This document shows, in pieces, positions 1-64,000 of a DNA stretch of 64,000 nt; within the stretch, counting starts at the first letter, position 1, and each line of letters starts with the position of its first letter. The notes beneath the pieces were generated by a model that did not search any database, was not told the DNA's origin, and was given only the letters and a program-made list of their open reading frames with translations. The position numbers were made by a program, and so were the translations under genes. The stretch is from an uncultured delta proteobacterium (lineage in GTDB: Bacteria; Myxococcota; UBA727; VGSZ01): contig CAVZJB010000013.1 in assembly GCA_963775425.1 (NCBI GenBank), forward strand, positions 257,592 to 321,591, read 5' to 3'.

Positions 1-962
1 ACCAGCTCCTCGGGCCGCTGCCGAGCTTCGAGCACGACGGCGTCACCGTGGGCGCCGTCGCCGTCGCCGGGCGGGCGACGCCGCCGCAGCACGCGACCTT
101 CGTGAGCGTGCACGAATTCGGTCACCTGCTCGGCTGGTGCGACCTGTACAACGAGAGCGGCACCACCGCGGACATGCCCTACACGCTGATGGGCGGCTGG
201 TACTACCAGGATCCGGGCTCGCTGCCCGACGGCTTCTCGCGCATGGCGGCGGGCTTCGCGCACGTGGTGCAGGTGGCGAAGTCGGGGACGTTCGACATCG
301 CGCCGGCCGACCTCGAGGGCACCGTGTTGAAGGTGGGCACCGGCGACGAGTTCTTCACGGTGGAATTGCGCCGAAAGACAGACGCCACCGACGGCGACAT
401 GAGCATCGACGCGGGCGTGGTGGTGGAGCGGGTGCGGCTGCAGAAGCGGCCGTCGCCGGACCGCGGGCAATACCTGAACACGCTGTCGAGCTGCGTGAAC
501 TGCACGGCGTTCGACACGTTCCTGAACATCGAGCAGCCCTCGCAGACCTTCGACCTCGAAGCGGGCCGGCCGCGCAACGACACGCGCGACATGTTTCAGG
601 CCGGCGACACCATCGCGCCCTCCGACGACACGGCGCCGCGCTCGCTGGCGCACGAGGTCTATTCCACCAACCGCTTCGACGGCACGCCCACGGGCGTGAC
701 CATCTCGGTGCTGGAGGCGGACGCGCAGCACGCGAAGATCGACGTGAGCCTCACCGACGAGGTGGCGGACCCGTGCGCGGAGATCGCGCCATACTGCGGC
801 GCGCTCACGTGCACGGACGGCGCGTGCGGCGCCAGGCCGAAGCCCGCGGTGACGCCGCCGCCGGACGTGCAGGGCTGCGGCTGCGCGTCGTCGTCGTCGC
901 CGGCGGACCTCGCGGGCCTCGTGGGGCTCCTCGGGCTCGCGCTCCGGCGGCGCCGCCGCTGA
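1..962 (+). CDS. M6-like (immune inhibitor A type) zinc metalloprotease with MYXO-CTERM-type tail, 5' partial
   Basis: HEFGHLLGWCDLY zinc motif, LMGGW Met-turn, C-terminal GCGC..hydrophobic helix..RRRRR; frame appears open from the window edge. Confidence 0.75.
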   Translation, partial: QLLGPLPSFEHDGVTVGAVAVAGRATPPQHATFVSVHEFGHLLGWCDLYNESGTTADMPYTLMGGWYYQDPGSLPDGFSRMAAGFAHVVQVAKSGTFDIAPADLEGTVLKVGTGDEFFTVELRRKTDATDGDMSIDAGVVVERVRLQKRPSPDRGQYLNTLSSCVNCTAFDTFLNIEQPSQTFDLEAGRPRNDTRDMFQAGDTIAPSDDTAPRSLAHEVYSTNRFDGTPTGVTISVLEADAQHAKIDVSLTDEVADPCAEIAPYCGALTCTDGACGARPKPAVTPPPDVQGCGCASSSSPADLAGLVGLLGLALRRRRR

Positions 963-1043
963 CCCGTCATTGGGCCGAGAGCCGAGCGACCGAGGCAAGC
1001 CGTCCCCGGGCGCACCGAAACCCCTCTGGGGGCGGAGGCGCAC

Positions 1044-2600
1044 ATGGGCATCGAACCTTCTGTCGTTGGGCGTAGACGCGATGTCCTGGGGCGTGGCCCC
1101 GTGGCGCGCGCGAGTGACAAGCCTGCGGCGCGCGCCGACGACGACGCTGCGGTGCGCGCAGATCCGGGCACCACGTCCCCGACGGCCGGGGCCTTCGAGC
1201 GCGGCAAGGCGGCGACCGCGGCGGCGCCCCTGCGCGCGCCCGCGATGCCCGGCAGCGGCGTCGACGCCCAGACGCTCGCCGGCCTCTACGGGGAGCCGGC
1301 GTCGTCGACGACGACGGCGCACCACGGGACGCGGAAGGACGGCGACGGCGGGCCGGGTGAGCCCGGGGCGGCCGCACGCGAGAAGCAGCGCGGCTGGAAG
1401 AAGCCGCCGCCGCCTGCGGTGACGCGCGGGCCGGCGGGGACCACCGTCAGCTTCGGCCGCGGCGACGACAACGTGCGCGTGCGACAGTTGAAGGACGGCG
1501 CGCTGTCCATCGACGAGTACAAGCCCGGCCAGCGCACCGACGGCACGAGCGGCAAGCCCTTCCGCTCGACGCACATCCCGGCGGCCGACGCGGGCAAGGT
1601 GCGCATCAACGGCAACGACGGCGACGACAACATCGACGTCGACGACAGCGTCACCCACGGCCTCGTCATCGACGGCGGCAACGGCAACGACCGCATCGTC
1701 GGCGGGAGCGGCGACGACACCCTCATCGGCGGCGCCGGCAACGACCACCTCGACGGCCGCGGCGGCGCCGACCGCCTCGACGGCGGCGACGGCGATGATC
1801 AGCTCTACGGCGGCGCCGGCAAGGACACGCTCCTCGGCGGCAACGGAAGCGACTGGCTCCACGGCGGCGCCGGCGACGACAAGCTCCTCGGCGGCGCCGG
1901 CGACGACCAGCTCTTCGGCGGCGACGGGAACGATCTGCTGCGCGGCGGCGACGGCAAGGACGTCCTCGCCGGCGGCAGCGGCGACGACGACGTCGACGGC
2001 GGCGCGGGCGCCGACAAGGTGTTGGTCGAGGGCAAGGACCGCGTGGCGGCGGACGCGGCGGACAAGACCGTGCAGATGACGGACCGGCCGAAGGACCTCG
2101 GCCGCGCCATCACCGTCCGCGGTGACGCGCGCTTCCGCGCGCGGATGGCGGCGGACCTGGACGCGCTGCGCTCGTTCCCCGAGGGCCGCGACCTGTTGAA
2201 GCGGCTCGACGCCAGCGGCAAGAAGGTCGACGTCACCGAGATCTACGAGAACGACTCGCAGATGGACTTCAACGGGCCCGGGGAGCGCAGGAGGAACGGC
2301 AAGCCCGCGCGCGGGGCGGACTCACGCGTGTTCATCCACGACGGCGCCGACGCCGATCCGAGCGGCCTGTCGCCGACGGCGGTGACGTTGGCGCACGAGC
2401 TCGCCCACTGCGTGGACGCGGCCACGGGGACCATGGCGCGCGGCAAGACGTGGAACACCGAGCCCGGCGTGCGCGACCGCGTGGAAAAGAGCGAGCTCGA
2501 CGCCACCGGCATCGCCTACCCCGGCCAGATCGCCCTCGGCCGCCCGTCGGAGAACGACGTGCGCCGCGCGCTGAACATCCCCATCCGCGAGTGGTACTGA
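1044..2600 (+). CDS. RTX Ca-binding repeat protein with C-terminal M91-like zinc metallopeptidase domain
   Basis: About 13 GGxGxDxL nonapeptides, then LAHELAH and [17 protein letters not shown]. Confidence 0.75.
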
Positions 2601-2607
2601 GGCGCGG

Positions 2608-4410
2608 TCAGGTGGCCGGGGGCAGGCCCTTGTCGCCCTTTTGGTGGAACCACTTGAGGAACGCCGCCTCCTGCTTGGTGAGCATGGCGCGATCCACGAG
2701 GCGCAGGTCGAGCGGCGAGAAGGTCAGCGGCTTCACGCGCATGAACGTGCGCGGCACGCCCTTGGGCGGGGTCTCTGTGTCGGCGACGAGCGTGACGAGG
2801 TTTTCGATGCGAACGCCGCCGATGTCCGGCAGGTACACGCCCGGTTCGATGGAGAACACCTGGCCCACCTCGAGGGGCACGCGGGCGCCGATGGCGACGC
2901 GCGGCGGGCTCTCGTGCACGTTGACGCCGACGCCGTGACCGGTGCCGTGGCCGTAGTCGAGGCCCGCCTGCCACAGGGGCTGGCGCACGAGCGCGTCGAG
3001 CTGCTCGCCGGTGGTGCCCACCGGGACGCGCGCGCACATGCCCGCGATGGCGCCCTTGAGCACCAGCGTGAACAGGCGCTTCTGCTCCGCCGTGGCCTTC
3101 ACGTGGGGCGCGCCGACGAGGAAGGTGCGGGTGAGGTCGGTGGCGAGGCCGCCCTCGTAGTAGGCGCCGGTGTCGAGGAGGAAGAGCTGGCCCTCCTCGA
3201 TGGGCGTCTGCGCGTCCGGGTGCGAGTAGTGGATGACGGCGCCGTTCTTTCCGGCGGCGCTGATCACCTGGAAGCTGAGGCCGAAGGCGCCGCTGCGCTT
3301 GAACAGCGCGGCGGTCTTGTCCGCCACCATGGCCTCGGTGATCTTCTCGCCGCGCGACACCGACGAGCACAGCCACGACTTCACCTTGCTGACGACGGCG
3401 TCGGCGCGCTCGAAGGCCGCCACCATGTGCGCGAGCTCCGCGGGCGTCTTCTGCGTGCGGGCGTGGGCGAACGGGCTCGACGCTTTGACAACCGTGCAAC
3501 CGAGGCCCTCCAGGGCAGAGCGCGTCGCTTCTGGAGTCATGGAAGCGTCGTAGCCGATGCGGAGCGGGCGACCCTTGGCCTCGCCCAGGGCGCGGATGGC
3601 CTCGGGGAGCTTGCCCTCGCCGACGAGGCGCACGCCGTCCTCGATGACGACGCCCTTCTTCAAGAAGCGCTCGTCGGCGGCGACCACGACCTCGTCGCGG
3701 GTGACCAGGGCCTGCCCGCGGAAGGTGGCCTGGTAGTCGAAGTGGAGCCCGCGCAGGTTGCTGATCCAGGCGATCTCGTCGAGCGCCGTGACCAGCAGGC
3801 CGTCGAGCTTCTCGCGCTCGAGCATCTCGTCGCCGAGCGCGAGGCGCTCCTTCACCGTGCGCCCCATGAGCGACGCCGCGATGGACCAGATGGGCGCCTT
3901 GCGCACGGGCGCGACGTCGCCGGAGGCCTTGCGCACCTCGTCGACGAGCGAGGGCGTGGTGGGCACGAGCTCGAGCCCGAGCTCCTTGGCCTTTGACTGC
4001 ACCGTCTCGAACAGGGTGGCCGGCACCCGATCGGTCTCGATGCCGATCTTGTGCACCCCCTGCGCCGGCAGCTCCTCGAAGAGCTTGAGCCAGCCCTGCT
4101 CGATGCTGGTGCCGAGGGGCACCGTGCGCGCCTCGAAGTCGCGCGCCTCCTGCGACGCTTGCAACGTGTAGCGGCCGTCGACGAAGAGGACGGCGCGGTC
4201 GCCGGTGACGACGGCGTCGCCCATGGATCCGGTGAAGCCCGTGATCCACACGCGCGCGCTCTCGTCCTCGGGGACGTACTCGTTCAGGTAGCGGTCGGTG
4301 GAGCGCACCACCACGGCGTCGAGGCCGCGCTCGCGCATCTTGGCGCGCAGCGACGCGAGGCGCTCGGCGATGGGGGCTTTGATCGGGGTGGTGGCGGAAG
4401 CGGGTTGCAT
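2608..4410 (-). CDS. Xaa-Pro aminopeptidase (M24 family)
   Basis: WITGFTGSMG N-domain, DTGAYY..TDLTRT, HGTGHGVG..VHE, SIEPGVY..GGVRIEN motifs. Confidence 0.93.
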   Translation of the reverse strand: MQPASATTPIKAPIAERLASLRAKMRERGLDAVVVRSTDRYLNEYVPEDESARVWITGFTGSMGDAVVTGDRAVLFVDGRYTLQASQEARDFEARTVPLGTSIEQGWLKLFEELPAQGVHKIGIETDRVPATLFETVQSKAKELGLELVPTTPSLVDEVRKASGDVAPVRKAPIWSIAASLMGRTVKERLALGDEMLEREKLDGLLVTALDEIAWISNLRGLHFDYQATFRGQALVTRDEVVVAADERFLKKGVVIEDGVRLVGEGKLPEAIRALGEAKGRPLRIGYDASMTPEATRSALEGLGCTVVKASSPFAHARTQKTPAELAHMVAAFERADAVVSKVKSWLCSSVSRGEKITEAMVADKTAALFKRSGAFGLSFQVISAAGKNGAVIHYSHPDAQTPIEEGQLFLLDTGAYYEGGLATDLTRTFLVGAPHVKATAEQKRLFTLVLKGAIAGMCARVPVGTTGEQLDALVRQPLWQAGLDYGHGTGHGVGVNVHESPPRVAIGARVPLEVGQVFSIEPGVYLPDIGGVRIENLVTLVADTETPPKGVPRTFMRVKPLTFSPLDLRLVDRAMLTKQEAAFLKWFHQKGDKGLPPAT

Positions 4411-4448
4411 GGCACAGTCTTGTAGCCACTCGAAGCACGAGGTGGAAC

Positions 4449-4874
4449 ATGAAGTTGCGCAACATCGTCGCCGTCTCGGCGCTGCTCCTGGGATGCGTCG
4501 CGTCGACGGCCTGCAAGCCCCCCGTCGACGGCGGCTGGGACGGCAACGCCGACTGCGGGAGCAACTCCTTCCCGCTCGACGCCATCTTGAACGAGGACAA
4601 CGCCGGCAACCTCGACGGCACCATCTTCATCCAGGGCCTGATCTTCAACACCATCGCCAAGGGCGTGATCGACAACGGCGAGCGCAGAGACGACGGCAGC
4701 TACCGCGGCGATCTCCAGACCGACAGCGATCCCACGCCCGAGTTCTCCTTCGACTTCGCCTACGACGGCGACGACGTCGACACCCTGCGCGGCCACGTGG
4801 ACACGCTCGACAACAACGGCCAGACCACCGATACCTGCAAGCTCAAGCTCGAGCGCGTCTCCGTCGCCGATTGA
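4449..4874 (+). CDS. putative lipoprotein, hypothetical
   Basis: Signal peptide with Cys (STAC), good coding bias, GAGG RBS. Confidence 0.65.
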   Translation: MKLRNIVAVSALLLGCVASTACKPPVDGGWDGNADCGSNSFPLDAILNEDNAGNLDGTIFIQGLIFNTIAKGVIDNGERRDDGSYRGDLQTDSDPTPEFSFDFAYDGDDVDTLRGHVDTLDNNGQTTDTCKLKLERVSVAD

Positions 4875-4890
4875 GCGATCCCCGCCTGAC

Positions 4891-5205
4891 GGTCGTCGAC
4901 GTACCCGACGGCGCGCGTCGGTGGCGGCGCGGTCGCCGACGTACCCGACAACGCGCGTCGGTGGCGGCACGGTCGTCGACGTACCCGACGACGCCCATCG
5001 GCGGCGGCGCGGTCGTCGACGTCCCCGACGACACGCGTCGGTGGCGGCGCGGTCGTCGACGTACCCGACGGCGCGCGTCGGTGGCGGCGCGGTCGTCGAC
5101 GTCCCCGACGACACGCGTCGGTGGCGGCGCGGTCGTCGACGTACCCGACGACGCGCGTCGGTGGCGGCGCGGTCGTCGACGTACCCGGCGACGTCGGTGG
5201 CGGCA
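4891..5205. repeat. 40-bp tandem repeat array (7 full units plus a partial), consensus GGTCGTCGACGTACCCGACGACGCGCGTCGGTGGCGGCGC
   Basis: Exact 40-nt period from 4891 to 5170, few substitutions, no spacers; lies between convergent genes. Confidence 0.95.
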
Positions 5206-5224
5206 CCGTCATCGCCGACGGCAC

Positions 5225-5248
5225 GTAGGGCGCCCCCTTGTGGGGCGC
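5225..5248 (+). repeat. REP type 2 (GTAG-GGCGCCCCCTTGTGGGGCGC)
   Basis: GTAG foot plus imperfect palindrome; also at 18494-18517(-) and 54815-54838. Confidence 0.85.
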
Positions 5249-5264
5249 GTCGGCGGCGGCGCGG

Positions 5265-6188
5265 TCAGAGGCCGTCGATGAACTGCTCGACGTCGGTGAA
5301 GTACGCGTCGCCGAGGACGGTCGGGACGTCCTGGCCGCCGTTGCCGTGGCCGGCGCCGTTCACCTTGATGAGCTGCTTGGGCTCGTTGGCGGCGTCGAAC
5401 ACGAGCTTGCCCACCTCGAAGCGCACGAAGTCGTCGGCGGAGCCGTGCATCTGCAACAGCGGCGCGTGGATCTTCGGCATGCGCGCGATGTCGTCCCAGG
5501 CGCCGTTCGAGAAGAACGGCTGCGGGATGTCCGCGAAGGTGGAGTCGTCGCCGAACGCCTGCGCCGACGGCCACGGCGACTCGAGGATGAGCCCGTCGGG
5601 CTGCTGGTACACGCCCATCTCCACGGCCGCGAGCGCGCCGGCGGAGTAGCCGTAGTAGACGATCAGCGGGTCGACGACACCGGCGTCCTGCATGGCGGCG
5701 TCGAGCGCGTCGCGCGTCTTGTGCACGTCGTCGTCGAAGACGGCCTCGTCCGAGGGCTCGTCCGCGGTGGAGGACTTGCCGAAGCCGCGGTAGTCGATGG
5801 CGTAGATGTTGACGCCGGTCTTGTACAAAAGGCCCACGCGGTTCAGGTAGTGCTCGAGGCCGCCGAAGTTGCCGTGCGCGTACACGACGACGACCCCGGG
5901 GCGCTCACCGTTGCTCGTGATGAAATATGTGTCGAGCGTCTGCTTGCCCGAGATGGCCACGGGGATCTGCGTGACGGCGTCGGCGGGGATGTCGAAGGCG
6001 GTGAAGTCGTAGGGCTCGTCGCAGGTGGAGCACACGTGGCTGTCGGTGCAGTCGCTGCTCTTCTTGTCGACGATGGAGCAGTGGCGCGGGTTCCACACGA
6101 AGCTGTCGAGGCTGAAGCAGCCCCCGAGCGCGCACGCGCACGCGGCGACGGCGACGAAGGCGGCGACCAGGACGACGCGCGGGCTCAT
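5265..6188 (-). CDS. alpha/beta hydrolase lipoprotein
   Basis: HGNFG, DYRGFGKS, GYSAG nucleophile elbow, HGSADD, GAGH; start refined to MSPRV. Confidence 0.85.
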   Translation of the reverse strand: MSPRVVLVAAFVAVAACACALGGCFSLDSFVWNPRHCSIVDKKSSDCTDSHVCSTCDEPYDFTAFDIPADAVTQIPVAISGKQTLDTYFITSNGERPGVVVVYAHGNFGGLEHYLNRVGLLYKTGVNIYAIDYRGFGKSSTADEPSDEAVFDDDVHKTRDALDAAMQDAGVVDPLIVYYGYSAGALAAVEMGVYQQPDGLILESPWPSAQAFGDDSTFADIPQPFFSNGAWDDIARMPKIHAPLLQMHGSADDFVRFEVGKLVFDAANEPKQLIKVNGAGHGNGGQDVPTVLGDAYFTDVEQFIDGL

Positions 6189-6922
6189 CGGGCACCTCCC
6201 TTCGCGGGGGCGCCGCCGAAGACGAAGGCCACGCCCGCGTTGATGACGATGGCCCCCTGATCGCCGGGTGCGATCCAGTTCACCACGGCGAAGCGCTGGT
6301 TGATGTACGGCGCGAGCCACTTGCCCTCGACCTGCACGCGCAGCCAGTCGAGGCCCGGATCGATCTGCACGCCCGCGAACGGCGCGAGGAAGAGCTTGCC
6401 GTCGTTGGCGACGGCGTAGAGCGTGCCGCCGCCGTAGAAGAGCTGGTCGCCGAAGACCTTCCAGCTCGCGGTGAGGTCGGTCTGCGACATGCCCCAGAAG
6501 TCGAGCGGCTTGTTGCCCGACAGGGCGTCGCCCTGAAGGACGTTGGTGAAGCCGTAGAGCTTCTCCGACACCGTCAGGGCGGGGCCGAACGGGTCGGGCT
6601 GGTCGTTGAGCTGGTAGGCCGCGCCGACGTGGGCGCCGAGGACGCCGAAGGCGAGCGGCAGCAGGTGCACGCCGTAGCCGACGTCGAAGTGGTGGGCGAC
6701 GCCGTGCCTGCCCTCGAGGGTGACGTGGGGCATCGGGATCTTGCCGACGCCGGGCACGTCGAGGAGCGGCCCGCCCACGGTGGCGGCCAGCGCGTGCTGC
6801 CCGGGCTCGAGCGGTCGCGCCTCGTTGAGCGTGGAGCAGCCGGCGCCGACGACGACGACGGCCGCGGCGAGCGTCACGCCGGCGAAGGCCCGGCGCGCGA
6901 GGGGGAAGAGCGCAGAGAGCAT
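6185..6922 (-). CDS. hypothetical lipoprotein, possibly outer-membrane beta-barrel
   Basis: VGAGC lipobox, amphipathic strands, overlaps the downstream start (translational coupling). Confidence 0.6.
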   Translation of the reverse strand: MLSALFPLARRAFAGVTLAAAVVVVGAGCSTLNEARPLEPGQHALAATVGGPLLDVPGVGKIPMPHVTLEGRHGVAHHFDVGYGVHLLPLAFGVLGAHVGAAYQLNDQPDPFGPALTVSEKLYGFTNVLQGDALSGNKPLDFWGMSQTDLTASWKVFGDQLFYGGGTLYAVANDGKLFLAPFAGVQIDPGLDWLRVQVEGKWLAPYINQRFAVVNWIAPGDQGAIVINAGVAFVFGGAPAKGGAR

Positions 6923-6963
6923 GCGCGCCGTTAGCGCCGGCGGAGGTTCGCTACAATCGCGGC

Positions 6964-7869
6964 GTGAGCGCAGCGCCCGTCCGCCCGACGCCCGAGAGCC
7001 CCGCCGGGGGCACACCGCCCGGGGACGACGAGCTGCTCGCCGCCGCCGTGGCGCTGTCGGGCGGGCGCGTCGCCGTCCTCACCGGCGCCGGCATCTCCAC
7101 CGAGTCCGGCATCCCCGACTACCGCGGCGCCGGCACCCGCGCCCGCGCGCGCCGGCCCATGCGCTTCTCCGAGTTCACGAGCGGCGACGACGCGCGCCGC
7201 CGCTACTGGGCGCGCGCCACCGCCGGCTGGCCGCGGGTGCGCGACGCCGTCCCGAACGCCGCCCACCGCGCGCTCGCCGAGCTCGAGGCGCGCGGCCGCG
7301 TCGCCGGCGTCATCACCCAGAACGTCGACGGCCTCCACGGCGCCGCCGGCTCCCGCCGCGTGGTGGAGCTGCACGGCGCGCTGCGCGACGTCGCGTGCCT
7401 CGCCTGCGGCGCCATCAGCGCGCGCGAAGACGTGCACGCGCGCCTGCTCGCGAGCAACCCGCGCTTCGCCGCGGCGCTGGCCCCCGACGGCGCGAGCCCC
7501 GACGGCGCGGGCCCCGACGGCGCGCGCCCCGACGGCGACGTCGAGCTCGCCGGCGCCGTCGTCGACGCCTTCGTCCCCGTCGGCTGCGCCGCGTGCGGCG
7601 GCGCGCTCAAGCCGCGCGTGGTGTTCTTCGGCGAGCGCGTCCCCGCCGCCGCCGTCGCCGAGGCGTGGCGGGTGCTCGACGAGGCCGCCGCGCTCCTCGT
7701 CGTGGGCTCGTCGCTCGAGGTGTTCTCCGGCCGGCGCTTCGTCGAGGAGGCCGCGCGGCGAAAGATGCCCGTGGTCATCGTCAACGCCACGGCCACGCGC
7801 GCCGACGCGCTCGCCACCGTGGTCGTGCGCGGGCGCGCCGGCGCGGTGCTGCCCGCGCTCGCGCGCTGA
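6964..7869 (+). CDS. NAD-dependent protein deacylase, SIR2 family
   Basis: GAGISTESGIPDYRG, TQNVDGLH, ELHG..CxxC..CxxC..KPRVVFFGE, GSSL. Confidence 0.95.
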   Translation: MSAAPVRPTPESPAGGTPPGDDELLAAAVALSGGRVAVLTGAGISTESGIPDYRGAGTRARARRPMRFSEFTSGDDARRRYWARATAGWPRVRDAVPNAAHRALAELEARGRVAGVITQNVDGLHGAAGSRRVVELHGALRDVACLACGAISAREDVHARLLASNPRFAAALAPDGASPDGAGPDGARPDGDVELAGAVVDAFVPVGCAACGGALKPRVVFFGERVPAAAVAEAWRVLDEAAALLVVGSSLEVFSGRRFVEEAARRKMPVVIVNATATRADALATVVVRGRAGAVLPALAR

Positions 7870-7933
7870 TCGAGCGCGGCCGCTCCCTCGGCCGCCCCCT
7901 CCGGCCGCCTCTTGGTCATCGCAGCGATCGCAA

Positions 7934-9262
7934 TCACGGACGGCAGTCGACGCCGAGGCGCGGGCCGACGGCCGCGCAGGCGTCGAGGACCTCGCCGCCG
8001 GAGAGGGCGCGGCCATAGACGAGCACCGCGGCGACGTCGCCGCGCAGGCGGCCGGACTCCGCGTGCGTGCTGCGGATCATGGTGCCGACCCCGAGGACGC
8101 TGATGGGGGCGGGGGCGGGCGGGACCGAGATGCTCTCTTCGACGTCGAGCGCGCCGTCGACGTAGATGCGGCGCACGGCCTGATCGTAGGTCACGGCGAT
8201 CTGGTGCCAATCGCCGTCGTCCACGGCGCGGCTGCCGACGAGCGGGTGGTTGAGGCTCGTCGGATCTTCCTCGAAGTCGGTGCCGGTGACGCCCCCCGCC
8301 GCGACGCCGAGCGCGTAGTTTTCGTCGAGCGGGGGCTGCTCCTGCTCGGCGGCGCCGCGCGTGACGAGCGGGACGATGTCGACGCCGGCGGAGCCGGTGG
8401 TGGTGGCGGAGCCGCCGTCGACGCGGGCGAACACGATCACCGAGAAGCGCGTGGCGCTCCCGATGGTGTCGAGGTCGACGCCGTCATCGGCGCCGTCGAA
8501 GGAGAGCCGCCACGGGTCGGCGGGCGTGCCGGCGCCGCACCAGCCCGAGCCGCCGGCGGCGCAGGCAGGGTCGTCGAAGCCGTGCAGCGCCCCGGGCGCG
8601 TGGGCGACGAGGTCGACCCACGCGGCGTCGTCGGGCGCGGCGCAGCCCGCGCCGGTGGGGCGGGCGGCGTCGAGGTGCACGAGGGCGCCGCTCGGCAGCG
8701 CGGGCTCGTCGACGCGCAGGGTCGGCGCGCTCGCGACGGCCGCGCCGTCGTAGGTCGCCTGGACGGCGGCGGCGCTCCCCGCGCCGGTGCCCGTGACGCT
8801 CGCGGTGTACGTGCCGTCGCCATGGTCGACGACGGGCCCGAAGGCGAGCGCGCTCGTCCCGCCGCCGCGCGCGAAGACGACGGCGGCGCCGCCGTGGTGG
8901 ACGGGCGCGCCGGCGGCGTCGCGCGCGTCGAGCGTGACGCTCGCGACATCGCAGACAAGCACCGAGGAGGCGGACAGCGTGACGACGGAGCGCGGCCCGT
9001 CGAGCGCGCCTTCGCCTTCGCCCTCGCCCTCGCCCTCGCCCTCCCCTTCCCCTTCGCCTTCGCCTTCGCCTTCGCCTTCGCCTTCGCCCTCGCCTTCGCC
9101 CTCGCCCTCGCCTTCGCCCGCCGCGACGCAGGCGCCGAGGGAGCACACGCCGAGCGCGCAGCGGTGGTCGCCGTCGCAGGCCTTGCCGAGCAGATCGACG
9201 TCCTGCACGCAGCCGGCGAGGCCGCTGATGAGGACGCCCAGGGCGAGCGTCGAGGCGCGCAC
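7934..9262 (-). CDS. lipoprotein with (GE)n linker, invasin-type Ig domain and LamG domain
   Basis: LAGC lipobox, VVDHGDGTYTA Ig motif, DDGDWHQIAVTYD..IYVDG LamG motif; GTG start at 9262. Confidence 0.75.
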   Translation of the reverse strand: MRASTLALGVLISGLAGCVQDVDLLGKACDGDHRCALGVCSLGACVAAGEGEGEGEGEGEGEGEGEGEGEGEGEGEGEGEGEGEGALDGPRSVVTLSASSVLVCDVASVTLDARDAAGAPVHHGGAAVVFARGGGTSALAFGPVVDHGDGTYTASVTGTGAGSAAAVQATYDGAAVASAPTLRVDEPALPSGALVHLDAARPTGAGCAAPDDAAWVDLVAHAPGALHGFDDPACAAGGSGWCGAGTPADPWRLSFDGADDGVDLDTIGSATRFSVIVFARVDGGSATTTGSAGVDIVPLVTRGAAEQEQPPLDENYALGVAAGGVTGTDFEEDPTSLNHPLVGSRAVDDGDWHQIAVTYDQAVRRIYVDGALDVEESISVPPAPAPISVLGVGTMIRSTHAESGRLRGDVAAVLVYGRALSGGEVLDACAAVGPRLGVDCRP

Positions 9263-9348
9263 GCCCCGAGGATACCGGGTCGAACGCGCGGCGTGGCGTC
9301 CCGGGTCGGGGCCACGCCGGGACGCGGCGCCGGAAGCACGCCGCGCCC

Positions 9349-12300
9349 TCAGAGCGCGTCGACCGAGACCACCTTGAAGCCCACCCATTGCCCGTCGAAG
9401 GGCTGCGTGACGCCCGGCGCGCTCTCCTGCGTCACGATGCTCTGGCTGTTCTCCGCCTGCTGTCCGTCGGCGGAGACCGTGAAGGTGAGGGTGACGGTGG
9501 AGCCGCCGGTGGCCGTCATGCGCTGCTGGTTGCCGACCTCGAGGGCCTCCGGCCCCGGCGTCGTCGTGGCGTTCACGAAGTACGAGCCGTCGACGTCGGT
9601 GGCGACGGCGACGCTGTCGGCGTTCGCCTCCGGCGTGCCCCCGAGCTTCCAGGCGCCCACCGTGAGGCCGCCGGTGTGCGCTTCGAATTCGACGACGCCG
9701 AAGGCGTGCAAGGTGATCGCGTACTGCGTCGTGGGGGAGCCACCGAGCGTGACGCTCACCTGATCGTCGCTGCCGACGGTGCAAAGGCCACCCGCGCGCG
9801 GGTCGTTGCAGGGGCTCTGCAGCACGACGCCCTGCAAGCCGCTGGCGACGTCCTCGCAGGTGAGCACGCCGTCGCCGGCGAAGCCGGGCTGATCGCACAG
9901 GCAGTGCACGACGCCGGTGCTGTCGTCGCACGTGGCCACGCCCGCGCACACGGTGGTGGCGCAGCTCTGGCGCGCGCCGCTCTCGCCGTCGGCGGCGATG
10001 CGCCACAGGAACCCGGTGTCGATGTTCAGCGGTCCCTTGAAGTTGACGGTGTCGGACACGATGGGGCCGAGCGTGAAGCCCGACAACAGGCCGCCGAAGT
10101 CGCCTGCGGCAACCACGGTCTCGTCGTCGCCCACCGCGACCCGGCCGGCGAAGACGAAGGGGCCGCTGAACGTGCCCTGGTCCGGGTCGGCGATGGAGGC
10201 GAACGTGGTCCACACGTCCTGGGCGCCCCGCGGTGCGAGCAGGTCGACCCGGGCGGCGAGCAGGCCCCGCTCCTGGGCGGGGAAGGCGACGTCGCCGGGC
10301 TCGCCGTTGTAGTCGCCGAAGATCACCGCCTGCCCCGGCGCGACCACGCCGACGTCGTTGAACGACAGGCTGCCCGCGGGGTCCTGCACGCCGACGACGT
10401 ACGCGTCCGGCTGCAGCGCGCCGTTGGCGTCGAAGCGCATGAGCACGGACTGCTCCGAGCCGGCCGCCGCGGGGAACGTGCCGGCGACGGCGTTGAAGGC
10501 GTCGAAGACCTGGAGCGTGCCGCGCGAGGTGACGGCGACCACGACCTCGTTGCGGGCGCTGTCGACGTCGAGGGCGACCACCGTGGAGCTCTCCGCGGCC
10601 ATGCGCGCCGTCCAGTGGATGCCGGTGCCGTCGGAGGTGAGCGCGGCGAGCCAGCCCTGGCCGGTCTGCGTGAGGTCGCCGACGACGGCGCCGCTGAACA
10701 GCACGCCGTCGTTGTAGTCGCCGCCGACCACCACGTCGCCGTTCGGCATCACAGCGACGTCGTTGCCGCGCGCCGTGCCGGGGGGCGCCGCGCCGAGGCC
10801 GCTGTCGGCGCCCGCCGCGCGCGCCCACACGCCGCTGCCGTCGGCGGCCACGACCGCGACGAACGCGTCGCTGCCGCCCGGCGTGGGCGTCGGCAACGCG
10901 CCGAGGCCCGTGACCGGCTCGAAGGTCCCGTCGTACTCGCCGGTGACGACGATGCCGCCGGGCGCGACGCCGGCGGCGTCGGCGATCTCGGGCTCCACCC
11001 CGCCCGTGGACGGGCCGAACGCGATCGAGGGCCCGGCGAAGGTGCCGAACTCATCGAGGAAGACGTAGTAGACGCCGCCGACGCCGCCGCCGTCGACGGT
11101 GTCGAGGGTGCCGAGGGCGTCGCTGAAGTCGACGGGGCCCTGGAGATCGCCCGCCGCGACGAAGCCGCCGCTCGCGAGCGCCACCGCGCTGGACGCGCTC
11201 ACGCTCGACTGACCGCTCGGAACGGCGGTGGCCGCGAACGAGCACGTCGATCCGTCGAGCCGCGTGCCGGCGAAGAAGGAGAACGGGAAGCCGCCGCCGT
11301 CGATGAAGCAGCGCGTCGACGGGTCGAGCAGGGTGACGCCGTCGGCGCTGTTGCCGACGACGAACAGCGTGGGGCCGGACGCGGCGAGCCCGCGGATCTC
11401 GCTCGGGCCGTCGTCGGGGAGGCCCGAGCGCGTCGCGACGAGGTACGGGCGCCCCGCGGTGACGGGGGCGAGGGCGAGCGCGGGGAGCGGGCCGTCGCCG
11501 ATGTTGCTGTCGCCGGTGAACACGGGGGCGGCGTCGGCGGTGACGAAGCCGAAGATGAACTGCGTGACGAGGTCGCTGTCGTCCGTGGAGACCCACAGAT
11601 CGCCGGCGCTGCCGAAGGCGAGCCCGGTGGGGCGCCACTGCGCGTGGGTGAGCGGGCCGGCGGGGTTCGCGAAGGCCGCGCCGTCGCCGGTGAACAGGAA
11701 GCGCAGCACGTCGCCGCCGTCGGCGTTGGCGACGAACAGCTCGCCGAAGCGCGAAAACGCGAGGCCCTGCGGGCCGTCGACCCCGGCGCTGATGGAGCCG
11801 TTGGCGACGGCGCCGGTGTCGTCGACGAGGTAGCGGTCGACGCGATCGCCGCCGGCGACGGCGGTGTCGGTGCTCACGAACAGCTCGCCGGTGAGCGGGT
11901 CGACCGCGACGCCCGTGGGCAGCCCGTCGGCGGCGAGGGAGAAGCTGCCGTTCGGCGTGAGCCCGCCGTCTTGCGCGACGAGGAAGCGCGCCATGACGCC
12001 GGTCTTGTCGGCGACGAACAGCTCCGCGCCGCCGGCGCCGCCGGTGCGCACCGCGGCGCGGGTGGGGGCCTCGAGGACGGTGCCCGGGGAGCTCGTCTCG
12101 GCGAGCGTGAAGCCGCCCGAGGGCGAGACCACGCGGGTGAACGACGGCGGGCCGGAGACGCGCTGGTCGATCACCAGCAGATCGCCGTTCGGCAGCAGCA
12201 CCATGTCCTGCGGGGCATCGAAGACATTGAGGTCGATGTCGATGTCGTTGCTCTGGTCGGCCCGCTCCCGGAACAGCCCGGGGCCGCCGTCCGCGTTCTC

Positions 12301-14331
12301 GGAGAACAGGCCGAGGAGCTGCTCCTCGACGATGCCGTCCTGCGAGAAGTCGCCGTCGCGGTCGATGTCGCACGCGTCGCCGATGCCGTCGCCGTCGGGG
12401 GCGTCGGCCTGGTCGGCGTTCGGGAAGAACACGCAGTTGTCGCAGGCGTCGCCGACGCCGTCGACGTCGGTGTCGGTCTGATCGACGTTGCTGACGGCGG
12501 CGCAGTTGTCGATGGCGTCGGGGACCCCGTCGCCGTCGCCGTCGGTGTTGGGCGCGACCTGGACATCGAGCGCGTACGAAAACGCCGACGTCGCGTCGGC
12601 GCCGCCGCCGACGCACACGAATTGCGTTCCCGCGCTCGGGGGCACGAGCACGACGCGGGAGCACTTGCCGGCACCGCCGTCGTCGTCGAAGCCGATCTCC
12701 GTGTCGCCGTCGGTGCCGAACACGCGCAGCGTGGAGTCGAGCAGCGACGCCGCGCAGGCGCCGTCGCCGCGGTCGAGCACCTCGGCCGCGAGGAAGTCGC
12801 CGTCCGCGGTGCTCACCGAGACACAGTCGACGTCGCCGGCGCCGGCGGTGCCGCGGAAGGGGGCGGCGAAGGCGTTGGCGTGGGCGGTGTCGTCGTTGGG
12901 CTCGACCTCGGTGTCGGGCTCCCCTTCGCCTTCTCCTTCTCCTTCTCCTTCTCCTTCGCCTTCGCCCTCGCCTTCGCCCTCGCCTTCGCCCTCGCCTTCG
13001 CCTTCGCCGGGGTGGATGTCGTCGCAGGCGTCGGCGGTGCAGGAGCCGGCGCAGCAGGGGTTGTCGTCGACGGGGGAGCACAGGCCGTCGCCGTCGGGGT
13101 CGACGCGCGTGCACAGCCCGAGGCACGCGGGCTCGAGCGGGTCGGGGAGGCCGTCGCCGTCGTCGTCGCAGTCGCGGCCGTTGCAGCGGTTCTCGGACGG
13201 CGGCGCGCCGTCGGCGCCGGGGGCGGTGCAGGCGGCGACGCAGCCGGCGAGGTCGGCGCGCGCGATGCTGAGGGCGCCGTCGCCGTCGCGGTCGAGGGGC
13301 GCGTCGGCGTCGCACGGGTCGGTGCCGGCGAGCATCAGGGTCCACGTGGGGGGCGCGTGGCCGGGCAGCGGCGACACGGGGGGCGTCTGCACGCTGCCGG
13401 TGAAGCCGAACAGCCCGCCGCCGGCGGCGTAGACGTCCCAGGCGCCCACAGGCAGCTCGACGCCGAGGACGTCGCCGGGGCTGGCGCCGTCGACGGTGAC
13501 GACGGCGTCGTCGGGGCTGTGGCCCGCGGGCGTGATGCGCACGTCGACGGAGGCGTCGCCGCCGCTCTCTTCGCCGCCGAGGCGCAAGGACACCTGCGCG
13601 GGCGCGGGGGCGTTCGGATCGACGAGGGCGAGCGTGACGGGGCCGGGGTCGGCGGTGGCGCCGACGACGATGTCGAGGGGGATGACGTCGCTCGCCTGCG
13701 CGGGCGTGACGTCGTCGCCGGGGAGGAACGCCCAGAGGAGCACGCGGCCGGGGAGCACGCCGGGGACCAGGAACGCGCCGTCTGCGTCGACGGTGACCTC
13801 GCCCTCGGTGGGGAGCGCGGCGTCGTCGACGTCGGCGCCCTGGACGTTGACGAGGTCGTCGGCGGGGAGGTCGGCGCCGGCGCGGAAGACGTAGACGCGG
13901 GCGCCGGCGGCGGGCTCGCCGGCGGCGTCGACGACGGTGGTGCCGGCGATGCGTCCGACCCCGGAGAGGCCGACCTTGCCGAGCAGGACGCTCGTGAGCT
14001 TGCCGTCGACGACGGTGAGCTTGAACGCGCGGAGCGCGCCGCGCTCGGGGAAGCCGTCGCCGTCGTTGTCCTCGACGAGGCGCATGACCCAGGCGCCGGC
14101 GCCGAGGCCGTTGACCGTGAAGCGCCCGTCGGCGAGCGAGCGGCGGACGATCGACGCGCCCTCGGGGGTGATGCGGGCGAACGACACGGCGACGGCTTGA
14201 TCCTCGTCGGTGACCGCGGTGCCGGTGACGTCTCCGGGTTTCACCCCGTTCAGGCGATCGAGCTTGAAGCCGCACCCGGCGGCGGCGACGGCGAGGGACA
14301 ACGCGATTGGTGCAAAAACGATACGGCGCAT
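9349..14331 (-). CDS. giant surface lipoprotein (carboxypeptidase-regulatory-like, (GE)n linker, PPC, TSP3 Ca-binding repeats, beta-propellers, EGF-like)
   Basis: [20 protein letters not shown] signal; EVEPND; [22 protein letters not shown] repeats; [12 protein letters not shown]. Confidence 0.8.
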
Positions 14332-14429
14332 CCCTTGACCGTAGCGCGACATGCCCCTTTGGAGGTACGGGCCGCGCCGCCTGGCGCAGATGTCGCCCCG
14401 AACGGATAGCTGAACTGTCACCCATCTCT

Positions 14430-14930
14430 TGTCCGCGCCCGCGCCGTCGAGGTCCGATGTCCGCCGGCCGCGATCCGCTTGCCGCCGGCCGACAAGCCGA
14501 CCCGATGTCGCTTTGGCGCAGCTCGTGTCCCTCGATTCGTCGTTCCGCGGGTCCTCAATCTCTCCCGCGTCGCCCGTCGCGCATCCCCGATCGGGCCGGG
14601 TGCGACAGATGCGGGGGACGAGCCCCCGCCCTACGCTCGGACCGTAGGGCGCGGGCTTGTCCCCCGCGTCGGAGAGACGGCTGCGTCGACGACCCGTCGG
14701 CGGGGGCTCTTCTCCCGCATTTCTTGCGACGGCGGCCCTCTTGATTCTGAAGAATGCGCCTCTTCGCTCGTGTCCTCGTGTCCTCGTGTCCTCGTTCTGT
14801 CGGGCTTTCGGTCTCTCCCGCAGCTCTCCCATCGCCGTTCCCGGATCGATCGCGCGGCGAAGCTCCGCAGAGCTCCCGCCTTGATGGCCGCGCGCTCGGC
14901 GAGCGACTCGTGGCTGCCCTCGCAGATCAC
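14430..14930 (-). repeat. composite intergenic element: paired REPs, two copies of the FHB-associated noncoding module and an internally deleted four-helix-bundle fragment
   Basis: REPs at 14611-14634(-) and 14644-14667(+); reverse complement resembles 53870-54060 and 55780-55880; encodes [15 protein letters not shown] as in gene 55434. Confidence 0.75.
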
Positions 14931-14978
14931 GCGCAACAAATGCTCGTAGCAGACAGCGCGAGCCGAGAGGAGGCGCGT

Positions 14979-17304
<2,326 letters not shown>

Positions 17305-17418
17305 CGTCGCACCCTACGGCGCCGGCGCGCGCCCTCAACCCCCGACGGGTGCGAAAGCTCACGCCGCTCGGCTGATCCGTCGGCGCCGACGCCACGGCGC
17401 GGCGCGGGCAGTACACGC

Positions 17419-17536
17419 GCGACGTCGGCTACGTCGACGACCCGGCGTCCGCTGCGTCGACGCCCCGGCGTCCGCTGCGTCGACGCCCCGGCGTCCGCTG
17501 CGTCGACGCCCCGTAGGGCGGGGGCTTGTCCCCCGC
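17419..17536 (+). repeat. 23-bp tandem repeat (x3.5) abutting a REP type 1 (GTAG at 17513)
   Basis: CGTCGACGCCCCGGCGTCCGCTG units at 17432-17500, then GTAGGGCGGGGGCTTGTCCCCCGC. Confidence 0.9.
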
Positions 17537-17577
17537 GTCGGAAAGGCCGTCGCCCCGCCGTGAATGTCGTAACGCCG

Positions 17578-18207
17578 CTAAGTGCCGCCCCAGAGCTGCT
17601 TGACGCGGGCGTCGCGGCCGCAGCCTTCGCGGTACGCGTGGTACGACGACGGCGAGCGCTTGTAGTAGTCCTGATGGTAGCCCTCGGCGGGCCAGAACGC
17701 GTTCGCCTTCTGGATGATGGTGACGATGGGCGAGTGGAGCACGTTGCTCTTTTCGATCTCCGCCTTCACCTTCTCCGCGGTCTTCTTCTGGACGTCGTTC
17801 ACGTAGAAGATCGCGGTGCGGTACTGCGGCCCGAGGTCGCAGAACTGGCCCGTGGCCTGCGTCGGGTCCACGTGGTGGAAGAAGTACTCGACGAGCTTTT
17901 CATACGTGACCTTCTTCGGGTCGTAGACCACGCGAACGCTCTCGAAGTGACCGGTCTTGTGCGAGGACACCTGCTCGTAGCTCGGGCTCTTCTCCGGGCC
18001 GCCGGTGTAGCCCGAGGTCACCGAGAGGATGCCGTCACCCATGTGCTCGAAGTCGGACTCCATGCACCAAAAGCAGCCGCCGGCGAACAAAGCGTAGGCG
18101 CTGCCCTTGGGGTCGTCCTTGGGCGTGATGGGCTCGCTGGCGCACGCGGTCGTGGCGAAGGCGGTGGCGAAAGTGACGACGGACACGAACAAGAGCGCGG
18201 GCTTCAT
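17578..18207 (-). CDS. msrA: peptide-methionine (S)-S-oxide reductase, exported
   Basis: AGGCFWCME, GYTGG, GQFCDLGPQYRTAIFY, AEGYHQDYY. Confidence 0.97.
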   Translation of the reverse strand: MKPALLFVSVVTFATAFATTACASEPITPKDDPKGSAYALFAGGCFWCMESDFEHMGDGILSVTSGYTGGPEKSPSYEQVSSHKTGHFESVRVVYDPKKVTYEKLVEYFFHHVDPTQATGQFCDLGPQYRTAIFYVNDVQKKTAEKVKAEIEKSNVLHSPIVTIIQKANAFWPAEGYHQDYYKRSPSSYHAYREGCGRDARVKQLWGGT

Positions 18208-18290
18208 CGAAATCACCTCTCCGGCATTGTACGGCGCCGCCCGCCCTTGCGTGACACGGGGATCCACGACGACGACGACCGACGCGGGGC

Positions 18291-18620
18291 GTAGGGCGGG
18301 GCTCGTCCCCCGCACTTGGCTCGAGCGGCTCGGACCCGAGGGGCGGCGGGCGCCGAAGGCGCGCGGCGTAGACATTCGCGGCGGGGCACGACGTCATCGT
18401 CAGCGCACACGTCGTCCCGCCGAGAATGTCGTGCCCCGTAGGGCGGGGGCTTGTCCCCCGCGTCGGAAAGGCCAGGCGGACGTTGCCTCCGACGCGCCCC
18501 ACGAGGGGGCGCCCTACGTCTCGATGCCGTGCGTGTCGTGTCGCCCCGATGCGAGAACGGCGGGCCAAGACGTCGTCGTCAGCGACGAACGCCGTGCCGC
18601 CGACAATGTCGTGCCGCCGC
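18291..18620. repeat. REP cluster (types 1 and 2) with a second conserved flanking module
   Basis: GTAG REPs at 18291 and 18438, inverted REP at 18494-18517; GACATTCGCGGCGGGGCAC module also near 41250. Confidence 0.8.
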
Positions 18621-18625
18621 TCAGC

Positions 18626-20881
18626 TCAGCGCAGGACGAGCGGGAAGCTCACGTCGTCGACGCTGCCGTCGAGGATGGCGTAGGTGACCCACGAGCCCGT
18701 CACCTTCTTCACGTAGTTGCGCGTCTCGTCGACCGGGATGCGCTCCACCCACGCGTCGAGCGGGCCCTTGGGGTTCCACTTCCTCACGGCCCCGGGGCCG
18801 GCGTTGTAGGCGGCGATGGCGAGCGCGGGGTGCTTCATCATGCGCAGCCGGCGGGCGAGGTGCGAGGCCGCCAGGCGCGCGTTGAGCACGGGATCTTTGA
18901 GGTCGTCGACCGTCGGCTTCGGGAGCTTCTCGCTCTTCGCCTCGTCGCCCGCCGTCGGCATCATGAGCTGGCACAGGCCCACGGCGCCGGCCCACGACAC
19001 GACGTCGGCGTCGAACGCGCTCTCCTCGCGCGCCAGCCCGAACAACAGCGGGCGCGGCACCTTGTGGGCGTCGGCGGCGGCGTCGACGGCGGCGGCGTGC
19101 GCGAGCGGCCAGTCGAGCGACCACGCGAGCGCCGTCTCCGTCGACGGCGACCCCGGCAGCAGCGCGAGCCCCCCGTCGCGCAACAGCGCGTGGCCCGCGC
19201 CCGGGTCGCCGGCCTCGGACAAATAAAGCGCGAGCACGAAGCGGTCCTCGGGGACGAGCCGGGCGGCGGCGGCGCTGCCGGGCCCGGCGCCGATGTCGAC
19301 GTCGGCGATGGCGCCGAGCACGAGCAAGGCCTCCGCGTCGTAGCCCCCCGCGACCAGCGCGCGCGCGAGGACGAAGCGCGGGTCGGCGGCCAGCGCCTTG
19401 CTCGCCGTCAACGACGCCCCCGGCGACAGCGCCGCCTCACGCACGTGCGTCGGCGTCGCGGCCGGCGCGGACGGCGCTCCCTTCGCCGACGCCACCTTCG
19501 GCGCGCCGCCCCTGGCGACGCCGGCCTCGACGTCCTTCACGAGCAGGCGCGCGAGCTCGCCGTACCAGCTCGCCGGCCGCGACGACGCCAGCGCCGCCAG
19601 CGCCGACAGCGCCGCGTCGCGCTTGGTGTCGTCGCCGGTGACCTCGAGCGAGTCCAGGCGCGGGGCGAGGCCGAGCCGCGCGCGCCAGTACAGGGCGCGG
19701 TCCGCGATCAAGAGCTGGCCGCCGTGGGGCGCGAGGCGGGCGGCGTCGTCGAGGGCGGCGCGCGCGCCTTCGACGTCGCCGGCGGCGGCGCGCGACCACG
19801 CGATGCGGAAGCGCGCCTCGTGCACCATGTCGCCGCCGGGGAAGCTCTTCACGATGCGCGACCACGCCGCCTCCGCGGCCTTGTGGTCGCCGGCGTCCTC
19901 GGCGAGGTCGCCGGTCCACATCAGGACGTCGTCGGTGAGCCTGTCGTCGGGCCACGACTTGACGAACGCCGCCAGCAGCGCCGGCGCGCTCGCGCTGTGC
20001 GTCACCCACGCGACGCGCGCGGCCAGGTAGGCGGCGCGCTCCTTGACGTCGTCGCTGCAGCGGGCGGCGACGTCGTCGAGCTCCTTCTTGGCCGCGTGGT
20101 ACTTGCGCAGCTTGCGGTACGCCTTGCCCATCAACAGGCGCGCCTCGCAGGCGGGCGCGCTCGTGTCCTTTTGCTTCACGAGCGGAGACAACAGCGCGAT
20201 GACGTCGTCACTCGCGTGGCGCGCGGCCAGCGCGTCGGCGCGCTTGACGGCGGCGGCGAGGTCTTCGGGCGGGCGGTGCTGCGCCGCGGGCAGCGCCGTG
20301 GCCTTCTTGCCCGCCGCGGTGTCGGGCAGCTCCACCAGCAGGCGCTCGAGCGCGCGCGCGGACTGTGCCTTGTCGCCGCGCGCGACGAGGACGAAGAGCG
20401 CCCGGCCGAGCGCCTCACGGCGCGCGTCGTCGAACAGGCCCACCGGCAGGTCCACGGCGCCCCCGATGCCCGCCGCGGGCAGGTCGTGGGCGTCGATGAA
20501 CGCGGCGATCTCGTCGACGACGAGCGGGTCCTTCCCGAGCGGCGACGCCGCCACCTCGCTGTACGCCGCGAGGGCGCCGGGGACGTCGTGGGCGGCGGCG
20601 CGGCAGCGGCCCGCGCGCAGGGTGGCCGCGGGCCCGCGCGACGACCCCCGGTCCTTTTCGTAGAGCGCGCACGCGGCCTTCTCGTCGCCGAGCTGCTCGA
20701 GGGCGGCCCCCGCGAGCCCCGGCGCGTCCACGCCGGCGGCGGTGGCGAGGGTGTGCGCTTCGTCGAAACGGCCGGCCGCAAAGGCGGCGCGCGCGGCGGC
20801 GAGCGGGTCGATCGCGGCGATCTTCACCCCCGCGGCGGCGGAGGCGACAGAGAGGACGGCGGCGACGACGAGCGCATGCAT
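18626..20881 (-). CDS. slt: soluble lytic transglycosylase (Slt70-like, TPR plus SLT domain)
   Basis: AREESAF, SWAGAVGLCQLM, AAYNAGPG, ETRNYVKKV. Confidence 0.92.
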   Translation of the reverse strand: MHALVVAAVLSVASAAAGVKIAAIDPLAAARAAFAAGRFDEAHTLATAAGVDAPGLAGAALEQLGDEKAACALYEKDRGSSRGPAATLRAGRCRAAAHDVPGALAAYSEVAASPLGKDPLVVDEIAAFIDAHDLPAAGIGGAVDLPVGLFDDARREALGRALFVLVARGDKAQSARALERLLVELPDTAAGKKATALPAAQHRPPEDLAAAVKRADALAARHASDDVIALLSPLVKQKDTSAPACEARLLMGKAYRKLRKYHAAKKELDDVAARCSDDVKERAAYLAARVAWVTHSASAPALLAAFVKSWPDDRLTDDVLMWTGDLAEDAGDHKAAEAAWSRIVKSFPGGDMVHEARFRIAWSRAAAGDVEGARAALDDAARLAPHGGQLLIADRALYWRARLGLAPRLDSLEVTGDDTKRDAALSALAALASSRPASWYGELARLLVKDVEAGVARGGAPKVASAKGAPSAPAATPTHVREAALSPGASLTASKALAADPRFVLARALVAGGYDAEALLVLGAIADVDIGAGPGSAAAARLVPEDRFVLALYLSEAGDPGAGHALLRDGGLALLPGSPSTETALAWSLDWPLAHAAAVDAAADAHKVPRPLLFGLAREESAFDADVVSWAGAVGLCQLMMPTAGDEAKSEKLPKPTVDDLKDPVLNARLAASHLARRLRMMKHPALAIAAYNAGPGAVRKWNPKGPLDAWVERIPVDETRNYVKKVTGSWVTYAILDGSVDDVSFPLVLR

Positions 20882-21037
20882 CGAGAGTTCCCTGCGCTGC
20901 GCAGCTCGGGAAAACGCCCCGGGCCCGCGCGCGATTCCGGCGGCGCCGCTGCGCACCCGCCGGGGCGCGCACCGGAATGTGCTCGCCACGGCGAGGGACG
21001 AGCGCCACGCGTGCGGGGCTTTGCTACAACGGTGGCC

Positions 21038-22555
21038 ATGTTTGGTCGATCGCCCGCTCCCCCTTCGCTCCCGCCGCACGCATCGAGAGGGCCCCGGCGC
21101 GCGCCGCCGGCCGCGTTCGCGCTGCCCGTCGTCGTCGCCGTCCTCGTCGTCCCCGTCCTCGTCGGCGCCGCGCCCGCCGCGGCCGAGACGCTGTGGACGC
21201 AGCCGGCGGCGAAGCAATCGGCGGTGGGCATCCCATCGGTGGCGCCGCTCGTCGACAAGCTCGAGCCCGCCGTGCTCGTCATCTTCACCGAGGCCGACTT
21301 CAACCCCGAGACGGACCTCCCCCCGGGGCACCCGCCGCTGCCGGAAGGCATGCCGTTCCCCTTCGAGGGCGACGCCGAGCCCGAGGTGCGTGGGCAGGGC
21401 GCGGGCTTCCTCATCACATCGACGGGCTACGCGCTCACCAACCACCACGTCGTCGAAAACGCCAAGTCCATCACCGTGCGCGTGGGCACGGGCCACGACG
21501 AGATCAGCGCCAGCGTGGTCGGCAGCGACGAAAAGACCGACATCGCGCTCATCAAGCTCGACAGCCCCCGCACCGATTGGCCGGTGATCCCCCTCGGCGA
21601 CAGCGCGGCGATGCACGTGGGCGACTTCGTCGTCGCCATCGGCTCGCCGTTCGGGCTCGAGCAGTCGGTGAGCGTGGGCATCATCAGCGGCCGCTCTCGA
21701 CGTGACATCGCGCCCTCGGGGCGCGAGGGCCTCTACGACTTCATGCAGACCGACGCGAGCATCAACCCCGGCAACTCCGGCGGCCCGCTCTTGAACCTCT
21801 ACGGCGAGGCCATCGGCATGAACAGCGCCGTCAACGCCGCCGGCAGCGGCATCGGTTTCGCCATCCCCATCAACATGGTGAAGAAGCTCCTGCCGTCGTT
21901 GAAGGACAAGGGGCACTTCGCGCGCTCGTGGATCGGCGTGCAGATCACGGGCGTCGAGAAGGGCGTGGCCACGGGGCTTGGGCTCGATCGTGTGCGCGGC
22001 GCGCTCGTGCGCGAGGTGGTCGACGGCGGGCCCGCGCAAAAGGGCGGCATCGAGCCCGGCGACGTCATCCTCGCGTTCGAGGGCAAGAACATCGAGGACA
22101 GCTACGAGCTGCCGCTGCTCGCGGGCAACGCGGGGGTGGGCAAGACGGTGAAGGTGGAGGTGATGCGCGACGGCAAGCCCAAGACCCTGGCGGTCACGCT
22201 CGGCGACCACCCCGACAACGCCGCCCCCAAGAAGGAAGCGCACGCGGCGCACAAGGCGGCGGAGAAGGACGGCAGCCTCGGCGTCGTCGTCGTCACCCTG
22301 GACGCGGACGACCGCGACCGCTTGAAGCTCAAGTCCGACGTCGTCGGCACGCGCATCACCAAGGTGCGGCCGGGCTCGCCCGCGTTCGTCGCCGGGCTCC
22401 AGCCCGACGACGTCATCGTCACGGTGAACAAGAAGGACATTCGCACCGCCAACGACTTCGCCGCCATCGTCAAAGGCACGCCCGACGGCGGCCTCTTGAA
22501 GATCCTCCTGCGGCGGAGCGGCGCCACGATCTTCATCCCGCTGGAAAAGCCGTGA
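21038..22555 (+). CDS. HtrA/DegP-family serine protease with two PDZ domains
   Basis: LTNHHVV, DIALIK, QTDASINPGNSGGPL, two PDZ domains. Confidence 0.95.
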   Translation: MFGRSPAPPSLPPHASRGPRRAPPAAFALPVVVAVLVVPVLVGAAPAAAETLWTQPAAKQSAVGIPSVAPLVDKLEPAVLVIFTEADFNPETDLPPGHPPLPEGMPFPFEGDAEPEVRGQGAGFLITSTGYALTNHHVVENAKSITVRVGTGHDEISASVVGSDEKTDIALIKLDSPRTDWPVIPLGDSAAMHVGDFVVAIGSPFGLEQSVSVGIISGRSRRDIAPSGREGLYDFMQTDASINPGNSGGPLLNLYGEAIGMNSAVNAAGSGIGFAIPINMVKKLLPSLKDKGHFARSWIGVQITGVEKGVATGLGLDRVRGALVREVVDGGPAQKGGIEPGDVILAFEGKNIEDSYELPLLAGNAGVGKTVKVEVMRDGKPKTLAVTLGDHPDNAAPKKEAHAAHKAAEKDGSLGVVVVTLDADDRDRLKLKSDVVGTRITKVRPGSPAFVAGLQPDDVIVTVNKKDIRTANDFAAIVKGTPDGGLLKILLRRSGATIFIPLEKP

Positions 22556-23072
22556 TCGAGACCGAGGACCTCGCCACCCGGGCGCAGCGCATCAAGGTCA
22601 TCGGGTTCGACGTCGACGGCGTGTGCACCGACGGCCGCCTGTACTACGGCCCCGGCGGCGAGGCGCTGCACGCGTTCTGCGCGCGCGACGGGCTCGGCAT
22701 CGTGCTCGCGCGCAAGGCGGGCATCGTGATGGTGGCGGTGAGCGGCCGCAAGAGCCCCAACGTCCACGCGCGGCTCACCGAGCTGCGCGTGCCGCACATC
22801 GTGCAGGGCGCGGGCAACAAGGTCGACGCGTTCGGCGCCGTGCTCCGCGAGGTGGGCGCGCAATGGAACGAGGCGGCGTTCATCGGCGACGACGTCAACG
22901 ACGTCCCTTGCATGAAGCGAGCGGGCCTCGCGGCCTGCGTCCCCGACGCCGCCGACGGCGTGGACGCGTTCGCGCACGTCGTGGTGCGCCGGCGCGGCGG
23001 CGAGGGTGCGTTGCGCGAGCTCATCGAGATCGTGCTGCGCTCGCAGGGCCTGTGGTCCGTGGACGGTGAGGC

Positions 23073-23076
<4 letters not shown>
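22552..23076 (+). CDS. kdsC: KDO8P phosphatase (HAD family)
   Basis: FDVDGVCTDG, RDGLGI, FIGDDVND, GGEGALRELIE. Confidence 0.92.
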
Positions 23077-23488
<412 letters not shown>

Positions 23489-23492
<4 letters not shown>

Positions 23493-24097
23493 CGCCCCGC
23501 GCGCCACAGGGGCGCGCCCCCCGACGAGGGTTCACGGCGGCACAGGGCCGCGCCCTCCGCCCTGGCGCGGCGCCGGTTCGTTTCAGCGTGGCGGGGATGC
23601 TCGTCGCGCTCTGGGCCCTCGGGAGCGCCGGCTGTCTGCTCGGCGACGTCACCGGCGTGCCCTGCGCGAAGGACGGCGAGTGCCCGACGACGTACTTCTG
23701 CGATCTGCCGCGCGCCGCGTGCCGCAAGCAGAGCGACCACGACGGGCCGCCGGCGCTGCGCGTCGACAAGGTGCGGGACAGCTCCGGCGACCTCGTGCTC
23801 CTGCCCAAGGTCCCCGACGCGGCCACGTCCCCCCTGGGGCTCCACCTCGTCAACGACGGCGACGGCCCCGCCGACCTCATCGGCGTCAGCTTCACCTTCC
23901 TCGCCTGCGTCGAATTCCGCGTGCCGCCGGAGAACGTCCCCGACACCATCCCGGGCAAGGGCGACGCCGAGGTGGGCATCGAGGTCACCACCGGCGGCCC
24001 CGACTGCGGCGGCGTCCAGATCGTGGACTGGTTCCTGACCTTCTCCGGGCGCGAGCAGCGCGGCGCGTTCGACCTCGACGTGCTGCAGAACCCGTAG
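23489..24097 (+). CDS. hypothetical Cys-rich lipoprotein
   Basis: SAGC lipobox, CxxDxECPxxYFCD motif; start uncertain (23489 or 23597). Confidence 0.55.
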
Positions 24098-24132
24098 CGC
24101 CGAAGCCGCACGACGGCGATCGATGCGCCTGC

Positions 24133-24480
24133 TCAAGCCACGCGCGCGGCGGCGGCGCGCACGTGGTCGTCGAGCCACGCGTCGAGCCGCGCGCGCGACT
24201 GCGCGCCCACGAGCTGCGCGACGACGCGGCCGCCGTCGAACAACAGCAGCGTCGGCAGCGAGCGCACGCCGAGGCGCGCTGCGGCGTCGGCGTTGTCGTC
24301 GGCGTCGACGGTGACGACGTCGACGTCCGTGCGCGACCCGGCGATGGCCACCAGGTGCGGCTCGATGGCGCGACACGGCGGGCACCAGCGCGCGCTGAAT
24401 TCCACCAGCAGCGGGCGCGGTGCGCTCTTCACGGCGTGCTCAAGCGTGGCGTCGGTGAGCGGCTTCAACGTGTGTGGCAT
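24133..24480 (-). CDS. thioredoxin
   Basis: FSARWCPPCR, GVRSLPTLLLF. Confidence 0.93.
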   Translation of the reverse strand: MPHTLKPLTDATLEHAVKSAPRPLLVEFSARWCPPCRAIEPHLVAIAGSRTDVDVVTVDADDNADAAARLGVRSLPTLLLFDGGRVVAQLVGAQSRARLDAWLDDHVRAAAARVA

Positions 24481-25075
24481 CGGGAGCTCCTCGGGGCGTC
24501 TTCGTGCGTCCCCGGGGAAGTGCCGTCCGCGGCGCGTTTTGTGTCACGTGGGCGCGCAGCGCCTTGCGGGCGCGCTTGATCCGGCTGCGCACGGCGTCGT
24601 CCGTCAGGCCGAACTGCGCGGCGATCTCCTCGCTCGTGTACCCCTCGGTCGCGAGCAGGAACGCGAGCCGGTCCGTGCGCGACAGCGTCATCAGCGCGGC
24701 CCCGAGCACCTCGGCGAGCTCCCGCCGCTCGGCCACGGCCTCGGGGTCCTCGCACGCGCACGGGCGCTCGACGTCGTCGTGCACCGTGCGCAGCGGGTCG
24801 TTCCGCGGGTCCCGGTTCATGCGCGAGCAGCTCCGCGCCACGAGCACCGACAGCCAGGCAAGCGCGCTGCCCTCGCCCCGGTAGCTCCTCAGCGCGGCGC
24901 CCGCGTTTTCGAGCGCCTGCTGCACTGCGTCCTCGGCGTCGTGCGGGGAGCGGCAGTGGCGCCGGGCCACCGCGAGGAGCCGGGGCCCGTACGCGCGCGC
25001 GAGGCGGTCGAGCGCCTCGGCGTCGCCGGCCTGCATCAGGCGCTGGAGGTCTTCCGCGGACGGGGGCATGGCCAT
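24440..25075 (-). CDS. ECF RNA polymerase sigma factor (Cys-containing)
   Basis: DAEDAVQQA region 2, EEIAAQFGLTDDAVRSRIKRAR region 4. Confidence 0.9.
   Translation of the reverse strand: MAMPPSAEDLQRLMQAGDAEALDRLARAYGPRLLAVARRHCRSPHDAEDAVQQALENAGAALRSYRGEGSALAWLSVLVARSCSRMNRDPRNDPLRTVHDDVERPCACEDPEAVAERRELAEVLGAALMTLSRTDRLAFLLATEGYTSEEIAAQFGLTDDAVRSRIKRARKALRAHVTQNAPRTALPRGRTKTPRGAPDATHVEAAHRRHA
24519..24547 (-). promoter_or_regulatory. putative ECF promoter GTGACACAA-N13-CGGCACT upstream of thioredoxin
   Basis: Same bipartite motif with the same spacing at 25082-25110. Confidence 0.7.
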
Positions 25076-25081
25076 GATGAG

Positions 25082-25110
25082 AGTGCCGCCGGGGGCCCGC
25101 GTTGTGTCAC
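25082..25110 (-). promoter_or_regulatory. putative autoregulatory ECF promoter GTGACACAA-N13-CGGCACT
   Basis: Immediately upstream of the sigma start; duplicate at 24519-24547. Confidence 0.7.
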
Positions 25111-25199
25111 GGATCTGCTCCGCCGCGGAAAAGCGGGTCACGGCGGGCGCTCCCGGGCCCACACCGGTCGACCGCACACTGCGGATCATGGAGGAACCC

Positions 25200-25319
25200 G
25201 TGAAGCTCAGCCGTTGGCTCATCGTTGTCGCCGCCCTCGCCGTCCCCACGCTCGCCCTCGCCGCCGACCACGCCGTCGGCGGCTGCTGCCCCCTCGGTGG
25301 ATGGTGTCCGTTCTGCTGA
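25200..25319 (+). CDS. small secreted Cys-rich peptide (39 aa)
   Basis: GGAGG RBS, GTG start, signal peptide ending ALA, mature ADHAVGGCCPLGGWCPFC. Confidence 0.65.
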   Translation: MKLSRWLIVVAALAVPTLALAADHAVGGCCPLGGWCPFC

Positions 25320-25368
25320 GAGGAGGCCGGCGGGCGGAGCCCGGCTCCGCTCTGCCGGCGGTGACGTC

Positions 25369-25875
25369 ATGCGCGAGCTTCAGGGGGCGATGGCGGCGGT
25401 GGCCGCGGGCGATCGGTCCGCGTTCGACGACGTGTTTCGCGCCCTGTGGCCGCGCTGCCGCGCCTTCGCCAGGAAGCTCCTCGACGACGACGCCCTCGCC
25501 GACGACGCCGCCCAGCAGGCGCTCGTGCAGCTCTTCGCGCAAGCGCCGCGCTTCGACCCGAAGCGGAGCGCCGTGGGGTGGGCCTTGACCTTGACGCTGT
25601 TTCAGGCGCGAACGGCCCGGAAGAGGCGCGCGCGCCGCCGCGACGCCGGCGTCCCCGACGACGTCCGCGCGCCGTCGCGCAGCCCCGAGGACCACGCCGT
25701 GCGCGCCGACGCCGTCGCCGCCGCCCTCGACGTCGTCGACGGGCTCTCGCCGCTCGACCGAAGCGAGGTCCTGCGCGCGCTCGATGACCACGACAGCGGC
25801 GACGCCGCCGCCCGCAAGCGCCGGCAACGCGCGTTCGAGCGGCTCCGCGCCGCGTGGAGGGCCCGTCATGGCTGA
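25369..25875 (+). CDS. ECF RNA polymerase sigma factor
   Basis: GDRSAFDDVF, ADDAAQQA, ARKRRQRAFERLR. Confidence 0.8.
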   Translation: MRELQGAMAAVAAGDRSAFDDVFRALWPRCRAFARKLLDDDALADDAAQQALVQLFAQAPRFDPKRSAVGWALTLTLFQARTARKRRARRRDAGVPDDVRAPSRSPEDHAVRADAVAAALDVVDGLSPLDRSEVLRALDDHDSGDAAARKRRQRAFERLRAAWRARHG

Positions 25876-26476
25876 GCCGACTTCCCCGCGCCCCGGCGCC
25901 GGCGACGACGTCGACGCGCTCTCTCCCGCCGCCGCCCGGGCGGCCCGACGCGCGCGCTTCGCCCTCGAGCGCGGGCGGCTCGTATGGGGCTTCGTCCTCG
26001 CCGTCCCCGTCGCCGCCGCGGGCGCCGCCCTCGCCGTCGCGCTCGGCCCCACGCGCGCCGGCCCCGTCGCCACCGGCGCCCTCGTCCTCGTGCTCGTCAC
26101 CGGCGCCGGCTGGAAGAGCCGCGCCTGCCTCGCCGGCTGCGTGGCGGGCCTCGCCCTCGGCGCGCTGCCGTTCCTGGCCATGCGCGCGGGCGGCGTGGCC
26201 TGCTCCGTCGGCGGGCGCTGCGTCGGCGACAGCGCGCTCGTCTGTGCGCTCGGCGGGCTCCTCGCGGGGCTCGCGCTCGCGGCGGTCGCGCGCAGGCTCG
26301 GCGCGTTCGCCGCCGGCGACGTCGTCGCCGGCGCCTGCGCGGGGGCCGCGTTGCACCTCGCCGTGGGCTGCCCGGGCGCGGGGCTGTTCGAGGCGGTGGG
26401 GCTCGTGGGCGCGTTCCTCGTCGGCGCCGCGCCCGTGCTCACCCTGCGAGGCGCGCGGCGAGCCAGCGCGCGATGA
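25868..26476 (+). CDS. multi-TM Cys-containing membrane protein, probable anti-sigma factor
   Basis: Overlaps the sigma stop; about 6 hydrophobic segments with several Cys. Confidence 0.55.
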   Translation: MAEPTSPRPGAGDDVDALSPAAARAARRARFALERGRLVWGFVLAVPVAAAGAALAVALGPTRAGPVATGALVLVLVTGAGWKSRACLAGCVAGLALGALPFLAMRAGGVACSVGGRCVGDSALVCALGGLLAGLALAAVARRLGAFAAGDVVAGACAGAALHLAVGCPGAGLFEAVGLVGAFLVGAAPVLTLRGARRASAR

Positions 26477-27257
26477 ACGGCGCCTCGTGCTTCTGCAGGA
26501 AGTGACCGCCGCGCTTCGTGTGCAGGTGGGTCATGAGGGGCGCGCCGGACAAGGCGCGCGCGAGCGCGAAGCCGCACGCGGCTTCGACGAGGGGATCGTC
26601 GTCGGCGCTGACGACGAGCGCCGGGCAGCGGACGCGCGGGCAGGCGACGCGCAGCTCCTCGAAGGAGTGGTCGCCGATGACGCGCATATGGTGCTGCACG
26701 ACGTCGAGGGTGAGCGCCTGCTCGCTCTTGAGGCCGCGCTCTCCGTACATGCGCGCGGCGGCGCCGTGGATGCGCTCCCCGACGACGGGGAGGTCCATGG
26801 CGTCGCTGAGCCGCTTGACCACACGCGGCGGGATGGGCCCGAAGCCGCGGTGGCGTCTGGGACCGATGCTGTTCATGCAGACGAGCGCCGTGACCTCGTC
26901 GGGGAAGCAGGCGGCGGCGAGGATGGCGGCGCCGCCGCCGAAGCTGTGGCCGCCGACGGCGAACGTGGAATGCCCCAGGGCGCGCATGAGCTGCCGCAGG
27001 AACGCGCCCCGGTCGGCGGGCTTCGTCGAAGGGAAGGCGTCGGGCGGGGTCTTTCCGAAGCCGGGCATGTCGACGCGGACGGCGCAGACGCCGCGGGCGG
27101 CGAGGGCGGGCCCGAGATAACGAAAGTCGCGGACGCTGCCGGGGATGCCGTGGACGAGGACCACGGCGGGGCCTTCGCCCTCGACGACGACGTGGACCTT
27201 GCCGACGAACGTCCCCCCGGGGTCCGTCGGCGCCACAGCGTCGCTTGCGCTCGTCAC
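26439..27257 (-). CDS. alpha/beta hydrolase
   Basis: LVHGIPG, DMPGFGKT, GHSFGG, GGHF. Confidence 0.88.
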   Translation of the reverse strand: MTSASDAVAPTDPGGTFVGKVHVVVEGEGPAVVLVHGIPGSVRDFRYLGPALAARGVCAVRVDMPGFGKTPPDAFPSTKPADRGAFLRQLMRALGHSTFAVGGHSFGGGAAILAAACFPDEVTALVCMNSIGPRRHRGFGPIPPRVVKRLSDAMDLPVVGERIHGAAARMYGERGLKSEQALTLDVVQHHMRVIGDHSFEELRVACPRVRCPALVVSADDDPLVEAACGFALARALSGAPLMTHLHTKRGGHFLQKHEAPFIARWLAARLAG

Positions 27258-28000
27258 GGCGTTTCCGGCGGCGGCGGGGCGGCGTCCGCTTCGACGATGG
27301 CGCGGAAGCCGGAGTCGAGCGCCTTGTCTCCGGCGGCGACGAGCTCCTTCTCCGTCGGCCACATCTCGCCGTCGTCTTCGTGGAACGCCGCGAGGATGGC
27401 GGCGCAGACGCCGTCGTCGTCGGCGGAGGCCGCGGGGACGTCGATCTTCATCCGCGGCGGCTCGGCGCTCGCGGCCTCGGCGACAGCGGCGACGTCGCGG
27501 CCGGCGCCGTCGACGACGAGGCCCTCGAGCTCGACGTAGACGAGCGGGACGCGGAAGCCGGGGGCGCATACGCTCGCTTCCTTCTTGTCCGCGCGGTAGC
27601 GGAGCGCGAAGGTGCCTTCCTTCTCCTCGACGACGATTCGCGGGTGCTCGACGATCTGCCCGAAGTGCACGCCGCCGAATTCCGCGGCGCCGCCGGCTGC
27701 GTCTTCGATCTCGGCGCCGTGCGCGACCAGCCAGCGAAAGAGCACCCGGCCGGCCCAGGGGTCCACGCCGGGGCCCCCGACGACGGCGGCGCGCTCGAGG
27801 TGCACGCGCGACAACAGCCCGGGCTTGAGCGCGCGGGCGTCGCCGACGGTGCGCGAGTTGAGAAGCGGAAACAGACCGGTGGCGTCGAGAGTGACCGTGA
27901 GCTTTGGTTGTTCGTTCTCGCGGGGGACTTGCGGCGACTCCTTCGTCGCCGTCGTGGCGCAAGACGCGCAGAGCACCAGGGCGACGAGGAGCCGGGTCAC
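27254..28000 (-). CDS. hypothetical lipoprotein
   Basis: VTRLLVALVLCASC signal, GTGA overlap with the hydrolase. Confidence 0.6.
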   Translation of the reverse strand: MTRLLVALVLCASCATTATKESPQVPRENEQPKLTVTLDATGLFPLLNSRTVGDARALKPGLLSRVHLERAAVVGGPGVDPWAGRVLFRWLVAHGAEIEDAAGGAAEFGGVHFGQIVEHPRIVVEEKEGTFALRYRADKKEASVCAPGFRVPLVYVELEGLVVDGAGRDVAAVAEAASAEPPRMKIDVPAASADDDGVCAAILAAFHEDDGEMWPTEKELVAAGDKALDSGFRAIVEADAAPPPPETP

Positions 28001-28456
28001 GAGCGGGCTTTGCTTATACCCAGCGGGAGCCCGATGGGAACGGGCCGCGCCGCCTGGTCCGGCGGTGAGGCTCTTCCCCTTCGGGCGCCCAGGTTCCCTT
28101 CGCGCCGAGATTCGGCCCAAGCAATGCCGCGGCCGTGCCGGGGGCGGGCGCCCTCCGGCGAAGAACCTCACCGCCGGCCCGGTCGGCAGCGCTCCTTCCG
28201 CGAAACACCCACGGCCTCGTCGGAATCCCTCGCCTCAACCGACCGCGCACCCCTTGGCCGGCGACTCCGGCTCTCCTCGCGCCACGCGTACAAGGGTCAC
28301 TCCATGGAAACCCCAACCGGTCCACAGCGCGAGGCGCTGCGGGAGCCTCCGCCGCCGGCCTGCGGCGCGCGCTCCCGGACGTGACACGGTCACGACGACC
28401 GCATCCCCACGACGTCGAGCTTCAGCAAGCCAATCGCCGCGAGATCGCCGGCGGCC

Positions 28457-28509
28457 TGCTACAATCCGTGCGACTTGCCGACATGATGTCGGCTAGAATT
28501 ACGTTGGGC
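28457..28509 (+). promoter_or_regulatory. putative cassette promoter (extended -10 TGcTACAAT) and attI-like site ending in core GTTGGGC
   Basis: TGCTACAAT 28457-28465; palindrome GCCGACATGATGTCGGC 28477-28493; GTTGGGCGG at 28503 is complementary to CCGCCCAAC at 30198-30206. Confidence 0.6.
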
Positions 28510-28543
28510 GGCCCCTCGGCGTCGTCACTCGCTTGGAGAAGAC

Positions 28544-29587
28544 ATGACAGCGAAGCGGATTGCGATGTTCAACCACAAGGGTGGCGTGAGCAAGACCACG
28601 ACGACGTTCCATCTCGCGTGGATGTTGGCGTCGAAAGGCAAGCGAGTGATCATGGTTGACGCTGATCCGCAGTGTAATCTCTCCGGGGTGGTCTTGAACT
28701 ATCGGGGGGTGGACGAGTTCGAAAGGTTCTACGAGCAGGACACGAAGAACAACCTCCGCGCGGGCCTCGCTCCTGCGTTCGAGAGCCGTCCGGAGCCGCT
28801 CCAGGCCGTTGAGTGCGTTGAGGTACCCGCGCGCCAAGGGCTTTTCCTCTTGCCTGGTCACATCCGCCTGTCGGAGTACGAAGTGACATTGGGCATCGCC
28901 CAAGAACTTTCGGGTTCCATTCAGACGCTGCAGAACCTCCCCGGCGCAATCTCGTCCGTTCTCGACCTTACTGCTGCGAAGTACAAAGCCGATTTCGTTA
29001 TCGTAGACATGAATCCGAGCTTGTCGTCGATCAATCAGAACATATTGATGACGTCTGACAACTTCATTATACCGGCCTCTCCTGACTTCTTCTCGGTTCT
29101 GGCGATCGACTCTCTCTCCTCTGTCATCCCTCGATGGTGCGCCTGGGCAAAGAAAGCTCAGACAATCGACGCCCTTCGCTCGGCGACCTACCCCTTCCCC
29201 GTCGTGTTGCCGAAGTTCCTCGGTACCGTGATCCAAAAATATCGCCCGCGTGGCGGAAAGGCGTCGGTCGACTTCCAGCGATGGATCGACGACATCAACC
29301 GATCAGTGAAGACCAAACTCCTTCCGGTGCTCCAAGCCGGTGGCCTCCTCGTAGACGACGCACGCTACACAGCGGCAAAGATGGGCCCCGAGAGAAACCT
29401 GTCCCTTATTCCTGACTTCAACACGCTCATTGCTAAGTCTCAAAAGACGTCTACTCCTGTTTTTGCCCTGACGAAAAAGCAACTGGAGCGCAGCGGTCAG
29501 ATTTTGAAGAAGACACTTGAGAATCGAGAGAAGTTCAAAAAACTGTTCCAGGATTTGGCGGAAAAAGTCATCACGCTAACCGCCTAG
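28544..29587 (+). CDS. ParA/Soj-family ATPase (long, defense-associated type)
   Basis: NHKGGVSKTT deviant Walker A, DADPQCNL, VDMNPS; lower GC. Confidence 0.92.
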   Translation: MTAKRIAMFNHKGGVSKTTTTFHLAWMLASKGKRVIMVDADPQCNLSGVVLNYRGVDEFERFYEQDTKNNLRAGLAPAFESRPEPLQAVECVEVPARQGLFLLPGHIRLSEYEVTLGIAQELSGSIQTLQNLPGAISSVLDLTAAKYKADFVIVDMNPSLSSINQNILMTSDNFIIPASPDFFSVLAIDSLSSVIPRWCAWAKKAQTIDALRSATYPFPVVLPKFLGTVIQKYRPRGGKASVDFQRWIDDINRSVKTKLLPVLQAGGLLVDDARYTAAKMGPERNLSLIPDFNTLIAKSQKTSTPVFALTKKQLERSGQILKKTLENREKFKKLFQDLAEKVITLTA

Positions 29588-29590
29588 CAC

Positions 29591-30187
29591 ATGCAGCACG
29601 CGCTCGATCAGTTCAACGAGAACATCGGACGCTGCGAGGCGCTCGGAGCGCTCCATGTCTCCCTGAAGGGTCAACTCACTGCGGCCGTGGATATCTCCGA
29701 CCTCTTGCGGGCCCAAATCGTCCTCGCTGTCAGTGCCTTTGACTTCTATGTGCATGAAGTGACCCGCCTCGGGATGCTCGAGACACAGGCGGGGAGGCGG
29801 CTGCCGGCTACGGAGTCGTTCAACAAGTTCCCGGTCTCTATGGCCTCGGTGAACGTGGCCCTCACTGGCGCTCCCGCTTGGTTCGACGCCGAGATTCGCC
29901 ACCGTCATGGCTTCCTCACCTTCCAGATGCCCGACAAGGTTGCCGACGCCATCCGTCTCATCTCTGACGTCAAGCTGTGGGCAGCAGTCGCGCCCTCTTT
30001 GGGCACGACCGACGTCGCGGCGAAGACACAGCTCAAGCTCATCGTCGAACGCCGGAACAGAATCGCACATGAAGCGGATCAGGACCCGACAACGCCGGGT
30101 CAGCGTTGGCCGATTGATGAACTCCTCGTCGCGAACGCCGTGGATTTCCTCAAGCGAACCGTCGCTGCAATTCACGCCGTGCTATGA
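29591..30187 (+). CDS. HEPN-domain protein (RiboL-PSP/MAE_18760-like)
   Basis: DLLRAQIVLAVSAFDFYVHE, RRNRIAH RxxxxH motif; 3 nt after the ParA stop. Confidence 0.85.
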   Translation: MQHALDQFNENIGRCEALGALHVSLKGQLTAAVDISDLLRAQIVLAVSAFDFYVHEVTRLGMLETQAGRRLPATESFNKFPVSMASVNVALTGAPAWFDAEIRHRHGFLTFQMPDKVADAIRLISDVKLWAAVAPSLGTTDVAAKTQLKLIVERRNRIAHEADQDPTTPGQRWPIDELLVANAVDFLKRTVAAIHAVL

Positions 30188-30199
30188 GCGTTCTGCCCC

Positions 30200-30360
30200 G
30201 CCCAACAACGCACGGCCGCAGAGGTCGCGCTTCGCGCGACACAGCCGCGGTCGCCGCGTGCTCGCTCCTCCGTCGCTGCGCGCGCAGGGTTGTGCTCCGT
30301 CGACAAGCCGCGCCAGAATGAACGTGATCGTGCGGCTGTCGGCCGTGCGCAACGTTGCAC
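30200..30360 (+). other. attC-like recombination site 1
   Basis: GCCCAAC..CGCACGGCCG...CGGCCGTGCG..GTTGCAC inverted structure starting 13 nt after the HEPN stop. Confidence 0.75.
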
Positions 30361-30482
30361 ATGCCCGCTACGCGGGAAAAGGTCGTCGTGACGACGACGA
30401 AGTGGTCAACTCGCTCGCGTCTTTCGATCGACCGTGTTTAGCGACACGCATGTGGCACGGCGCGCGCATCGCGTCGACGGCA

Positions 30483-31670
30483 ATGCCGGCAACGGTGCAG
30501 GACATCTTCCGAAGCGGATTCTCTGCGTTCCAGGGCGATCGCGAGCTCCCTTCACGAATCACCAGGGCTGCGCACGCAATCATCGCGTGCAGGACAGCGA
30601 TGCTCGGTGGTCACGTCGAGCGCTGCCCCGATGGTCACTTCGCAAAGATCCACTACAACTCGTGCCGGCACCGGTCCTGCCCCGGCTGCAGGTTCATCAG
30701 GGTGGAGCAGTGGCTCGAGGTTCAGCGAGCGCGGTTCCTGGACTGCGGTCACCACCACGTCGTGTTCACGATCCCCGAGGAGCTCAACACGCTTTGGAGG
30801 CACAACCGTCGCGAGATGACCGACGTCCTCTTCGCGGCCGCGAGCGAGACCCTGCTGGAGCTCCTCGGGGACCCGAAGCACCTCGGCGCGAAGCCGGGCA
30901 TCATCGCCGCGCTGCACACGTGGGGACAGGCGCTGCAGTTGCATCCGCACCTCCACTGCGTGGTGACCGCGGGTGGCCTCGACGCGAACGGGGACTGGCG
31001 CGATGCGAAGAAACGCATCCTTCTCCCCGGGCGTGTCGCGCGTGACCTGTTTCAGGGGCGCTTTCTCGGCAAGCTCTCCCGGCTGCTCCGCGCACGACGG
31101 CTGCTCCTGCCGGAGGACCTGGACGAGGACGGCGCGGCTCTGCTCATCGACTCGCTTTGGCGGAAGCGGTGGCATGTGCACGTGATGGAGCGGTACAGCA
31201 ACGTCGAGGGCGTCTTGAACTACCTCGGGCGGTACGTGCGTGGCGGCCCGATCGGCAACGGGCGAATCGTTGCGTTCGACGGAGCCACCGTCACGTTCCG
31301 CTACGCGGACAACCGCGACAAGGAGCCCGGCAGCGTGAAGGGCAAGGCGAAGGTGATGACCCTCAGCGTCGACGAGTTCCTGCGCCGGTTCCTTGAGCAC
31401 GTGCCGCCGAGCGGGTTGCGCGTTGTCCGCAGCTACGGTGTCTACGCGAACGCCGCCAAGCGGAGCTCCCTTTCGCGGGCGCGCCGTGTGATGGGCCAGG
31501 AGCCGGCGCGAGAGCCGCGAAGAGCTTCCATCGACGCCGTCGTTGCCAAGCTTCGCTGCCCGGATCCGCGGTGCTGCCCCGCGTGTGGCAAGCGCCTCGT
31601 CCGCGTCGGAGAGCTCCCTCGCGACGACCGAGGGCGACGACGACGACTGGTGACCCGATGCGCAGCATGA
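30483..31670 (+). CDS. IS91-family (Y2 HUH) transposase with zinc-binding N-terminus
   Basis: CRT..GGH..C..YNSCRHRSCPGC, HVVFTIP, LHTWG..HPHLH, YLGRY, C-terminal CPACG. Confidence 0.93.
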   Translation: MPATVQDIFRSGFSAFQGDRELPSRITRAAHAIIACRTAMLGGHVERCPDGHFAKIHYNSCRHRSCPGCRFIRVEQWLEVQRARFLDCGHHHVVFTIPEELNTLWRHNRREMTDVLFAAASETLLELLGDPKHLGAKPGIIAALHTWGQALQLHPHLHCVVTAGGLDANGDWRDAKKRILLPGRVARDLFQGRFLGKLSRLLRARRLLLPEDLDEDGAALLIDSLWRKRWHVHVMERYSNVEGVLNYLGRYVRGGPIGNGRIVAFDGATVTFRYADNRDKEPGSVKGKAKVMTLSVDEFLRRFLEHVPPSGLRVVRSYGVYANAAKRSSLSRARRVMGQEPAREPRRASIDAVVAKLRCPDPRCCPACGKRLVRVGELPRDDRGRRRRLVTRCAA

Positions 31671-31858
31671 GCTGGCCGGGTTGTCGCGTCGGCGACAGAC
31701 CTGCGCGCCGAGACCAGGCGACAGAATGCTCCGAGCCGCGCGACAATCTCCTGCCGCTGCCGGCGATCGAGCAGCGGCACCCACCGGTACGACGGACGGC
31801 GCTCAGGACCGGCGCGGTTCCGAGGGCGACCCGCACCAACGCCCACGTACGCGGGCAC

Positions 31859-31994
31859 GTGCAACAGCGCACTGGCGCAAAGCTCCCCGCCGTGGGCCGC
31901 TGACGCGCCCACAGCGGGGAGTCGTCCGCGCGACACAGCACGTGCAATAATGGGCGTCCTGGCGCGCAGACGCCGCCAGTGCTCAACGTTGGCA
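31859..31994 (+). other. attC-like recombination site 2
   Basis: GTGCAAC.agc.GCACTGGCG...CGCCAGTGC.tcaac.GTTGGCA; shares CGCGCGACACAGC with site 1. Confidence 0.75.
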
Positions 31995-32006
31995 GCGGGA
32001 ACACAG

Positions 32007-33275
32007 ATGACCAAGAACTCCCCCCTTGGTGCCCGGCAGCGGTCGTTCTTCGACCTGCTTCGCGACCGTTCCGGCAAGAGCGTGACGGACGAGGAAATCC
32101 TCGAGGCGACTGGTTGGAAGCGGTCAACTTGGAAGGTCTACTCAGGCAACGGAGTTCTCGATCCGTTCCTCGCCCCGGTATCGGCCGGGACGTACAAAGT
32201 GGTCTGCCCGCCAGACATCGATGAATGGGAGTTTCATCGGCGACTTTCGCAGAGCCCGCAGCGGCGACACATTGGTGCCCCATGCAAGCAGGCGTTGGCT
32301 CGCGAGCTTGTGAAGAAGTCTCGCGACAACATGATTTTGGCGCTCGAACTTTACAATCGCCCCAGTCTTGAGAATCGCCTGGACGCGTTCTCCATGCTCT
32401 TCTGTACAGCCTGGGAACAGTTGCTCAAGGCCGAGCTGATCGAACAAGATGGAGAGACCGCGATCTTCCGTCCGCAGAAGCCGGGCAGGCGCCGTGAGTC
32501 GATCAGCCTAAGTGACGCTGTCGCAAAGTGTTTCGATCAGAACGACCTAGTGCGGAAGAACCTCGAAACAATCGAAGAGCTGCGTCATGGAGCTACTCAT
32601 CTCTTGATGGCCCCGCTCCAGGCGCCACTGTCCCGGTTGTTTCAGGCGGGCGTCATCAACTTCTCAACACGTTTCAAAGAGGTCGCGGCTGAACCGCTCT
32701 TGCCACGTAGTGCAGTGGGACTCCTATCGCTCGTCGGCGACGACTCGTTGCCCGATGCCACGGACCTGAAGAAGCTCTACGGCGAAATCACTGCGGCGGA
32801 CATTGCGGAGCTCGCTGCGGAGTTGGGCACAGAGATCAGGTCCGTGAACGACCCGCGCTTCGCCGTGACGGTGGAGTACCGACTGGCCCTTACAAAGAAG
32901 GAGAAAGACGGAGACATCATGCTGGCGACTGCGGCGGACGGCGCGAACACGGGCCTCGTTCTCGTGAAGCCGGTCAGCGTCGACAAGACCCACCCATTCA
33001 GAGCTGCTGAAGTCCTGACTGAAGTCACGATGCGAACGTCGTTGCCGTTTAATCGACACGATCTGCAGGCTGTCCTTCACAAGGAGGGCTGGAAGAACAG
33101 CGACAACGAGTTCCACCACCTCCAACTGAACCCTGATACCTCGAAGTACTCCGAGAAGGCAGTTGCCTACATTTGCAGATGCATCACGCAACGCCCGGAG
33201 TACCTGCAGAACGCGCGGGAGTCGTTGTCACACCACAACCGATCGCTTCGGAGCAAGTCGAAGACGGCGAGCTGA
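32007..33275 (+). CDS. DUF3644/EC042_2821-like (HEPN-fold) protein with N-terminal wHTH-like region
   Basis: LVKKSRDNMILALELYNRP..AFSMLFCTAWEQLLKA signature, RHGATH motif; ATG 13 nt after the core site. Confidence 0.8.
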   Translation: MTKNSPLGARQRSFFDLLRDRSGKSVTDEEILEATGWKRSTWKVYSGNGVLDPFLAPVSAGTYKVVCPPDIDEWEFHRRLSQSPQRRHIGAPCKQALARELVKKSRDNMILALELYNRPSLENRLDAFSMLFCTAWEQLLKAELIEQDGETAIFRPQKPGRRRESISLSDAVAKCFDQNDLVRKNLETIEELRHGATHLLMAPLQAPLSRLFQAGVINFSTRFKEVAAEPLLPRSAVGLLSLVGDDSLPDATDLKKLYGEITAADIAELAAELGTEIRSVNDPRFAVTVEYRLALTKKEKDGDIMLATAADGANTGLVLVKPVSVDKTHPFRAAEVLTEVTMRTSLPFNRHDLQAVLHKEGWKNSDNEFHHLQLNPDTSKYSEKAVAYICRCITQRPEYLQNARESLSHHNRSLRSKSKTAS

Positions 33276-33554
33276 GTCGCGCAGCCAACAATGATGGGAT
33301 GAGGAGGCCGGTGCTTCGGACGTGCGGCGATCCATGATCGCTCAAGCACAAGGAGGATGGGATGACGTCGACGACAATGACAATCGGAATCGACCTTGGT
33401 GATCGGAAGAGCCACGCCTGCGTGCTCGATGAGCATGGAGAGGTCTTCTGGCGCTCGGAGTTTCCCTCGACGCGAGAAGGAACGTGTCCTTCCGGCAAGC
33501 GTGCGTGACCGGCCCGCCGCCGCGAGGTAGCGCCTCCTCCCTCGGAGGTGGCCC

Positions 33555-33935
33555 ATGGGTGAGACGACGTCGAGGAGAATCGAGCGGCTGCGTGGGGAGA
33601 TCGAGGCGTGGCGCCGCTCGCGCTACGAGCGCGCGCCCCTGCCAGCGCGGTTGTGGAGCGAAGCCGTCGCGGTCGCCCAGGAGCTCGGCGTCAACCGCGC
33701 CCGCGTTGCGCTCGGGCTGAGCTACCGCGGGCTTCAGGCGCATGTCGACCGCGCGGGGACCGCGCCGACCTTCGTCGAGCTCTCGGGCGCCGACGTCCTC
33801 GCTGCGGGCGCGAGCGCGGCGTGCGGCACGTCGATCGAGATCAGCGGCCGCGACGTCCACGTTGTCGTTCGACTCGGCGGCGGCGCAACGGTCGACATCG
33901 CCTCCCTCGTCGACGTCGTGCGAGGACGCGCGTGA
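33555..33935 (+). CDS. tnpA: IS66 TnpA-like accessory protein
   Basis: LPARLWSEAV HTH-like region, FVEL motif, first ORF in the element. Confidence 0.75.
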   Translation: MGETTSRRIERLRGEIEAWRRSRYERAPLPARLWSEAVAVAQELGVNRARVALGLSYRGLQAHVDRAGTAPTFVELSGADVLAAGASAACGTSIEISGRDVHVVVRLGGGATVDIASLVDVVRGRA

Positions 33936-34288
33936 TCCAGGTGACGCCGCAGACGCGCATCCTCGTCGCGGTGGAGCCGCCCGACTTCCGCTGCGGGATC
34001 GACGGGCTCGCCAAGGTGTGCCGCACTCAGCTCGCGGCCGACCCGTTCACCGGCGCCGTCTTCGTGTTCAAGAACCGCCGCTCGACGTCGGTCAAGCTCC
34101 TGGCCTACGACGGCCAGGGGTTCTGGCTCTGCCAGAAGCGGCTCTCCTCGGGCCGGTTCCGCTTCTGGCCGTCGTCGACGAGCGGAGCGTCAACGACACT
34201 CAAGGCGCATGAGCTTCACGTGCTCCTCTTCGGCGGCGACCCGACCGGTACGCGCGCCGCTCCAGCGTGGCGGCCGGTAAGCGCGTAG
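33932..34288 (+). CDS. tnpB: IS66 TnpB accessory protein
   Basis: DFRCGIDGL, VFVFKNRR..KLLAYDGQGFWLCQKRLSSGRF. Confidence 0.93.
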   Translation: MIQVTPQTRILVAVEPPDFRCGIDGLAKVCRTQLAADPFTGAVFVFKNRRSTSVKLLAYDGQGFWLCQKRLSSGRFRFWPSSTSGASTTLKAHELHVLLFGGDPTGTRAAPAWRPVSA

Positions 34289-34368
34289 GCGCTGCCACAA
34301 CTCGAGCCTGAGCGCGATCGATCGTGGAGACGATCCCCTCGCGGATCGTGATGTGATCCAACAGCGCC

Positions 34369-34599
34369 ATGGTGAAACGGCTGAAGCGGCGGGCCCCCAA
34401 GCCCAGGCTCATCGGCAAGGAAGAGGCGGACGCGCTCCTCGCGCGCATGCAGGGCGTGATGAGCGACGAGGACATCGCTTTCGTGCGTTCGGCGCTCGAA
34501 GCGAACCAGTCGATTGGCGATGTGCTCACGTCGTCGATGTCCGAGGCTGACGGCCTCGAACGCATCAAGGCGGCGCTCGCGCGGGTGAGGCGCTCGTGA
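34369..34599 (+). CDS. small ORF resembling the TnpC N-terminus
   Basis: GTGA overlap with tnpC; similarity to the TnpC N-terminal residues seen by eye. Confidence 0.55.
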   Translation: MVKRLKRRAPKPRLIGKEEADALLARMQGVMSDEDIAFVRSALEANQSIGDVLTSSMSEADGLERIKAALARVRRS

Positions 34600-36266
34600 C
34601 CACCCACGGGCCCCAGATCGTCGATGTCGACGCCGAGTTCGCCGCCGCCGTCGTCGGGCGCGCGCAGGTGCTGATGCCGTCCGGCGATGCAGCGTTCATC
34701 GACGCGCTCGTTCAGTCTCACGCACTGGTGATGACCCTGCTTCGCCATGACCGCACGACGATCGCGCGTCTCAAGCGACTCTTCGGCATCGCGAACAGCG
34801 AGAAGACCGACAGTGTCTGTCCACCGTCCAGCCCTGCGAGCGAATCCAGCGACACGACCACGACGACGAGCAACGATGACGAGGTCTCCACCGGCAACGA
34901 CGGCGGTGATCGTGACGACGGCGATGGCGGAGCGAAGCCGAAGGGGCACGGTCGCCTTCCGGCGCTGGCATTCCCCGACGCGCGCCACGTCGAAGTCCGG
35001 CACGACAAGCTGCACGCCGGCGCCACATGTCCGTGCTGCACGCGCGGCAGGCTTTTCGAGATGAGCGAGCCATCGCGGATCGTGCGCATCTTCGGGCAAG
35101 CACCGCTCGCCGCCGTCGAGTGGGACTGCGAGCGCCTCCGCTGCGGTGGCTGCGGCGAGGTGTTCACGGCGAAGGCGCCCGAGGAAGCGCAGGGGCCGAA
35201 GTACGACGACAGCGCCGCGGCGATGATGGCTCTCTTGCGCTACGGCGCCGGTATGCCGCTCAATCGCTTGGACCATCTGCAGAGGAACATGCAGACACCG
35301 GTGCCCGCGTCGACGCAGTGGGAAGTCGCTCGCGATCGCGCCGAGGATCTGCAGCCAGTGTATGAGGAGCTCGCGAAGCGCGCCGCCGCCGGCCGCGTGC
35401 TTCACAACGACGACACCCACGCGCGTATCCTCGCGCTCATGGGTGATCGTCGCGAGCACCTCATCGAGAAGGGCGAGCTCCCCGACCCCAAGCGCACAGG
35501 CCTGTTCACCACCGGCGTCGTCGCCGAGACCGAGGACGGGCGCATCGCGCTGTTTTTCACCGGGCGCAAGCACGCTGGCGAGAACCTCACGGACGTCCTC
35601 GCCGCGCGCGACGGCAAGCTCGACCCGCCCGTGCAGATGTGCGACGGCCTCGACCGCAACCTGCCCAAGGGGCACACTGTCGTCCTCGCCAACTGCCTGT
35701 GCCACGGACGCCGCAACTTCGTCGACGAGGTGAACAACTTCCCCGACGAGTGTCGCCACGTCCTCGAGGAACTCCGCATCGTCTTCCGCGCCGAGGCGAC
35801 GTGCCGTAGGAAGTGCCTGACGCCCGAACAGCGGCTCGTCCTTCACCAACAGAAGAGCGCGCCCGTGATGGAGCGCCTGCGCGCCTGGATGAACGAGATG
35901 CTCGCCGACAAGCGCGTGGAGCCGAACTCCGGGCTCGGCAAGGCCTTCGCGTATCTCCTCGCGCGATGGGGGCCGTTGACCCTGTTCCTCCACGTCGCTG
36001 GCGCGCCGCTCGAGAACAACATCTGCGAGCGCGCGCTGAAGATGGCGATCCGCCACCGCAACAACTCGCTCTTCTACAGGAGCGAACGCGGCGCCAATGT
36101 GGGCGACCTGTACATGACGCTCATCCATACGGCAGAGCTCCACGGCGTGAACGCGTTCGAGTACCTCACGACGCTGCTCCGCCATGCGCGCGACCTCGCC
36201 GATGATCCGGGGGCCTGGTTGCCGTGGACGTTCCGCGCGACGCTCGAGCACCGGCGCGCCGCGTAG
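34596..36266 (+). CDS. tnpC: IS66 DDE transposase TnpC
   Basis: KGHGR, CPCC..CGGC zinc motif, HNDDT, CLCHGRRNF, NNICERALK..RNNSLF. Confidence 0.95.
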   Translation: MTTHGPQIVDVDAEFAAAVVGRAQVLMPSGDAAFIDALVQSHALVMTLLRHDRTTIARLKRLFGIANSEKTDSVCPPSSPASESSDTTTTTSNDDEVSTGNDGGDRDDGDGGAKPKGHGRLPALAFPDARHVEVRHDKLHAGATCPCCTRGRLFEMSEPSRIVRIFGQAPLAAVEWDCERLRCGGCGEVFTAKAPEEAQGPKYDDSAAAMMALLRYGAGMPLNRLDHLQRNMQTPVPASTQWEVARDRAEDLQPVYEELAKRAAAGRVLHNDDTHARILALMGDRREHLIEKGELPDPKRTGLFTTGVVAETEDGRIALFFTGRKHAGENLTDVLAARDGKLDPPVQMCDGLDRNLPKGHTVVLANCLCHGRRNFVDEVNNFPDECRHVLEELRIVFRAEATCRRKCLTPEQRLVLHQQKSAPVMERLRAWMNEMLADKRVEPNSGLGKAFAYLLARWGPLTLFLHVAGAPLENNICERALKMAIRHRNNSLFYRSERGANVGDLYMTLIHTAELHGVNAFEYLTTLLRHARDLADDPGAWLPWTFRATLEHRRAA

Positions 36267-37250
36267 CCGCCCCTACAGCACCGCGGCCGTGGCCGTCACG
36301 CACGCTTGCCGGAAGCACACGAAGGAACGACCAACTTTCTCCGTGGCTTCACCGCAGCTCGCGTGGTGATGGAGGTCGGGACGCACTCACGCTGGGCAAG
36401 CGTCATCGCGAAGGAGCTCGGCCACGAGGTCATCGTCGCGAACCCGACCCACGTGCGCATGATCTATGCGAGCACGACGAAGTCGGACCAGTTCGACGCT
36501 GAGGCGCTCGCCCGCTTGGGCAGAGTGGACGTCGCTCTGCTCCATCCTCTCCGCCACCGAAGCCGGAACGCCCAGGCCGCGCTTGCGATCGTGAAGTCTC
36601 GCGACGTGATGGTCCGCGCGCGGACCGACCTCGTGAACCACGTGCGCATCGTGGTGAAAGCGGATGGCGCGCGCCTGAGCAAGTGCGACGCGAACCAGTT
36701 CGCGAAGAAGGTCCGTGGCGAGGTGCCGGATGCGCTTTCTCTTGCGTTGTCCCCGGTCCTCGACGCCATCGAAGAGCTGACGAGGAAGATCCGCGCTCTC
36801 GAGTCCCTCATCGAGCGGGTGTCGAAGGTGCACTTCCCCGAGACGGCCCGGCTGCTCCAGGTGAAGGGCGTGGGCCCCGTGACTGCGCTCGCGTTCGTGC
36901 TCACGCTGGAGGACGTGAAGCGCTTCGAGGACCCTAGGGACATCGGTGCATACCTCGGGCTCGTTCCTCGGCGGCGCCAGTCGGGCGACCTCGACCCGAA
37001 CCTGCGCATCTCGAAGGCCGGCGACGGCTACCTCCGGCGCCTCCTGGTGAACTGCGCGCACTACATTACGGGCCCGCTTGGCCCCGACTGCGACTTGCGC
37101 CGGTTCGGGCATCGCCTCGCGCCTCCTGGCTCGAAGGTGCGGAACAAGCGCGCCGTCGTCGCCGTCGCGCGCAAGCTCGCGGTGCTGCTGGTGCAGTTGT
37201 GGCAAACGGGATCGGCGTACGAGCCGCTGCGCCAGGCCGCGGCTGCGTGA

Positions 37251-37420
37251 ACCCTCGACGGAGAAAGGCAGCTGGCAGAAGGAGGATGTTCTTGGCGACC
37301 TGAACCGTTTCAACGCTTCAAGCCTATGACGCTTCGTCCGTGTGACTGCGCGCCGTGCATGAGCCTCGAGCTCGGAACAATGATGGCAGCACGCGAACGA
37401 TTCGGACCACTCTGGGGTCT
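37251..37420 (+). ncRNA. candidate IS110/IS1111 bridge (seek) RNA in the downstream noncoding end
   Basis: Noncoding region after the transposase contains AACAATGATGG (37376-37386), identical to 33287-33297 at the left junction; boundaries uncertain. Confidence 0.45.
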
Positions 37421-37518
37421 GAGTAGGCGAAACGGTGGTGCCAGCGAACAACGCGTCGCCGGAGCGACCAGGCAAGGTCGCAGCAACAAGCGGGGTGGAT
37501 CCCGCCAAGGCAAGGAGT

Positions 37519-37573
37519 AGCCAACCGCCTTGTATCGAGTCTTGCAGCGTCGACGGCAACGGCGGCGTTGAAG
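37519..37573 (+). other. attC-like site 3 (short, 55 bp)
   Basis: AGCCAAC.CGCC.TTG..TCGA...TCGA..CAA.GGCG.gc.GTTGAAG. Confidence 0.5.
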
Positions 37574-37738
37574 CGTGTGCGGCGCCATCGCACCGGGACG
37601 TCTGTCGACGCGAGCATCGATGAGGGTGTCGTCGTCTCCCGCACGGCCCCGTCCCGCCTGCGGCTCGAGCGAGGATTCGCAGTCGACCAGCGCGGGCGAA
37701 GACACGTAGAATCCCATAGGCTGTGCCTCAGCGCTTTC

Positions 37739-37822
37739 GTTCAACGGGGTTTCTTTCCTGCGCGGCTCGCACCGACGTCGTCGGCGCATTCGGCGCGCCG
37801 GGAAGACGCCCTTTCGTTGGCT
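37739..37822 (+). other. attC-like site 4
   Basis: GTTCAAC.GGGGTTTCTTTCC...GGAAGACGCCC.tttc.GTTGGCT with internal hairpin. Confidence 0.6.
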
Positions 37823-37873
37823 GGCAGGAAGAAGAGAGCAGCAGCGCGACGCGCAGCGAGGAGAGTCTTCGCG

Positions 37874-38332
37874 ATGATCATCCGCAAACCACAGGTCGCC
37901 GTGGCCACATCCGACGGACGGGCGCCGGAACACGGTCCATTCGAGTCGCTGCGCTACTCAGACGCCGGCGGCGTCTCCCAGTTCGGCGTCTACGTCGAGA
38001 CGCTGCCACCAGCTTCGCGTTCGTCGACGCGTCACTGGCATGAGAAGGAGGACGAGTTTCTCTACCTCATTTCTGGAGAGGCGACCGTCATCGAGAACGA
38101 CGGACCCCATACGCTCTATGCCGGCGACGCAGCTTGCTGGCCTGCGGGAGTCGCAAATGCTCACACGGTCGAGAACCGCTCCGACCTTTCATGTACTTAT
38201 TTGATCATGGGCACGCGCCTCACGCACGATGTCTGCCACTACCCCGACGCGCAGCGGACGTTGTTCACCGAGGGAGAGACCTGGAGACTCGTCGCGGACG
38301 ACGGGACGGTGCTGAAGGCCGGCCGAACCTGA
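37874..38332 (+). CDS. cupin domain protein
   Basis: GVYVETLPP..SSTRHWHEKEDEFLYLISG, AGVANAH, CHYPD; followed by CGCCAAC at 38375. Confidence 0.88.
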   Translation: MIIRKPQVAVATSDGRAPEHGPFESLRYSDAGGVSQFGVYVETLPPASRSSTRHWHEKEDEFLYLISGEATVIENDGPHTLYAGDAACWPAGVANAHTVENRSDLSCTYLIMGTRLTHDVCHYPDAQRTLFTEGETWRLVADDGTVLKAGRT

Positions 38333-38392
38333 TGGCGCGACGCGACGATCGGCGACGCCGGGCCCGCTCGTGTTCGCCAACAAGTCGAATCG

Positions 38393-38610
38393 ATGAAGAC
38401 GACATTTCACAAACTCAACGACGGCTGGAACGCGGAGCCCAACGCGCCGGACCCACGTGTGACGATGATGAGGGGTGCCGATCTATCGCTCCGATTCTTC
38501 GCGAACGCGTGTGCGTCCCCCGGTTTTGGCGAAGACGAGGTGCCTCAGCTTGAGCTCGTCGATGCCGCCCGCTACCGGCTCGGTCCCACACCAACGACGA
38601 GGGTCGCTGC
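38393..38610 (+). pseudogene. truncated and frameshifted hypothetical gene (WNAEPNAP..YRLGPTNDEG type)
   Basis: WNAEPNAPDP and RYRLGP, then TNDEG continues in another frame; resemblance to a conserved hypothetical family is recalled, not checked. Confidence 0.5.
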
Positions 38611-38717
38611 CCTCCATCACGAGCTTCGATGCTTCGCCACCGGACATGCATGTTCTTGCCGGTAGGCTGGGCTCTGTCGGGTGGCAGCAGCGCGCGTGGC
38701 GATGGCAGGAGGCAGGC

Positions 38718-39362
38718 GTGTCACGTGTTCGAGTCGCGGGTTTCGGCGTTTCGATCGACGGCTTCGCCGCGGGCGTCGAGCAGAGCCTGGAGGACCCGCT
38801 CGGCAAGCGCGGTCCCGAGCTGTTCGAATGGTTCTTTCCCACGCGCACGTTTCGCGCACAAAGCGGCGACGGCGCGGGCGGCGAGGGCGGTGTCGACGAC
38901 GACTTCGCGCGACGGGCCATGAGCGGCTTCGGTGCGTTCATTCTCGGGCGCAACATGTTCGGTCCCATCCGAGGTGAATGGCCCGACGAACAATGGAAAG
39001 GGTGGTGGGGCGCCAACCCGCCCTATCACGCGCCGACGTTCGTGCTCACGCATCACGCGCGCGCATCCATCGAGATGGAAGGGGGCACCACGTTTCATTT
39101 CGTCACCGAAGGCATCGAGGCCGCGCTGCAACGTGCCCGCGCGGCGGCGGGATCAAAGGACGTCAATATCGGCGGCGGCGTCGACACCGTTCGGCAGTAC
39201 GTCCGCGCCGGCCACGTCGACGAGATTCATCTCGCGGTTGCGCCCGTGGTGCTCGGTCGAGGAGAAGCGCTGTTCGACGGCATCGATCTTCGCGCGCTCG
39301 GCTACCGAACGACGGAGCATGTGCCGACGGCGCGCGCGACGCACATCGTCCTGACGAAATGA
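38718..39362 (+). CDS. dihydrofolate reductase / RibD C-terminal family protein
   Basis: SIDGFAAG, GAFILGRNMF, GWWGANPPYHAPTFVLTHH, IGGG, VVLGRGEALF. Confidence 0.9.
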   Translation: MSRVRVAGFGVSIDGFAAGVEQSLEDPLGKRGPELFEWFFPTRTFRAQSGDGAGGEGGVDDDFARRAMSGFGAFILGRNMFGPIRGEWPDEQWKGWWGANPPYHAPTFVLTHHARASIEMEGGTTFHFVTEGIEAALQRARAAAGSKDVNIGGGVDTVRQYVRAGHVDEIHLAVAPVVLGRGEALFDGIDLRALGYRTTEHVPTARATHIVLTK

Positions 39363-39438
39363 TTTCACTTTCGCGGACGCACACGAATGTCTCGCATCCC
39401 ACCCTTCGCGATGAGGCCTCGATGAAAAAACGCGCCTC

Positions 39439-40049
39439 GTGACTCCACCGATGTCGCTCTCCGCCTCGGCGATGATGCTCCTGTGTGCCGCATGCGCGTC
39501 CACGCCGGAGCCCGTGGTTGTCGAGGGCGTCGTTGACGAGCTCCACGACAACGGTGCCTGCGAGGCCGACAGCAGCGCCTTCCTGACGGCGACGCGCTAC
39601 GACCTCGACGTCGAAGACGGAGCGAGCGCGTCCCTCGAGCGCGCCGTCAAGGTCGGCGGCTTCGACGCGGCATCGGTGGCGGCGGTCGACCGGTTCGAGA
39701 TCTTCCTCGGCGCGGCGCCCGGCGACGAGGACCTCGCGGCCGACGATGCCCTGCCGCTCGGCGCGAGCGACGCCCGCGTCGCGCTTGCGGAGCCGTTCGC
39801 CGGTGGCGTGGACCAGGCCGAGGGCGATGTCTCGGGGGGGTCACGAGCGGATCGTGTCGACGACGCTTTTCACGAGCGATGAAGCCCGTGCGCTCCTTCA
39901 GCACCCGATCGAGCTCTGCGACGGCTGCCTCGTGACGCCGCCGGCGTGTGGGGTTCGACGCGCGGGCGGGATGGAGCGCGTGAGCGCGGTGCCAAACGAG
40001 CGGGCCTGCGCCGCGGGCGTCGACGCTCCTGCGTTCGTTTGCCCGTAGC
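39439..40049 (+). CDS. hypothetical lipoprotein, probably frameshifted near 39840
   Basis: LCAAC signal; two overlapping ORFs, with a G-run near 39834. Confidence 0.35.
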
Positions 40050-40190
40050 GGTCACTGAAGCGCCGGTCAGGGGATGGCAGCGGGCACCGATGCGCTGCGA
40101 CGACGTGCGCCTGGACCGGCGCCGGCGACGGCGGGAGGCAGGATTCCCGTCGTCGTTCGCGCTAGCCTCACGCTCGACATGGAGACGCCG

Positions 40191-40991
40191 ATGCGACACC
40201 TCACCTCGATCCCGTTCGCCCTCGCGCTCTTCGCGAGCGCCGCGGCGCACAGCCAGCCCGCAGCCGCTCCGCCGGGCCCGAACGAGTTCGTGATCCACAA
40301 GGCGGAGCACAAGGAGCCGAAGAAGGCGTCGAAGATCAAGCCCACCGACACCGAAGCCGCGGTGAGGCTCTCCGTGGTGGACAAGAAGACGGGGGCCGGG
40401 ATCCCCGGCGTCGTCGTCTGCTTCAAGGCGCCCGACGGCAAGAAGTACTACGCGGACGAGACCGATGCCGACGGCGACGCGGAGCTCGCGGTGCCGATCA
40501 GCCAGACGTACGAGATCACCTATCTGAGCCTCGGGCGAAGCAAGGTGACCGCCAAGGCCGCCGTCGACGGCACGCCGAACCACAACATCCATCTGACGCT
40601 CCGCTACCAGCGCCATCGCGGCTCCGCAGGCGAGGCGGCGCCGCGCGTCGTGCTCGACGGTCTGCAGTTCGACACCGGCAAGGCGGACATCCGGCCGGAG
40701 TCCCTGCCGCGGCTCGACAGCATCGTCGAGTACATGACCCACAAGCCGAGCATGCGAATCGAGATCTCGGGGCACACGGACAACGTCGGGAACCCGAAGA
40801 AGAACAAGGATCTCTCGCTGCGACGCGCGCGGTCTTGCCGGAGCTACCTCGTGTCGAAAGGCATCGACGCCGCGCGCATCGTGGCCGTCGGCAAGGGCGA
40901 AGAGATGCCGATCGCAACGAACGACACGCCGGAGGGGCGGCAGAAGAACCGCCGCATCGAAGCGGTCGAGCTGACAACCCGCTCGCCGTAG
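40191..40991 (+). CDS. OmpA-family peptidoglycan-binding protein
   Basis: FDTGKA, ISGHTDNVG..NKDLSLRRA, GRQKNRRIE. Confidence 0.92.
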   Translation: MRHLTSIPFALALFASAAAHSQPAAAPPGPNEFVIHKAEHKEPKKASKIKPTDTEAAVRLSVVDKKTGAGIPGVVVCFKAPDGKKYYADETDADGDAELAVPISQTYEITYLSLGRSKVTAKAAVDGTPNHNIHLTLRYQRHRGSAGEAAPRVVLDGLQFDTGKADIRPESLPRLDSIVEYMTHKPSMRIEISGHTDNVGNPKKNKDLSLRRARSCRSYLVSKGIDAARIVAVGKGEEMPIATNDTPEGRQKNRRIEAVELTTRSP

Positions 40992-41325
40992 GGCGGGGGC
41001 TTGTCCCCCGCCTCGGAGAGACCCGGCGCCGTGCCAGCCAGGTCGACGCGCCGTAGCGCGGGGGCTTGTCCCCGCGCCGTAGGGCGGGGGCTTGTCCCCC
41101 GCGCCGTAGGGCGGGGGCTTGTCCCCCGCGCCGTAGGGCGGGGGCTTGTCCCCCGCCTCGGAGAGACCCGGCGCCGTGCCATGCGCGACGTCGTCGTCCC
41201 CGCCGCGGAGACCCGCAGCGCGAGACAGGCGCCGAGGGCGCGCGGCGTGGACATTCGCGGCGGGGCACACCGTCGTCGTCAACGACAAGCCCCGTCCCGC
41301 CGGGGATGTCGTCACGCCGCCAAGC
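40988..41325 (+). repeat. REP type 1 tandem array (26-27 bp period) plus flanking module
   Basis: GTAG at 40988, 41053, 41079, 41106 and 41133; the first REP supplies the OmpA stop codon. Confidence 0.9.
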
Positions 41326-41419
41326 CCGGTTGACGCGCTGCGCGCAAGGACGTCGGCCTGACGACGGAGACGCAGCGATCGCTTGTTGACCGCCGCGCGG
41401 TTCCCTCTACCGTGACACG

Positions 41420-43453
<2,034 letters not shown>

Positions 43454-43506
43454 GGGCCCGGCGGTCCCGGCTGGCGCGACGCGAGGAACACCGCTAGGCG
43501 CAGGGG

Positions 43507-45156
<1,650 letters not shown>

Positions 45157-45178
45157 GCCGACCTCGGGGTGAAGAAAC

Positions 45179-45350
45179 GCGGGGGACAAGCCCCCGCCCT
45201 ACGCGTCGTCGACGGAGCCGACGGAGCCGACGGTGCCGACGGAGCCGACGGAGCCGACGGTGCCGACGGTGCCGACGGTGCCGACGGAGCCGACGGTGCC
45301 GACGGTGCCGACGGTGCCGACGTCGCGAGCGGGTTGAAACGCGCGCCCGG
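45179..45350. repeat. inverted REP plus 9-bp tandem repeat GACGG(A/T)GCC x12
   Basis: REP at 45179-45202(-); units from 45211 to 45318. Confidence 0.92.
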
Positions 45351-45354
45351 GAGC

Positions 45355-46200
45355 TCAGAGCGCCGCGACGACCACCCTGCTCGCGCTCACGCGCGACCCC
45401 GCGCTGGACAGGTCGGCGCCGCACGCGTCGGCGAGCATGACGAGGTCCCGGTCGGACTCGACGTGAAACCCCGCGCGCTCCAGCAGGGCGCTCATCTGCT
45501 CGACGGTCCAGAAAGACCGCAGCGGCTCGTTCTTCCAGACGCTCGGCAGGGCCGGCGGCGGGGCCGCCGGGACCGCCGGCGGCACGACAGGCGGCGCTTG
45601 ATACGCGATCGCGATGCGGCTGCCGGGGGCCGAGCGGCGCCGCACGACGGCGAGCGAGGCCTCGACGTCGGCGGGCGCGAGGTACGGGATGACGCCCTCC
45701 CACAGCCACGTCGTCGGCTCGAGCGGCTCGTGCCCGGCGGCGGCCAACGCGGCGTCGAGCGAGTCGCTCACGAAGTCGACGGCGACAAATCGGATCTCCT
45801 TCGCGGTGGGCTGCAGCGTGGCCGCGCGCGCGCGCTTCGCGGTCTGCGTCGCGGGGTGGTCCACCTCGAAGACCACGGTGCGAGACAGCTCGCTCATGCG
45901 CCACGCGCGCCCGTCGAGCCCTGCCCCGAGGTTCACGAGCTGCGGGTTGGTCACGGCGCGAATCGCGTCGTCGATCGCCACCGTGCGCGCCACCATCACC
46001 TCGGAGCGCATGCGGATCAGGAGGTCCCGCGGATCGGGCTCGCCGTCGCCCCGGAGCCGCGCGAGCGCCTCGCGGGCATCAGCGGAGAGGAACGTCTCCG
46101 CGGTCGGGTCCGAGAACTTCGGAGCCTTCGTCTTCCCGTGCGCGGCCGCGCGTGCGAGGCACACGAACTCGGCGGTCTTGCTGCCCTCGTCCTCTTTCAT
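45355..46200 (-). CDS. SAM-dependent methyltransferase (LCM family)
   Basis: RTVAIDDA, QLVNLGAGLDGRAWR, FEVDHP, WLWEGVIPYL. Confidence 0.9.
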   Translation of the reverse strand: MKEDEGSKTAEFVCLARAAAHGKTKAPKFSDPTAETFLSADAREALARLRGDGEPDPRDLLIRMRSEVMVARTVAIDDAIRAVTNPQLVNLGAGLDGRAWRMSELSRTVVFEVDHPATQTAKRARAATLQPTAKEIRFVAVDFVSDSLDAALAAAGHEPLEPTTWLWEGVIPYLAPADVEASLAVVRRRSAPGSRIAIAYQAPPVVPPAVPAAPPPALPSVWKNEPLRSFWTVEQMSALLERAGFHVESDRDLVMLADACGADLSSAGSRVSASRVVVAAL

Positions 46201-46298
46201 CCGGGTCTCCTGAGCTGCGAGCAAACGGCGAGCGTAGCGAACGCGGGGTTCCGCCCCCAGTGCGCGTGCGCTCCGCGTGATCCGGCGGTGCGTCCGGG

Positions 46299-48137
<1,839 letters not shown>

Positions 48138-48155
48138 GTCCCGCATATAGCATCC

Positions 48156-49337
48156 GTGGCCGCCCCGTCCGCCCCCCTCCGCGGGAAGATCGTCGTCGTC
48201 GGCGCGGGCCTGCTCGGGCTCGCCGCGTCGGCGGAGCTCGCGCGACGCGGCTTTTCGGTCACCGTCCTCGAGAAGGCCGTGCCGGGCGCGGAGGCGTCCA
48301 CGGCGGCGGCGGGCATCCTCGGGCCTCAGCTCGAGCACGACGACGACGGCCCCACCCTCGACCTCGGCGTCGCCGGCGCGCGCGCCACCCTCGACCTCGT
48401 CCGCGCGCTCGAGCGCGAGCTCCCCGCGGGCGAGGGCGCCGTGGACCTCGTGAGAAACGGCGCCCTCAAGGCGGCCTTCGACGAGGACGACGCCCGCGCC
48501 CTGGAGAAGCGCGTCGCCTGGCAGCGCGCCCGCGGCCTGCGCGCCGAGCTCGTCGACGGCGCCGAGGCCCGGCGCCTGGTGCCCGCCCTCGGCGAGGGCG
48601 TCCTGCGCGCCGCCGTGTTCCCCGACGACCACTGCCTCGACCCGCGCGCCTATGGCCGCGCCCTGCTCGCGCTCGCCCGGGCCCGCGGCGTCGTGGTCAA
48701 GACCGGCGTGCCCCTGGTGCGGCTGCTCGTCGACGGCGGCCGCTGCGGCGGCGCCGTCCTCGACGACGGCGCGCGCGTCGAAGGCGACGCCGTGCTCGTC
48801 TGCGCCGGCGCGTGGTCCGCGCGGGTGCCCGGCGTCGCGGAGCTCGCGGGGCTCGACCCCGACGACGTGCACCCCGTGCGCGGCCAGGTGCTGCAACTGT
48901 CGCCGCCGACGACGACGACGACGACGTCGACGGCAGCGCGCGTCGACCGCGTCGTCTACGGCGCCGGCGCCTACGCCGTCCCCCGCGGCGACGGCCGCGT
49001 GGTCTGCGGGGCCACCACGGAGAACGTCGGCTTCGAAAAGCGCGTCACCGCGGCCGGCGTGCACGCGCTGCTCGACCGCGTGTTGCGGGCGCTGCCCGCG
49101 CTCGGCGGCCACACGCTGTCGTCGACGTGGGCGGGGCTGCGCCCTGCCACGCGGGACGGCCTGCCGCTGCTCGGGGAGACGCGGGCGCCGGGGCTGTGGC
49201 TGTCGACGGGCCACTACCGAAACGGCGTCCTGCTCGCGGCGGTGAGCGCGGAGATCATCGGGGCCATGGTCGACGGAGAACGGCCGAACGTCGACGTGGC
49301 GCCCTTCAGCCCGAAGCGGATAGGCTTTCAAGCATGA
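48156..49337 (+). CDS. thiO: glycine oxidase ThiO-like FAD oxidoreductase
   Basis: GAGLLG, ASTAAAGILGP, PVRGQ, WAGLRPAT, GHYRNGVLLA. Confidence 0.85.
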   Translation: MAAPSAPLRGKIVVVGAGLLGLAASAELARRGFSVTVLEKAVPGAEASTAAAGILGPQLEHDDDGPTLDLGVAGARATLDLVRALERELPAGEGAVDLVRNGALKAAFDEDDARALEKRVAWQRARGLRAELVDGAEARRLVPALGEGVLRAAVFPDDHCLDPRAYGRALLALARARGVVVKTGVPLVRLLVDGGRCGGAVLDDGARVEGDAVLVCAGAWSARVPGVAELAGLDPDDVHPVRGQVLQLSPPTTTTTTSTAARVDRVVYGAGAYAVPRGDGRVVCGATTENVGFEKRVTAAGVHALLDRVLRALPALGGHTLSSTWAGLRPATRDGLPLLGETRAPGLWLSTGHYRNGVLLAAVSAEIIGAMVDGERPNVDVAPFSPKRIGFQA

Positions 49338-49648
49338 AGCACATGGTGCCCCACGACCTGTCTTTCGACCTCGCCAAGAAGGCCGCCGACGCGGCTCTTC
49401 AGTCCTACAAGGCGCGCTTCCCCGACTACGACCCGCAGGTGACGTGGACCGACGACAAGACCGCCAACGTGGCGCTCAAGGCCAAGGGCATCTCGCTCAA
49501 GGGCGTCTTCGAGATCCTCCCCGACGCCATCGCCATGGACATGGAGGTGCCGTTCCTGTTGCGGCCGTTCAAGAGCAAGGCGCTCGAGGTGATCGAGGAG
49601 CAGATCCGCATCTGGATCGGCAAAGCCAAAAACGGCGAGCTCACCTGA
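49334..49648 (+). CDS. polyhydroxyalkanoic acid system family protein
   Basis: MKHMVPHDL..VPFLLRPFK..IEEQIRIW pattern. Confidence 0.65.
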   Translation: MKHMVPHDLSFDLAKKAADAALQSYKARFPDYDPQVTWTDDKTANVALKAKGISLKGVFEILPDAIAMDMEVPFLLRPFKSKALEVIEEQIRIWIGKAKNGELT

Positions 49649-50381
49649 GGTCGGCGGCGCGGAACACCCGCGCCTCGGTGCTGCGCCACAGCGCCTCCCG
49701 CCCCATGCCCATGCCCCAGGCGAACAGCCCGCCCGTCCCGTCGAGGACGTCGCGCGTGGCGCGGTTGGCGGCGGTGACGGCGTCGTCGACGTCGACGCCC
49801 TGCACCAGCTTCGGCAGGAAGAACGCGTAGAACACCGGGGCCACGTTGGGGCCGCCGTGGCCCACGAACATCTCTGCGCCGAGCGCCAGCCAGCGCGGTC
49901 CGTAGCGCGCGCCGTCGCCGCCGGTGTCGTAGACGAGGTGGAGCGCGGGCCGCTCATCGGGCGGCATCCGCTCCACCCACGGCACGTAGCTCCTGCCGAG
50001 GTCGAGGAGGAACAGGTCCACGGAGCAGCCCGCTCGCTGCGCCGCCGACAGCGCGGCGACGACGCGCGCGTGGCCGTCGTCCCGGTCGTCGGCGGTGATG
50101 TACGCCCAGGCGTCGTAGCGCTCGGCGAGGAGCGGCTCCGTGAACACGTGCGTGCCCACCTGCTCGAAGCGCGGCACGCGGTCGCGCAGCGCCACCGCGG
50201 CGCGACAGGGCCCTCCGCGGCGGACACCGTCACCGCTCGAGCCGTCGACGGCGGCGGGGCGCGGCAGGGCGTGGGAGATGCGCAGCGGCAGCGCCACCGC
50301 CAGCACCGATCCCGCCAGCGCCGACAGCAGCACGACGAACGAGAGGGTGGCGAGGCCGCGCGCGCGCATCGGCCGGATCAT
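49641..50381 (-). CDS. hypothetical exported protein
   Basis: N-terminal hydrophobic segment, good coding bias. Confidence 0.5.
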   Translation of the reverse strand: MIRPMRARGLATLSFVVLLSALAGSVLAVALPLRISHALPRPAAVDGSSGDGVRRGGPCRAAVALRDRVPRFEQVGTHVFTEPLLAERYDAWAYITADDRDDGHARVVAALSAAQRAGCSVDLFLLDLGRSYVPWVERMPPDERPALHLVYDTGGDGARYGPRWLALGAEMFVGHGGPNVAPVFYAFFLPKLVQGVDVDDAVTAANRATRDVLDGTGGLFAWGMGMGREALWRSTEARVFRAADLR

Positions 50382-50414
50382 GGCGCCTCGCCGGCGCAGG
50401 GCGTGTGTCCCCGA

Positions 50415-51761
50415 TCAACCCGGCAGCGCGCGCACCCACAGGCCGTGCTTCATGCGCATGGTCACCGTGGGGTCGGGGACCACCGGGTGTCCCGGCACGC
50501 GCTCGAAGCGGAAGCTCCGCAGGAGCGCGGCGAGGATGACCTTGGCCTCGAGGATGGCGAGCTGGTCGCCGATGCACTTGCGCGGCCCGCCGAGAAACGG
50601 GAAGTACGCGTACTTCGGCCGCGCGGGGTCCTCGACCAGGAACCGCTCGGGGTCGAAGCGCAGCGGATCGCGCCACAGCTTCGGGTGGCGGTGCACCGTC
50701 CACTGCGACACGAACAGCATCCTCCCCCGGGGTACGCGGTAGCCGGCGAGCACGTCGTCGCTCTCGGCGTAGCGCGCGACCATCCACACGGGCGGGTACA
50801 GCCGGAAGGTCTCCTTGAGGACGGCGTCGAGGTACGGGAGGCGCGCGACCGGGTCGTCGCCGGCGAGCTCCGCGCGCAGCCTGTCTTCGACCCCGGGGTT
50901 GTCGAGGAGCGCGTGCAGCGCCCAGGACACCGCCATCGACGTGGTCTCGTGCCCCGCCGAAAACAGCGTGGTGACCTCGTCCTTGAGCTGCGCGTCGGTC
51001 ATGCGCTCGCCGGTCTCTTCGTCGACGGCCTCCATCAGCATCGACAGGAGGTCGTGGTGCTCCGCCGTGCCCGCGCGCCGGCGGGTCTCGATGACGTCGA
51101 CGACGAGCGCGTCGAGGTCGTTGCGGGCGCTCACGAAGCGACGGTTGGCCGGGGTGGGCACGAACAGCGGCGCGTTGATGCCGACGGTCCGCTTGATGAG
51201 CTGATGCAGCAGCTCGTTGATGGCGCGGCCGGCGGCGTCGCTGTCGCCGCTGACGTCGACGGAGAACAGCAGCTCTCCGATGATGCGCATGGTGAGCTTC
51301 ATCATCGCCTGGCTGATGTCGAAGCCGTCGGTGCTCTCCGCGATGGCGGCGACGGCCTCGCCGGTGTCGCGCTCGATGGTGCGCATGAAGCCCGCGAGCC
51401 GCTCTCGGTGGAACGCCGGCTGCGCGATGCGGCGCTGGCGCAGCCAGAACGAGCCCTCGCTCGTGACCAGGCCGTTGCCGAACACCTTGCGCAACTGCGC
51501 GTAGCCGCGCGTCTGCTTCGTGTAGTTCTTGACGTTGTCGACGAGGATGCGCTCGACGGCCTCCGGGTCGGACACCACCACGATGCTCCGCACGCCGGCG
51601 CGGACGCCGCCGACATCGCCGACCTCGTCCCGCACGCGCGTGAGGAGGGCGAGCGGGTCGGCGGCGAGGTCGCGCAGGTGGCCGAGGCCGGGCAACCCGC
51701 CCGGCAGCACCGGAACGGAGCGCGGGCGAAGACGGGGAGCGTCGAGGGTTGCTGCGACCAT
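50415..51761 (-). CDS. cytochrome P450
   Basis: AGHETT, ETFRLYPP, FDPERF, FLGGPRKCIG heme motif. Confidence 0.96.
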   Translation of the reverse strand: MVAATLDAPRLRPRSVPVLPGGLPGLGHLRDLAADPLALLTRVRDEVGDVGGVRAGVRSIVVVSDPEAVERILVDNVKNYTKQTRGYAQLRKVFGNGLVTSEGSFWLRQRRIAQPAFHRERLAGFMRTIERDTGEAVAAIAESTDGFDISQAMMKLTMRIIGELLFSVDVSGDSDAAGRAINELLHQLIKRTVGINAPLFVPTPANRRFVSARNDLDALVVDVIETRRRAGTAEHHDLLSMLMEAVDEETGERMTDAQLKDEVTTLFSAGHETTSMAVSWALHALLDNPGVEDRLRAELAGDDPVARLPYLDAVLKETFRLYPPVWMVARYAESDDVLAGYRVPRGRMLFVSQWTVHRHPKLWRDPLRFDPERFLVEDPARPKYAYFPFLGGPRKCIGDQLAILEAKVILAALLRSFRFERVPGHPVVPDPTVTMRMKHGLWVRALPG

Positions 51762-51788
51762 GTTGCCTCCTTCACGGCACGGACCTAG

Positions 51789-51824
51789 AATATGAGCGAT
51801 TGCTCGCATTGGTTACTCGCATTC
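51789..51824. promoter_or_regulatory. putative TetR operator between the divergent P450 and TetR genes
   Basis: AT-rich ATGAGCGATTGCTCGCATT dyad and repeated CTCGCATT. Confidence 0.5.
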
Positions 51825-51846
51825 ATCCGTCGACGGAGATCAGGCC

Positions 51847-52449
51847 ATGAGCCCTTCCAGCGCTCGCAAACAACCCCGGCAGGAGCGTGCGCGCGTCACG
51901 GTCGACGCGCTCCTGGAGGCCACGGCGCAGGTGTTGGTCGAAGAGGGCTACGACGGCGCCAGCACGAACAAGATCGCGGCGCGGGCGGGGGTCTCGGTCG
52001 GCTCCCTCTACCAATACTTCGAGAGCAAGGAGCAGCTCGTCATCGCCGTCGGCGAGCACCACCACCAGCAGCTCATGAGCGTCGCCGCCGCCGCCGCCGC
52101 CGACATCGACGAGCTGCCGCTGCCGCGGGTCGTCGACGTCATCATCGGGGCCATGCTCGACGCCCACGCCGTCGACCCGGAGCTGCACCGCGTCCTCAGC
52201 GAGCAGATCCCGCAGGCGCTCATCACCTCGCGCATCGAAGAGGACGGCGTCGCGTTCCTGCGGGCGATGTTCGACGTGCATCGTGACAAGATCCGCCCCG
52301 ACATCAACGTCGACGCCGCCGTCTTCGTCCTCGTTCACGCGGTGGAAGGCGTCACCCACGCCGCGGCCCTCGACGACACCGGCAAGCTCAAGGACAAGCG
52401 CGTCCGCCGCGAGCTGGCTTCGATGATCACGGCGTACCTTCGACCCTGA
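51847..52449 (+). CDS. TetR/AcrR family regulator
   Basis: RKQPRQERA..IAARAGVSVGSLYQYFESKE. Confidence 0.95.
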   Translation: MSPSSARKQPRQERARVTVDALLEATAQVLVEEGYDGASTNKIAARAGVSVGSLYQYFESKEQLVIAVGEHHHQQLMSVAAAAAADIDELPLPRVVDVIIGAMLDAHAVDPELHRVLSEQIPQALITSRIEEDGVAFLRAMFDVHRDKIRPDINVDAAVFVLVHAVEGVTHAAALDDTGKLKDKRVRRELASMITAYLRP

Positions 52450-52476
52450 GCGCGCCGCGCGGGGTATGCTGCCGTC

Positions 52477-53475
52477 GTGGACCTGACGGCCCTGCTCCGC
52501 GGCGACCCCGCGACCTTGGACACGTTCCTCGACGACGACGACGCCCTCGCTGACCTCATCGCGCACGCGACCGGGTCGCCGGCGCCGGCGCCGGCGTTCG
52601 CGCGGGCGCTCGCGTCCCGGGCGTCGCCGCGAAGCTGGCGCGCGCTGTGGACGCGCGGGGCCCGACGGTTGCGCGCGCGCCGCGAGCGACGGGGGGAGAC
52701 CGTCGTGCTCACCGAGGAGCAGGTGTGGCGCGCGGCCGCCGCCGCCTTCGCGTTCGAGTCGCTCCTGCAGGCGGCGCCACCGATCGATCCCGCGGTGCTC
52801 GAGGTGCGCCTGCTGCGCCTCGAGGAGGATGAGGCGCCGCCGCCGGACGCGGTGCGGCTGCTCTACGGCGACATCGTCGCTGCGGCGCCGCGCACGTCGC
52901 TGCACACGGCGGCGGCTCTCCTGGTTGCGCGCGCTGCGTTGCCGCGCGGCGTGGTGGCGAGCCTCGCGCGCATCGACGAGGCCGCCGCGGTCGCCGAGGC
53001 GGACCCGGCCCTGCGCCCCCACGTCGCGCGCATCCGCGTGGCGGTGCTGTTCTTCGCCGGGCAGTACGAGGAAGCGGTCGCGACGTTCTCCGCTCGCCCC
53101 CGCGTGGAGGGCCTCGGCGCGTTCCGCGCGCCCATCGTCGATGCGTGGCGGCTGCCGCACCGCCGCCCGCGCGACCGCGTCGTGGCGGCCGCCGACGAGC
53201 TCACGCAGATCGTGCGCTGGGCCGACGACGCCACGCCGGAGTGGGCCCGCGGCCTCGGCGTGCTCGCGGCGCGCCTGGAGAGGAAGAAGCGCGCCGACGC
53301 CGTCGTGGTCAGGCGCGCGTTCGAAGAGGCCCTCGACCGTGTGCTCGCCGTCGACGAGGCGCGCCCCCCGGACAAGGAGGTCTGGGAGACGGAGCTCGAG
53401 GTGGTGGTGCGCCAGCTCCTCGAGCGGGGCGAGGCGGACACCGCGGCGCAGGCGCGGGCGCGGGCGCGGCGCTGA
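52477..53475 (+). CDS. hypothetical protein
   Basis: Long ORF with GC3 bias, helical/TPR-like. Confidence 0.5.
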   Translation: MDLTALLRGDPATLDTFLDDDDALADLIAHATGSPAPAPAFARALASRASPRSWRALWTRGARRLRARRERRGETVVLTEEQVWRAAAAAFAFESLLQAAPPIDPAVLEVRLLRLEEDEAPPPDAVRLLYGDIVAAAPRTSLHTAAALLVARAALPRGVVASLARIDEAAAVAEADPALRPHVARIRVAVLFFAGQYEEAVATFSARPRVEGLGAFRAPIVDAWRLPHRRPRDRVVAAADELTQIVRWADDATPEWARGLGVLAARLERKKRADAVVVRRAFEEALDRVLAVDEARPPDKEVWETELEVVVRQLLERGEADTAAQARARARR

Positions 53476-53519
53476 CCTTGGCGCTGGCGCTCGGGTGCGC
53501 GCCGCGGTACGCGCGAAGC

Positions 53520-53831
53520 GTGAGAAGACGCGGCCAGAACAACGAAGCATGGATGGCGCGGTGGCGCGACGGGTGCTGCCCCGTCCACGGCGGCGGCCTC
53601 GTCGATGATGACGCCGGCGACGGCCTCGTGCGCTGCAGCGTCGAGGAGTGCACCGTGCGCGCGAAGCGCTTCGCGGCCGGCGACGCGTACCACGCCTCCT
53701 TCGGCTGGCGCGAAGGGCCCGAGGAGATCCGCGCGCTGCTGGCCAAGGCGGGCGACATCGCCGCCCAAGGGGATGAGCCCGGTCCGCGCGCGCGCCGGGT
53801 GCGCACCTCGTATTCGCTCGAGCCGCGCTGA
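53520..53831 (+). CDS. small Cys/His (possible zinc-binding) protein
   Basis: CCPVHG..RCSVEEC; start uncertain. Confidence 0.45.
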   Translation: MRRRGQNNEAWMARWRDGCCPVHGGGLVDDDAGDGLVRCSVEECTVRAKRFAAGDAYHASFGWREGPEEIRALLAKAGDIAAQGDEPGPRARRVRTSYSLEPR

Positions 53832-54089
53832 CGTCCACCTCGGCGCGCGGCTCCGCTTTTCGGCGAACGGGCGGGGGCTCGTCCCCCGCGTCTGTCGCAC
53901 GCGGAGGATCGGCGACGGGTGACGGGCGACGCGAGAGAGATCGAGGAGACGAGGAACGAGGAACGAAGAACACGAGGTGCGCGGAAGCGACATCGACTCG
54001 GACGCTCGGCCGGCGGCCAGCGGATCGCGGCCGGCGGAGATCGGACCTCGACGCGCGGCGAGGCCGAGCCCCGCCGCGCGCGGCGAGCC

Positions 54090-54422
54090 TCAGCGAAACT
54101 TGTAGAGCATGGCGCAGAAGTGGTCGCAGCGGTCCTGGCCGACGTCGCGCTCCGCGGCGGTGACGGCCTCGCTCAGGAACGCGATGTCGAGGATGGCGCT
54201 CACCTCGCGCGCGCTCCCGGCGGCGATGTCGAAGTACCGTGCGCGCTCCTTCGCCGACTGCTTGCGACAGCCCTCGGAGAAATTGAGCGTGATGGATGAC
54301 GACGCGCGGCGCAGTTGGTCCTTGAGGTCCGCGAAGCCCGGCGGAAACTGCTTCGCGAGCTGGAAGCACTGGCCGTAGATCTCCAGCGACTTCCCGTAGA
54401 GGCGAGTGTCTCGGTAGTCCAT
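54090..54422 (-). CDS. four helix bundle protein (23S rRNA IVS / TIGR02436-like)
   Basis: LKDQLRRASSSITLNFSEG..RARYFDIAAGSAREV; AAGGAGG RBS. Confidence 0.92.
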   Translation of the reverse strand: MDYRDTRLYGKSLEIYGQCFQLAKQFPPGFADLKDQLRRASSSITLNFSEGCRKQSAKERARYFDIAAGSAREVSAILDIAFLSEAVTAAERDVGQDRCDHFCAMLYKFR

Positions 54423-54625
54423 GTTCAATCCTCCTTCGAAGGCCGAGCACGGCGGCCTTCAAAGCCTGCGTGGCCGCCGCGCGCAGGCCGAGAAGGAGGA
54501 CGAACATGGCCTCGGGGTCACTCGCCGTTTCAGGAAGTGCTGTCGGTCGTAGGCCGGTTCTCGACGAGAGAGTGCTCGCGCTTCATGGCCTGGCCCGTGT
54601 GGTCTTCGCGAACCCCGACGTGGGG

Positions 54626-54720
54626 CCAACCGGCTGCCGCGCGGTTTCAGCAACCTGAAGGACGAGCTGCGCCGCGCGTCGGCCTCGGTGACGTTGAACT
54701 TCTGCGAGGGGGCCATCGAG
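54626..54720 (+). pseudogene. internal fragment of the 55434 four-helix-bundle gene
   Basis: Encodes ANRLPRGFSNLKDELRRASASVTLNFCEG, near-identical to 55500-55587. Confidence 0.85.
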
Positions 54721-55433
54721 CGTCCTACCGCGCGGCGAATGGGTTCGAAGCGCGCGCCCGGTGTGACGATTTCCGAACCGCGCTGCGAAACGACGACGGC
54801 ATTGCGGCCGGCGCGTAGGGCGCCCCCTCGTGGGGCGCGTCGGGGGGGACCGGCACCTTCGATGGCGCCGGGTCACTCCGATGCGGGGGCAAGCCCCCGC
54901 CCTACGGGTCCTCGATCGTGGCCGACGTCGCGAAACGCGCGCCCGGTGTGACGACTTTCAAACGGCCCCGCGGAGGATCAGCGACGGGTGATGGGCGACG
55001 CGAGAGAGATCGAGGAGACGAGGAGCGAGGAACGAAGAACACGAGGTGCGCTGAAGCGACATCGACTCGGACGCTCGGCCGGCGGCCAGCGGATCGCGGA
55101 CGGCGGAGATCGGACCTCGACGCGCGGCGAGGCCGAGCCCCGCCGCGCGCGCCGAGCCTCAGCGAAACTTGTAGAGCATGGCGCAGAAGTGCACGGCGGC
55201 CTTCAGAGCCTGCGTGGCCGCCGCGCGCAGGCCGAGAAGGAGGACGAACATGGCCTCGGGGTCACTCGCCGTTTCAGGAAAGTGCTGTCGGTCGTAGGCC
55301 GGTTCTCGACGAGAGAGTGCTCGCGCTTCATGGCCTGGCCCGTGTGGTCTTCGCGAACCCCGACGTGGGGCCCTCAAGCGCTTCGCGCTTTTGACGAGGG
55401 CCCCACGTCGGGGATCCGCAAGGAGACCAGGCC

Positions 55434-55766
55434 ATGAAGCACGAGCACTCCCGCATCTACCTCACCTCGCGCGCGCTCAACCGCGAGGCTGCCGCGCTCG
55501 CCAACCGGCTGCCGCGTGGCTTCAGCAACCTGAAGGACCAGCTTCGCCGCGCGTCGGCCTCGGTGACGTTGAACTTCTGCGAGGGGAGCCGGCACGAGTC
55601 GCTCGCGGAGCGTGGGCGCTACTTCCGGATCGCGTCCGGGAGCGCCGCCGAGGTGAGCGCCATCGCGGATGTCGCGGAGGACTTCGGCGTCATCGCTCCC
55701 GAGCAGCACGCGGCCATCAAGGACTACTGCAATCACCTGTGCGCGATGCTGCGGCTGTACCGGTGA
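55434..55766 (+). CDS. four helix bundle protein (second paralog)
   Basis: LKDQLRRASASVTLNFCEG..GRYFRIASGSAAEV; AAGGAG RBS. Confidence 0.92.
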   Translation: MKHEHSRIYLTSRALNREAAALANRLPRGFSNLKDQLRRASASVTLNFCEGSRHESLAERGRYFRIASGSAAEVSAIADVAEDFGVIAPEQHAAIKDYCNHLCAMLRLYR

Positions 55767-55969
55767 TGGCCGCTCGGCGGCGGAGCTCTGCGGAGCTTCG
55801 CCGCTCTCTCGATCGGGAAGGGCGACGCGAGAGATGCGGGAGGGGTCGAGGGCCCGACAGAACGAGGACACGAGGGACACGAGGGCGGCCCGGATCGGAT
55901 CCGCGGCCGGCGGCAAGCGGCTCGCGGCCGGCGGAGATCGGAGCGAGACCGCCCCCAGGCTCAACGGGT

Positions 55970-56462
55970 TCGAGACGCGCGCCCGGGTGTGACGATTTGC
56001 GAACCGCGGTGCGTAGGGCGGGGGCTTGTCCCCCGCATCCCCACGCGCGCCCGCCGACGGAAAAGGCGGGGGACGAGCCCCCGCCCTACGGGTCGTCGAC
56101 GTAGCCGACGTCGCGAATGGCTCGAAACGCGCGCCCGGGTGTGACGATTTGCGAACCGCGGTGCGTAGGGCGGGGGCTTGTCCCCCCGCGTCCCCACGCG
56201 CGCCCGCCGACGGAAAAGGCGGGGGACGAGCCCCCTACGGGTCGTCGACGTAGCCGACGTCGCGAATGGCTCGAAGCGCGCGCCCGGTGTGACGATTTGC
56301 GAACCGCGGTGCGTAGGGCGGGGGCTTGTCCCCCGCATCCCCACGCGCGCCCGCCGACGGAAAAGGCGGGGGACGAGCCCCCGCCCTACGGGTCGTCGAC
56401 GTAGCCGACGTCGCGAATGGGCTCGAAACGCGCGCCCGGCTTGACGATTTTCGAACCGCGCT
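55970..56462. repeat. BIME/REPIN-like array: ~150-bp unit x3 plus a partial, each with a convergent REP pair
   Basis: Unit starts at 55987, 56139, 56287 and partial at 56440; GTAGGGCGGGGGCTTGTCCCCCGC..GCGGGGGACGAGCCCCCGCCCTAC. Confidence 0.92.
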
Positions 56463-56781
56463 GCGTGCGGTCGGCGCTTGACGCCGCAGGCGCCCACTGT
56501 TCCGTGATTGCTGCTGGACGGTAGAGTGCGGCTTCACGGCCGCTCGCGCTCGCGGCGGCTACATCGTCGCCGCGACGTATCCAGTCACGACGAAAAGATG
56601 GGTGCTGACAGCGCAGAGATGAATGGCGAGTCCTTCGTTTCAAGCATGCTCGACACCGGAGACACCGTTGGATCGGGAAGTCCGACGAACCGGGACATTT
56701 CCTGTCGACCGTCCGCCTCTTGTGCCGTTGTCGTTTGCCGCTGTTCTCTCTTCTTCTTGTTCTTCTTGTTCATCGCAGACC

Positions 56782-57873
56782 TCACAATTGAAATTCGAAC
56801 GGCTGAGTCTTGTCTTGAGGCTCGCTGGTCGTCCGCACCCAGACATCAACACGGTTCCCATCGCCAGCACCCGCCTTCGTCTCTGGCGTCTCCGCGTGCA
56901 CGAGGACGCGGCGCTCGGAGCCGGATTCTGGACCTCCCGCCAACTGAAACATGACCTGTGGCTTCGTGGACTTAGCCTCAAGTGCGGTCACGGAGTGACC
57001 GAAAGCCGCGAGGTACTTTGGTTGGAGCGCTTCAACTGCGTCCCAATACTGTTGCGGAAGCGACTCCACTTGGAGCCCTACATAATCCTTCTCAACATCC
57101 CGCCTCGTTAATGGGAAGTGGTGGGAAAAGAAGCCGCCACCAATCTTGTCAACGATGGCATCAATCTTTGCCTTTTCGGGTCGCGGGATCGAGATGTGTC
57201 TCAAGGACGCGACGAGTGATCATCCTGGAAAGCTCATAGGCCCGCTCCACTGCGCCGATCGCAAGCGGATCGATGTGGTCGAAGAGATGGCCAACAATGG
57301 TCGTCATATCGGACGGTGAGTACCGCTGCGGATCCTGTCCCTCCTGTTGCTGCGCCTTAAGCTGTGATGCAATGAATCGAATGCAATGTTTGAGGTCTTC
57401 AACACTAACAGGAATAGTGTTTCCCTTCGGATCACGCGGCATCAGTGGATGGTTTGTGGTCGGATCCACAGGCCCCAGCGTTGACAGGGGTCCAAGGATC
57501 AGGGTGTTCGCACCGAGAGCGACATGGGTGCCAGCGCTCCGCGCCCTGCTGGGAACGAGTACGGCAAACTCGTCGCAGAACTCGCGAACCAGCGAAACCA
57601 CTTGCCATGGCACTTCGGTCTGCCCTCCCAGCGTATGAACCCAGAGATCTAACTTTGGCACCTTGCCGCGCGCTCGCAGGACCTCGTAGAGCGGCGCGAT
57701 GACGGCTGGTGTGAGCGGTACGCCATCTCTCATGATCGAGTAACCAGCGGCCCATTAGCGCGCTCCGCTTCAACCTTCTGACGGAGCGCAAGGTTGTCCA
57801 CGACGCGTACGCGTTGGCACGCGCCAGTGAGCGTGACTTGGGGTCCCTGGGCAGGCGGAGGAGCAGGGGGCAT
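56782..57873 (-). pseudogene. SDH-family (ClpP-fold) serine proteinase split by two frameshifts
   Basis: LDLWVHTLGG, VPSRARSAGTHVALGA..LGPVDP, FFSHHFPLTR in the next frame. Confidence 0.75.
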
Positions 57874-58536
57874 GAAGGAGCTTCCGCTATCGCCACCGCC
57901 GATCCAGTGCCGGGTCTCGAAGTCAGCCCGGCTGTAAGTCCTTGAAAATTCAGGGATGGTTGTCCGCTGCTTGCGTCCGCCCCGCCGACGTCTGCTTGGG
58001 CGTGCGGTTCTCGCCGATAGCTCGCGGGCGTCGCTCACGTCGCATGCGCCGCCGGACTTGATAAAGGTAGTACCCGGCGTTTGTATCAATAAAACATACG
58101 TATCTTTCCTTGCAATAGCTCTGTATTCCCATCCACCGCAGTTGTAATCTCCAAGCGCTGTAATTGTTCGTTGGCTTCCAGAACCAACTACCGCTTCAAG
58201 TTCACCAGAAAGATGATGTGGACGGTCTCTGACGAGTGCGTGTGCGCGGAATTTGAACGCCTTTTCGGTAGAAGAGCACGGCGACCTCGATCGGCTTGCT
58301 CACCAGCTTCGCGATCTTGATGTTCGAAGATAGCTCTGAAATTACAATTTCAGCTTTTTCCAGTGCCGCAAACAGGTTCGCCATGACGCGGTCCCTTCAG
58401 TTATTAAGATTCGGTAGCATCGTGCGCGTATAGACATGGTAGCGGAAAGCGGGATACGCCGGTCCGCGACGCCTGCTGCGCAGCGCGTCGGTGAACAGGT
58501 GGAGGAAACGGAGCGCGACATCTCGATCGCCAGCGG

Positions 58537-59139
58537 CTACGTGGCAGCACCCGCCGCGGCGTTTACCCGCGATTGCTCGAGATCCTCAAGTCTTCCGAGT
58601 ACGGCTTCGAGCTCCTTTTTCTTCTCGGACCGCAGCAACTCGACGGCCGCATGAGTGTTCTTCTCGATGGCGAAGGCGACGCCGATGATTTCGCCGCCGA
58701 TAGCGAGCATCCCGCCGACAAGCACGAGTAGGAAGGCCGCCAGTATCTTGTCCACAGAAACGACCTTGTCGTCGACGGGGACAGCGTACGCGAACGTACC
58801 TGGCTGCTCCTCGCGCAGTTGGTCCAAGACCGCAGCTCGAGGGGTGACGCCGCGACGAAGATCGGCACGTATGCGGGGCGGCACCGACTCGAGTTGCGAG
58901 GCCTTTGCGATCAGCGTTTCACAGTCGGCATCCCGATGCCTGCAAGTCCATTCAAACGCGTCGAAGACCTCCGCCGCGCCGCCACTAAACCGCATCTCGT
59001 CGTACGCGCGCTGAAAGCGGTCCGTCGGATTGACGAAACCGGCAATGCACCCGACGCCGAGGCCCACGAGGAAAGCCAGCCATCCCCCGGCGCGCATCAA
59101 CAGGGAAATCAGCGACAGCAAGGGGAACCGACTGTTCAT
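58537..59139 (-). CDS. hypothetical membrane protein
   Basis: Two TM regions, GEIIGVAFAIEKNT. Confidence 0.6.
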   Translation of the reverse strand: MNSRFPLLSLISLLMRAGGWLAFLVGLGVGCIAGFVNPTDRFQRAYDEMRFSGGAAEVFDAFEWTCRHRDADCETLIAKASQLESVPPRIRADLRRGVTPRAAVLDQLREEQPGTFAYAVPVDDKVVSVDKILAAFLLVLVGGMLAIGGEIIGVAFAIEKNTHAAVELLRSEKKKELEAVLGRLEDLEQSRVNAAAGAAT

Positions 59140-59155
59140 GGATCATCTCCAGACT

Positions 59156-61411
59156 CTACTGGCAGTTCGTCAGTCCGACTCCCTCGTCGACGACGCATCC
59201 ACCGACGAGCTGCATCGATGCGCTCACGCCCGCCGCTTCTGCAAACGGAGCCGAGGCTTCGTCGAGGTGCCAGAGGCCGCGAACGGCGAAGTCGACCGGT
59301 TGACGGCGACTCGGCGTGAACGCACCCGTGTATCGAGCGCCGCGGCTAATTCGGAGGTCGTCGAGCTGACCGTTGAACTGGACGCCGTCGAAGATCCTGC
59401 CGCATGCCGAACCACCACTCGCCCGGCGGCATGTCGAACATCGGATCGTTCAACGTGCTCGACCCTTCAAACGAACCGTCCAAGAAGATCGAGACGGCGC
59501 CGTTGTCGACGATGAGCGCCGCGTGGTGCCACACGCCCGCGGAGATCGGAGTCACGCCGAAGAACTCGGTGCGCGTGGCGACGCCGCCGTAGTCGACGAC
59601 GACGTCGAGGAGATGGTCCCCTTTGTGGATTTGGAAGACGACGTCGGGCTGGTCTCCGTTGACCTGGAAGTACGAGAAGAGGATCGGGTTGAAGATCGCC
59701 GGATTCGCGTCGTCCGCCGCCGTGTGCCCCTTCCAAAGGAACCACCCGTCGACCGTGTACGAAGTTCCAAGACATCCGGCTACGCCGGCTGGCGCAACCA
59801 GGTAGCTGCGACTGCCCCCGTCGAGAACCTCGGCGACATGGGAAACCGCAGGAGCCGCTGCTTCAGTCCCCGATGGGATGGCGCACGCAAGATCGTCGAT
59901 CCCACCCGCACAGGTGGCCACGAATGCAGCGGTGCCGGTGAGGCCGAGATCGAGGCCGTTCGCAGACTCATCTCGCGTCGGGTTGCCGCCGGACGCGTCG
60001 AAGCGCCAGAGTGCGACCGTGTCCGCATCGCGTGCAAAACGCAGCGGAGGCGCGAACGAGTTTCCGCTGTACCAAACCGAGGACGAGACTCGAACTTCGT
60101 CGATCGCCCCTTGGAGTGGTTCTCCGCCGGCAAAGTTGGTGCCGATCTTGACCGGACCAGTCCCGTACGCAGCGTTCGCAGCGGCGGCAGAAACCGTGAG
60201 CGTCCCGACGAGACTTCCGTCGACGTAGAGACGACGCGCGGTTCCCTCAGCGACGCCAGCGACGTGATGGAATGTTCCCAAGCTGATGCCGACGCTGTAG
60301 TTGCCGACCTCCGTCACTGCCGGGAAGCCGTCATGCACGCCGAACTGCATTTGGTCGGGATCGACGTTCAGGAAGAACCCGACGGAGTTTCCGGCGACGT
60401 TGCCGCGAGTATCGAGGATGTAGTTCTGACTGAAGCCTGCGTCAGCGTCGATGCGCACCCAGGCTTCGACTGTTGCTCCACTCGTGCTCGCGGGCGTCGG
60501 CAGCGGAGTACCGGTAACCGCGCCCGATGATCCCGGCGCGACCGACGAGCACTCCTCGATGACGTCTGCGGACGCTGTGGCCGGTGCGCTTGAGTCGGTT
60601 CCGTCGGTTGCCAGCACGCTGCACGTCCAGAGTTGACCGGGATCGGTCTCGGTGGCAGGTACCGTGTCGCCGGACAGCGTCGTCGTCGTGCTTCCCGCAA
60701 ACGAAGTACCGTCGTGATCCCAAGTGATGACGTACGAGACGCTGTCGCCGTCGGCATCCGTCCCATCGGTTATCACCTGGCAGACGAGGTCGGTCCCGTC
60801 AGGAGCTGGCGTTGGCACTATCGCGATCGCCGGCGACGTTGGCGGCGAATTCTGCACAATGACCGGAGCCGACGTGAGCGTTGAGCCCGTGCCGCAGGCG
60901 TCGAAAGCGGAGACGACGACCACGACATCGTCGCCGCGCACCAGGGTTCCGCCGCTGAGCGTATCGACGCCGACGCCAGATGCGACCACCGTGCCGTTCA
61001 CCTGCCAGACGAAGCTGAAGCTGATCGCATCTCCGTCAGCATCCGCGGCGCCGACGGGCGTCGCCGTCAGGTCGCCGCCCGCGAACGTCGGTGTTGGCCC
61101 GACCGCAACGGATGTGAACGTCGGCGGCACGTTCCCGGTGCAGCCGCCTTCGCCCTCGCCTTCTCCTTCGCCCTCGCCTTCGCCCTCACCCTCTCCTTCC
61201 CCCGCCCCTTCTCCTTCTCCTTCTCCCCTTCGCCCTCGCCCTCGCCCTCACCGGCGACGCACTCGTTGCCGACGCGGACCGTGCCAGCGCCGCATTCCGC
61301 GCTCGGCCCAGCATCCGGCGCTCCGCCGTAGATGTACTCAGCGCCACAGTTGCAGCCGCCGACGAGCGCAACGAGCGCGATCGCGATGACCTTGACGACG
61401 GACGCAGTCAT
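59156..61411 (-). CDS. secreted Ig-like plus two LamG domain protein with (GE)n linker; frameshifts near 61200 and 59395
   Basis: VGGCNCG signal; DADGDAISFSFVW and NSPPTSP Ig repeats; TVEAWVR/HHVAG/GAIDEVRVS and WHHAA/GQLDDLRIS. Confidence 0.7.
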
Positions 61412-61629
61412 CGAACCCCCGGCCGGTAGGAGTACCCCGCATCCAGGACATCGTCACGGTCGAACCTTCGCTGGTCCAACCCGAGACACGGCCGGCGTTG
61501 CCGATCTGGCGCATACGACGCTTGTCGCTTTGGCGCTTCTTCCGCGGCAAGCGTCGCGGGACTTGATCTGGGATCTCAGCGGACAAGAAGCTCGGTCGAC
61601 GTCTCGCTACCCTCCGCGCGGCCTCGCGG

Positions 61630-61917
61630 ATGTCTCAGCGCGATGTCGCCGAGGCCGCGGGAATAACAGACCAGGCGCTCAGTAGGATTGAGACGGGGAC
61701 ACGGGCGCCACGCGTCGAGACCCTTCGAGCGCTTGCCGCCGCCCTCGGGGTGCCGCTTAGCGAGTTGCTCGACGAGAAGGCCCAACGGCCGCCGTTGCGG
61801 CGCCGGGCGGACATCGAGAAAGTTGCAGATTTCTCGCCGATGCGTCGCCAGAATCTCGTTCGCTTCACACAACGCTTCGTCGAGCTGCTCCTCGACGAAC
61901 GTCGAGGACGCCGCTGA
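61630..61917 (+). CDS. XRE-family HTH regulator (true start may be upstream)
   Basis: SQRDVAEAAGITDQALSRIETGTRAPRVETLRALAAALGV. Confidence 0.85.
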   Translation: MSQRDVAEAAGITDQALSRIETGTRAPRVETLRALAAALGVPLSELLDEKAQRPPLRRRADIEKVADFSPMRRQNLVRFTQRFVELLLDERRGRR

Positions 61918-61926
61918 AGCGCCGGC

Positions 61927-62715
61927 CTACGATAGCGGCAACCTCACGCACGTGATGCCGAGTTCCTCGAGGAACGAGCGCAACTCCGTGATGACCGGGT
62001 CCTTGAGATCGTCTGGCTCGCCAACGATCCCGACAATCAGGTTGTCGTCGTATCGCTTCTTCCGGTAGTAGACCGCTTGGCCAACGAGGCGTTGCATCTC
62101 TGCCGAACTGGTCTGCAGCGACGCCGCAAGCTTTACCTCGACGCCGACCTTTCCGTTGCCAATGTCGATGTCGATCCGCCAGCCGTTGAAGCCGCCAACC
62201 GAGTACTGATCAGCGACCGCTGCGAATTTCGGCCCGAGTATCTCCACGATGAGCTCGTGCCGTCGGCCTCGCTTCGAACTCGTCCGCGGCAGGATGATTG
62301 TCTCGAGAACACTGAGGACCGCGGCCTTCGTCGGTGGCAAGTATTCTGGTTCCGCGAGCAGCTCGGCAGTAGTCTTCTGCGGAACGAGGGCCGAGCCCAG
62401 CACGCCGCCCAACAAGGCGACAAGGGCCGCGGCCATCTAATCCTGCGGTCGCGCTGGATGCTGTGGGTATCGCAGACGACTCTCAGCGCGTCCGCCGAGA
62501 AGAGCGAAAAGAACTCGGCAGCATCGATTGCTGTCCGCGTAGACCCGTAAGAGGCGATCGATCCTCTCTGCCTTCGCGCCTCCCTGCGGGAGGCTCGCCT
62601 GGAACAGCGCGTCGGCAAGTTCCTGAACGGAAAAGCTGTCGAGCAGATTATTGAGCGCACCCGGATCGATCGCGCCTCCCTCAACTGATCGGTCGCCGAT
62701 GAGCATAGCCGGCAT
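61927..62715 (-). CDS. putative SAP-like plus PD-(D/E)xK nuclease-like protein, frameshifted
   Basis: RIDIDIGNGKVGVEVKL..QRLVGQAVYY; N-terminal LADAL..LPQGGAKAERIDRL in another frame. Confidence 0.5.
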
Positions 62716-62759
62716 CGTTCCAGGGTGCCGCTGGGCCGTCGTCCTGACGTGGATGGCGC

Positions 62760-63828
62760 TTGTGTGACGCGGATCAGCGCGGCGTCAGCTCCGATCCGCG
62801 TCGTCCTCTGCGGGATCCTTCGATCCCGCGGAGGCGGCGTGCCGATACCGAAAAGATCCAGGCCACATCTGCGACGGCCACAACTTCGTTGCTCAACATC
62901 CCGCTCAACCGCGTGGCCCCATCAATCGCCAACCCGCGCATGACCCTCGACAAGGAGGCGCTCCAAGAACTGATGAAGAGCATCGCGACCAACGGCCTCC
63001 TGCAACCGATCGCCGTCCGTGTCGCTGGCGACAAATACGAGATCGTCGGCGGGCACCGCCGGTTCCACGCCGTGCAGGAGCTCGCCCGCAAGCACCCCGA
63101 GGACGCACGCTTCGCAACGATCGCCGCCCTCGTGGTCAACCTCGCCGACAAACAGATCGCTGGCGCACGTCTCGCCGAGAACATCAGCCGCGCCGACCTC
63201 TCGCCGCTGGAGATCGCCGAGGGCATCGCCGATGCGCTCGACAAGGGCATGACGCAAGTCGAGCTGGCACAGAGCCTCGGTTGGGAGGAGCGCAACGTCT
63301 ACCGCTACCGGCAATTTCATCAGGCGCCGGCATGGCTCAAGGCGTTCGGGAGCGTGGTGCCCTCGCCGGTGAAGAAGCTCGATGAGGCCGGCGTGCCCGT
63401 CCTCGACCCGGTCACCGAAGCGCAGGTTAGCACCAGATCGAGAAGCTCCCCGGCCTCGAGCTCACCCATCTGCTCGAGCTCTTGAGGCTCTACAACGTGC
63501 TCCGGGACATCGATGTCCTTCAACTCGCCGAGCAGGGCGGCGAGAAATTCAAAGCGCAGGCTGAGCGGACCATCCGTCGCCTCGCGCGCGAGGCGGCGAA
63601 GGAGCAATGGTCCATCGCCAAGCTCCGTACCGAGATCAAGCGCGTCAAAGACCCGGCGCCGAAGACGCCGGCGTCCGCCAAGCCGGCGTTCGCCATCACC
63701 AAGAAGTCTGCGTCAATCGACTTGACGCGCACGCTGCCGCGCAGCGAGCGCAACGAGCTGGCCGCGCGGCTCAGGCCGCGCTCGTCGCCTTCGGCTTCAA
63801 GACCGTCGTCATCACCGACGTCGCGTGA
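62760..63828 (+). CDS. ParB/RepB/Spo0J family partition protein, frameshifted
   Basis: NPR..LQELMKSIATNGLLQPIAV..YEIVGGHRRFHA..AENISRADLSPLE..MTQVELAQSLG. Confidence 0.85.
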
Positions 63829-63895
63829 ACATCACGGTGAGCGCCGGCGCCGAAATGGGCGCCGGCGCCACCAATGTCGCCAGCGACAATTCAAT

Positions 63896-63997
63896 CAAGA
63901 TGCCAACTTAAGCCGCCAAGACGAGGCGTCACCAAGGGGTTGCAACCAAGATGACATGGCATCTTGAAGAATCTCAAATCCAATCAGGAAGATGCCA
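63896..63997. repeat. (C)AAGATGCCA direct and inverted repeats, candidate parS or iteron region
   Basis: Copies at 63896, 63947-63966 (dyad CAAGATGACATGGCATCTTG) and 63989. Confidence 0.55.
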
Positions 63998-64000
63998 TCA

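Follow-up and report, generated by a model that had tools for sequence, protein, structure and literature searches.

Where integron cassettes and their attC sites come from is an old question. IS91 elements are usually tied to integrons merely as neighbours, as in the case of ISCR1. A connection between the two kinds of mobile DNA is suggested by a locus in which an IS91-type transposase gene has the full format of a cassette, both inside an array and in the attI-like slot beside a recombinase, and by relatives whose cassette-like ends stand next to an integron-like recombinase. Such a locus lies in a 64,000-nt stretch from the genome of an uncultured delta proteobacterium, hereafter the window. 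What is the element: a cassette moved by a host recombinase, an insertion sequence that moves itself, or the trace of an enzyme that makes cassettes? Our preferred answer, to which we assign a probability of roughly 55%, is that it is an IS91 derivative without a recombinase of its own, which is moved as a cassette by the recombinase of the array.

The unit occupies positions 30354-31987 of the window (1,634 bp) and holds a single intact gene. This gene, tnpA (30450-31670, + strand), apparently encodes an intact IS91-family Y2/HUH transposase of 406 amino acids, which matches Pfam Y2_Tnp (PF04986, 7.6e-57) and Zn_Tnp_IS91 (PF14319, 2.2e-24) as well as the NCBIfam profile NF033538 for IS91 family transposases (387 bits at a cut-off of 125 bits, 355 of the 356 profile positions). 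Inspection of the translation by eye gave the motifs HPHLH and YLGRY, and Pfam places the zinc-binding domain at the N-terminus. The product hereby combines the features of an IS91-family protein, a Y2_Tnp HUH domain with two tyrosines and an N-terminal zinc-binding domain, and agrees with the IS91-like Y2 HUH transposase named in a preliminary description of this DNA. The same description saw no tyrosine-recombinase partner here; indeed, tblastn of the window for a tyrosine recombinase returned a best E of 0.88.

Complementary cores, GTTGCAC and GTGCAAC, had also been said to bound the transposase. Both are in place, at 30354-30360 and 31859-31865, and form the outer ends of an inverted repeat of 15 nt (30354-30368 and 31851-31865), which is 93% complementary (14/15) and becomes 15/15 when the left arm is taken from the second copy of the unit. 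The left terminus GTTGCACATGCCCGC (30354-30376, + strand), an R'-like arm at which the homology with the second copy starts, overlaps a small hairpin, CCCGC-TAC-GCGGG (30364-30376), and aligns with the conserved end GTTGAACGAA[AG]CCGC-loop-GCGG of eight recombinase-partnered IS91 loci and of an element in genome G268. The R''-like right arm GCGGGCACGTGCAAC (31851-31865, + strand) has the same position as CGG[CT]TTCGTTCAAC in the homologues and lies 122 nt inward from the right end of the unit. On its 3' side follows a branched hairpin of ~125 nt, ending CAAC|GTTGGCA. Here GTTGGCA (31988-31994, + strand) is the junction with cassette 3, which reads as G|TT for a cassette and as the target tetranucleotide GTTG for an IS91 element; the end coordinate in the preliminary description, 31994, is its final base. 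With the left hairpin and further hairpins on the right within 31866-31987, the unit has the two different ends with subterminal palindromes that characterize the IS91 family. GTTG opens the unit and also follows it, which fits the IS91 target feature and equally an integron G|TT junction, in one complete copy. Of the sequence CAACGTTG, the genome (8.26 Mb) has 24 copies where 54 would be expected; two of the 24 flank the unit, 1,634 bp apart.

An attC-like site stands on each side of the unit, and both are complete by R1, a covariance model that we built from the left site (site 1) and five copies in relatives. Site 1 (30191-30360, + strand), the site of cassette 1, extends from R'' GCCCAAC (30200-30206) to CAAC|GTTG and scores 170 bits with a model for which it is itself one of the six sequences; copies at 70-85% identity are found in G006 and G002. 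The consensus fold of the family has 45 pairs, eight of them with compensatory changes in the six sequences. On 32 sites, 93.2% of the cells are paired versus 71.8% in shuffles, and 28 of the 45 pairs change on both sides; the covariation score was reached by 0 of 500 shuffles, the alignment being fitted to the model. The structure of site 1 rests on this covariation, because the folding energy of its ~165 bp is not beyond that of shuffles (z -1.2 and -1.7; 27 and 16 of 200 fold equally well). Site 2 (31855-32001, + strand), the unit's own, has the outer stem GCGCACTGGCG / CGCCAGTGC and two inner hairpins, followed by TCAAC|GTTGGCA, and carries the family motifs GCGCAAAG, AUAAUG..CGUC.UG and GUGCUCAACGUUGG. 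It matches R1 over the whole model with 30.4 bits (E 1.6e-6 in 130 kb). Folded as single-stranded DNA, positions 31840-32000 gave -53.6 and -58.8 kcal/mol (z -3.5 and -5.0), values that none of 200 shuffles equalled. The unit consequently shows the attC format, an ORF followed by R''-L''-variable-L'-R' in a bulged hairpin, and the attC-like hairpin ascribed to it earlier is borne out by both fold and model. The covariance model was needed here, since nhmmer with four copies recovered just four genomic members, site 2 not among them. By the model, site 1 and site 2 belong to one structured repeat family of recombination-type sites. Rfam had no match on the sites, and we dropped a reading of site 1 as a REP/MITE target or an RNA gene in view of the arrays and the boundary rule described below.

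Within a row of cassettes that all point the same way, the unit takes the second slot, and it starts at the G|TT of the upstream site. Cassette 1 begins with GTTGGGCGG (28503-28513, + strand) behind an attI-like junction, ..AGAATTAC|GTT, and over its first 9 nt it is reverse-complementary to the site 1 R'' at 30195-30206. A motif of ~30 nt suggests that this junction, at 28.5 kb of the window, is of the attI type; blastn against the C11 junction found no extended homology, and an alignment of the attI regions gave nothing further. The cargo of cassette 1 (28544-30187, + strand) consists of a ParA-like ATPase (28544-29587; Pfam AAA_31 1.3e-29) and a HEPN RiboL-PSP protein (29591-30187; HEPN_RiboL-PSP 6.5e-9), for which 10 genomes of the same family hold no orthologues except one weak HEPN match. 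Cassette 3 carries a DUF3644 protein, a candidate defence gene (32007-33275, + strand; Pfam DUF3644 1.9e-40; PADLOC PDC-S19 4.7e-64). The reverse complement of its start, GTTGGCAGCGGG, agrees in 10 of 12 nt with the R'' arm of its site, CGCGCAGCCAAC (33278-33289, + strand), and the remainder of this site is broken up by nested insertion sequences: an IS110-family transposase is split into an N-terminal fragment (33362-33505) and a C-terminal part (36306-37250), with IS66 genes between them (33608-36266). A group II intron fragment is also present in the window. Because the flanking HEPN and DUF3644 genes are without orthologues in the 10 family genomes, no empty site could be recovered from these. 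The array in the window is CALIN-like.

Searching the family with R1 gave 35 sites in 6 of 11 genomes, arranged in co-oriented rows, for example nine on one strand of G006:C11 and five on G006:C3. Cassette lengths range from 0.7 to 1.7 kb, except for a single one of 3.7 kb, and one sense ORF takes up most of each. ORFans make up most of the cargo, next to HicB, a NACHT protein and other genes. We compared the bases after the GTT of site n-1 with the R'' of site n for complementarity and obtained the boundary rule of integron cassettes. In G006, eight of the 10 adjacent site pairs have a perfect run of 9-11 nt and the remaining two have runs of 3 and 6, whereas 214 non-adjacent comparisons yielded 203 runs of at most 6 nt and five of at least 9 nt. 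The unit obeys this rule, its own R'' being complementary to its own first bases over 14 of 15 nt (15/15 with copy 2), so that it has the G|TT boundary and the R'' complementarity of gene cassettes. As at the junction in the window, AGAAT stands 0-3 nt before GTT at the first-cassette junction beside the recombinase in G006:C20, G002:C145 and G000:C11, and the first cassette behind AGAAT(N0-3)|GTT differs among the three; cassette turnover at one attI junction by a recombinase gene is thereby observed in related genomes. In G004:C192 a site is located upstream of the recombinase gene too. The four genomes with a link between recombinase and array are relatives and not independent cases.

The recombinase in question is a tyrosine recombinase, present in single copy, 150-390 bp from which the arrays start. 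It scores 182 bits with TIGR02249, for which the cut-off is 265, and has 18 residues where IntI4 has 57 (~39 fewer); all 15 family members examined have a spacing of 66-69 between GKG and HxLRH (68 in this genome's), versus 107 in IntI1. From these comparisons, the enzyme lacks the IntI-specific insert and is not a canonical IntI. By the criterion in PMC4889954, a recombinase next to the array that lacks this insert is not IntI. A complete integron, with an intI that has the additional domain next to attI and an array, is accordingly not what we see, the window being without a recombinase and that of the genome scoring below the cut-off. The recombinase that would serve these cassette arrays has no IntI-specific domain, and the standard criterion would file the arrays as integrase-less CALINs. 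In a recombinase tree whose sole IntI is on a long branch, the partner recombinases of IS91 elements, the array recombinase family and IntI1 cluster with a support of 93/88, apart from eight other recombinases of the genome. Five distant homologues of the recombinase (45-61% identity) have no R1 match at E <=0.01 and no obvious repeat array in the 6-8 kb upstream.

A second copy of the unit, truncated, stands at the attI-like junction beside the only array-type recombinase of the genome. It is 99% identical to the unit over 743 bp, with the homology beginning at 30354, and its right end is deleted, so that the genome contains one complete unit only. Both copies (2/2) are located at crossover points, one at the attC-like site 1 and the other at the attI-like junction, where no hairpin resembles the right end of the unit. 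As a rough estimate from base composition and not a computed count, GTTG should occur some tens of thousands of times in the genome.

Close relatives of the unit are absent from our genome collection. The closest loci in metagenomes are 44% identical, and 300 genomes of the phylum gave at most 44% identity. A set of 5.8 billion proteins provided P0002 (69%) and P0003 (67%), the next being at most 52% identical. P0137 is an array-type recombinase with 72% identity to that of G006. For P0137 and for P0002 alike, there is one Logan contig, 3,302 bp long, and this might be the same contig in both cases; a length of 1,844 bp is also common to both lists by chance, and we treat this as a lead only. 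The preliminary description had suggested looking for integrase genes upstream of other copies, and distant transposase homologues (33-45% identity) do have them: a co-directional IntI-like recombinase is found upstream in 13 of 13 loci with enough upstream DNA, which makes the partnerless state the exception. Within the phylum, the recombinase-partnered set comprises 11 distinct loci. The same pair of genes is also present on Paraburkholderia phymatum pBPHY02, there with a site-specific integrase, and on Sinorhizobium pSymA.

These homologues have common termini: on the left, GTTGAAC and a small hairpin; on the right, GTTCAAC and a long hairpin, then GTT. In the phylum sample, the left terminus is present in 8 of the 11 distinct recombinase-partnered loci and the right arm with its hairpin in seven. 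The termini are homologous between elements, with compensatory differences, and the long right hairpins all differ among the other IS91 elements. Since the termini are common to the homologues, the cores are conserved ends of an IS91 subgroup. The right hairpin of the unit carries motifs of the local site family and not of the other IS91 elements. The expectation that homologues would be flanked by AAC-hairpin-GTT sites therefore held in part: the ends recur, but the homologues are not in cassette arrays, with R1 matches at 0 of 16 loci. In G268, a derivative of ~983 bp with the same ends occupies at least 14 GTT sites, which are scattered and have no hairpins next to them; in the 11 copies for which both flanks are available, GTT stands on either side and no AAC precedes the left junction. 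Insertion at unrelated sites, which the preliminary description held would speak against its hybrid system, is found for this derivative, whose ends are of the subgroup type. In G084 and G205, where the elements are single-copy, a multi-copy definition of the ends consequently yielded nothing. The subgroup terminal motif was found in none of three proteobacterial plasmid loci, and a second, divergent IS91-family gene on G000:C8 has none of the subgroup termini. The unit is best explained as a derivative of the recombinase-partnered IS91 subgroup that kept only the transposase gene and the termini.

How, then, would such a unit move? Its gene-cassette format is supported: one ORF, a G|TT start, its own site of the same family, a matching R'' and a place in a co-oriented row. 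The proposal that the element is moved as a cassette stands as far as this format and the position of copy 2 at the attI-like junction are concerned, while the movement itself we infer. The array recombinase would excise the unit and insert it as a cassette with the crossover at G|TT, mainly at the attI-like site and between sites; the unit would have lost its own partner recombinase, and its hairpin would be of the local kind, which would let the host enzyme recognise it. As a speculation, nicking of the ends by the transposase may still provide circles of single-stranded DNA, in which the two ends, once joined, form the folded site. We prefer movement by the host recombinase because of the site family and its arrays, the boundary rule, the membership of site 2, the recombinase link, the position of both copies at crossovers and the missing partner recombinase. 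Against this reading stand that the array recombinase is not a canonical IntI and its action on these sites a prediction, that all junction features are equally predicted by the IS91 rolling-circle model, and that relatives with the same ends move to dispersed GTT sites outside arrays. Further points against it are the window without a recombinase, the one complete unit, the distant recombinases without arrays and the kinship of the genomes.

The rolling-circle model, which we regard as unlikely on balance but as a serious competitor, takes 30354-31987 as a self-transposing IS91 insertion sequence that moves from its oriIS-like right end to its terIS-like left end and inserts 5' of GTTG; integron-type junctions would be hit because GTTG stands there behind a hairpin like its own right end. 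Indeed, the end of site 1, GCCGTGCGCAAC, is similar to the unit's own end, GCCAGTGCTCAAC, the transposase looks intact, the ends are homologous throughout the subgroup, and the G268 derivative is dispersed with just these ends. GTTN by the right end, the lack of a target duplication and the subterminal palindromes would fit the family as PMC13181058 describes it, although this source gives classical members two functionally distinct ends and no terminal inverted repeats. The model also has to accommodate two of two insertions exactly at crossover points, one of them attI-like and without a similar hairpin, a right hairpin with local site-family motifs, and a 15-nt right arm that lies 122 nt inside the right end, at the R'' place of a cassette. 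In another, doubtful reading, the recombinase-partnered subgroup would be a mobile element with two enzymes: the HUH transposase would peel off or replicate a single-stranded circle, the joined ends would fold as R''-hairpin-R', and an IntI-like partner would integrate it at GTT; the arrays would be a sedentary offshoot or sister of that system, and the tnpA cassette a living intermediate. The hybrid system, in which the Y2/HUH transposase itself recognises or creates attC-like sites and, through rolling-circle or one-ended transposition, gives rise to cassettes or makes them mobile, is to our mind improbable. Joined subgroup ends would fold with attC topology, the recombinases group as in the tree above, with its single long-branched IntI, and Y2_Tnp genes or fragments exist in 4 of 4 array-bearing genomes searched; however, those of G006, G002 and G004 are on contigs or at positions without site matches, other cassettes show no IS91 termini beyond a short R'/R'' match, and the site model matched at none of the 16 homologue loci. 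That we deal with an ordinary, now immobile IS91 insertion, whose cassette likeness is a coincidence of GC-rich palindromes, seems very improbable: it would agree with the folding energy of site 1 and with two copies only, one truncated, but not with the R1 match of site 2, the covariation, the boundary rule, the attI-like position of copy 2 or its 99% identity over 743 bp. If movement by the host recombinase is true, the locus amounts to a curiosity in which a selfish gene hitch-hikes on an integron-like platform. Under the hybrid system, single-strand HUH transposition would be connected with integron recombination, and under the two-enzyme reading we would have a concrete route by which ORF-plus-attC cassettes arise.

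It remains to place the unit among known systems. The IS1111-attC group and group IIC-attC introns target attC, inserting inside the site and interrupting it. The unit resembles these as a mobile element at an integron recombination site, and the window itself has an IS110-family element inside the next site; unlike them, the unit is flanked by two complete sites and sits exactly between the crossover points. ISCR1, which is located beyond the 3' conserved segment of class 1 integrons, is likewise an IS91-like transposase physically associated with an integron; to our knowledge it is not bounded by attC sites and has no terIS, whereas the unit is a formal cassette. ISfinder lists IS91-family members with an upstream tyrosine recombinase gene. 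With such elements the unit shares a transposase 33-45% identical and a homologous left terminus, right arm and hairpin, but it is without the recombinase gene. A link of group II introns to integrons is described in PMC7923331.

Compared with IS91, IS801 and IS1294, the unit has the Y2/HUH transposase and the zinc-binding N-terminus, and it may also agree in the lack of a target duplication and in GTTN by the right end. According to PMC13181058, the family has terIS upstream and oriIS downstream of tnpA, a target of the GTTC/CTTG type that abuts the right end without target duplication, a single subterminal palindrome near the left end with either one or two near the right, and an element that opens with the tetranucleotide type that follows it; the unit likewise has a single left-hand palindrome and two right-hand ones, opens with GTTG and is followed by GTTG. 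It differs in its 15-nt inverted repeat, whose right arm is ahead of the hairpin and not at the tip, in a right hairpin from the host recombination-site family, and in that both insertions are at recombination junctions. A CALIN is a cluster of attC sites without integrase, as the part of Cury et al. 2016 (PMC4889954) available to us defines it. With integron cassettes and CALINs the system shares a single ORF joined to an imperfectly palindromic site that conserves the triplets ..AAC and GTT.., GTT boundaries, cassettes whose first bases are complementary to their own R'', arrays in a single orientation, a differing first cassette at a fixed junction by a tyrosine recombinase, and a cargo of ORFans, toxin-antitoxin and defence genes; the sites here are, however, ~150-180 nt long and branched, and the cargo is a transposase gene with IS termini. 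Our literature search, conducted mostly at record level and without supplements, found no account of an IS91 transposase as a cassette or of attC-like IS91 ends. Judged from the sequences compared, what appears to be new is an IS91 subgroup with an IntI-like partner recombinase whose elements end in GTTRRRY ... RYYYAAC plus a hairpin.

The window, the final 64 kb of contig C13 in a genome of 8.26 Mb and ~72% G+C, has a G+C content of 0.57-0.70 over 28-40 kb vs 0.70-0.80 in the flanks. Within this stretch lies the IS91 unit, whose transposase ORF (30450-31670) encodes a 406-aa product with Pfam Y2_Tnp and Zn_Tnp_IS91 matches; its full length is also covered by the NCBIfam equivalog for IS91 family transposases (387 bits, cut-off 125). 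GTTGCAC (30354-30360) and GTGCAAC (31859-31865) are the left and right tips of a 15-nt inverted repeat. The stretch 3' of the right arm (31866-31987) gives an ssDNA fold far more stable than those of shuffles (z -3.5 and -5.0) and terminates in CAAC|GTTGGCA. A second genomic copy, C11:878748-879490, shows 99% identity to window 30352-31094 and is broken off beyond that; its left arm perfectly complements the right arm of the unit. Because the inverted-repeat tips, the second copy, the hairpin fold and the end coordinate 31994 all agree with it, the preliminary description of a unit with GTTGCAC/GTGCAAC cores and its own hairpin proves correct to the base. The claim that the transposase has no tyrosine-recombinase partner here is likewise borne out, as we found no recombinase gene within the 64-kb window. 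46 nt past the truncated copy stands ..GAAAC|GTTGGGAC (G000:C11, L002: 2244-2310), which is possibly what is left of the 3' end of a site.

Site 1 (30191-30360), the ~165 bp to the left of the unit, has copies of 70-85% identity in two related genomes. The consensus fold from six full copies contains 45 pairs, with compensatory changes in 8, and the covariance model R1 built from them detected 35 sites in 6 of the 11 genomes of the family. In an alignment of 32 sites, which was fitted to R1 so that the pairing figures are favoured, paired cells reach 93.2% vs 71.8% in shuffles and 27-45% with the partner column slid, with both-side changes in 28 of the 45 pairs. In the related genome G006, contig ends carry the sites in rows of one orientation, with 9 sites on a single strand of C11 and rows of 5, 2 and 2 on C3, C2 and C20. 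The stretches between them measure 0.7-1.7 kb, with a single exception of 3.7 kb, and are mostly filled by one sense ORF each; 9 of 13 such ORFs have no Pfam match, while the remainder encode a HicB antitoxin, a NACHT/HD protein, a pseudopilin-like protein and a collagen-repeat protein. What settles the matter is the integron boundary rule. For 8 of 10 pairs of neighbouring sites, the R'' arm of the second site is reverse-complementary to the 9-11 nt that come after GTT in the first, and runs reach 9 nt in only 5 of 214 non-adjacent comparisons. From this we infer that the inter-site stretches are cassettes, formerly circles closed across GTT.

The array in the window opens with cassette 1 at 28503; its first bases, GTTGGGCGG, are complementary to the R'' arm of site 1, and its cargo (28544-30187) encodes a ParA-like ATPase and a HEPN RiboL-PSP protein. 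Cassette 2 is the IS91 unit, whose own site is matched by R1 at 30.4 bits and has several family motifs in common. Cassette 3 carries a DUF3644 protein (32007-33275) matching the candidate defence family PDC-S19 (PADLOC, 4.7e-64); the cargo on both sides of the unit is likely to be defence genes. The R'' of cassette 3 lies at 33278-33289; an IS110-family element (33290-37440; N-terminal fragment 33362-33505, C-terminal part 36306-37250) interrupts the remainder of its site and has in turn been split by an IS66 element at 33608-36266. An attC-like 5' half (GCCAGCGAACAACGCG..) is seen in 37441-37616, followed by a group II intron D1-D4 match at 37497-37616 (43.7 bits, under the gathering score of 49). 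As by-catch of a pattern search, repeated GTAGGGCGGGG words with ~27-nt spacing appeared at 40988-41143 and 56013-56389.

In the source genome G000 and its relatives G006 and G002, the integron-integrase model finds its top match in orthologous genes, one in each genome. The first cassette, different in each, starts behind AGAAT(N0-3)|GTT (G006:C20, L079; G002:C145, L024; G000:C11, L022), 150-390 bp from the recombinase depending on start-codon choice; on G000:C11 it is the truncated IS91 unit. A site also lies upstream of the recombinase gene on G004:C192. This array recombinase is, by its sequence features, not a canonical IntI. It scores 182 bits on the integron-integrase model (cut-off 265) and has 18 residues at the position of IntI4's 57, and where IntI1 has a GKG-to-HxLRH spacing of 107, 15 of 15 family members have one of 66-69. 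Among 36 recombinases placed in a tree, IntI1, here a single long branch, clusters with the array family and with the partner recombinases of related IS91 elements, apart from 8 other G000 recombinases (93/88). A single copy of the array family is present in 12 of 301 phylum-sample genomes, and relatives of 50-83% identity occur in MAGs labelled Deltaproteobacteria, Myxococcota and Planctomycetes; upstream of five more distant homologues no array was seen. The closest transposase homologue (P0002, 69%) and an array-type recombinase (P0137) each lie on a single 3,302-bp Logan contig; this may be one shared contig, which would then repeat the C11 arrangement in another organism.

The nearest accessible relatives of the transposase share 33-45% identity with it. 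The preliminary description had raised the question of upstream integrase genes in homologues, and they are present: a co-directional tyrosine recombinase gene directly precedes the transposase in all 13 relative loci holding sufficient upstream DNA (11 distinct elements), and the same pair is present in annotated plasmid records. Eight loci have the left terminus GTTGAACGAA[AG]CCGC-loop-GCGG in common, and seven the right terminus CGG[CT]TTCGTTCAAC with a 36-90-nt hairpin behind it; the terminal arms remain complementary despite inter-element differences. The unit's left end, GTTGCACGTGCCCGCTACGCGGG (L037 counterpart GTTGAACGAAGCCGCTACGCGG), clearly has the same structure as those of the recombinase-partnered elements. 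Since these termini are common to the unit and its relatives, the "integron cores" GTTRRRY / RYYYAAC are conserved ends of this IS91 subgroup. The expected flanking of homologues by AAC-hairpin-GTT sites thus holds for the recurring ends but not for the site model, which matches at 0 of 16 loci. In genome G268, a ~983-bp non-autonomous derivative that has the termini of this subgroup but is devoid of transposase and recombinase genes occupies at least 14 dispersed places (L108-L137, L124, L125). Where both flanks are present (11 copies), the left junction reads N-GTT|GAACG (n=9) or GTTT|GAACG (n=2) and the right ..CTG|GTT[AT], GTT bounding both sides; neither array nor hairpin was found near the copies. 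On G000:C8 (L162: 2502-3236, 5568-5733, 9678-11132), another attC-like site has a divergent second IS91-family transposase gene on one side and a Y2_Tnp fragment on the other, 2-4 kb away, and no subgroup termini were seen at this locus.

We favour, with a probability of about 0.55, that the unit is moved as a cassette by the array recombinase, one of the readings already proposed in the preliminary description. Four observations argue for it: each of the two known insertions falls on a recombination junction, attC-like in one case and attI-like in the other; the right hairpin belongs to the local site family, while those of other IS91 elements all differ; the partner recombinase kept by the relatives is lost from the unit; and the right arm occupies the place of R'' in a cassette. 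Self-transposition as an IS91 element with insertion 5' of GTTG is a less probable route that deserves consideration, as GTTG both opens and comes after the unit, which the IS91 model requires (PMC13181058). The junctions fit a G|TT crossover as well as such an insertion, and sequence alone does not separate the two.

That the HUH enzyme itself makes cassettes, the other reading of the preliminary description, we consider unlikely. Y2_Tnp genes are present in all four array-bearing genomes, so that an involvement in the arrays is conceivable, but the lack of site matches at the homologue loci and of IS91 features in the other cassettes speaks against it, and no test in this analysis favours cassette generation by this enzyme. 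Mere coincidence as the source of the cassette resemblance would be very improbable.

Our literature search, conducted mostly at record level, returned no account of IS91 transposases packaged as cassettes, of IS91 elements with attC-like ends, or of insert-less recombinases serving arrays. The IS110-family insertion in the site of cassette 3 recalls the IS1111-attC group. By the standard criterion, the arrays on G006:C20, G002:C145, G004:C192 and G000:C11 would be classed as integrase-less CALINs, their recombinase being without the IntI-specific insert, and proteins of this type are "not IntI" by the criterion of Cury et al. 2016 (PMC4889954). Together with their single-copy recombinase, the arrays may constitute an integron-like system whose integrase is non-canonical. 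A bolder reading of the unit has a small chance beside the assignment to known kinds, namely the integron cassette and the IS91 family.

Follow-up and report, generated by a model that had tools for sequence, protein, structure and literature searches.

Candidate integron-like cassette sites with an asymmetric hairpin, and a divergent tyrosine recombinase, in uncultured Myxococcota

Integrons and related recombination systems

An extra domain defines integron integrases and is the feature by which they are sought, and attC sites are defined by their extrahelical bases. The domain and the bases are thought jointly to choose the strand and to block second strand exchange, and current integron finders filter on both the IntI domain and the classical attC model. 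We consider here a cassette array in a 64,000-nucleotide stretch of DNA from an uncultured member of the Myxococcota (the whole of this stretch is referred to as the window), together with arrays from its relatives. As in classical integrons, the cassettes consist of a gene and a hairpin with AAC/GTT boxes, exchange falls at G|TT, the sites are composite, the attI-like head lies (in the relatives) beside a divergent tyrosine recombinase, the terminal structure is branched as in large chromosomal attC sites, and there is invasion by an IS110-family element and a group II intron. Unlike a classical integrase, however, the recombinase has no IntI insertion, falls below the TIGR02249 cut-off, carries N- and C-terminal extensions and belongs to a separate clade, while the sites differ from classical attC in their shorter R''-L'' arm and in an L stem without an extrahelical base. 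Classical attC sites have a central spacer of 5-6 nt on each arm according to the accessible parts of the sources (Nivina, 2016; Bouvier, 2009), whereas the sites here have 1-4 nt on the left and 3-5 nt on the right.

Several other systems share some of these features. Like CALIN, clusters of two or more attC sites without an integron integrase nearby (Cury et al., 2016), the window array has no recombinase within reach, looks decayed and carries IS and intron insertions, but unlike them it retains an attI-like head; the window holds at least three clustered sites and no recombinase (CALIN being formally defined via the standard attC model). In the integration of CTX phage by XerCD, as covered in the accessible text of Escudero, 2016, a recombinase without an I2-like domain likewise uses a hairpin substrate without extrahelical bases, whereas the recombinase here is dedicated and array-linked, has extra domains and is associated with many cassettes rather than one phage genome. 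The housekeeping XerD and the XerC-like gene of the same genome are located elsewhere. The accessible text of Smyshlyaev et al., 2021 on 'integron-like' simple tyrosine recombinases ties no cassette arrays or site geometry to members lacking the insertion, and literature searches returned, in the passages covered, no description of cassette arrays tied to a recombinase without the IntI insertion. The sites described below are probably attC-type cassette recombination sites of an integron-like gene-capture system whose partner is a distinct Xer/IntI-related clade.

The array in the window and its sites

In the genome that carries the window array (G000), the recombinase gene is on a different contig; a scan for stems and box concordance found chains solely at 28-41 kb, with none on either strand in the remaining 51 kb of the window. 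Its attI-like head (28430-28509, forward strand, as are the array features that follow) contains a hairpin GCCGACAT/ATGTCGGC at 28477-28493, the motifs TAGAAT and TAC, and G|TTGGGC at 28503-28509, of which TTGGGC is the reverse complement of GCCCAA in site 1. This head is homologous to that of a second array (L009) and, in G009, G008 and contig 11 of G000, to the interval that separates the first cassette from the recombinase gene. The window thus has the head of an integron platform without its gene, as no recombinase gene adjoins the head and none is found within the window; a promoter scan of the head gave no match. Just upstream, at 28030-28385 (no strand assigned), is a MITE-like repeat of ~340 nt with terminal inverted repeats and 26 BLAST matches genome-wide, of which seven aligned copies have common ends and unrelated flanks. 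This leader was weighed as a possible attI, intI remnant or structured RNA and gave no match in Rfam (E-value threshold 1) or in a protein family search; it is a MITE-like repeat, present in over 20 copies, and lies outside the recombination system.

Cassette 1 (28504-30354, with boundaries set by box concordance) carries genes for a ParA-like AAA_31 ATPase (28544-29587) and a HEPN RiboL-PSP protein (29591-30187), both assigned with Pfam, and ends in site 1. Cassette 2 (30355-31988) carries an IS91-family transposase gene (30450-31670; Pfam Y2_Tnp and Zn_Tnp_IS91) followed by site 2. In cassette 3 (31989-33289) a DUF3644 protein gene (32007-33275, Pfam) precedes an R''-like box, AGCCAAC at 33283-33289, which agrees with the expected TGCCAA at 5 of 6 positions. 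The DUF3644 protein matches PADLOC PDC-S19 with 215 bits, and the cassettes include candidate defence genes. The array continues into an IS110-family element (33298-37392, Pfam), which splits site 3 and is itself split by an IS66-family element with inverted repeats at 33483-33516 and 36288-36321. An 11-nt sequence, AACAATGATGG, occurs at 33287 and 37382, about the ends of the IS110-family element; because a search for further copies found none, these ends are undefined and the coordinates approximate.

Beyond the element is a left half-site (37443-37462) consisting of AGCGAAC, AAC and GCGTCGCCGG, and then an internally deleted group II intron remnant (37463-37730, 3' end undefined). The remnant matches RF02005 at 37497-37616 with 43.7 bits, below the gathering score of 49, and homologous introns score 137 bits in L009, where the same half-site arrangement stands ahead of an intron, and 96 bits in L010. 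A 57-nt stretch at 37519-37575 was rejected as a site, as it lies within domain 1 of the intron remnant (RF02005) and folds at z +0.98. Site 4 is followed by a cupin cassette (37817-38381; cupin gene at 37874-38332, Pfam) that ends in a degenerate box, CGCCAAC near 38375, with an unconvincing hairpin (fold z +1.3). Since it has an attI-like head but no recombinase gene, and has been invaded by IS elements and an intron, the window array is integrase-less and decaying.

Sites 1, 2 and 4 share an architecture of NNNNAAC ... GTTNNNN, in which a short R box is followed by an asymmetric spacer and then by a stem of 9-11 bp that leads to a three-way junction. A preliminary description of this DNA gave sites 1 and 2 a 3-nt left spacer, a perfect 9-bp stem and a 5-nt right spacer, all of which can be read from the sequence. 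Site 1 (30200-30360) opens with R'' GCCCAAC (30200-30206), spacer AAC (30207-09) and stem GCACGGCCG (30210-18), which pairs with CGGCCGTGC (30340-48) ahead of spacer GCAAC (30349-53) and R' GTTGCAC (30354-60). Site 2 (31859-31994) opens with R'' GTGCAAC (31859-65), spacer AGC and stem GCACTGGCG (31869-77), which pairs with CGCCAGTGC (31974-82) ahead of spacer TCAAC (31983-87) and R' GTTGGCA (31988-94). Neither 9-bp stem has an unpaired base, in agreement with the absence of the classical extrahelical base that had been noted. With the site model R1, which was built from these sites, the two score 118 and 146 bits, respectively. The fold of site 2 has a z of -5.8, with none of 200 shuffles equally stable; site 1 (z -1.67) and site 4 (z -1.63) do not fold better than shuffles.

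The two sites were also said to have in common an internal 13-mer, CGCGCGACACAGC, which is exact at 30233 and 31927 (two matches against 0.07 expected, and one of 100 shuffles with at least two), at non-homologous positions within the sites, and the ending GTGC(G/T)CAACGTTG, which is present in both. The longer right spacer attributed to sites 3 and 4 is borne out in part. Site 4 (37739-37822), a diverged GTTCAAC ... GTTGGCT without a score from R1, has an imperfect stem and, counted to the ninth pair, 12 nt on the left against 15 nt on the right. Site 3 has no unambiguous location, the candidates being AGCCAAC at 33283, interrupted by the IS110-family element, and the half-site at 37443-37462, which is followed by the intron remnant.

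Cassette logic and geometry across relatives

A new model had been suggested as a way of finding further arrays, and R1 does find them, with matches in 10 of 61 related genomes, among them 6 of the 10 sisters, which carry arrays; in G006 there are 19 sites, in arrays spaced at ~1 kb. Across these arrays, each G|TT is followed by six bases that form the reverse complement of the left box in the next site. Agreement from R' to the next R'' at 6/6 positions was found in 12 of 14 adjacent model matches, against 17 of 366 non-adjacent pairs, and all five array heads compared (the window, L009, G006, G004 and G009) are concordant in the same way. This six-base box concordance is a signature of integron cassettes. 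That the hairpins are instead repeated extragenic palindromes, terminators or ends of IS91-like elements, with no part in recombination, would fit their position after genes, their GC-rich stems and the IS91-family transposase gene that one pair flanks, but is hardly credible given the difference in concordance between adjacent and control pairs. The IS91-transposase cassette moreover occupies two contexts: in the window it follows site 1, and on contig 11 it follows the attI-like site, where the second copy (99.3% identical over 741 nt) begins exactly at GTT. As termini of IS91-like elements the sites do not hold up, for in many arrays they flank unrelated genes, and no IS91-like gene is seen in the arrays of relatives. 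Two copies of the transposase are present in G000 and none in the 16 array loci fetched from relatives; it is a passenger inside one cassette, and the pairing of IS91-like transposase and integrase that had been suggested for checking is not supported.

Reading the hairpins as attC-type sites, we compared the lengths of the left (R''-L'') and right arms, a measure of our own. The left arm is shorter in all 23 sites measured, by 2 nt in 16, 1 nt in five and 3 nt in two, whereas among 22 control attC sites 20 have a left arm as long as the right or longer, and two were mis-registered. Among these controls, seven class-1 attC sites have a left-minus-right difference of 0, +1 or +2, and 13 of 15 sites from a Planctomycetota array beside a true IntI have 0 or +1 (the remaining two are mis-registered). 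In the sister genomes, the right spacer is 1-3 nt longer in 21/21 measurable sites, with left/right spacers of 2/4 (nine sites), 4/5 (seven), 1/3 (three), 3/5 (one) and 2/5 (one), and so the unpaired ~5-6 nt spacer that attC sites have on each arm is not found. The L stem is a perfect 9-11 bp in 18 of these 21 sites, 8 bp in one and 3-4 bp in two. Also absent are the L-box extrahelical bases of the R''-L'' arm (position 16, then 20, 23 or 24), as past the spacer that arm is unpaired only over 5 nt where the stem meets the junction; L-box gaps are present in all seven class-1 controls and in the Planctomycetota sites. The attC consensus RYYYAAC/GTTRRRY with exchange at G|TT is present, with AAC and GTT near-invariant across the 23 sites and the RYYY/RRRY part loose (e.g. 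GTGCAAC).

The pattern goes beyond chance. Seven of nine L-stem pairs are changed on both sides among 23 related sites, and 98.9% of cells are paired, a value reached in none of 500 shuffles, both in an alignment fitted to the model. Four of five sites from relatives fold at z -4.9 to -6.6 with the same three-way junction. A stand-in for a canonical attC model, R2, was built from six Planctomycetota sites and is taxon-specific; it recovered 15 sites from its own array but neither the class-1 attC sites nor the window-type sites, and is too narrow for its silence on the latter to be informative. The shorter left arm, seen throughout the 21 sister-genome sites, separates them from the seven class-1 attC sites and the Planctomycetota array, as expected of the distinct site family that had been suggested.

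The neighbouring recombinase and a proposed mechanism

A divergent recombinase had been predicted for these sites, and the genomic context agrees. A tyrosine recombinase gene is divergent from and adjoins the first cassette in G006, G004 and G009, and adjoins the attI-like head in G008 and in contig 11 of G000; the layout of an integron platform, a gene beside attI with a divergent array, is found in G006, G004, G009 and contig 11 of G000. This adjacency comes from four genomes of one family, and the contigs of G002, G007 and G008 end 200-700 nt from the gene start. G000 has a single recombinase gene, frameshifted, on contig 11, beside the attI-like site with the IS91-transposase cassette. IntI is recognised by a tyrosine recombinase fold with an insertion of ~35 residues (the additional domain, with the I2 helix) near patch III. 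In alignment, two true IntI have the insertion and 5/5 family members lack it, and the matches to TIGR02249 (194.7 and 182.3 bits, cut-off 265) break into two segments that leave profile positions 179-234 unmatched. The catalytic residues R, K, H, R, H and Y are conserved. In a quick tree, 15 family sequences group in one clade (support 99) and nine IntI sequences in another (support 100), with the deep branching order of the family relative to IntI and Xer unsupported. The family is therefore outside IntI both by the insertion and by clade.

The closest solved fold is IntI4 of V. cholerae (2a3v, E 6e-17), and the best sequence match among solved structures is XerA (4a8e, 194 bits). The family has a conserved N-terminal extension and a C-terminal domain of ~85 residues, predicted with a pLDDT of 93-97, to which no fold could be assigned: the best match in a fold search, SpoVG (Z 5.6, rmsd 3.1 over 67 residues), is below a meaningful level, and the protein atlas gave no usable match to this part. 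An SPLD motif after the catalytic Tyr was rejected as diagnostic, being common to many Xer-like proteins. Homologues with 47-82% identity occur in MAGs labelled Deltaproteobacteria, Myxococcota and Planctomycetota. Scanning genome contigs with the recombinase alignment, whose patterns are generic, gave 79 Xer-like or IntI loci and none of the family; these served as tree outgroups, and one canonical array (L120) came from them. Scanning metagenome contigs with the C-terminal domain gave three loci, each truncated upstream of the gene and hence uninformative on arrays.

All of the evidence is in silico, most of the relatives are fragmented assemblies, and co-occurrence of sites and recombinase is imperfect. 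Site matches without the recombinase are seen in G005 and G012, and the recombinase without site matches in G008 and G010. In all five more distant recombinase-bearing genomes (G098, G064, G114, G071 and G013) there is no array within 6-13 kb upstream, and R1, run on G098, G064, G114, G071 and G359, gave single matches of 26-30 bits in G098, G114 and G071 only.

These data bear on two further explanations. It is unlikely that the sites are ordinary attC whose classical integron integrase has been lost or is unassembled, the neighbouring recombinase being incidental. The AAC/GTT boxes, the G that follows AAC in the bottom strand, the cassette logic, a 5-nt right spacer as in class-1 sites and the branched terminal structure do resemble attC; integrase-less arrays are common, according to the accessible text of Cury, 2016, and true IntI occurs in two genomes of the same phylum. 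The left-arm geometry, however, is unlike that of every well-registered control attC measured, no IntI reaching the TIGR02249 cut-off is found in any of the 11 family genomes, six of which carry the sites, and in four genomes an insertion-less recombinase stands at the array head beside a shared attI-like hairpin. It is very unlikely that recombination at the sites is due to host XerC/XerD or to some further unlinked enzyme of this kind, as in single-strand integration of CTX phage, with the adjacent recombinase in another role. The hairpins do lack L-box extrahelical bases, as does the CTX site in the accessible text of Escudero, 2016, and G000 encodes a separate XerD (339 bits) and an XerC-like protein elsewhere, but a dedicated, divergent recombinase is conserved at the array heads beside the attI-like site, and it is single-copy and in a clade of its own. 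The partner enzyme is most likely this distinct clade of Xer/IntI-related tyrosine recombinase.

Action of this recombinase on the sites, with the folded bottom strand as its substrate, is our inference, as is any account of strand choice. Each cassette would be made up of a gene and, after it, a hairpin site of its own, and exchange would fall on the conserved G|TT with which a site, or an attI-like head, closes on the right; a cassette's six opening bases would therefore pair with the left box of its own site. The enzyme would work with the catalytic residues kept and without the additional domain and its I2 helix, equipped instead with the N-terminal extension and the folded C-terminal domain, and the site would suit it through a shorter left arm and an uninterrupted L stem of 9-11 bp, with five single-stranded bases (CTTTG or CTCTG, bottom strand) at the three-way junction. 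The window array would be an instance of this system, into which the IS110-family element, the IS66-family element and the group II intron have inserted.

As both the sites and the neighbouring recombinase are without the hallmarks of classical integrons, the system may be an overlooked branch of gene-capture machinery. A more tentative possibility is that it is a second integron lineage, one that would go uncounted, whose insertion-less Xer-like integrase captures cassettes with a novel C-terminal domain and a hairpin of another asymmetry, in which the short R''-side spacer and the single-stranded junction bases would take the place of the L-box extrahelical bases. Such a lineage may have arisen by independent invention, or may represent a stage predating the I2 helix. 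If true, this would provide a handle on the evolution of single-strand cassette recombination from Xer-type enzymes and a new structure-specific recombination system for study, and would bring into the census gene-capture platforms that present tools do not count. The candidate defence genes in the cassettes would fit the view of chromosomal arrays as defence stores.

Cassettes and hairpin sites of the window array

The genome from which the window derives (8.26 Mb, 72% G+C) shows a dip to 56-69% G+C at about 28-41 kb of this stretch, which is the end of contig 13, and here a hairpin site comes after each gene on the + strand. Cassette 1 (28544-30187, +), encoding a ParA-like ATPase and a HEPN RiboL-PSP protein, precedes site 1 (30200-30360), and an IS91-family transposase gene (+) precedes site 2 (31859-31994). 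A gene for a DUF3644 protein (32007-33275, +), for which PADLOC gives a match of 215 bits to PDC-S19, a candidate single-gene defence system, leads to the box of an interrupted candidate, site 3 (33283), broken by an IS110-family element. A half-site and a group II intron remnant (37443-37730, +) then precede site 4 (37739-37822), with a cupin gene (+) beyond it. The array head (28430-28509) is homologous to the attI-like stretches of relatives in an alignment of such heads (A7), but it has no adjoining recombinase gene.

The hairpins of the window are cassette recombination sites. The geometry that the preliminary description gave for sites 1 and 2 is exact (3 nt from AAC to stem, a perfect 9-bp stem and 5 nt from stem to GTT), as is the identical ending it reported, and the 13-mer common to both sites is found twice where 0.07 matches would be expected. 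At each right-hand GTT, the G is followed by six bases that, reverse-complemented, give the opening six bases of the following site. GTTGGGC at 28503 pairs with GCCCAAC of site 1 and GTTGCAC of site 1 pairs with GTGCAAC of site 2, while GTTGGCA of site 2 agrees with AGCCAAC at 33283 in five of six positions. Across the arrays of the source genome and two sister genomes, such concordance at all six positions was found in 12/14 adjacent pairs vs 17/366 non-adjacent ones; the two discordant adjacent pairs span gaps of 2.8 and 3.8 kb, either of which may hide an unrecognised site. The IS91-transposase cassette occurs twice in the source genome, after site 1 and after an attI-like site on contig 11, and the copies (99.3% identity over 741 nt) begin to match exactly at GTT, which places the exchange at the right end of the site, as in integrons.

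Mobile elements have entered these arrays. The IS110-family transposase gene (33362-33509 and 36306-37250) is itself split by a complete IS66-family element with inverted repeats at 33483-33516 and 36288-36321. An 11-nt sequence, AACAATGATGG, begins within the site 3 box (33287) and is repeated at 37382, about 130 nt past the IS110-family transposase stop; this may reflect duplication of the target or a guide-like match to it. Some elements of the IS110/IS1111 type are known to target attC sites. Copies or remnants of group II introns (RF02005) lie in the window (37443-37730, 43.7 bits) and in the second and third arrays of the genome, at L009 8255-7938 (-) (137 bits) and L010 6852-7075 (96 bits), all in the orientation of the cassette genes. 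Each begins about 2 nt beyond a half-site's left stem of 10 nt and therefore appears to have entered the site at its junction. The genome also contains more than 20 copies of a MITE-like repeat, about 340 nt long and bounded by terminal inverted repeats (window 28030-28385). Both array heads on contig 13 have a copy immediately upstream, although these two copies are only 73% identical. At two 'fused' sites (locus L038, about 1560-1540 (-), and window 37432-37449), the right stem runs straight into the next left box (..GAAC) without GTT, which may be the product of aberrant exchange.

Fold and arm geometry of the sites

Five sites from relatives have bottom strands that fold alike (z from -4.9 to -6.6 in four and -2.4 in one): the AAC/GTT box leads through an asymmetric internal loop to a stem of 9-11 bp and then to a three-way junction, whose 3' arm carries five unpaired bases (CTTTG or CTCTG). 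Classical attC sites have 5-6 nt of spacer per arm, and two or three bases of their R''-L'' arm are extrahelical (Nivina 2016; Bouvier 2009). In the family described here, the right spacer was longer than the left by 1-3 nt in all 21 measurable sites. When the two arms were aligned and bases counted up to the ninth pair, the left arm was the shorter in 23/23 sites of the family, compared with differences of 0, +1 or +2 in seven class-1 attC sites from three plasmids. A further control was a textbook chromosomal integron on a Planctomycetota MAG contig (L120 136-9173 (-)), with a true IntI adjoining 15 sites of about 90 nt that have two extrahelical bases and roughly 5-nt spacers on each arm (the right about 1 nt longer); here the difference was 0 in 12 sites and +1 in one, the other two being mis-registered. 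The right arm of the family sites (7 + 14 nt) is of classical length and the left is short by 2-3 nt, apparently with the position-16 extrahelical base among those missing. The T residues of the junction may be read as lying near classical position 23.

Spread of the family and its candidate recombinase

A second array of similar sites lies on contig 13 (L009) and a third, decayed, on contig 8 (L010). These two arrays share a conserved small gene on the strand opposite to the array (L009 9210-9560; L010 5930-6300), within a cassette that has a degenerate left box, and it may encode a putative toxin-antitoxin-like stabiliser. A covariance model built from three sites (R1) scored the five known members at 35-146 bits, the next best match in 101 kb reaching 20.8. 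The distinct site family proposed in the preliminary description was supported when R1 was scanned over relatives: matches were found in 10/61 related genomes, revealing further arrays, and these 10 include six of the ten other genomes of the same family, with 19 matches in the sister genome G006 in arrays at about 1 kb spacing. In 23 aligned matches (the alignment being fitted to the model), seven of nine L-stem pairs have changes on both sides and 98.9% of cells are still paired.

No IntI above the TIGR02249 cut-off (265 bits) was found in the source genome or ten sister genomes; elsewhere in the phylum, two genomes carry one. On contig 20 of G006, three sites point away from a divergent tyrosine recombinase gene, with an attI-like junction between them and a concordant first cassette. 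The arrangement is the same in G004 and G009, while in G008 and on contig 11 of the source genome an attI-like hairpin and GTT come after the recombinase gene. This array-adjoining recombinase is likely the enzyme for the sites, to judge from its position in four genomes of one family. It occurs in 14/401 sampled genomes of the phylum, among them 8 of the 11 in the family of the source genome, and never in more than one copy. Two genomes carry sites but lack the gene, another two carry the gene but lack sites, and the assemblies of all four are fragmented. Homologues at 47-82% identity are present in MAGs labelled Deltaproteobacteria, Myxococcota and Planctomycetota. In five more distant recombinase-bearing genomes no array was seen within 6-13 kb upstream of the gene, and a search of G098, G064, G114, G071 and G359 with R1 gave single weak matches only, in G098, G114 and G071. 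The only family recombinase gene of the source genome (L042, contig 11, 6927-8440 (-)) has one frameshift between the catalytic and C-terminal domains, the latter intact in the +1 frame, and its first cassette, the IS91 transposase, ends abruptly after about 740 nt. The genome encodes XerD and an XerC-like gene elsewhere.

The recombinase and integron integrases

The best family match of the recombinase is IntI, below cut-off at 194.7 bits, followed by XerA (190) and XerD (170). The IntI insertion is missing from its sequence, in which the catalytic R, K, H, R, H and Y are all retained. Its conserved C-terminal domain is confidently predicted to consist of four strands with three helices (pLDDT 93-97 when modelled within the full protein), and a fold search gave no clear structural relative for this domain. 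For the protein as a whole, V. cholerae IntI4 comes nearest in fold among solved structures. A quick tree places the family in a clade of its own, apart from IntI, and does not resolve the deeper branching order.

In earlier work, recombinases near attC sites without the IntI domain were judged not to be IntI (Cury et al., 2016), screening required the complete domain (Ghaly et al., 2021), an I2-like domain was proposed as the key gain from a Xer-like ancestor (Escudero et al., 2016), and the insertion was incompletely conserved within an 'integron-like' subgroup (Smyshlyaev et al., 2021). No description of arrays tied to an insertion-less recombinase was found in searches of the literature. 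The window-type system works as integrons do. It departs from them at two defining points, one being the IntI insertion and the other the geometry of the extrahelical bases.
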